A stretch of DNA of 24,000 nt from Azospirillum ramasamyi. GTDB taxonomy: Bacteria; Pseudomonadota; Alphaproteobacteria; Azospirillales; Azospirillaceae. Of this stretch, positions 1 through 24,000 are shown in pieces. Numbering within the stretch: position 1 is the stretch's first letter; every line of letters begins with the position of its first letter. The position numbers were made by a program, and so were the translations under genes. The stretch spans positions 544,978 to 568,977 of the forward strand of contig NZ_CP029829.1 of NCBI RefSeq assembly GCF_003233655.1, written 5' to 3'. A model generated the notes under the pieces. That model saw only the letters and a program-made list of their open reading frames with translations. It had not been told where the DNA came from and did not search any database.

Positions 1-177
1 CTCCAGCTTGGGCACCAGCTTGTCCTCGTTGCCGTCCTCGAACATCGAGCCGCCGAACTGGAAGGTCTCCAGAAAGGCATGGCCCTGACGGTCGACCTGA
101 TAGACGGCGATGTTCTTGGCCCAGCCGAAATGCGCATCGACGTGCAGCATGTCCTGGGTGCAGAAAGCGACCTTCAT
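1..177 (-). CDS. nifX: NifX (FeMo-cofactor biosynthesis protein), first 59 codons only; gene runs off the left edge
   Basis: Reverse-strand ATG at 177 is preceded by AAGGAGGA (181-188). Translation MKVAFCTQDMLHVDAHFGWAKNIAVYQVDRQGHAFLETFQFGG matches the conserved NifX/NafY N-terminus. It lies 38 nt downstream of the nifN stop. It is absent from the ORF track because it is open-ended. Confidence 0.85.
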   Translation of the reverse strand, partial: MKVAFCTQDMLHVDAHFGWAKNIAVYQVDRQGHAFLETFQFGGSMFEDGNEDKLVPKLE

Positions 178-215
178 CGATCCTCCTTGTGTCGGGCGTG
201 GCTCCTGCACCACGC

Positions 216-1601
216 TCAGGCGGCGTTGCATCCGCATGATCCGCCTCCGCAGCCTTGCGGTTCGCCCGCTTCGTGATGGCCGCTCCCGTGATTCTCGTGG
301 TCCATCTCGCGGGCGAGGAACAGGTTGCCGATCTCGCACAGCATCTCGCGCGTGCCCCGGTAGCCGACTTGGACGCGCAGCCCCGCCCCCAGCCGATCGA
401 ACAGCGGCAGGCCCATGCGGTGCAGCGGCACGCCGATCCGCGCCGCCCCCTGCCGCCCGTGCGAATTGGAGATGATCAGGTCGGCGTCGCGGGCCAGCGT
501 CTCCACATCGGAGTGGTCGCCGACCATGATGGTGGCGGCCTTCAGCCGCTCCAGCACCGGGCTTTGCGTCGGCGATACCGCGGCGACGACCTCCGCCCCC
601 ATTTCGCCCAGGAAGCCGGTGACGGCGTAGAGCAGGTCGGGCTCCAGAGCGACGGCGATGCGCTTGCGGCTGAAGAAGAAATGCCCGTCCAGCATGGCGT
701 CGACCAGGGGTTCGCGCTGGCGCCGCAGACGGGCCGGCGCCGGCTTGCCCGACAGTTCCATCAGCAGGCGGACCAGCTTGTCCGTCGCCTCCAGCCCGGT
801 CAGCCGGCTGAAGAAATGGCTGGGAACGTCGGTCTTCAGTTCCAGCGCGTTGCCGGCGACCCGCATATGCTCGCCGACCACGATGGTGGCGGCCGAGGCG
901 CCCATGGCGCGGATCTGTTCCACCGTCACGCCGCCCAGCGAGGTGGCGGTGAAGTCGGTCGGCTGGCGCCCCGCCATCGACAGCGACAGGTCGGGCAGGA
1001 GGATCGGCGACAGGCCGAAGCCCTCGATGATGTCGCGCAGCTCCTCGACGTCGCCGGGCGACAGGTGGCTGCCGGCCAGCACATTGACCTGGGCCGGGAT
1101 GCGCACCGGCGAGGGTTCGACCAGCCTCTCCACCATCGCGGTGACCGCGGCGGCGAAGCCGTCCTCGAAGCCGCCGGCGAAGTCGGGGGTGTTGGCGAAG
1201 ACCAGGGCGGTGCCGGCCATGTCGGGGTTGCGCTGGCGGAACAGCGTGTACTGGCCGCCCATGTCCTCGCCCTTGGTTTCGGTGACGCCGGTGGTGGCGA
1301 CGCCGATCATGGCGGGCTGGTTGCGCTCGACGATGGTGCGGATCGCCTGTTCCAGATTGTCGTAGCCGCCGAGGATGGTGGAGACCTGATCCATCGCCGT
1401 GGTCTGCAGCGGGATCGCCTCGCGGAAATGGCGGACCAGCAGGACCAGCCCGAAGGCGGTGCAGCCCTGCGACCCGTGGAACAGCGGCAGGCAGCGGTCG
1501 ACCCCGAGATAGGCCAGGGCGGCGCCCAGCGGCTGGCTCATCTTCAGCGGGTTGGTCGAGGCGGCCTTGGCGGCGGAGGGGAAGCGCTGGATGTGCGACA
1601 T
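216..1601 (-). CDS. nifN: NifN, nitrogenase MoFe cofactor biosynthesis scaffold subunit
   Basis: 461-aa ORF. The N-terminus STNPLKMSQPLGAALAYLGVDRCLPLFHGSQGCTAF is typical of NifN. The start is 5 nt after the nifE stop, with GGAG just upstream. It ends in an unusual His/Cys-rich tail. Confidence 0.95.
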   Translation of the reverse strand: MSHIQRFPSAAKAASTNPLKMSQPLGAALAYLGVDRCLPLFHGSQGCTAFGLVLLVRHFREAIPLQTTAMDQVSTILGGYDNLEQAIRTIVERNQPAMIGVATTGVTETKGEDMGGQYTLFRQRNPDMAGTALVFANTPDFAGGFEDGFAAAVTAMVERLVEPSPVRIPAQVNVLAGSHLSPGDVEELRDIIEGFGLSPILLPDLSLSMAGRQPTDFTATSLGGVTVEQIRAMGASAATIVVGEHMRVAGNALELKTDVPSHFFSRLTGLEATDKLVRLLMELSGKPAPARLRRQREPLVDAMLDGHFFFSRKRIAVALEPDLLYAVTGFLGEMGAEVVAAVSPTQSPVLERLKAATIMVGDHSDVETLARDADLIISNSHGRQGAARIGVPLHRMGLPLFDRLGAGLRVQVGYRGTREMLCEIGNLFLAREMDHENHGSGHHEAGEPQGCGGGSCGCNAA

Positions 1602-1606
1602 CGGCC

Positions 1607-3013
1607 TTACTCCGCCGCCAGAAGGGTGGAGGACGGGCCGGACTCCCAGGGCGCCGGCTGGCGGACCTGGCCCCAGATCGGATTGGACAGCGTCTTGTCG
1701 ATCTCCTCGCAGAGATTGACGATGCCGTCATAGCCGGCATAGGCGTGGTGGCGTTCCTGGTTGATGTCGAGCCAGGGAACCTTGGCCTTCAGCGAGATGA
1801 ACTGCGACCGGCCGCCGGACATTATGATGTCGGCCTGGTTGTCGGTCAGCATCTTGTAGATGTCGCGCGGCTTCAGGTCGTCCCACTGGTGGAACTCCTC
1901 GCCCTTCATCTTCCTGATGCGCTCCTTGTCCTCCTTGGTCGACTTCTTGGTGGAGGTGCCGAGGATGGTCAGCCCGGCGCCTTCCAGCGCGCTGACCATC
2001 GACCAGCTCTTGACCCCGCCGGTGAACAGGAGGACGCGCTTGCCCTCGAAGCGTGGCTTGTAAGGCTCCAGCCGGCGCCAGACGCGGCTTTCCTCGCGGG
2101 CGATGACGCCCTCCGCCCGGTCGATCAGGCCCTTGTCGGCGCCGCGCTCCACCAGCATGCGGGTCATGGTGCGCAGGGTGTCCGACATGTCGGAGACGCC
2201 GTAGAAGGAGCCCTCGAAATAGGGGATGCCGTAGCGCTCCTGCATCTTGCGGCCGACATTCACCAGCGCCTGGCTGCACACCATCATGGTGACGCGGGCG
2301 CGGTGGGCCTGGGCGACCTCCTTGTAGCGGCCGTCGCCGGAAATGCAGGACAGCAGGCGGATGCCGATCTCGTCGAGCAGCGGCTTGACCAGCCACAGCT
2401 CCCCGGCGAGGTTGTATTCACCGATGATGCAGACATCGGTGGGGGTGGTGTATTCCGGCTCCACCGTGCCGATGACATGCTCCAGCAGGGCTTCGCCGGC
2501 CAGCTTGTTGCCGAGATTCTTCGACCCGACGAAGCCCGGCGCATCCACCGGGATCACCGGCTTGCCCAGCTTCCTGGTGGCGAACTTGCAAACCGCGGCG
2601 ATGTCGTCGCCGGTCATGGCGGGCACGCAGGTCTGATAGACGAAGACGGCCGGCGGATCGTATTGCTGAACGATCTCTTTGATGGCGCGGTAGAGCTTCT
2701 TCTCGCCGCCGCCGATGACGTCCAGTTCCGACAGGTCGGTGGTGAATCCGGTGCGGTAGAGCTGCGGACCCGAGGATTGCGTGCCGCGATTGTCCCAGCT
2801 GTTGCCCAGGCACGCGATGGGGCCATGGACCAGATGGGCGGCGTCGGCGATCGGCTGCAGCACGATCATCGCGCCGTCATAGGCGCAGCCGCCGGCCGCC
2901 GCCCCGGGCTTCAGGGACTTGGTGCAGCCCTTCTTCTTCTCCTTGGCCGACTTGGCTTGGTTGGTCGCGCAGCCCGGTTCGTTGAAGACGTCCTGGATCT
3001 TGTCCTGGAGCAT
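1607..3013 (-). CDS. nifE: NifE, nitrogenase MoFe cofactor biosynthesis scaffold subunit
   Basis: Start set at the internal ATG (3013; MLQDKIQDVFNEPGC...), which is preceded by GGGAGAG. The longer track ORF (to 3235) would cover the sigma54 promoter and the NifA sites. NifE-like motifs are present: GCAYDGAMIVLQPIADAAHLVHGPIAC and SQALVNVGRKM. Confidence 0.93.
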   Translation of the reverse strand: MLQDKIQDVFNEPGCATNQAKSAKEKKKGCTKSLKPGAAAGGCAYDGAMIVLQPIADAAHLVHGPIACLGNSWDNRGTQSSGPQLYRTGFTTDLSELDVIGGGEKKLYRAIKEIVQQYDPPAVFVYQTCVPAMTGDDIAAVCKFATRKLGKPVIPVDAPGFVGSKNLGNKLAGEALLEHVIGTVEPEYTTPTDVCIIGEYNLAGELWLVKPLLDEIGIRLLSCISGDGRYKEVAQAHRARVTMMVCSQALVNVGRKMQERYGIPYFEGSFYGVSDMSDTLRTMTRMLVERGADKGLIDRAEGVIAREESRVWRRLEPYKPRFEGKRVLLFTGGVKSWSMVSALEGAGLTILGTSTKKSTKEDKERIRKMKGEEFHQWDDLKPRDIYKMLTDNQADIIMSGGRSQFISLKAKVPWLDINQERHHAYAGYDGIVNLCEEIDKTLSNPIWGQVRQPAPWESGPSSTLLAAE

Positions 3014-3060
3014 GCCCGCTCTCCCATCCTGGCGCCGGAAATGGCTCTGCGGAGATGAAA

Positions 3061-3077
3061 TGCAGGCGGCGTGCCAG
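3061..3077 (-). promoter_or_regulatory. sigma54 (-24/-12) promoter of nifENX
   Basis: Reverse strand reads CTGGCACGCCGCCTGCA, i.e. GG-N10-GC spacing with a TGGCAC ... TGCA core. It lies about 50 nt upstream of the nifE ATG. Confidence 0.7.
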
Positions 3078-3081
3078 AGGA

Positions 3082-3094
3082 TAAGGCGTTGATT
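3082..3094 (-). promoter_or_regulatory. Candidate IHF site between the NifA sites and the nifE -24/-12 promoter
   Basis: Reverse strand reads AATCAACGCCTTA, which fits the WATCAANNNNTTR consensus at every specified position. Confidence 0.45.
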
Positions 3095-3121
3095 GGAAAG
3101 GATTGTCCGGTTTTCCTGCCC

Positions 3122-3137
3122 TGTCCGATAGCTGACA
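3122..3137. promoter_or_regulatory. NifA upstream activator sequence (TGT-N10-ACA), proximal, nifENX
   Basis: TGTCCGATAGCTGACA, centred about 80 nt upstream of the predicted nifE transcription start. Confidence 0.6.
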
Positions 3138-3160
3138 ATCGGCCGGCTTGGCGGAGGGCT

Positions 3161-3176
3161 TGTCGGGTGTCTCACA
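3161..3176. promoter_or_regulatory. NifA upstream activator sequence (TGT-N10-ACA), distal, nifENX
   Basis: TGTCGGGTGTCTCACA, 39 bp from the proximal site. Confidence 0.55.
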
Positions 3177-3230
3177 TCGCATCGGCCGGCTTGGGAAGGT
3201 CGGCGTGCAGTGCGGGGACGGCCCCGGATG

Positions 3231-3275
3231 CACAAAAGGAAAGCCCGGAGCGCGCCGTCGCCGACGCTCTCCGGG
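3231..3275 (-). terminator. Intrinsic terminator candidate ending the nifHDK transcript
   Basis: Reverse strand: CCCGGAGAGCG - 10-nt loop - CGCGCUCCGGG (10 of 11 positions paired), followed directly by CUUUCCUUUUGUG. It lies about 105 nt after the nifK stop and upstream of the nifE regulatory sites. Confidence 0.55.
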
Positions 3276-3337
3276 CTGGGAAGGTTGCCGCCGGGGCGGG
3301 GGGATGGAGACCCCGGCCCGACGGGTGGGCTGGAACC

Positions 3338-3365
3338 GATGCCTGGGTTGCGATGCCTGGGTTGC
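3338..3365. repeat. Perfect 14-bp tandem duplication (GATGCCTGGGTTGC x2)
   Basis: Read directly from the sequence. It starts 15 nt downstream of the nifK stop on the transcribed strand. Confidence 0.9.
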
Positions 3366-3379
3366 CGCCGGCGTGCCGG

Positions 3380-4939
3380 TCAGCGGATCAGGTCGAACGA
3401 GTAGTCGGTCTGGCCGACGATGTTGGTGTTGGCGTCGATGTCCTCGAAGATCCGGTCGAGGATTCGCACCAGCACGTTCAGCGCGCCCTGGTAGCCCCAG
3501 GTCGGGTAGCGGTGGTGGTGGTGGCGGTCGAAGATCGGGTAGGTCAGGCGGATCAGCGGAACCTTGGTGTCGCGTTCCAGATACTTGCCGTAGCTGTTGC
3601 CGATGATGTAGTCCACCTTGTCGGTGAAGATCAGCGAGCGCAGGTGCCACAGGTCCTTGCCGCCATAGGCCGCACCCGAGGCGCCGAAGGGCGAGCCGTC
3701 CAGCACCTTCTGGACCTGCTTCTCCCACTTCTTGGAGCCGGAGGTGGACAGGATGTGCACCGGCTCCGCACCCAGCTCCAGCAGGAACTTGGTCATGCCC
3801 AGGCAGAAGTCCGGGTCGCCGTAGACGGCGAAGCGCTTGCCGTGCAGGTGGGTGTGGCTGTCGGCGATGGCGTCGACCAGACGGCCGCGCTCCAGCTTCA
3901 GGCTGGCCGGCACCGGCTTGCCCGACAGTTCCGCCAGCTTCAGCAGCAGTTCGTCGGTGGCGGTGACGCCCATCGGGTAGTTGAACTTGGCGACGTCCTG
4001 GCCCTTTTCCTTGCAGAACTGCAGGGTCTGGGTGGTGTTGTACTCCTGCATGGAGAGGGTGGCCTTGGCGTGCAGGGCCGCCTTGGTCTCCTCGATGGTG
4101 GTGCCGCCGTCATACATGCGGTACTCGCCATCCATCGGCGTGTCGAAGTTGTCGGACACGTCGGACAGGATCTGCAGCTTCAGGCCGAACTCGCCGGCGA
4201 TGCGCTTCAGTTCGCGGTTGTTGCCGACGGCGAAACCGTCGAAACCCGGGATCAGGTTGATCTGCTCGGTCTTCGGGGTGTCGAAATTCTCCGAATTGCC
4301 CCAGAAGCTGCTCAGGATCCCCTTCATCATGTTGTCGTAGCCGACGATGTGGCTGCCGACGAAGGCCGGGGTGTGGGCGAACGGCACCGGGAAGTCGGCC
4401 GGCACGCTTTCCTTGTTCTTCGCGTTGGCGATGAAGCCCTGCAGGTCGTCGCCGATGACTTCGGCCATGCAGGTGGTCATCACCGCGATCATCTTCGGCT
4501 TGTAGAGCGCATAGGCGTTCGCCAGGCCGTCGATCATGTTGTTCAGGCCGCCGAACACCGCCGCGTCTTCCGTCATCGACGAGGAGACCGCGCTGTTCGG
4601 CTCCTTGAAGTGGCGGGTCAGATGGGTGCGGTAATAGGCGACGCAGCCTTGGCTGCCGTGGACGAAGGGCAGGGTGCCCTCGAAGCCCTGGGCGGCGAAC
4701 ATCGCACCGATCGGCTGGCAGGCCTTGGTCGGGTTGATGACGACCGCTTCACGGGCGAAGTTCTTCGCCTTGTATTCCTCGGACTTGGTCCATTCGGAGA
4801 CGCGGGCGACCTCCTCGTCCGAATGGCCGTATTCGAACTCGGCCTTCTTCTTCTCGAACATCGCCGCGTATTCGGGCTGCCGGAAGAGGGTGTAGTGGTC
4901 GAGGACCTTGTCGGCGCTCTGCGAAAGCTTGTCGGTCAT
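3380..4939 (-). CDS. nifK: Nitrogenase MoFe protein beta chain NifK
   Basis: [32 protein letters not shown]... and [17 protein letters not shown] are NifK hallmarks. Start set at ATG 4939 (AGGAGA 8 nt upstream) rather than the track's TTG at 4945. Confidence 0.95.
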
Positions 4940-4970
4940 TCTCAAATTCTCCTGTTCCAGAGGCCGATGG

Positions 4971-6410
4971 TCAGAACGGGGCCTTCATCACGCCCCAGAC
5001 GGGGTTGTTGATGGCCAGGTCCATGTCGCGGGCGAAGATCGCGAAGCCGTCATAGCCGTGGTACGGGCCGGAATAATCCCAGCTGTGCATCTGGCGGAAC
5101 GGCAGGCCCATCTTCTGGAACACGTACTTTTCCTTGATGCCCGACGCGACGAGGTCGGGACGCATCGCCTCGACGAACTTCTCCAGTTCGAACGCGGTGA
5201 CGTCGTCGTAGATCAGCGTGCCTTCCTTCACGTAGTGCGGCGTGCGCTGATAGTCGTCGTTGTGGGCGAACTCGTAACCGGTGCCGATGATCTCCATGCC
5301 CAGGTCATGGTAGGCATCGACGACGTGGCGGGGACGCAGGCCGCCGACATAGATCATGACCTTCTTGCCGTCCAGCCGCGGCTTGTACTTGGCGATGACC
5401 GCATCGACCATCGGCTGGTAGCGGGCGATGACCTTCTCCGCGTTCTCCTTGATCTTGTCGTCGAAGAGAGCGGCGATCTTGCGCAGGGATTCGGCGATCT
5501 GGCTCGGGCCGAAGAAGTTGTATTCCATCCAAGGAATATTGTACTTCTCTTCCATGTGGCGCGCGATGTAGTTCATCGAGCGGTAGCAGTGGATCAGGTT
5601 GACCTTGGCCTTCGGCGTGTTCTCCAGCTCGGCCATGGTGCCGTCGCCCGACCACTGGGCGATCACGCGCAGGCCGATCTCCTCCAGCAGGATGCGCGAG
5701 GACCAGGCGTCGCCGCCGATGTTGTAGTCGCCGATGATGGTGACGTCATAGGGGGTGGAGACGAAGTCGGCCTTGGGTTCCGTCTTCTCGAACACCCAGT
5801 CGCGGATGGCGTCGTTGGCGATGTGGTGGCCCAGCGACTGGGACACGCCGCGGAAGCCTTCGCAGCGCACGGGGATGACCGGCTTGCCGATTTCCGCCGA
5901 CTTGGCGCGGGCGACCGCCTCGATGTCGTCGCCGATCAGGCCGATCGGGCATTCCGACTGGATCGAGATGCCGTTCACCAGCGGGAACAGCTCGTTGATT
6001 TCCTCGATGACCTTGTGCAGCTTCTTGTCGCCGCCGAAGACGATGTCCTTCTCCTGGAAGTCGGAGGTGAAGTGCATCGTGCCCCAGCTGTCCACGCCGG
6101 TGTCGCCGATGTAGTAGTTGCGGCGGCCGGACCAGGAGTAGTAGCCGCAGCCCACGGGCCCGTGGGAGATGTGGATCATGTCCTTGATCGGACCCCACAC
6201 CACGCCCTTGGAACCGGCATAGGCGCAGCCGCGGATCGTCATGACGCCGGGGATGGACTTGACGTTCGACTTGACGCCGCAGTCCTTGGCCTCGGCCTCC
6301 AGCACGTTCAGGTGCTTGGCGCGGCGCTTGCGGGATTTTTCGGGATAGGCTTCGAGGACTTCGTTGACGAGGTTCTTGACGTCGACCGTGGTGTTCTCGG
6401 ACAGGCTCAT
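4971..6410 (-). CDS. nifD: Nitrogenase MoFe protein alpha chain NifD
   Basis: 479 aa. Contains [37 protein letters not shown] and the HCYRSMNY region (FeMo-co and P-cluster ligand contexts). AGGAGG lies 8 nt upstream of the ATG. Confidence 0.97.
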
Positions 6411-6558
6411 AGCCGGCCTCCTGCTTGAATATTCCGCGCCGCTTCAGCGCGTGACCGAGCCCCTCCCTCCCACGCCGACGTCGCCCGGCCGGAACCGGTG
6501 GGCAGTCGTTGGGTCGACGTCGTGCGGGGCTGGGGAAAAGGGCCAGTGTTCAGGCGGT

Positions 6559-6585
6559 CCCCCCCGCGCCGATGGGGCAGGGGGG
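6559..6585 (-). other. GC-rich RNA stem-loop in the nifH-nifD spacer
   Basis: Reverse strand: CCCCCCUGC - 9-nt loop - GCGGGGGGG (8 Watson-Crick pairs plus one G-U). It begins about 30 nt after the nifH stop. There is no adjacent U-tract. Confidence 0.4.
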
Positions 6586-6614
6586 CCGGTAGGCAACCGT
6601 CGCTACGCCTGGGA

Positions 6615-7586
<972 letters not shown>

Positions 7587-7594
7587 TCATGGAG

Positions 7595-7611
7595 TGCACG
7601 ACCCGTGCCAG
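7595..7611 (-). promoter_or_regulatory. sigma54 (-24/-12) promoter of nifHDK
   Basis: Reverse strand reads CTGGCACGGGTCGTGCA with GG-N10-GC spacing. The -12 region is GTGCA rather than the consensus TTGCA. It lies about 85 nt upstream of the nifH ATG. Confidence 0.7.
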
Positions 7612-7678
7612 AGCGAAGGGAATAGGTAAGTTACTGTTTTATAATGATAAAATGCCGGGAGGGCGCCGCGCCGTCCTT

Positions 7679-7694
7679 TGTCGTGGTCCCGACA
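7679..7694. promoter_or_regulatory. NifA upstream activator sequence (TGT-N10-ACA) of nifH
   Basis: TGTCGTGGTCCCGACA, centred about 100 nt upstream of the predicted start. It is embedded in a perfect 10-bp inverted repeat, CTTTGTCGTG (7676-7685) / CACGACAAAG (7697-7706). Confidence 0.65.
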
Positions 7695-7789
7695 CACACG
7701 ACAAAGCCCGACATTTTGTCAGGTCTTTATGGCGGCGGGGTGCGCGGCGGGGTGCGGACAGCGGATTTCCCACTTCCCAAGGCCGAAGC

Positions 7790-9103
7790 CTACCGCCGTT
7801 CGCCCAGAGCCTCCGTCGCGACGACGATGCGCAGCGCCAGCTCTTCCACCGCCTCGTCGCGGTCCATGTCGTAGAGCAACTGCGCCAGCAGCCGGCCGCG
7901 CGCCATCAGGCGGCGGGCCAAAGCCGGATCGGCGGGCTTGGCCAGCAGCGCCTCGACCAGCCGTTCGCCGGTCAGGCGGGCCAGGGCGTCGCAGCGGTCG
8001 ACCAGCCGCTGCTTCAGCGTGTCCACGGCGGCAGGGCGGCCGGCATGGGTCAGGTCGGCGCAGAAATGGTGCAGGCTGCGCAGCTGGCGCAGCAGGGCGG
8101 CGAACAGAAGGTCGTCCAGATCGCCGCCGGCCGCGGCCTTGCCGACAAGATCGAACAATGTGTCGGAAAGCCGCCATGCCGCCGACAGCCAGTCGTTCAT
8201 CGCCTTGCGGTCGGCCGGCTCGACGAAGGGGCCGGACTCCTCCTTCGTCTCCTCCTGGTCGTCCAGGTTGCGAAGCGCGATGACGATCAGCCCATCGGCC
8301 TGGGCAAGGGTGGCGAGGCTGGCATGAAGCGCCTTCAGCCCTCGGTCGGCGACGAACCCTTCGATCGCCTCGGTGGCGCGGTACAGGGAGTAGCGGGCAA
8401 GCCGGCGCGACTGATAGACGACATCCTGCAACGCACTGCCGCCGCCCAGCGCCTCCAGCATCATCCGCCGCACCTCGAAGCGCAGCAGGGCGCGGGCCAG
8501 CCGGTCGATGCCGCCGACGTCGATGGGGCGGCGGTCCCTGGTCAGCACGTCGGCGGTGGCGCGGGCGTCGCTCTCGATGGCGCCGATCACCGCCTGGAGA
8601 TGCCCCTTGCCGCCGCCGCGCATCCGGCTGACCAGCCCCCGCATCGCCTCGGCAAGGTCGATGGCGCTGGGCAGGCTTTCCTCATGGGCGGTGCGGCCGG
8701 TCACCAGCCGGTCGATCAGATGGTCGCGCACCCCCGGCAGCAGCACGTCGGTGACGATCTGCCCGATCGGCCGCAGCAGCGCCTCCAGAAGCCGGCCCGG
8801 CGGCTGACCGGCCAGTCCCGGCAGCGGATTGATCGGCTTGGGCACCAGCCTTGGCCGGTGCGGCTCCAGCAACTCCAGCACCGCGTCGCCGCGCAGGGGG
8901 GTGATGTTGCCGCGCAGAAGCTGGGCGAGGCGCAGGACCGTCCGCGCCTCGCCGATGCCGCGCGGCGGGAGACCGTCGGGTTCCGCCGGGGCGGCGGCTG
9001 CGGGCTGGGGAGGGGAGGGCGGCGTCCGGACAGGCGTCGGCGTGGCCACCGGCGGGGTGCGCCGGCGCCGACTGTCGTCGTACTTGGTCGGCCAGAAGGC
9101 CAT
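7790..9103 (-). CDS. Hypothetical protein, 437 aa, no family recognised
   Basis: Reverse-strand ORF with strongly G/C-ending codons (ATG GCC TTC TGG CCG ACC AAG TAC GAC GAC ...) and normal amino-acid composition. The overlapping 592-aa forward ORF is Q/G/H/R-rich and runs into nifH, so it is a shadow frame. The start codon is not certain because the SD is weak. Confidence 0.75.
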   Translation of the reverse strand: MAFWPTKYDDSRRRRTPPVATPTPVRTPPSPPQPAAAAPAEPDGLPPRGIGEARTVLRLAQLLRGNITPLRGDAVLELLEPHRPRLVPKPINPLPGLAGQPPGRLLEALLRPIGQIVTDVLLPGVRDHLIDRLVTGRTAHEESLPSAIDLAEAMRGLVSRMRGGGKGHLQAVIGAIESDARATADVLTRDRRPIDVGGIDRLARALLRFEVRRMMLEALGGGSALQDVVYQSRRLARYSLYRATEAIEGFVADRGLKALHASLATLAQADGLIVIALRNLDDQEETKEESGPFVEPADRKAMNDWLSAAWRLSDTLFDLVGKAAAGGDLDDLLFAALLRQLRSLHHFCADLTHAGRPAAVDTLKQRLVDRCDALARLTGERLVEALLAKPADPALARRLMARGRLLAQLLYDMDRDEAVEELALRIVVATEALGERR

Positions 9104-9295
9104 TCGGGTGCCGCCGGATCATGAGCGTCGCTGTACTGAGTATGGGGACGGAGCGTCCGGCTTCAAACGGACAATCTTGCGACATGGGGCGTTGAGCCCT
9201 CCGCGCCTCTCTGCCGGCCTCCTGGCGGTTGCGTTGCTCAAGGCTTGGCACGCGCGCGTTTATACAATATCCATACTTGAATTAATGATATTCGG

Positions 9296-10201
9296 ATGGG
9301 GCGGACCGGCGTGGTGGATGGGGTGACGACACAGGATGAATCCGGCCGGAAGACGGAGCCCGATTCGCCCCCCGATTCCCCGCTGGCCCTTCGCGTCCAC
9401 CGCACCAACCTCGTCAACATCCCGGCCGCCACGCTGTGCGGCGAAGCCTACAACGACGAGCCGCGGCGCCTGCGCATCGGCGCCACCCGCAGCGAGCACG
9501 CGGCATTGTTCGAGGCGCTGGACGAAAGCCCCGACGCGCTGACCGCGTCGGACGTCTTCCAGCGCCATATGGCCGAGGTGTTCGGGGTGAATCCCGACTT
9601 CTCCGGGGCGGAGGGGCCGGACGGCAAGCGCCGTTTCCGTGCCAGCTACCTGCGCCTGCTGAAGGGCTGGATGTTCGACAGCAACCGGGCGGTAGGCGCG
9701 GTGATGAAGGGATGGGTGGAGAGCCGGTTCGGTCTGCTGCCGACCTTCCACGGCGAACCGATCCACCGCTTCACCTCCGATGCCTGGGCCGCCTATGGCG
9801 AGCAGAAGCAGTCGACCCGCTTCCACAACAACAACATCCACCTGCAGCTCGACCTTCTGTACGAGTTCTGCCAATGGACCATCCGTCGCGGCTGGCCCGA
9901 TGCGCCGATGCCCAACTGGGCTTCGCACATCCGGCTGTACCGCGGCGTCAACGATTTCGAGGAACACCACATCGTCGCGCGGCCGGACCGGCGCACGGCG
10001 GTGCTGCGGCTGAACAACCTGTGTTCCTTTTCCATCGACCGCGACATCGCCGGCCAGTTCGGCGACTACATCCTCGACGCCTGGGTGCCGCTGCCCAAGG
10101 TCGTCTTCTTCCGCGACATCCTGCCGCGCTACCCTTTCCAGGGCGAAGGGGAGTATCTGGTGATCGGCGGGGATTACCGGGTGGGTGTGTCGCTTCTCTG
10201 A
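9296..10201 (+). CDS. draT: Dinitrogenase reductase ADP-ribosyltransferase DraT
   Basis: HRTNLVNIPAATL, NNNIHLQLDLLYEFCQW, and an R ... SxS ... ExE pattern (LYRGV, CSFSID, QGEGEYLV) are as expected for an arginine-specific ADP-ribosyltransferase. It is divergent from nifH and directly upstream of draG. The start is uncertain: no SD precedes ATG 9296, and in-frame GTGs lie at 9311-9323. Confidence 0.88.
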   Translation: MGRTGVVDGVTTQDESGRKTEPDSPPDSPLALRVHRTNLVNIPAATLCGEAYNDEPRRLRIGATRSEHAALFEALDESPDALTASDVFQRHMAEVFGVNPDFSGAEGPDGKRRFRASYLRLLKGWMFDSNRAVGAVMKGWVESRFGLLPTFHGEPIHRFTSDAWAAYGEQKQSTRFHNNNIHLQLDLLYEFCQWTIRRGWPDAPMPNWASHIRLYRGVNDFEEHHIVARPDRRTAVLRLNNLCSFSIDRDIAGQFGDYILDAWVPLPKVVFFRDILPRYPFQGEGEYLVIGGDYRVGVSLL

Positions 10202-10278
10202 CAACCTCACGTCCGGCGGCGGCCTGACGGCCGGTTCACCGGGCGCACCAGGAAAGGGCGGGCATTTCGCCCCATGGC

Positions 10279-11187
10279 ATGACGGATCCTACGACTCTGA
10301 CGGCCGAAATACGGTCCAGGGCGCTCGGCGCCTATCTCGGCCTCGCCTGCGGCGATGCGCTGGGGGCGACGGTGGAGTTCCTGACCAAGGGCGAGATCGC
10401 CCACCAGTATGGTGTCCACAAGCACATCAAGGGCGGCGGCTGGCTGAAGCTGACGGCCGGGCAGGTGACCGACGACACGGAGATGTCGCTGCATCTCGGC
10501 CGCGCCATCCTGTCGGGCCCGGAGTGGGAGGCCCACCGCGCCGCGGAGGAGTTCGCGCTCTGGCTGAAATCGGTGCCGGTCGATGTCGGCGACACGACCC
10601 GCCGCGGCATCCGCCGCTTCATCATGCGCGGCACGCTGGATGAGCCGGAATCGGAGTACCACGCCGGCAACGGCGCTGCGATGCGCAACCTGCCGGTGGC
10701 GCTGGCGACGCTGGGCGACGACGCGGCGTTCGAGCGCTGGTCGGTGGAACAGTCGCACATCACCCATTGCAACGGGCTGTCCGATTCCGCGGTGATCGCT
10801 CTGGGCCGGATGGTGCGGCGGCTGGTGCTGGGCGGCGGCGTCCTCGCCGCGCGGGAGGAGGCGAACGCCCTGATCGCCAGGCACCGGCAGTTCAAGTTCC
10901 AACCCTACCGCGGGCTGTCGACGGCGTTCGTGGTCGATACGGTGCAGACCGTCTTCCACTATTACTTCCAAACCGATTCGGTCGAATCCTGCGTGGTGGA
11001 GACGGTGAACCAGGGCGGCGACGCCGACACGACCGGCGCCATCGCCGGCATGCTGGCCGGCGCGACCTATGGCGTCGAATCGATACCGCCGCGCTGGCTG
11101 CGCAAGCTGGACCGCAAGGTCCACGACGAGATTTGTCAGCAAACCGACGCGCTGCTGGCCCGTGCGCCGCTGTTCCAGGGGAGATGA
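10279..11187 (+). CDS. draG: ADP-ribosyl-[dinitrogenase reductase] glycohydrolase DraG
   Basis: 302 aa. ALGAYLGLACGDALGATVEF, VTDDTEMS and NQGGDADTTGAIAGMLAGATYG are ADP-ribosylglycohydrolase metal-site motifs. It follows draT after 77 nt. Confidence 0.95.
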   Translation: MTDPTTLTAEIRSRALGAYLGLACGDALGATVEFLTKGEIAHQYGVHKHIKGGGWLKLTAGQVTDDTEMSLHLGRAILSGPEWEAHRAAEEFALWLKSVPVDVGDTTRRGIRRFIMRGTLDEPESEYHAGNGAAMRNLPVALATLGDDAAFERWSVEQSHITHCNGLSDSAVIALGRMVRRLVLGGGVLAAREEANALIARHRQFKFQPYRGLSTAFVVDTVQTVFHYYFQTDSVESCVVETVNQGGDADTTGAIAGMLAGATYGVESIPPRWLRKLDRKVHDEICQQTDALLARAPLFQGR

Positions 11188-11190
11188 GCG

Positions 11191-11610
11191 ATGGCTGATG
11201 TGGTGTTCTACGAAAAACCCGGCTGCGGCGGCAACGCCCGCCAGAAGGTACTGCTGGAGCAGGCCGGCCACCGCGTGTTCGCCCGTGACCTGTTGAGCGA
11301 GCCCTGGACGCCCGAGACGCTCCGTCCCTTCTTCGGCGACCGCCCGGTGGCGGACTGGTTCAACCGTGCCGCCTCCGCGGTCAAGAGCGGCGAGGTGGTG
11401 CCGGAGGCGCTGGACGAGGCCGCTGCGTTGGCCGCGATGGTCGAACGGCCGCTGCTGATCCGCCGCCCGCTGATGCAGGTCGGCGACCGCCGCGACTGCG
11501 GATTCGAGACCGGCCGGGTCGATGCCTGGATCGGGCTGGGCGAAGCCGGGACCGAAGGGAAGATGGAGGGCTGCCTGCGGCCGGACATGCCGCCCTGTCC
11601 GAAGCCGTGA
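11191..11610 (+). CDS. ArsC/Spx-family nitrogenase-associated protein
   Basis: 139 aa. The N-terminus [24 protein letters not shown] has the ArsC/Spx thioredoxin-like pattern with a single N-terminal Cys. The ATG lies 3 nt after the draG stop, with GGGGAGA overlapping the end of draG. Confidence 0.8.
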
Positions 11611-11725
11611 GCCGTCAAACCCTGACGTGCATGAAGGGCGCGGGCCATGTCAACGCGTGACCTCGCCCGCCTCCTGTCGTAGCTTGTCGCCCCCAAGGCG
11701 ACGACCAGCGGCAGACGAGGACATC

Positions 11726-12496
11726 ATGTGCGAACTCCTGGGCATGAGCGCCAACGTGCCCACGGACATCTGCTTCAGCTTCGCCGGGCTGATGCGCCGC
11801 GGCGGACAGACCGGGCCGCACCGCGACGGCTGGGGCATCGCCTTCTACGAAGGCAAGGGCTGCCGCACCTTCCACGATCCGGCCCCCAGTGCCGAATCGG
11901 AGATCGCCCGGCTGGTCAGCCAATATTCGATCAAGTCCTGTACGGTGATCTCCCACATCCGCCGGGCCAACCGCGGCCGGGTGTCGCTGGAGAACACCCA
12001 TCCCTTCACCCGCGAACTTTGGGGCCGGGTGTGGACCTTCGCCCACAATGGCCAGCTGAAGGGCATCAAGGACCGTGTGTTGACCTTCTACGAGCCGGTC
12101 GGCAGCACCGACAGCGAACATGCCTTCTGCTGGCTGCTCGACCAGATCCGCATGCAGTATCCCGAGCCGCCGAAGACCACCGCCGGCCTGATGAGGCTGA
12201 TCCGCCATCTCGCCGCCGATCTGGGCACGCTGGGCGTGTTCAACATGCTGCTCAGCGACGGGCGGTATCTGTGGTGCCACTGCGCCACCAACCTCGCCTG
12301 GCTGACCCGCAAGGCGCCGTTCGGCGCCGCCACGCTGGTCGATGCCGACATGAGCGTCGATTTCTCCAAGGAGACGACGCCCAACGACGTCGTCACCGTC
12401 ATCGCCACCCGGCCGCTGACCAGGGACGAGGCCTGGACGGTGATGCAGCCGGGGCAGATGGCGGTCTTCCGCGGCGGGGCGCTGGTGACGCGCTGA
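11726..12496 (+). CDS. Class II (Ntn-type) glutamine amidotransferase, YafJ-like
   Basis: Start set at the internal ATG giving [12 protein letters not shown] (nucleophile Cys2), with GAGG 8 nt upstream. Downstream come [18 protein letters not shown] and [19 protein letters not shown]. The 68-codon upstream extension in the track has no support. Confidence 0.85.
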
Positions 12497-12644
12497 GCCG
12501 GGCGCATCCGGGCCGATTGTTGCTTTCCCGGAGACGATCTTTCGCGCAGAGTCCGGCTTAACCGCCGGATAACAAAGGAGCATCTTGGGCCTCAGAAACC
12601 GGCCGGTCTCATACGGCCGCAACAACCAAGAGGCTCCTTCCGTC

Positions 12645-13268
12645 ATGACCACGATCCTGCACGTCGACTCCAGCCCGCTCGGCACCGCCTCCGTCACCCG
12701 CCAGCTGACCGCCTCCATTGTCGAGGCGCTGGTGAAGGCCGAGCCGGCGGCCACCGTCGTCACCCGCGACGTCGCCGCCAACCCGCCGGCCCATCTGGAC
12801 GGCGAGTTGCTGCAGGTCGTCAAGCTCGGCGCCGTCGAGGGGCTGAGCCCGCGTCAGAGCGAAGAGCTGGCCCTGACCAACACCCTGCTCGACGAGTTCC
12901 TGGCTGCCGACGTCGTCGTGATCGGCGCGCCGATGTACAACTTTGCCATCCCGACCCAGCTGAAGGCCTGGATCGACCGCCTCGCCCAGGCCGGCCGCAC
13001 CTTCCGCTACACCGAGAAGGGGCCCGAGGGTCTGGCCGGCGGCAAGCGCGTGATCGTGGCGTCCGGCCGCGGCGGCGTCTATTCGAGCAACCCGGCGCTG
13101 GCCGGCCTCGACCACCAGGAAGCCTACCTGCGCACGGTGTTCGGCTTCTTCGGCATCACCGACGTGACCTTCATCCGCGCCGAGGGTGTCAGCATGGGGC
13201 CGGAGGCCAAGGACAAGGCGCTGGCGGGCGCCGCGAAGGAGATCGAAGGGCTGCTGGTGGCCGCCTGA
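12645..13268 (+). CDS. azoR: FMN-dependent NADH:quinone oxidoreductase / azoreductase
   Basis: MTTILHVDSSPLGTASVTRQL and VVIGAPMYNFAIPTQLKAWIDR are characteristic of AzoR. Internal ATG chosen, with AAGAGG upstream. Confidence 0.85.
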   Translation: MTTILHVDSSPLGTASVTRQLTASIVEALVKAEPAATVVTRDVAANPPAHLDGELLQVVKLGAVEGLSPRQSEELALTNTLLDEFLAADVVVIGAPMYNFAIPTQLKAWIDRLAQAGRTFRYTEKGPEGLAGGKRVIVASGRGGVYSSNPALAGLDHQEAYLRTVFGFFGITDVTFIRAEGVSMGPEAKDKALAGAAKEIEGLLVAA

Positions 13269-13275
13269 GGTTGAC

Positions 13276-13298
13276 GGGGCGGGTGCCACACCCGCCCC
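13276..13298. terminator. Hairpin between convergent azoR and amn (possible bidirectional terminator)
   Basis: GGGGCGGG - 7-nt loop - CCCGCCCC, followed by ATTT on the forward strand. It begins 8 nt after the azoR stop and ends 6 nt before the amn stop. Confidence 0.5.
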
Positions 13299-13303
13299 AT
13301 TTC

Positions 13304-14812
13304 CTACTGGAACGCCACCTCCGCCAGGCTGCGCAGCTTGCGGGAGTGCAGCGTTTCCATCCCGTGCTCGCGCAGCAACTCCATCGCCAGCACGCCGATC
13401 TTCAGATGCTGGTCGACCCGCTCGCGGTAGAAGCGGTCGGCCATGCCCGGCAGTTTCAACTGCCCGTGCATCGGCTTGTCCGACACGCACAGCAACGTCC
13501 CGTACGGCACGCGGAAGCGGAAGCCGTTGGCGGCGATCGTCGCGCTTTCCATGTCCAGCGCGATGGCGCGGCTCTGGCTGAAGCGCATCAGCGGCTCGCG
13601 GTGGTCGCGCAGTTCCCAGTTCCGGTTGTCGATGGTGGCGACCGTGCCGGTGCGCATGATGCTTTTCAGGTCGAAACCCGACAGCCCGGTCACCCGCTCC
13701 ACCGCCGTCTCCAGCGCGCGCTGCACCTCGGCCAATGCCGGCACCGGCACCCACAGCGGCAAATCGGCGTCCAGCACATGGTCCTCGCGGACATAGCCGT
13801 GGGCCAGCACATAGTCGCCCAGCCGCTGGGTCTGCCGCAGCCCGGCGCAGTGGCCCAGCATCAGCCACGCATGCGGGCGCAGCACCGCGATGTGGTCGGT
13901 GATGGTCTTGGCGTTCGACGGCCCGACGCCGATGTTGACCAGGGTGATGCCGTTGCCGTCCGGCCGCTTCAGGTGATAGGCCGGCATCTGCGGCATGCGC
14001 ATCAGCCGCGGGGCGGGGACGTCAGCGATACCGCCCAGATTCTGGTTGGTGGTGACGATGTCGCCCGGCTCGACGAAGCTGTCGTACTGGCTGCGGTAGG
14101 CGGCCAGATCGGCGTCGCCGGCCGGCTCCATGATCTCGCGCGACAGCCGGATGAACTCGTCCACATAGAACTGGTAGTTGGTGAACAGGACGAAGTTCTG
14201 GAAATGCTCCGGCGCGGTCGCGGTATAGTGGCGCAGCCGGTGCAGCGAGAAATCCACCCGCGGCGCCGTGAACAGCGCCAGCGGCTTCACCGCGTCCGGC
14301 CCGCCGTCGAAGGTGCCGTTGACGATGGTGTCGTCCATCCGCGCCAGATCGGGCAGGTCGAACAGGTCCGGCAGCTTGGTCAGCCGGTCGGGCGGCAGGT
14401 CGCCCTCGACATACATGCCGTGGGGGAAGGCGAAATGGATCGGGATCGGTTCCTCGCTGACGCCGACCTCCAGCGGAACGCCGTGGTTGCGCAGCAGCAG
14501 CGTGAACTGTTCCAGCAGATAGCGTTCGAACAGGTCCGGCCGCGTCACCGTGGTGGAATGGACGCCCACCCCCTCGACGAAGCCGTAGGACAGCCGGGTA
14601 TCGACCCCGGCGCCGGATACGGCGGTCATCCGCACATAGGGGTAGCAGGCCCGGTTCCGCCCGCCTTCCTCCTCGCCCTGGGTGTAGGCGGCGAAGCGGT
14701 CGCGCAGGAAGGCGGTGTTGCGCTCGTAAATGTCGCGCACGCAGGCCAGCGCGGCTTTGGCATCGGTGAAGCGCCCGGCCGACCCGGGCTGGAGCGGGGC
14801 TTTATCGGTCAT
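13304..14812 (-). CDS. amn: AMP nucleosidase
   Basis: RVDFSLHRLRHYTATAPEHFQNFVLFTNYQFYVDEF, GITLVNIGVGPSNAKTITDHIAVLRP and MESATIAANGFRFRVPYGTLLCVSDKP closely resemble E. coli Amn as I remember it. ATG 14812 chosen because the 21 upstream codons have poor GC3. Confidence 0.9.
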   Translation of the reverse strand: MTDKAPLQPGSAGRFTDAKAALACVRDIYERNTAFLRDRFAAYTQGEEEGGRNRACYPYVRMTAVSGAGVDTRLSYGFVEGVGVHSTTVTRPDLFERYLLEQFTLLLRNHGVPLEVGVSEEPIPIHFAFPHGMYVEGDLPPDRLTKLPDLFDLPDLARMDDTIVNGTFDGGPDAVKPLALFTAPRVDFSLHRLRHYTATAPEHFQNFVLFTNYQFYVDEFIRLSREIMEPAGDADLAAYRSQYDSFVEPGDIVTTNQNLGGIADVPAPRLMRMPQMPAYHLKRPDGNGITLVNIGVGPSNAKTITDHIAVLRPHAWLMLGHCAGLRQTQRLGDYVLAHGYVREDHVLDADLPLWVPVPALAEVQRALETAVERVTGLSGFDLKSIMRTGTVATIDNRNWELRDHREPLMRFSQSRAIALDMESATIAANGFRFRVPYGTLLCVSDKPMHGQLKLPGMADRFYRERVDQHLKIGVLAMELLREHGMETLHSRKLRSLAEVAFQ

Positions 14813-14848
14813 GTCGTCGAAGATGGGGTACGAATGACCGGCTGGGAA

Positions 14849-14863
14849 GGCCGAATTTCGGCC
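14849..14863 (-). terminator. Weak hairpin downstream of ftsY
   Basis: GGCCGAAATTCGGCC palindrome followed by TTCCC on the reverse strand. The U-tract is poor, so any terminator function is doubtful. Confidence 0.25.
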
Positions 14864-14911
14864 AATCCCCAGCACTTATCCCTTCGGGGGATGACGATAT
14901 GCCCCCTCCGG

Positions 14912-16348
<1,437 letters not shown>

Positions 16349-16370
16349 GGAGTGTCCACTATGAGAGGGG

Positions 16371-17642
16371 TCAGAGCGGGGTGCCGGTCAGCACGCCGTC
16401 CTTGATGCCGGTGACGGCGGCGGGCACCAGCGAGCCGGGCGGAAAGGGCCGGCCCAGGCGGATCGCGGCGAAATGCTCGGTGCGGCCCAGGTCGTCCTTT
16501 TCCACCAGCACGGTGACGGTGCGGCCGACGAGTCCCGCCAGGGTGCGGGCTTCCGCCGCCTCGCCGACGGCGCGCAGGCGGGCGGCGCGCTCCTTGCGGA
16601 CGGCGCCGTCGACCTGCGGCATGCGGGCGGCCGGCGTGCCGGGACGCGGGCTGTAGGGGAAGACATGCAGCCAGGTCAGGCCGCATTCCTCCACCAGCCG
16701 CATGGTGTTCTGGAACATCTCCTCGGTCTCCGTCGGGAAACCGGCGATGAAATCGGCGCCGAACACCACGTCGGGCCGGATCGAGCGCACCCGCTCGCAG
16801 AAGGCGATGGAATCGGCGCGGCCATGGCGGCGCTTCATCCGCTTCAGCACCATGTCGTCGCCGGCCTGCAGGGACAGGTGCAGGTGCGGCATCAGGCGCG
16901 GCTCGTTTTCGAGCAGGCGCCAGAGGTCGTCGTCCATCTCGATGCAGTCGATGGAGGACAGGCGCAGCCGCGGCAGTTCCGGCACCAGTGCCAGCAGCCG
17001 GCGCACCATCTGCCCCAGCGACGGCGAGCCCGGCAGGTCGGGGCCGTAGCTGGTGATGTCGACGCCGGACAGCACCACCTCGTTGTAGCCGGCCTTCACC
17101 AGCGCCTGGACCTGCTCGACGATGCCGCCGATGGGGACGGAGCGCGACGGCCCGCGGCCATAGGGGATGATGCAGAAGGTGCAGCGGTGGTCGCAGCCCT
17201 GCTGGACCTGGACGAAGGCGCGGGCACGGTCTTCGAACCCGCCGATCAGATGACCGGCGGTCTCCTTCACCGACATGATGTCGTTGACCAGCACCTTCTC
17301 GGCCGGCGGCAGGCCCCAGCTTTCCGGCTGCAGCTTTTCCTGGTTGCCCAGAACCTGATCGACCTCCGGCATCGCGGCGAAGCGCTGCGGGTCGATCTGG
17401 GCGGCGCAGCCGGTGACGACGATGCGGGCGTCCGGCCTCTCGCGCCGCAGCTTGCGGATGGTCTGCCGCGCCTGCCGCTCGGCTTCCGACGTCACGGCGC
17501 AGGTGTTGACGATCACCACGTCGTCCAGCCCGGCGCTGCGCACATGGTTGCGCATCACCTCGGACTCGTAGGTGTTCAGGCGGCAGCCGAAGGTGACGAT
17601 CTCGGGGCCGGTCTGCGTCGTGCTGTCGGTCGTATCGCTCAT
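16371..17642 (-). CDS. mtaB: MiaB-family radical SAM methylthiotransferase (MtaB-like)
   Basis: Start at ATG 17642 (MSDTTDSTTQTGPEIVTFGCRLN). Contains the radical SAM motif CDHRCTFCIIP and the N-terminal Cys triad contexts FGCRLN, NTCAVT and TGCAAQ. The 718-aa track ORF is this gene plus an out-of-frame read through dapF. Confidence 0.88.
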   Translation of the reverse strand: MSDTTDSTTQTGPEIVTFGCRLNTYESEVMRNHVRSAGLDDVVIVNTCAVTSEAERQARQTIRKLRRERPDARIVVTGCAAQIDPQRFAAMPEVDQVLGNQEKLQPESWGLPPAEKVLVNDIMSVKETAGHLIGGFEDRARAFVQVQQGCDHRCTFCIIPYGRGPSRSVPIGGIVEQVQALVKAGYNEVVLSGVDITSYGPDLPGSPSLGQMVRRLLALVPELPRLRLSSIDCIEMDDDLWRLLENEPRLMPHLHLSLQAGDDMVLKRMKRRHGRADSIAFCERVRSIRPDVVFGADFIAGFPTETEEMFQNTMRLVEECGLTWLHVFPYSPRPGTPAARMPQVDGAVRKERAARLRAVGEAAEARTLAGLVGRTVTVLVEKDDLGRTEHFAAIRLGRPFPPGSLVPAAVTGIKDGVLTGTPL

Positions 17643-18475
17643 ACCGAAACCAGTTCGGCCGTCAGCCGGCCGCTGAAGGCGACCGCCACCGGGCCGGTCA
17701 TCAGAACGCGGTCGTCCCCGGTCCATTCGATGGTCAGGGTGCCGCCGTCCAGCAGGATGTCGGCCTTGCGCCCGGTCAGGCCGCGGCGGGCCGCCGCCAC
17801 CAGCGTGGCGCAGGCGCCGGTGCCGCAGGCCTGGGTGATGCCGGCGCCGCGTTCCCACACCCGCATGCGGATGGCGGTGGGCGACAGGACCTGCGCGAAC
17901 TCGATGTTGGAGCGCTCGGGAAAGCTCGGGTGGTTCTCGAACACCGGACCGACCTCGGCCAGCGGCACCGCTTCGGCATCGTCGACGAAGAAGACGGCGT
18001 GCGGGTTGCCCATGTTGACCGCGACCGGTCCCGCGAAGCCGCCATGCTCCACCGATTCGACCCGCAGCGTGTCGGTGGGGGCGGCCAGCGGAATGGCGCT
18101 CCAGTCCAGCCGGGGCGGACCCATGTCCACGGTGATGCGGCCGTTGTCGGCGCGGGAGGCGTGCAGCAGCCCGGCGGCGGTCTGGAAGCTGGCGCGGTCG
18201 CGCCCGCTCTCCTCCATCAGCAGCCAGCCGACGCAGCGCGATGCATTGCCGCAGGCCGCGGCCTCGCTGCCGTCGGCGTTGTGGATCCGCATGAAGGCGT
18301 CGGCCCCCGGCGCCTCGGTCCGCTCCAGGATGATGAACTGGTCGCAGCCCACGCCGGTCTTGCGGTCGGCGATGGCGCGCACCTCCGCGCCCGAGGGGCG
18401 GTAGGGTTCGGAACGGGCGTCGATCACGACGAAGTCGTTGCCGAGGCCGTGCATCTTCAGGAATTCGCGGGTCAT
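17639..18475 (-). CDS. dapF: Diaminopimelate epimerase
   Basis: MHGLGNDFVVID, with catalytic Cys contexts AAACGNASRC and TQACGTGACA. The stop TGA overlaps the mtaB ATG (ATGA). Confidence 0.93.
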   Translation of the reverse strand: MTREFLKMHGLGNDFVVIDARSEPYRPSGAEVRAIADRKTGVGCDQFIILERTEAPGADAFMRIHNADGSEAAACGNASRCVGWLLMEESGRDRASFQTAAGLLHASRADNGRITVDMGPPRLDWSAIPLAAPTDTLRVESVEHGGFAGPVAVNMGNPHAVFFVDDAEAVPLAEVGPVFENHPSFPERSNIEFAQVLSPTAIRMRVWERGAGITQACGTGACATLVAAARRGLTGRKADILLDGGTLTIEWTGDDRVLMTGPVAVAFSGRLTAELVSV

Positions 18476-18566
18476 GGCCGCCGTTATATGGCGACCCGTG
18501 CGAATAAGTCCATAAGGCGCCGCGCAAGGCAGATTCGCGGGCTCGGTCGAATGGCCGGGCCTCCCG

Positions 18567-18998
18567 TCACGCCCCCTTGAACACCAGATGCTTCGACGCC
18601 GCGAAGTTGAAGAACATGCCGGCGATGGAACCGGCGGCCACCGCCAGGAACGGAAGCTCGGCGACCGTCTGCACGCCCGATTCCAGCCCGACCGACATGG
18701 CGTAATTCACCACGCCGCCGAAGGCGTTGGCGGCGATGAACTTGGCCCATTGGCGATGCAGCGGCTCGTCCGCCGCGCCGCGGAAGGTGAAGGCGCGGTT
18801 GAGCGCCCAGGTCGCCGTCGCCGCGGCGAAGAAGGACGGAATGCGGGCGGCGAAGAACTCCAGCCCCAGCGCCAGCCCGCCATAGAGCACGGCGGTGTCC
18901 ACCAGCAGGCCGATGACGCCGACCGCGCCGAACTTGGCGAACTGCACCCCCAGCCGTCCCAGCCGGTTGTCCAGCAGAGTGGCGACCGGCCCGCTCAC
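18567..18998 (-). CDS. GtrA-family small membrane protein (polyprenyl-phosphate-sugar flippase-like)
   Basis: About 143 aa from GTG 18998, which overlaps the upstream stop as GTGA. It has four hydrophobic segments. FAKFGAVGVIGLLVDTAVLY and FFNFAASKHLVF fit the GtrA-like pattern. The remainder of the 362-aa track ORF is the glycosyltransferase gene read out of frame. Confidence 0.72.
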   Translation of the reverse strand: MSGPVATLLDNRLGRLGVQFAKFGAVGVIGLLVDTAVLYGGLALGLEFFAARIPSFFAAATATWALNRAFTFRGAADEPLHRQWAKFIAANAFGGVVNYAMSVGLESGVQTVAELPFLAVAAGSIAGMFFNFAASKHLVFKGA

Positions 18999-20050
18999 CG
19001 GCGGCTTTCCGCCCGGTCGACGGCCAGCGGCGGGTGGTTGCCCGGCGCGCGCAGAGACAGGTAATGCATGCGCTTGGCCTCGCGGCGGCCATGGGTGACG
19101 GTGTCCAGGATCAGCCCGCAGGCCAGGCTGAGGAAGGCCATCAGCATCAGCCCGGTCGCCAGCACCGCGGTGGGGACGCGCGGAACCAGTCCGGTCGCGA
19201 AATAGGTCATGATCACCGGTACGCCGAGGATCACCGACAGCAGGGCCAGCAAGCCGAACAGCCCGGAGAAGAAGGGCAGCGGCCGCTCCTCCTTCACCAG
19301 CATGATGATGGCGCGCAGGATGCGGATGCCGTCGCGGATGGTGTTCAGCTTGCTGTGCGACCCGGGCGGCCGGTCCTTGTAGGGGGTCTTCACCTCGGCG
19401 ATCGGCATGCGCAGCTCCAGCGCATGGACGGTCAGCTCCGTTTCGGTCTCGAAACCGCTGGCCAGCGCCGGGAAGGACTTCACGAAGCGGCGGGAGAACA
19501 CCCGGTAGCCCGACAGCATGTCGCCGATGCGGCTGCCGAAGATCTTGGCGACCATGCCGGTCAGCACGAGGTTGCCGAATCGGTGGCCGGGGCGGTAGGC
19601 GGCGACGATGTCGGTCACCCGCGCGCCGTTGACCATGTCCAGCTGGTCGTCCCACAGTCGCTTGACCAGCTGCGGCGCGCTGGCGGCGTGATAGGTGTCG
19701 TCGCCGTCGACCAGCACATACACGTCCGCTTCGATGTCGGCGAACATGCGGCGCATGACGTTGCCCTTGCCCTGCAGCGGCTCGTGCCGGACCACCGCCC
19801 CCGCCGCACGCGCGACCTCGACCGTCCGGTCCTGGGAGTTGTTGTCGTAGACATAGACCGTCGCCTCCGGCAAGGCGGCGCGGAAATCCTGCACCACCTT
19901 GCCGATCGCCGCCTCTTCGTTATAGCAGGGGATCAGCACCGCGATGGTCGGAGCCGGAGCGGCGTCCGTGTCGGCCCGCGCCGTTCCCAAAGGGGCGGTG
20001 CCGGCGGTGCCGGCGGTGGAAGCGGCGCGGTCGATGGTTGATACGGTCAT
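18995..20050 (-). CDS. Family 2 glycosyltransferase with C-terminal membrane anchor (GtrB/ArnC/Dpm1-like polyprenyl-phosphate glycosyltransferase)
   Basis: IAVLIPCYNEEAAIGKVV, YVYDNNSQDRT and YVLVDGDDTY (DxD) form a GT-A domain. It is followed by two hydrophobic helices, PFFSGLFGLLALLSVILGVPVIM and VLATGLMLMAFLSLACGLIL. Start set at ATG 20050; the SD is weak. Confidence 0.85.
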   Translation of the reverse strand: MTVSTIDRAASTAGTAGTAPLGTARADTDAAPAPTIAVLIPCYNEEAAIGKVVQDFRAALPEATVYVYDNNSQDRTVEVARAAGAVVRHEPLQGKGNVMRRMFADIEADVYVLVDGDDTYHAASAPQLVKRLWDDQLDMVNGARVTDIVAAYRPGHRFGNLVLTGMVAKIFGSRIGDMLSGYRVFSRRFVKSFPALASGFETETELTVHALELRMPIAEVKTPYKDRPPGSHSKLNTIRDGIRILRAIIMLVKEERPLPFFSGLFGLLALLSVILGVPVIMTYFATGLVPRVPTAVLATGLMLMAFLSLACGLILDTVTHGRREAKRMHYLSLRAPGNHPPLAVDRAESRR

Positions 20051-20140
20051 GGCGCTGGCTTTATGGCTCGAAAAGGGCGGATGGGCGGTTACTGGCGATA
20101 AACAGCACAAACCCGCCGATTATTCCACTATCTCCCGAAT

Positions 20141-21748
20141 TCAGGGCGTCCTGTCCACTGCGCAGAGGTTCAGGGTCTCGCCGAGATTGTTGGGAACCGT
20201 CCGGCAGCGCTGCGGGTCCAGCCGCAGGCCGAGCAGCGCTGCGGCCTTCGCCGCGCCGGGCGTGTCGGGGATCGTGCTCAGCATCAGGAAGGGGCCGCGG
20301 TGGGACGCCACCTTGTCCTTCAGGATGGCGAGATGGCCGTTGCCGACCGAATCCGGCTGCAGGAAGTTGGACTGGATGCGCACGAAGGTGAGGCGGGGCG
20401 GGAAGGACGGAATGACGTGCGAGATGGCCCAATACCCCGCCATCAGCACCATGGTGCCGTCGGGATCCTCGATGGGCGGCACTTCCGCCGTCACCCACTT
20501 GTCGGCCCAGGCGACGCGCCCCCAGTCGGCCGGCTGCACCGTCAGCTGCACCAGCGCCAGCAGGGCCGCGGCCAGCCCGATGCGCAGGCGGCGGGACAGC
20601 GGCAGCAGGCCGACCGCCATCACCAGCCCCAGCGGGGCCAGCATCTCCAGCGGCACCAGATAGCGGTAGATGCAGAACATCACCACCCACAGAACATAGG
20701 TGACGCTCAACGCGGTCAGCAGGAAGAGCGTCACCGGCCGCTCGGTCAGCCACTCGTTGCGCCGGTGCAACGACCATCCGATCAGCGCGCCGACGGCTCC
20801 CGCCGGCACCAGAACGAACAGCGCCAGAACCCGCATGTCGAAGAAGGGAACTTCGCCCACCGTCAGGGGGGAGAAGGTGAAGACGAAGGGGAAGAACAGC
20901 CGCTGCCACGGTTCTGGCGGGAAGAAGCTGACATTGACGTAGTCGGATATCGCGGCGAAGGGCGATTTGAAGATGTGGTTCATGTGCGGGAAGACCGGGT
21001 TCCCGTAATCGTGCCACAGATGGGCCATCCACACGCCGCCGCCCAGGACCAATCCCACAAGCACCCCGATGCCGAAGAAGAAGGCAAGCCACAGGCGCCG
21101 CCACGGCCGGGCGGGCAGGGCGAGGAAAGCCAGGCACAGCCCGACCGCATAGATCACCGTCGGGTTCTTCAGCCCCATCGCCACCCCGGCCAGCAGGCCG
21201 GCCGCCGCCACCCGTGCGAAGCTCGGCAGCGGCCGTCCGTCCAGGATGCCGGGCAGGCCGCCGGCGATGACGGCGAGCGCACCCAGCACGCCCAGGCTGA
21301 GCACATTGTCCTGGAAGGTGGTGCCGATCAGCCCCAGCGCCCCGCCGCCCAGCCCCCCCATCACCGCAAGCGCCATGGCGATCAGGCTTCGTTGCAGTGC
21401 CGGACCGTTCCGGAAGCAGGACGATGCCACCAGATACAGCAGAGACAGGTTGAGCCCCTGCAGCGTTCCCCACAGGAATCCCGCCGCCCGCGCCGGCAGA
21501 TGGGTCGCCAGCCAATAGAAGGGCACGTCCAGGAAGGGGCTGTAGAAGGTCGGCATCTGCGCCGGCAGCAGGTCGCGTCCGATCCGCCCGTTCAGCAGCG
21601 CATAGGCGTTGTACCAATGGTAGTTCCGCAGATCCCAGTTTGCGTCCATGCCGAAGGCCAGCGTCAGCAGCCCGTAGGCGACCGGAGCCAGCAGCAGGAA
21701 GGCACGGCCGGTCAGGCGGGCACGGCGGTCGTCGTCAATGGTCGGCAT
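20141..21748 (-). CDS. Polytopic membrane protein, probable GT-C-fold glycosyltransferase; subfamily not assignable by eye
   Basis: 535 aa with roughly a dozen hydrophobic segments. Acidic and aromatic residues lie in the first extracytoplasmic loop ([22 protein letters not shown]), as in GT-C enzymes. There is a C-terminal soluble domain of about 110 aa with two Cys. The gene lies directly upstream of the GT2 and GtrA genes. Confidence 0.7.
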
Positions 21749-21817
21749 CGGGTCGGGCGGCCTTCTTCGATCTCGATCAACTGGCTGGGGGCATCCGGCC
21801 GGAGCATGGCGGCTTGG

Positions 21818-21859
21818 TCAAACGATTTGGGCCAAACGATTTGGGCCAAACGATTTGGT
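21818..21859. repeat. Three tandem 14-bp units, each containing the palindrome CCAAA-CGA-TTTGG
   Basis: TCAAACGATTTGGG, CCAAACGATTTGGG and CCAAACGATTTGGT, read directly. The array lies 70-110 bp upstream of the GT-C gene start. Confidence 0.9.
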
Positions 21860-21896
21860 AGGCGGTCGCCAAGCCCGCCGCAAGGGGCGCGGCGGA

Positions 21897-22100
21897 TCAG
21901 CCTGCCAAGTTCGAGGAGTCCTGCGAGGGTGCCTGCGCCGGGAATTCCAGCCGCCGCAGCCGGTCGGCCAGCTGACGTTCGGCCAGTTGCCGTTCGATGA
22001 ACAGCAGCGGCACCAGGGCTATTCCCAGCCCGTCCTCCGCCGCCTGGATGGCGACAGAGGTGTGATCGACGTTCAGCGCGGTTGCGCAGCCGTTGACTTT
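21897..22100 (-). pseudogene. C-terminal remnant of a LysR-type transcriptional regulator
   Basis: [41 protein letters not shown] resembles the C-terminal effector-domain segment of LysR/GcvA-type regulators. No helix-turn-helix or the other roughly 230 aa are present. Upstream codons lose GC3 bias, and an intact gene would overlap the MFS gene. Confidence 0.45.
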
Positions 22101-22191
22101 TCTCACGGGCATCCGTTGACTTGTCTCAACAATCATCGCCGAACAAATCATTTTTCCCGGCGCCGTCCGGCCGCTACCCTGGTACCGGCCG

Positions 22192-23439
22192 ATGTGGGGA
22201 ACGGGGTGGCGGGGCGTGGACGGAAAGAGCGGACCGGCGGTGCCGGCGCGGGTGGTGTGGGCGCTGGGCATGTCGCAGCTGGTCTGCTGGGGTGTGTCCT
22301 ACTACCTCGTCGGCCTGTTCGGAGAGGCCATGGCCGCCGATCTTGGGCAGGGATTGCCGGCGATCTATGGCGGCTTCACCCTGGCGCTGGTGGTGATGGG
22401 GCTGGTGTCCTCCGCCGTCGGCCGCGCCATCGACCGGCGGGGCGGCCGGGTGGTGATGGTCGCCGGCTCCCTCCTGATGGCGGCCGGCTGCGTCGGGCTG
22501 GCGCTGGCGCACGGGCTGGTCGTCTATTACGCCTCCTGGGTGCTGCTCGGCCTCGCCATGCGGATGGCGCTGTACGACGCGGCCTTCGCCGCGCTGGCCC
22601 GCATCGGCGGACGGGCGGCGCGCAGGCCGATCTCGCAGATCACGCTGCTCGGCGGGCTTGCCTCCAGCGTGATGTGGCTGGTCGGGCAGTCCGTGGCGGA
22701 GGGGCTGGGCTGGCGCGGCGCGCTCCTCATCTATGCGCTGCTGGCGCTCGCGACGGTGCCGCTGCATCTGCTGATCCCGTCCGACCGCTTCGTGGAGCCG
22801 GTGCCGGAGCCCGTTCCCGCAGTTCAGGCGTCCGCAGTTCAGGCGTCCGCCGCGCCGGCCGCCCCGCCGCCGTCGGCCCTGGCGGTGGTTCTCTACGCGT
22901 TGATCATTGCGCTGACGGGGATGCTGAACTCCGGCCTTTCGGCCCATATGATCGGCATGCTGGCGGGGCTGGGAATGGCGCCGGCGCTGGCGGTGTGGGT
23001 GTCCACCCTGCGCGGCGTCGGACAGTCGGCGGCGCGGCTGGCGGAGATCCGGTTCGGCAGGCGGCTGTCCGCCTTCGGCCTCGCCATCCTGGCGACCGGG
23101 CTGACCGTGCCCTGTTTCCTGTTCCCGGTGGCCTTCGGCGCGGCCCCCGCCGCCGGCATCGCCTTCGCCCTGCTGTTCGGGGCGGGAAACGGACTGGTCA
23201 CCATCGTGCGCGGCGCCCTGCCGCTGGTCCTGTTCGATCCCGCCCGCTACGGCCAGACCGTCGGGCGCCTGATCACCCCCGGATTCTTCGTCTCGGCCCT
23301 CGCCCCGCTGGTCTACGCGCTGGTGATCGAGCGGTTCGGCGACGCGGCGGCGCTGTGGCTGTCCTTCCTTCTGGCGGCGGGCGCGCTGGTGGCGGCGCTG
23401 GTTCTGGCGCTGCGTTTCGGCACCCGCAACCGGGCCTGA
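22192..23439 (+). CDS. MFS transporter, substrate unknown
   Basis: About 12 hydrophobic segments and an MFS motif-A-like [10 protein letters not shown] after TM2. The start is uncertain (ATG 22192 lacks an SD, and in-frame GTGs lie nearby). Confidence 0.8.
22819..22848. repeat. Perfect 15-bp tandem duplication (GCAGTTCAGGCGTCC x2) inside the MFS gene
   Basis: Read directly. It is in frame and encodes [10 protein letters not shown] in the Pro/Ala-rich central loop. Confidence 0.9.
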
Positions 23440-23621
23440 CCGGGTCGAACAGAGTGCAATCACGCAATAAAAATGCGCGCCGGTGCATTCGCGCATGCCT
23501 GTTCGCTCATTGCGTGCCGGGAAAAGGGCAAGCTTCCTCTGGCAATGGCTTGTTTGGTCTGCTATTCACCACGCTCTGCATGCGCACGCTTGCGCCTTCT
23601 TGCGCGACAGGATTTCTGGCG

Positions 23622-24000
23622 ATGGAAAAGTTCACGGTTCTCACCGGCGTTGCGGCGCCGCTGCCGATGATCAACGTCGATACCGACATGATCATCCCGA
23701 AGCAGTTCCTGAAGACCATCAAGCGGACGGGGCTGGGCAAGCATCTGTTCGACGAGATGCGTTACACCCCGGACGGGCAGGAGATCCCGGACTTCGTCCT
23801 CAACAAGCCGGCCTACCGCAAGGCCAGCATCCTGGTGTCCGGCGACAATTTCGGCTGCGGCTCCTCGCGCGAGCATGCGCCGTGGGCGCTGGCCGATTTC
23901 GGCATCCGCTGCATCATCGCCCCCAGCTTCGCCGACATCTTCTACAACAACTGTTTCAAGAACGGCATCCTGCCGATCAAGTTGCCGAAGGAGCAGGTCG
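23622..24000 (+). CDS. leuD: 3-isopropylmalate dehydratase small subunit, 5' part; runs off the right edge
   Basis: Manual translation from ATG 23622 gives [48 protein letters not shown]...[17 protein letters not shown]...[20 protein letters not shown], a classic LeuD sequence. It is absent from the ORF track because no stop lies within the window. Confidence 0.9.

Follow-up and report, generated by a model that had tools for sequence, protein, structure and literature searches.

The window analysed here is a stretch of 24,000 nucleotides from Azospirillum ramasamyi (contig NZ_CP029829.1, positions 544,978 to 568,977), in which a reading frame annotated merely as a hypothetical protein occupies the space between nifH and draT. 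The draTG-nifHDK region of Azospirillum is among the best-studied loci in associative nitrogen fixation, and since the early 1990s draT has been placed some 1.9 kb upstream of nifH. A literature search returned no description of the intervening gene, here called the orphan gene, or of its locus tags, and nothing on the content of the nifH-draT gap; the neighbouring locus tags do not appear in the supplementary files of an RNA-seq study of A. brasilense. The genes and features of the region are as follows.

216-1601, minus strand: nifN
1607-3235, minus strand: nifE
3380-4945, minus strand: nifK
4971-6410, minus strand: nifD
6615-7511, minus strand: nifH
7595-7610, minus strand: sigma54 -24/-12 promoter of nifH, TGGCAC-N5-GTGCA
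7679-7694, minus strand: NifA upstream activator site of nifH, TGT-N10-ACA
7707-7723, minus strand: weak hairpin with a poor T-tract, the only terminator-like element between the orphan-gene stop codon and the NifA site
7790-9103, minus strand: orphan-gene coding sequence, 437 aa, ATG start, TAG stop (product of 47.6 kDa, pI 8.9)
7790-8962, minus strand: codons 48-437, all-alpha domain of 14 helices according to the AlphaFold2 model and alignments
8963-9103, minus strand: codons 1-47, Pro-rich N-terminal tail, disordered, with a W-P-(T/M) motif at its extreme N-terminus
9139-9166, minus strand: predicted orphan-gene promoter, a conserved motif, TTGAAG-N16-CATACT, alternatively read as sigma32-like TTGAAG-N13-CCCCATAC
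9170-9185, minus strand: direct repeat ATGTC-N6-TTGTC with an 11-bp period, just upstream of the -35 element and conserved in the spacer alignment
9245-9273, plus strand: putative promoter of draT with the sequence TTGGCA-N17-TATCCA; it ends 22 nt ahead of the ATG
9296-10201, plus strand: draT, with its ATG at 9296
10279-11187, plus strand: draG
11191-11610, plus strand: ArsC-like gene (draB/nifO-like)
about 11720-12496, plus strand: GATase_4 gene

The orphan-gene stop codon lies 95 nt from the downstream NifA site of nifH, and 192 bp separate its start from the draT ATG. An initial annotation, made from the sequence by itself, had placed the stop about 90 bp from that site on the same strand as nifHDK, and the start 192 bp from a divergently transcribed draT; these and all of its other descriptive statements on 7790-9103 proved correct. 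An Rfam scan of the whole window returned no match.

The orphan gene is a genuine, conserved protein-coding gene, as had been judged at the outset. Its product is 100% identical to the A. ramasamyi hypothetical protein WP_111065783.1. Its GC content by codon position (0.78/0.50/0.90) resembles that of nifH, nifD, draT and draG in the same window, and GC3 stays between 0.84 and 0.98 across all of its 50-codon blocks. A word-indexed search returned 99 full-length homologues. For close species pairs, dN/dS is 0.12-0.34, compared with 0.00-0.28 for the neighbouring genes, and the reading frame is therefore under purifying selection; the ratios of 0.7-1.0 obtained for very distant pairs were set aside, since in these genomes, whose codon usage is biased, dS levels off at about 0.5-0.6. 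An unconserved frame or a dN/dS near 1 had been named as grounds for rejecting the gene; the frame is conserved and the ratio is well below 1. Long open frames are common in GC-rich DNA, and a 592-aa frame overlaps the orphan gene in antisense, which could suggest that 7790-9103 is itself a chance open frame and no gene. This reading is already refuted and retains virtually no probability: GC3 is just 0.72 in the antisense frame against 0.90 in the gene, the full-length homologues share conserved motifs, dN/dS is about 0.2-0.3, and the product yields a confident structure model. The gene nevertheless evolves faster than the genes beside it: when the window is compared with the brasilense clade, the orphan protein is 61% identical, DraT 76-81%, DraG about 85% and NifH 95%.

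By its sequence and structure model, the product is a soluble, cytoplasmic, all-helical protein with a disordered tail. In the AlphaFold2 model (20-sequence alignment; pLDDT 80.6, pTM 0.73), residues 1-41 are disordered, with pLDDT below 50, and Pro makes up 30% of residues 1-47, in keeping with the Pro-rich N-terminus followed by about 390 helical-looking residues described earlier. The W-P-(T/M) motif, followed by Lys in most species (MAFWPTKYDD or MWPMKR), is kept in all clades of the alignment though the remainder of the tail varies. This conservation supports the long start codon and suggests that the motif may serve as a short docking motif. The helical domain carries the conserved motifs YQSRRLAR, LRNLDDQEE and FVEPADR, and family-wide conserved positions are R208, R233, R237, D270, R278, D281 and F293. 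Overall the protein is mildly basic, with many Leu, Ala and Arg residues. Neither a transmembrane segment (the highest 19-residue Kyte-Doolittle score is 1.53) nor a signal peptide or hydrophobic N-terminal region is present, and the protein thus does not belong with secreted or membrane proteins. As also noted from the translation, it has no P-loop and no Cys cluster; there are only two Cys residues, no Cys/His cluster is conserved, and no catalytic or metal-binding motif is conserved in the family.

The profile and Foldseek searches that the initial annotation had proposed for the 437-aa protein found no characterised relative. Neither the protein nor 31 of its relatives match any Pfam or NCBIfam model above threshold, and a family-profile search of PDB sequences found no relative, with no E-value better than 0.11. 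Against PDB structures, Foldseek gave generic helical-repeat matches only, with TM-scores of 0.1-0.33 and none at E <= 0.001. The top matches, among them HEAT/TPR-like proteins, designed helical repeat proteins and Exo70, are like the orphan protein in being all-alpha with long paired helices. They differ from it in that TM-scores to HEAT/TPR-like solenoids do not exceed 0.33 and the orphan protein has no HEAT or TPR match in Pfam; a single family member gives a weak HEAT_EZ match (E = 0.19), and evidence for an internal repeat is weak and unconvincing (hhalign probability 25% at best). The family is new in that it has no characterised relative; a new mechanism is not claimed.

Two apparent domain assignments were rejected. 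A GntR-type helix-turn-helix match (PF00392) covers 31 residues in one of 31 members and scores 16 bits against a cutoff of 27 (E = 0.0097); it is a chance match. Several orthologue clusters in UniRef are labelled 'DUF2336 domain-containing protein' (PF10098), and hmmscan does not reproduce the label: no DUF2336 match appears at E <= 10 against Pfam-A in four proteins that bear it (P0060, P0262, P0266 and P0267), nor at E <= 1 across all 31 family members. The likeness to DUF2336 proteins is thus one of label only.

True homologues do occur as paralogues in Azospirillum-like genomes. Four of these (P0104, P0105, P0110 and P0113) are recovered by phmmer with E-values of 1e-23 to 1e-30 and 30-35% identity over about 330-390 residues, and they share R208, R233, R237, D270, R278, D281 and F293 with the nif-linked proteins. 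They differ in being 360-400 aa long and in having no Pro-rich N-terminal tail. In all four loci they are encoded away from nif/dra genes and divergently from a small DUF3072 gene, which is found neither in the window nor in the nif-linked loci. These proteins are likewise uncharacterised. In A. oleiclasticum, the draT-linked copy is accompanied by a second paralogue. This, in conjunction with the paralogues beside DUF3072, suggests that the nif-linked gene arose by duplication within an older Azospirillaceae family, itself uncharacterised, and a copy of that helical-protein family would then have landed in an ancestral spacer between divergent nifH and draT.

Judged on named relatives, the orphan gene is restricted to the Azospirillum lineage. 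All named sequences among the 99 homologues come from Azospirillum or, by genome context, from an Azospirillum MAG. An exhaustive HMMER search of 1.84 billion representatives returned 35 relatives (clusters), of which the named ones are all from Azospirillum except one from a Thalassobaculales MAG; this MAG sequence was the only named relative added by a profile search with the distant alignment. DraT itself is widespread, being found in Skermanella, Telmatospirillum, Magnetospirillum, Pararhodospirillum, Consotaella and others. Co-occurrence with draTG beyond Azospirillum, a check suggested by the initial annotation, was not borne out: no named relative comes from another draT-positive genus, and across draT-positive diazotrophs the named relatives are confined to Azospirillum and the Thalassobaculales MAG. 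Genus-restricted orphan proteins are, in general, common.

Within Azospirillum, the gene order is highly conserved. In 35 of 42 species loci, GATase4, ArsC, draG and draT run in one direction and the orphan gene, nifH and nifD in the other, although GATase4 was not detected at one of the 35 (L021). Protein identity among these 35 loci, syntenic with both draT and nifH, is 60-95%. One further locus has nifH downstream and is cut short upstream. The orphan gene is oriented like nifHDK in all loci. An orthologue set lying mostly away from nif/dra genes would have spoken against a connection with nitrogenase, and this is not what was found, since most orthologues adjoin such genes. The earlier description of the gene as fixed between nifH and draT does not hold throughout, as lineages with one or neither of the flanking partners exist. 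These arrangements are as follows.

A. halopraeferens: a chemotaxis cluster, then the orphan gene followed in the same direction by nifHDK; draTG-ArsC lie on another contig
A. oleiclasticum: draGT divergent from the orphan gene, beyond which lie Fic and MutL genes; nifH not found within 8 kb
A. griseum: GATase4, a peptidoglycan-binding hydrolase gene and the orphan gene, then an IS66 remnant, a ferritin-like gene and MalQ
Strain SYSU D00513: GATase4 divergent from the orphan gene, which is followed by a chemoreceptor gene
A related MAG (L023): PAS-domain and glycogen genes downstream; the upstream sequence ends after 546 bp and contains no draT

In A. griseum and strain SYSU D00513, neither draTG nor nifH occurs in the stretch read around the orphan gene. 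The gene is therefore retained where its flanking nif/dra neighbours are gone, and the sister genus Skermanella has the locus in otherwise the same form but without it. There, nifNEKDH diverges from draT-draG-ArsC-GATase4 across a nifH-draT gap of 331 bp that contains no gene. Because this spacer is empty, insertion in the Azospirillum lineage is the simplest explanation of the orphan gene. The ancestor would have had nifH and draT back to back across a short spacer, which the gene would then have entered in the Azospirillum lineage; later rearrangements would have removed one or both neighbours while the orphan gene stayed.

Conservation of the DNA upstream of the gene predicts a separate sigma70-type promoter for it, one that works without NifA or sigma54. 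An alignment of the draT-orphan gene spacer from 14 species reveals two footprints within otherwise diverged DNA. The promoter bases of the orphan gene are invariant in this alignment, and the wider motif, TTGA..-N13/14-.CCATA.T, is present in 37 of 43 loci, mostly at -63 to -68 from the ATG; three of the loci that carry it have no adjacent draT. The brasilense clade has the form TTGAAC-N17-CATAGT. The sigma70-like candidate reported in the initial annotation, TTGAAG-N16-CATACT on the reverse strand, lies exactly where it had been placed and is the promoter predicted here. The upstream regions of the paralogues do not share the motif. The direct repeat at 9170-9185, for which the brasilense clade has ATATC-N6-ATATC, may be the binding site of a regulator. 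On the draT side, the TTGGCA-N17-TATCCA motif (ATGGATA..GCCAAG on the other strand) occurs in 35 of 38 draT-adjacent loci and in none of the five others, and is therefore probably the draT promoter.

The same orphan-gene promoter bases also admit a heat-shock interpretation, in which the protein would be a stress-induced helical protein dependent on the sigma factor RpoH and the promoter would be read as TTGAAG-N13-CCCCATAC. The sigma32 consensus in E. coli is TTGAAA-N13/14-CCCCATNT, to which the orphan-gene promoter is close, and TTGA..-N13/14-(C)CCATA.T keeps a fixed position in the 37 loci. Sigma70 fits these bases equally well in both of the clade-specific forms given above, however, and the brasilense clade carries CACCATAGT in place of CCCCAT; we therefore lend RpoH control little credence.

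Signals of the nitrogen-fixation regulon are lacking. In 18 of 19 loci, neither a NifA site (TGT-N10-ACA) nor a sigma54 promoter (TGGYAY-N5-YTGCW) occurs within 300 bp upstream of the orphan gene, the lone exception (L001) having a single isolated TGT-N10-ACA. The orphan gene does not, by this measure, belong to the NifA/sigma54 regulon, whereas nifH carries both motifs upstream.

No convincing intrinsic terminator was found between the orphan gene and the nifH promoter, and read-through into the nifH promoter is therefore possible in principle. A scan for terminator-like sites gave 2 against 0.9 expected, and the fold of the weak hairpin at 7707-7723 has z = -2.1. In A. brasilense, nifH expression depends strictly on NifA and RpoN, an argument against any great importance of read-through. 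A related proposal is that the gene's role is positional, its transcription insulating the draT promoter from the nifH promoter or feeding read-through, with the protein of minor importance. The weak hairpin as the only element between stop codon and NifA site, together with the orientation shared with nifHDK in all loci, would fit such a role. We hold it to be very improbable, given that the dN/dS range indicates selection on the protein sequence, that the gene persists without nifH downstream, and that the strict dependence of nifH on NifA and RpoN leaves little room for functional read-through.

As to the protein itself, the reading we favour, though with evenly balanced confidence, is that of a protein specific to this lineage which binds or scaffolds other proteins, has no enzymatic activity and is not dedicated to nitrogenase. 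Judged solely by its all-helical fold and lack of catalytic motifs, the orphan protein would most likely be a protein-binding scaffold or adaptor, with the helical domain providing a binding surface and the N-terminal motif acting as a docking peptide. Its role would be independent of nitrogenase and its position beside nifH and draT largely historical. Because the gene survives where its neighbours are gone, a nitrogenase role is unproven and the position of the gene may be a historical accident. The dN/dS ratio is 0.25 between two griseum-clade loci without nifH, equal to the values found elsewhere.

The initial annotation had instead considered the gene a candidate accessory or regulatory factor of nitrogenase or of the switch-off system. 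Set out in full, the orphan protein would be an Azospirillum-specific factor of nitrogenase or of DraT/DraG switch-off, for instance an adaptor docking NifH, DraT, DraG or PII. The synteny that inspired this proposal stands, with the gene exactly between nifH and draT in the 35 loci, and rearranged loci keep either nifHDK (A. halopraeferens) or draTG (A. oleiclasticum). The Pro-rich tail with its conserved motif is, moreover, specific to the nif-linked subfamily, the non-nif paralogues having none. The functional part of the proposal fares less well. Purifying selection is unchanged where flanking nif/dra genes are absent, the gene is missing from Skermanella and has no named relative in another draT-positive genus, its upstream region has no NifA/sigma54 control signal, its paralogues lie away from nif genes, and the protein diverges faster than DraT or NifH. 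On this evidence an accessory role is unlikely. The more specific proposal that the protein is a genus-specific adaptor of the post-translational control of nitrogenase, in which the helical domain and W-P-(T/M) would dock DraT, DraG, NifH or PII and which would for that reason have been recruited into the spacer, is slightly less likely again. If true, it could explain features of ammonium and energy switch-off peculiar to Azospirillum. More generally, an effect of the orphan gene on nitrogenase or DraT/DraG would give a textbook regulatory system a further, genus-specific level of control and would be relevant to the engineering of ammonium-excreting inoculant strains. Should the role be independent of nitrogenase, as in the scaffold reading that we favour, the locus would instead serve as a caution that a gene may sit in tight synteny with a famous operon through historical accident.

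Two observations on gene order run against the favoured scaffold reading. Synteny with draT and nifH in 35 of 42 loci is long persistence for a neutral position, and in two lineages one nif/dra partner is still found beside the gene after the locus broke up.

A parallel is offered by the ArsC-like neighbour. This gene has been discussed as draB/nifO-like, its link to nitrogenase regulation resting on synteny with draTG (PMC5249018). Like the orphan gene, this established third gene of the draTGB operon is a small accessory gene tied to the system by that synteny. Its product differs from the orphan protein in belonging to an unrelated family with an ArsC fold. DraB is found alongside nif genes in many phyla, in contrast to the single-genus distribution of the orphan gene. 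At the A. griseum and SYSU D00513 loci, the ArsC-like gene has been lost along with draTG, and the orphan gene remains.

The 437-amino acid orphan gene between nifH and draT is bordered, on its draT side, by an arrangement that recurs in most of the relatives compared with the window, and its features in the window are as follows.

9245-9273, + strand, putative draT promoter (TTGGCA-N17-TATCCA), ending 22 nt before the draT ATG
11191-11610, + strand, ArsC-family gene (draB), directly 3' of draG
about 11720-12496, + strand, GATase_4 gene (E = 3e-112), encoding a class-II glutamine amidotransferase

The putative promoter is kept in 35 of the 38 loci at which draT adjoins the orphan gene. The spacer between these two genes is longer by 70-80 bp in the brasilense clade (loci L027, L029, L031, L035, L039, and L041), where the extra DNA carries a conserved AT-rich element, TTTCGAAA-N-CGAAACAA, about 100-150 nt upstream of the orphan gene; this element is absent from the window and from the lipoferum clade. 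Downstream, the ArsC-family gene accompanies draTG at all draTG-bearing loci, including those of the sister genus Skermanella and of A. halopraeferens, and in the loci of A. griseum and strain SYSU D00513 the ArsC-family gene and draTG are gone together. In the literature, draB is treated as NifO-like (PMC5249018). The GATase_4 gene lies 3' of the draTG-ArsC genes in both Azospirillum and Skermanella, and where draTGB is deleted, it still adjoins the orphan gene.

On both of its sides, the orphan gene adjoins DNA that is a hotspot for insertions, as judged from L028 (5988-7861), L024 (9749-10666), L015 (9412-10347), and L045 (9375-10340), with coordinates given within each locus. A peptidoglycan-binding hydrolase gene and a HigB/HigA toxin-antitoxin pair are inserted between draT and the orphan gene in A. 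cavernae, and an IS66 remnant lies 3' of the gene in A. griseum. In A. lipoferum and A. melinis, a 1.4-kb insert, whose antisense ORF (311-321 amino acids) has no Pfam match, separates the orphan gene from nifH.

Comparison of the window's NifH (6615-7511, - strand) with those of L005, L006, L020, and L026 distinguishes two alleles, which differ at 11 residues (G34D, V80L, G86N, I196W, E200D, E236D, E241G, Q245A, S248N, V250I, and N252A). The window's allele also occurs in A. oryzae A2P and A. picis, while the other is carried by A. oryzae COC8 and strain BE72. Because this distribution is discordant with the species tree, the alleles suggest that nifH has recombined within the genus.

Away from nif, helical paralogues of the orphan gene are encoded divergently from a small DUF3072 gene. 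The spacer between them contains GAAC-N7-GAAC (GAACATAACAAGAAC / GAACATTACAAGAAC) in L047 (about 7895-7925) and L048 (about 2925-2945) and not in L050 and L051. The motif, which we take to be the alphaproteobacterial LexA box, adjoins the DUF3072 start.

Fic-domain genes occur at two loci. In A. oleiclasticum (L004 9333-10532, - strand), one is convergent with the orphan gene, with a small overlap at its 3' end. A second, together with a PIN toxin gene, lies 3' of nifK in A. halopraeferens (L054 13989-15464).

Follow-up and report, generated by a model that had tools for sequence, protein, structure and literature searches.

The window analyzed here, a stretch of 24,000 nucleotides from Azospirillum ramasamyi, carries on its minus strand three co-oriented genes that raise two questions: whether they encode a system for adding a sugar to the cell envelope from its periplasmic side, and what that sugar and its acceptor might be. 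We are fairly confident that the module is a three-component extracytoplasmic glycosylation system of the Gtr type. The GT-C candidate gene (21748..20141, with its stop codon at 20143-20141) is an open reading frame for 535 amino acids and is separated by an intergenic spacer of 90 nt (20051..20140) from the GT2 gene (20050..18995, 351 aa, ATG at 20050). The GtrA gene (18998..18567, 143 aa) follows, with a GTG start at 18998 that overlaps the TGA stop of the GT2 gene in the sequence GTGA. A scan of the minus strand for terminators and promoters found no terminator-like site in the 90-nt spacer or elsewhere between the module genes. The gap, the overlap, and the common orientation are thus exactly as described in an earlier note made from the sequence of the window, and the pseudogene scar it placed upstream is a real LysR fragment. 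The Gtr-like logic that the note saw in the triad is supported, and the arrangement is beyond chance, as it is seen again in many distant genomes.

The 535-aa protein, submitted as a single sequence, has no match in Pfam, NCBIfam, or PDB, and a PDB search with a profile of 147 sequences of its family returned nothing meaningful, in agreement with the initial statement that it could not be placed in a named GT-C subfamily. Its fold is far more telling. The AlphaFold (AF2) model has a pLDDT of 91.2, and the top 24 matches to it in a Foldseek search of PDB are all GT-C enzymes (ALG9, DPY19, Pmt4, ALG3, ArnT, PglB, PimE, Emb, OST, GPI-MT-I, and AftB), with a probability of about 1.0 and TM of 0.31-0.52 (by query or target length). 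The structure search bears out the GT-C fold suggested by the note, and from its predicted model the protein is an integral membrane glycosyltransferase with a GT-C fold, belonging to an unclassified family. The gene is present in a single copy in the genome; at 50% identity the family falls into about 4,500 clusters.

About 11 TM helices are seen in the AlphaFold secondary structure, close to the roughly 12 estimated earlier. The predicted topology is N-in and C-out. The first external loop has 53 residues and carries Asp35, Asp39, Asp59, and Asp74, so that both the multi-TM core and the acidic residue in the first loop after TM1 that mark the GT-C superfamily are present; the acidic residues noticed at the outset in this loop are retained in the alignment, where Asp35 and Asp39 each reach 90% conservation or more across 147 diverse members of the family. 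Asp147 and Lys194 are invariant in the same 147 sequences. The invariant or nearly invariant residues, namely Asp35, Asp39, Tyr43, and His44 (the periplasmic loop 1 motif D35xxxD39xxxY43-H44) together with Asp59, Asp147, Lys194, Tyr361, Arg362, Tyr363, and Glu368, are located at the ends of loops and helices predicted to face the periplasm. The soluble C-terminal domain noted previously is an alpha/beta domain of approximately residues 403-535, predicted to be periplasmic, with a conserved pair of Cys515 and Cys529. Searched alone with Foldseek (AF2 pLDDT 88), this domain matched only generic Rossmann-like methyltransferases, with E values of at least 0.01 and TM below 0.43; these matches give no pointer to the acceptor.

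The GT2 protein matches PF00535 (E = 4e-15) and has the other features ascribed to it from the sequence, that is, a DxD motif (DGD at residues 115-117) and a hydrophobic C-terminal region (residues 257-319) which reads as two TM helices. These are the features of a lipid-phosphate sugar synthase with a C-terminal membrane anchor, the activity itself being predicted. Over its full length it scores 194 bits against the AglJ model TIGR04182, below the model cut-off of 325, and 89 bits against the model of Dol-P-hexose transferase. The sole polyprenyl-phosphate glycosyltransferase among its sequence matches of solved structure is the DPMS of P. furiosus (5mlz). It gave no match to ArnC (PRK10714), whereas other GT2 proteins of this genome do. 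As judged by sequence, the protein is of the polyprenyl-phosphate hexose synthase type, with AglJ and DPMS as its nearest relatives rather than ArnC or GtrB.

The third protein, described in the note as GtrA-like, matches PF04138 (E = 1e-20) over the whole model (model positions 1-117) and is the only GtrA in the genome. It is a small membrane protein that is proposed to flip the lipid-linked sugar or to act as a helper in this. A role in translocation or hand-over has been proposed for the GtrA family as a whole and, to our knowledge, has never been directly demonstrated. Its place in the module is indicated by the GTGA overlap and by fusions elsewhere of GtrA with the GT-C protein (P0134 and locus L130).

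A comparison across genomes shows how firmly these genes are held together. Of the 36 Azospirillum genomes searched, 32 gave the module, always at the same site (leuD-like, then GT-C-GT2-GtrA-dapF-mtaB-ftsY), which speaks against the accessory status once suggested for it. Identity of the GT-C protein within the genus is 67-95%; the orthologues in Azospirillum brasilense Sp7 and Sp245 are 72-73% identical for GT-C and about 80% for GT2. Variation around the module is confined to its upstream side, with an MFS gene and the LysR scar. Downstream synteny with ORFs of the size of dapF and mtaB, assigned by size, extends to other Azospirillaceae. Outside Azospirillum, the GT2 gene adjoins the GT-C gene at 48 of 62 loci and all three genes occur together at 31 of them; the order is GT-C, GT2, GtrA in the three-gene loci inspected except at L014/G052, where GtrA comes first. 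Lineages with the linked module include the Alpha- and Gammaproteobacteria, the Desulfobacterota, and the Marinimicrobia, and GT2 orthologues of 67-79% identity adjoin the GT-C gene across phyla; the module thus encodes a GT-C fold transferase, by its model, in a linkage kept over long distances. A GT2 orthologue is present in 33 of the 38 GT-C-positive alphaproteobacterial genomes. One group of the family (f131, in genomes G167, G292, and G391) has the GT-C protein without this GT2, and its loci in G167 and G391 were inspected. Clustering of the neighboring genes at 26 and then 62 loci revealed, besides GT2, GtrA, and shadow ORFs, generic ABC ATPases, ClpB in one clade, the dapF- and mtaB-sized ORFs of Azospirillaceae, and a lipoprotein at 13 of the 62 loci; the neighbors are otherwise unrelated housekeeping genes. 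We found no relevant literature on Azospirillum in connection with GtrA.

The GT2-GtrA cassette is more common than GT-C proteins of the 535-aa type and is paired elsewhere with GT87 or PMT_2 enzymes, and two Azospirillum species have kept the cassette with the GT-C gene absent. The cassette is therefore not dedicated to the 535-aa transferase. The donor hexose is probably the same in every setting of this GT2, and our guess is glucose or mannose.

In the mechanism that we propose, the GT2 protein, held at the membrane by its two C-terminal helices, would use a nucleotide sugar at the cytoplasmic face to load undecaprenyl phosphate with a hexose, as its family resemblance to AglJ and DPMS suggests. 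GtrA may then help the translocation of the lipid-linked sugar or its hand-over to the periplasmic face, where the 535-aa GT-C protein would pass the sugar to a periplasmic acceptor. Asp39, at the tip of the first juxtamembrane helix and backed by Asp35 and Tyr43, is the candidate catalytic base, and Lys194 may hold the donor phosphate with Arg362, Tyr361, and Tyr363. Both roles are suggested by a motif analogy, made without superposition, with Asp58, Tyr62, and Lys195 of PimE (PMC12041525). Because the GT-C protein is conserved across a genus with varying O-antigens and lies in a housekeeping neighborhood, the most likely acceptor is a conserved molecule of the envelope and not a serotype-specific O-antigen; that this molecule is a glycan is a guess.

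Several other readings of the locus were weighed against this three-component system. That the 535-aa protein is a transporter or a structural membrane protein merely adjoining a GT2-GtrA pair would agree with the lack of sequence-level matches to any known glycosyltransferase family, yet it is extremely unlikely, since every confident fold match is a GT-C enzyme and none points to a transporter family without glycosyltransferase activity. Other membrane proteins, transporters included, appear only at lower ranks with TM of about 0.1, the transporters at a probability below 0.15. The clustering of conserved acidic and basic residues on the periplasmic side, the operon linkage, the fusion with GtrA, and weak matches of some family members to GT87 (5 of 83) or PMT_2 (5 of 83, best E = 7e-5) also argue against a non-transferase. 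Classical serotype-converting O-antigen glucosylation by GtrABC, as in phages of Shigella and Salmonella, is very unlikely as well, despite the same three-part architecture with its GtrA family member. The flanking genes examined show no phage context, the housekeeping locus is conserved genus-wide with a GT-C protein that is not serotype-specific, and the ArnC/GtrB-type model matched by the other GT2 proteins of the genome gives no match with this one.

The two remaining alternatives concern the acceptor. Our best guess for the acceptor in the three-component reading is the lipid A-core region of LPS, with a periplasmic glucan, another glycan, or a lipoprotein as alternatives. Its acceptor-specific version, a lipid A/core modification of the Rgt/Arn/Lgm type in which the GT-C protein adds GalA, Man, or Glc at the periplasmic face, is possible and in our view doubtful. 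The genus-wide conservation at a fixed chromosomal site is in its favor; so are the genomes in which one donor synthase stands alongside several paralogous GT-C proteins, as RgtE serves RgtA-D, and the GalA at C-1 of Azospirillum lipoferum lipid A, a finding known to us as cited in PMC7795004. However, RgtF has been assigned to the ArnT superfamily (PMC8036547), and two pairs of an ArnC-like GT2 with a PMT_2 protein in this genome are better candidates, both of which weaken the guess; the 535-aa protein matches neither PMT_2 nor ArnT, its GT2 is of the AglJ/DPMS type, and no PAP2 phosphatase gene (LpxE/LpxF-like) lies near the module or any other GT-C locus. Glycosylation of periplasmic or membrane proteins, with the GT-C enzyme acting like a PMT or DPY19-type transferase, appears less probable still. 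It would fit the presence of Pmt4, DPY19, and OST/PglB among the top fold matches, and the lipoprotein mentioned above, which is conserved, belongs to no Pfam family, lies directly upstream on the same strand at its 13 loci, and has a homolog elsewhere in this genome. Nevertheless, a fold match at TM 0.4-0.5 cannot tell one type of acceptor from another, the lipoprotein linkage is absent in Azospirillum and may reflect inherited synteny in one clade, and no motif for binding an acceptor peptide was identified.

We further propose, tentatively and with a little less than even confidence, that the 535-aa protein founds a new GT-C family, without an assignment in Pfam or NCBIfam and possibly without one in CAZy, widespread in Pseudomonadota, Desulfobacterota, and Marinimicrobia, which together with the unusually conserved GT2-GtrA cassette would add an unrecognized sugar to a conserved envelope component of many Gram-negatives. 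The family is large and spans several phyla, and it has neither a profile model nor a characterized member. Periplasmic glycosylation by three components is a known strategy in which every newly recognized GT-C family brings to light another modification of the envelope, GT136 being a case in point. The module, which is among the conserved genes of a genus that promotes plant growth, may represent a new envelope trait of Azospirillum, and knowledge of what it makes could account for a conserved feature of the cell surface with a bearing on root colonization, sensitivity to phages or antimicrobial peptides, or immune recognition. With a highly conserved cassette common to different GT-C families, a single donor could be defined for many transferases, and the two Azospirillum species with the cassette and no GT-C gene provide a natural comparison.

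Among known enzymes, PimE (GT87, DUF2029) has the GT-C fold and appears in the fold matches (9dm5). Like the 535-aa protein it has an Asp that starts the first juxtamembrane helix, a Tyr four positions on (Asp39/Tyr43 vs Asp58/Tyr62), and an invariant Lys near position 194/195. By sequence the two are apart: the 535-aa protein has no GT87 match (PF09594) at E ≤ 1, and hhalign against an alignment of Azospirillum GT87 proteins gave a probability of 0.4%, a weak negative given the shallow template (Neff 2.4). Unlike PimE, it ends in an additional domain of about 130 aa, predicted to be periplasmic, and its family is GtrA-linked and found in Gram-negative lineages. ArnT and RgtF (GT83, PMT_2), with ArnC and RgtE as partners, offer an analogy in the periplasmic GT-C enzyme, the C-terminal soluble domain, and the lipid-phosphate sugar presumably made by a GT2, and ArnT is among the fold matches. 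The 535-aa protein differs from them in giving no match to the GT83/GT39 profile (PF13231 PMT_2, ArnT/PMT) and in its partner GT2, which is not ArnC-like, and this genome has its ArnC-like GT2 and PMT_2 pairs separately. The similar size of RgtF (549 aa vs 535) had prompted us to consider the module as an RgtE/RgtF lipid A GalA system, a candidate rejected as the leading reading on account of the ArnT-superfamily membership of RgtF and those two pairs.

The module departs from GtrA/GtrB/GtrC in being neither phage-borne nor serotype-specific, in its AglJ/DPMS-like rather than GtrB/ArnC-like GT2, and in a GT-C protein that falls in no described family. GT136, a recently founded family (ORF12 of Citrobacter youngae), acts on O-antigen with a pentofuranose donor from a phosphoribosyltransferase pathway, whereas the donor enzyme of the module is a GT2 of hexose type. 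By its description, GT136 is likewise a GT-C enzyme without similarity to existing families that was recognized by its fold and operon context (PMC11127046). With the Gtr systems and the three-component extracytoplasmic systems defined in PMC11127046, of which CsbB/GtcA/YfhO, GacI/GacJ/GacL, and PpgS/Rv3632/Rv3779 are examples (PMC11127046, PMC8035078), the module shares an operon that joins a GT2 synthase, a GtrA-family protein, and a GT-C transferase, and a conserved donor cassette with variable GT-C partners.

The window, a chromosome segment of Azospirillum (G000:C1:544978-568977) with a GC content of ~68%, carries the three genes on its minus strand: a GT-C candidate ORF of 535 aa (21748..20141), a 90-nt spacer (20140..20051), a GT2 ORF of 351 aa (20050..18995), and a GtrA gene of 143 aa (18998..18567) whose GTG start shares the motif GTGA with the GT2 stop codon TGA. 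The co-orientation, gap and overlap described in an earlier note on this DNA agree with the sequence in every coordinate. A terminator scan gave no intrinsic terminator-like site between the module genes; the sole minus-strand match falls within the GtrA ORF, and such sites are no more numerous than expected from shuffling. Downstream are dapF (18475..17639) and, beyond it, genes for an MtaB/MiaB-like radical-SAM protein, FtsY and AMP nucleosidase. Divergent genes lie upstream, for an MFS transporter (22192..23439, plus strand) and an aconitase-C/LeuD-like protein (from ~23620). The interval between the LeuD-like gene and GT-C holds both the MFS gene and a weakly matched LysR substrate-domain fragment (21897..22271, minus strand; E 2.6e-5, profile positions 132-176 only). 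A tandem CCAAACGATTTGG palindrome array is located at 21818-21859, upstream of the GT-C start. The pattern CCAAANNNTTTGG is absent from the 35 other Azospirillum loci spanning this region, including that of the closest relative (95% identity in GT-C); the CCAAACGATTTGG array is strain-specific, and a conserved operator role for the module is therefore unlikely.

The suggestion that the module is accessory is not supported by its distribution. GT-C is present in 32 of the 36 Azospirillum genomes searched, and the order LeuD-like / GT-C / GT2 / GtrA / dapF / mtaB / ftsY recurs in five other Azospirillum species. In most other genomes of the genus the LeuD-like gene stands ~330-380 nt from GT-C without the MFS gene, which is the only variable part of the locus and is found in the window, the closest relative and genome G088. 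Three of the four genomes lacking a GT-C match are incomplete (59-87%), and the fourth, G013, is 99% complete. At the corresponding loci of G013 (L078, G013:C3:1218000-1232000) and of G019, one of the three incomplete genomes (L079, G019:C27:40000-54000), the order is LeuD-like / GT2 / GtrA / dapF; neither locus showed a GT-C remnant, and searches of the two genomes found no family member at another site. Both represent a naturally occurring "GT-C minus, donor plus" state. On another replicon of G088 (L042, G088:C2:828700-846300) lies a second family member, very divergent at 26% identity, with neither GT2 nor GtrA adjoining.

Searches of Pfam, NCBIfam and PDB sequences gave the 535-aa protein no significant match, in agreement with the earlier note, which could not place it in a named subfamily, and a 147-sequence profile found no solved relative. 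An AlphaFold2 model built on 40 homologues (pLDDT 91.2, pTM 0.91) was searched against the PDB with Foldseek, and the top 24 matches are exclusively GT-C glycosyltransferases, among them ALG9, DPY19, Pmt4, ALG3, ArnT, PglB, PimE, EmbA/B/C, OST STT3, GPI-MT-I and AftB (probability ~1.0, TM 0.31-0.52 by normalisation), with unrelated membrane proteins further down the list at TM ~0.1. The GT-C-like character read from the sequence is thereby upheld, and the modelled fold is that of a GT-C enzyme. GT87 and PMT_2 are each weakly matched by 5 of 83 diverse family members (best E 5e-7 and 7e-5, respectively); the window protein matches neither in the Pfam search, and hhalign of the family against Azospirillum GT87 proteins was not significant. 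The family thus lies inside the GT-C superfamily and outside the described families of Pfam, NCBIfam and PDB sequences. It is large: a search of 1.84 billion cluster representatives with the family profile returned 4,540 proteins at E<=1e-3, of which 2,381 reach E<=1e-30. Family members that have a name in their source are nearly always called "hypothetical protein". Some members from metagenomes have a C-terminal DUF4214 extension, and others, of 610-750 aa, have extra sequence without assignment (both under the entry for proteins P0216 and P0254).

The predicted multi-spanning architecture holds, with ~11 TM helices in the model rather than ~12. The N-terminus is basic and therefore probably cytoplasmic, which would place the C-terminal domain (~403-535) in the periplasm along with the two large loops, 33-85 and 249-305. 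Across the 147 representatives, which share 27-46% identity with the window protein, D147, K194 and P251 never vary, and D35, W38, D39, N42, Y43, H44, Y46, D59, Y361, R362, Y363, E368, C515 and C529 show at least 90% conservation; acidic residues of the first external loop, noticed earlier, are among these (D35, D39, D59). D39 is located at the start of the first juxtamembrane helix (H38-52), and Y43 follows four residues later. In PimE, the catalytic base D58 sits at the JM1 tip, Y62 hydrogen-bonds D58, and K195 binds the donor phosphate (PMC12041525); by motif position, D39, Y43 and K194 may take these respective roles. The conserved C515/C529 pair is consistent with a periplasmic disulfide. 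Modelled alone, the C-terminal domain (pLDDT 88) gave no informative structural match, hence no acceptor clue.

The other two proteins are as first described. The 351-aa protein matches PF00535 (GT2), has a DGD motif (the DxD of the earlier note), and ends in a hydrophobic stretch forming two helices. Its best full-length NCBIfam matches are to AglJ (194 bits, short of the 325 set as equivalog cut-off) and to a haloarchaeal dolichyl-phosphate hexose transferase. Of the solved structures that it matches by sequence, Pyrococcus DPMS (5mlz) alone is a polyprenyl-phosphate glycosyltransferase; slightly higher scores go to glucosyl-3-phosphoglycerate synthases, over the N-terminal part only. The ArnC model does not match this GT2, and two other GT2s of the same genome do match it. 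The 143-aa protein covers the full PF04138 (GtrA) model (E 1e-20), is the sole GtrA in the genome, and is the proposed flippase.

Distant alphaproteobacteria keep the three genes together with GT-C only 33-35% identical, and in genome G052 the order differs (GtrA-GT-C-GT2). Beyond Azospirillum, named loci come from Skermanella, Niveispirillum, Nitrospirillum, Oleisolibacter, Rhodocista and Micavibrio, and further GT-C loci from MAGs labelled Methylococcaceae, Gammaproteobacteria, Desulfocapsaceae, Desulfobulbaceae, Dissulfuribacterales and Marinimicrobia. A GT2 lies within the flanking 4 kb in 48 of 62 such loci, mostly immediately downstream of GT-C, and all three genes occur together in 31 of the 62. 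Protein P0134 is a GtrA–GT-C fusion (PF04138 at residues 16-134, family profile at 155-666), and a Methylococcaceae locus (L130) encodes another. This linkage shows that the three form a functional module. At these non-Azospirillum loci GT2 identity is 67-79% where GT-C identity is 38-48%, a striking conservation which argues for one and the same donor wherever this GT2 is found. On one metagenome contig (L019:1-9572), an orphan GT-C of the family adjoins a phosphoribosyltransferase gene, a few kb from hopanoid-type genes (radical SAM + DUF3463, LytB, MMPL transporter, epimerase).

As to the acceptor, O-antigen is unlikely because GT-C is conserved and at a housekeeping locus. Neighbours across lineages are unrelated housekeeping genes that give no acceptor clue, and the dapF adjacency looks like lineage synteny. 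GalA is reported at C-1 of A. lipoferum lipid A (cited in PMC7795004), and we considered the module as an RgtE/RgtF system. This was set aside as the leading reading: RgtF (Mlr0011, 549 aa) is described as a member of the ArnT superfamily, no PAP2 gene lies near the module, and two of the four PMT_2 proteins of the window's genome adjoin ArnC-like GT2 genes. These ArnC/PgfS-like GT2 and PMT_2 pairs (L043:4166-7125, G000:C1 ~1.870-1.873 Mb, minus strand; L044:16521-17300 with the following PMT_2 gene, G000:C5 ~201-203 kb, plus strand) are better candidates than the module for the reported lipid A GalA. A possible protein-acceptor lead comes from 13 of the 62 loci, in Micavibrio-like and other alphaproteobacterial MAGs (L136:3208-3909, L118:3289-3951, L114:3236-3949 and ten others): immediately upstream of GT-C, and co-oriented with it, they encode a lipoprotein without Pfam family (~200-230 aa, signal peptide and lipobox). 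A homologue with 27-34% identity lies elsewhere on the chromosome of the window's own genome (L164:6248-6844, plus strand), and the linkage may be inherited synteny. Our first-ranked guess is a conserved LPS inner region or other conserved envelope glycan.

Two further genes were noted. Directly upstream of GT-C-GT2-GtrA in a Competibacteraceae MAG is the gene for a membrane protein of 565 aa (L017:6277-7974, plus strand) that weakly matches GH17 (beta-1,3-glucanase/NdvC-like), which hints at a possible glucan connection in that lineage. The window's own genome, like several Azospirillum genomes, encodes a 1011-aa protein (L048:3073-6108, minus strand; G000:C8 ~234-237 kb) with an N-terminal GT87 GT-C domain and a C-terminal UbiA / decaprenyl-phosphate phosphoribosyltransferase-like domain (PRK08238, 629 bits), resembling a fused pentofuranose-type periplasmic glycosylation system.

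Of 401 sampled alphaproteobacterial genomes, 38 have this GT-C and 76 a GT2 orthologue (46-87% identity, own genome excluded), the latter including 33 of the 38 GT-C-positive ones. Where GT2 occurs without this GT-C, the adjoining multi-TM gene encodes a GT87, a PMT_2 or another unclassified membrane protein, and some genomes have two or three GT-C paralogues of the family and one GT2-GtrA pair. In summary, the module is a real, conserved, predicted three-component periplasmic glycosylation operon, and its transferase represents a GT-C family that is large and undescribed. The Gtr logic proposed for the triad is sustained by the family matches, the GT-C fold, the cross-lineage linkage and the fusions. 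The kind of mechanism is already known: as in the Gtr/Rgt systems, a common donor cassette would serve exchangeable, acceptor-specific GT-C enzymes.
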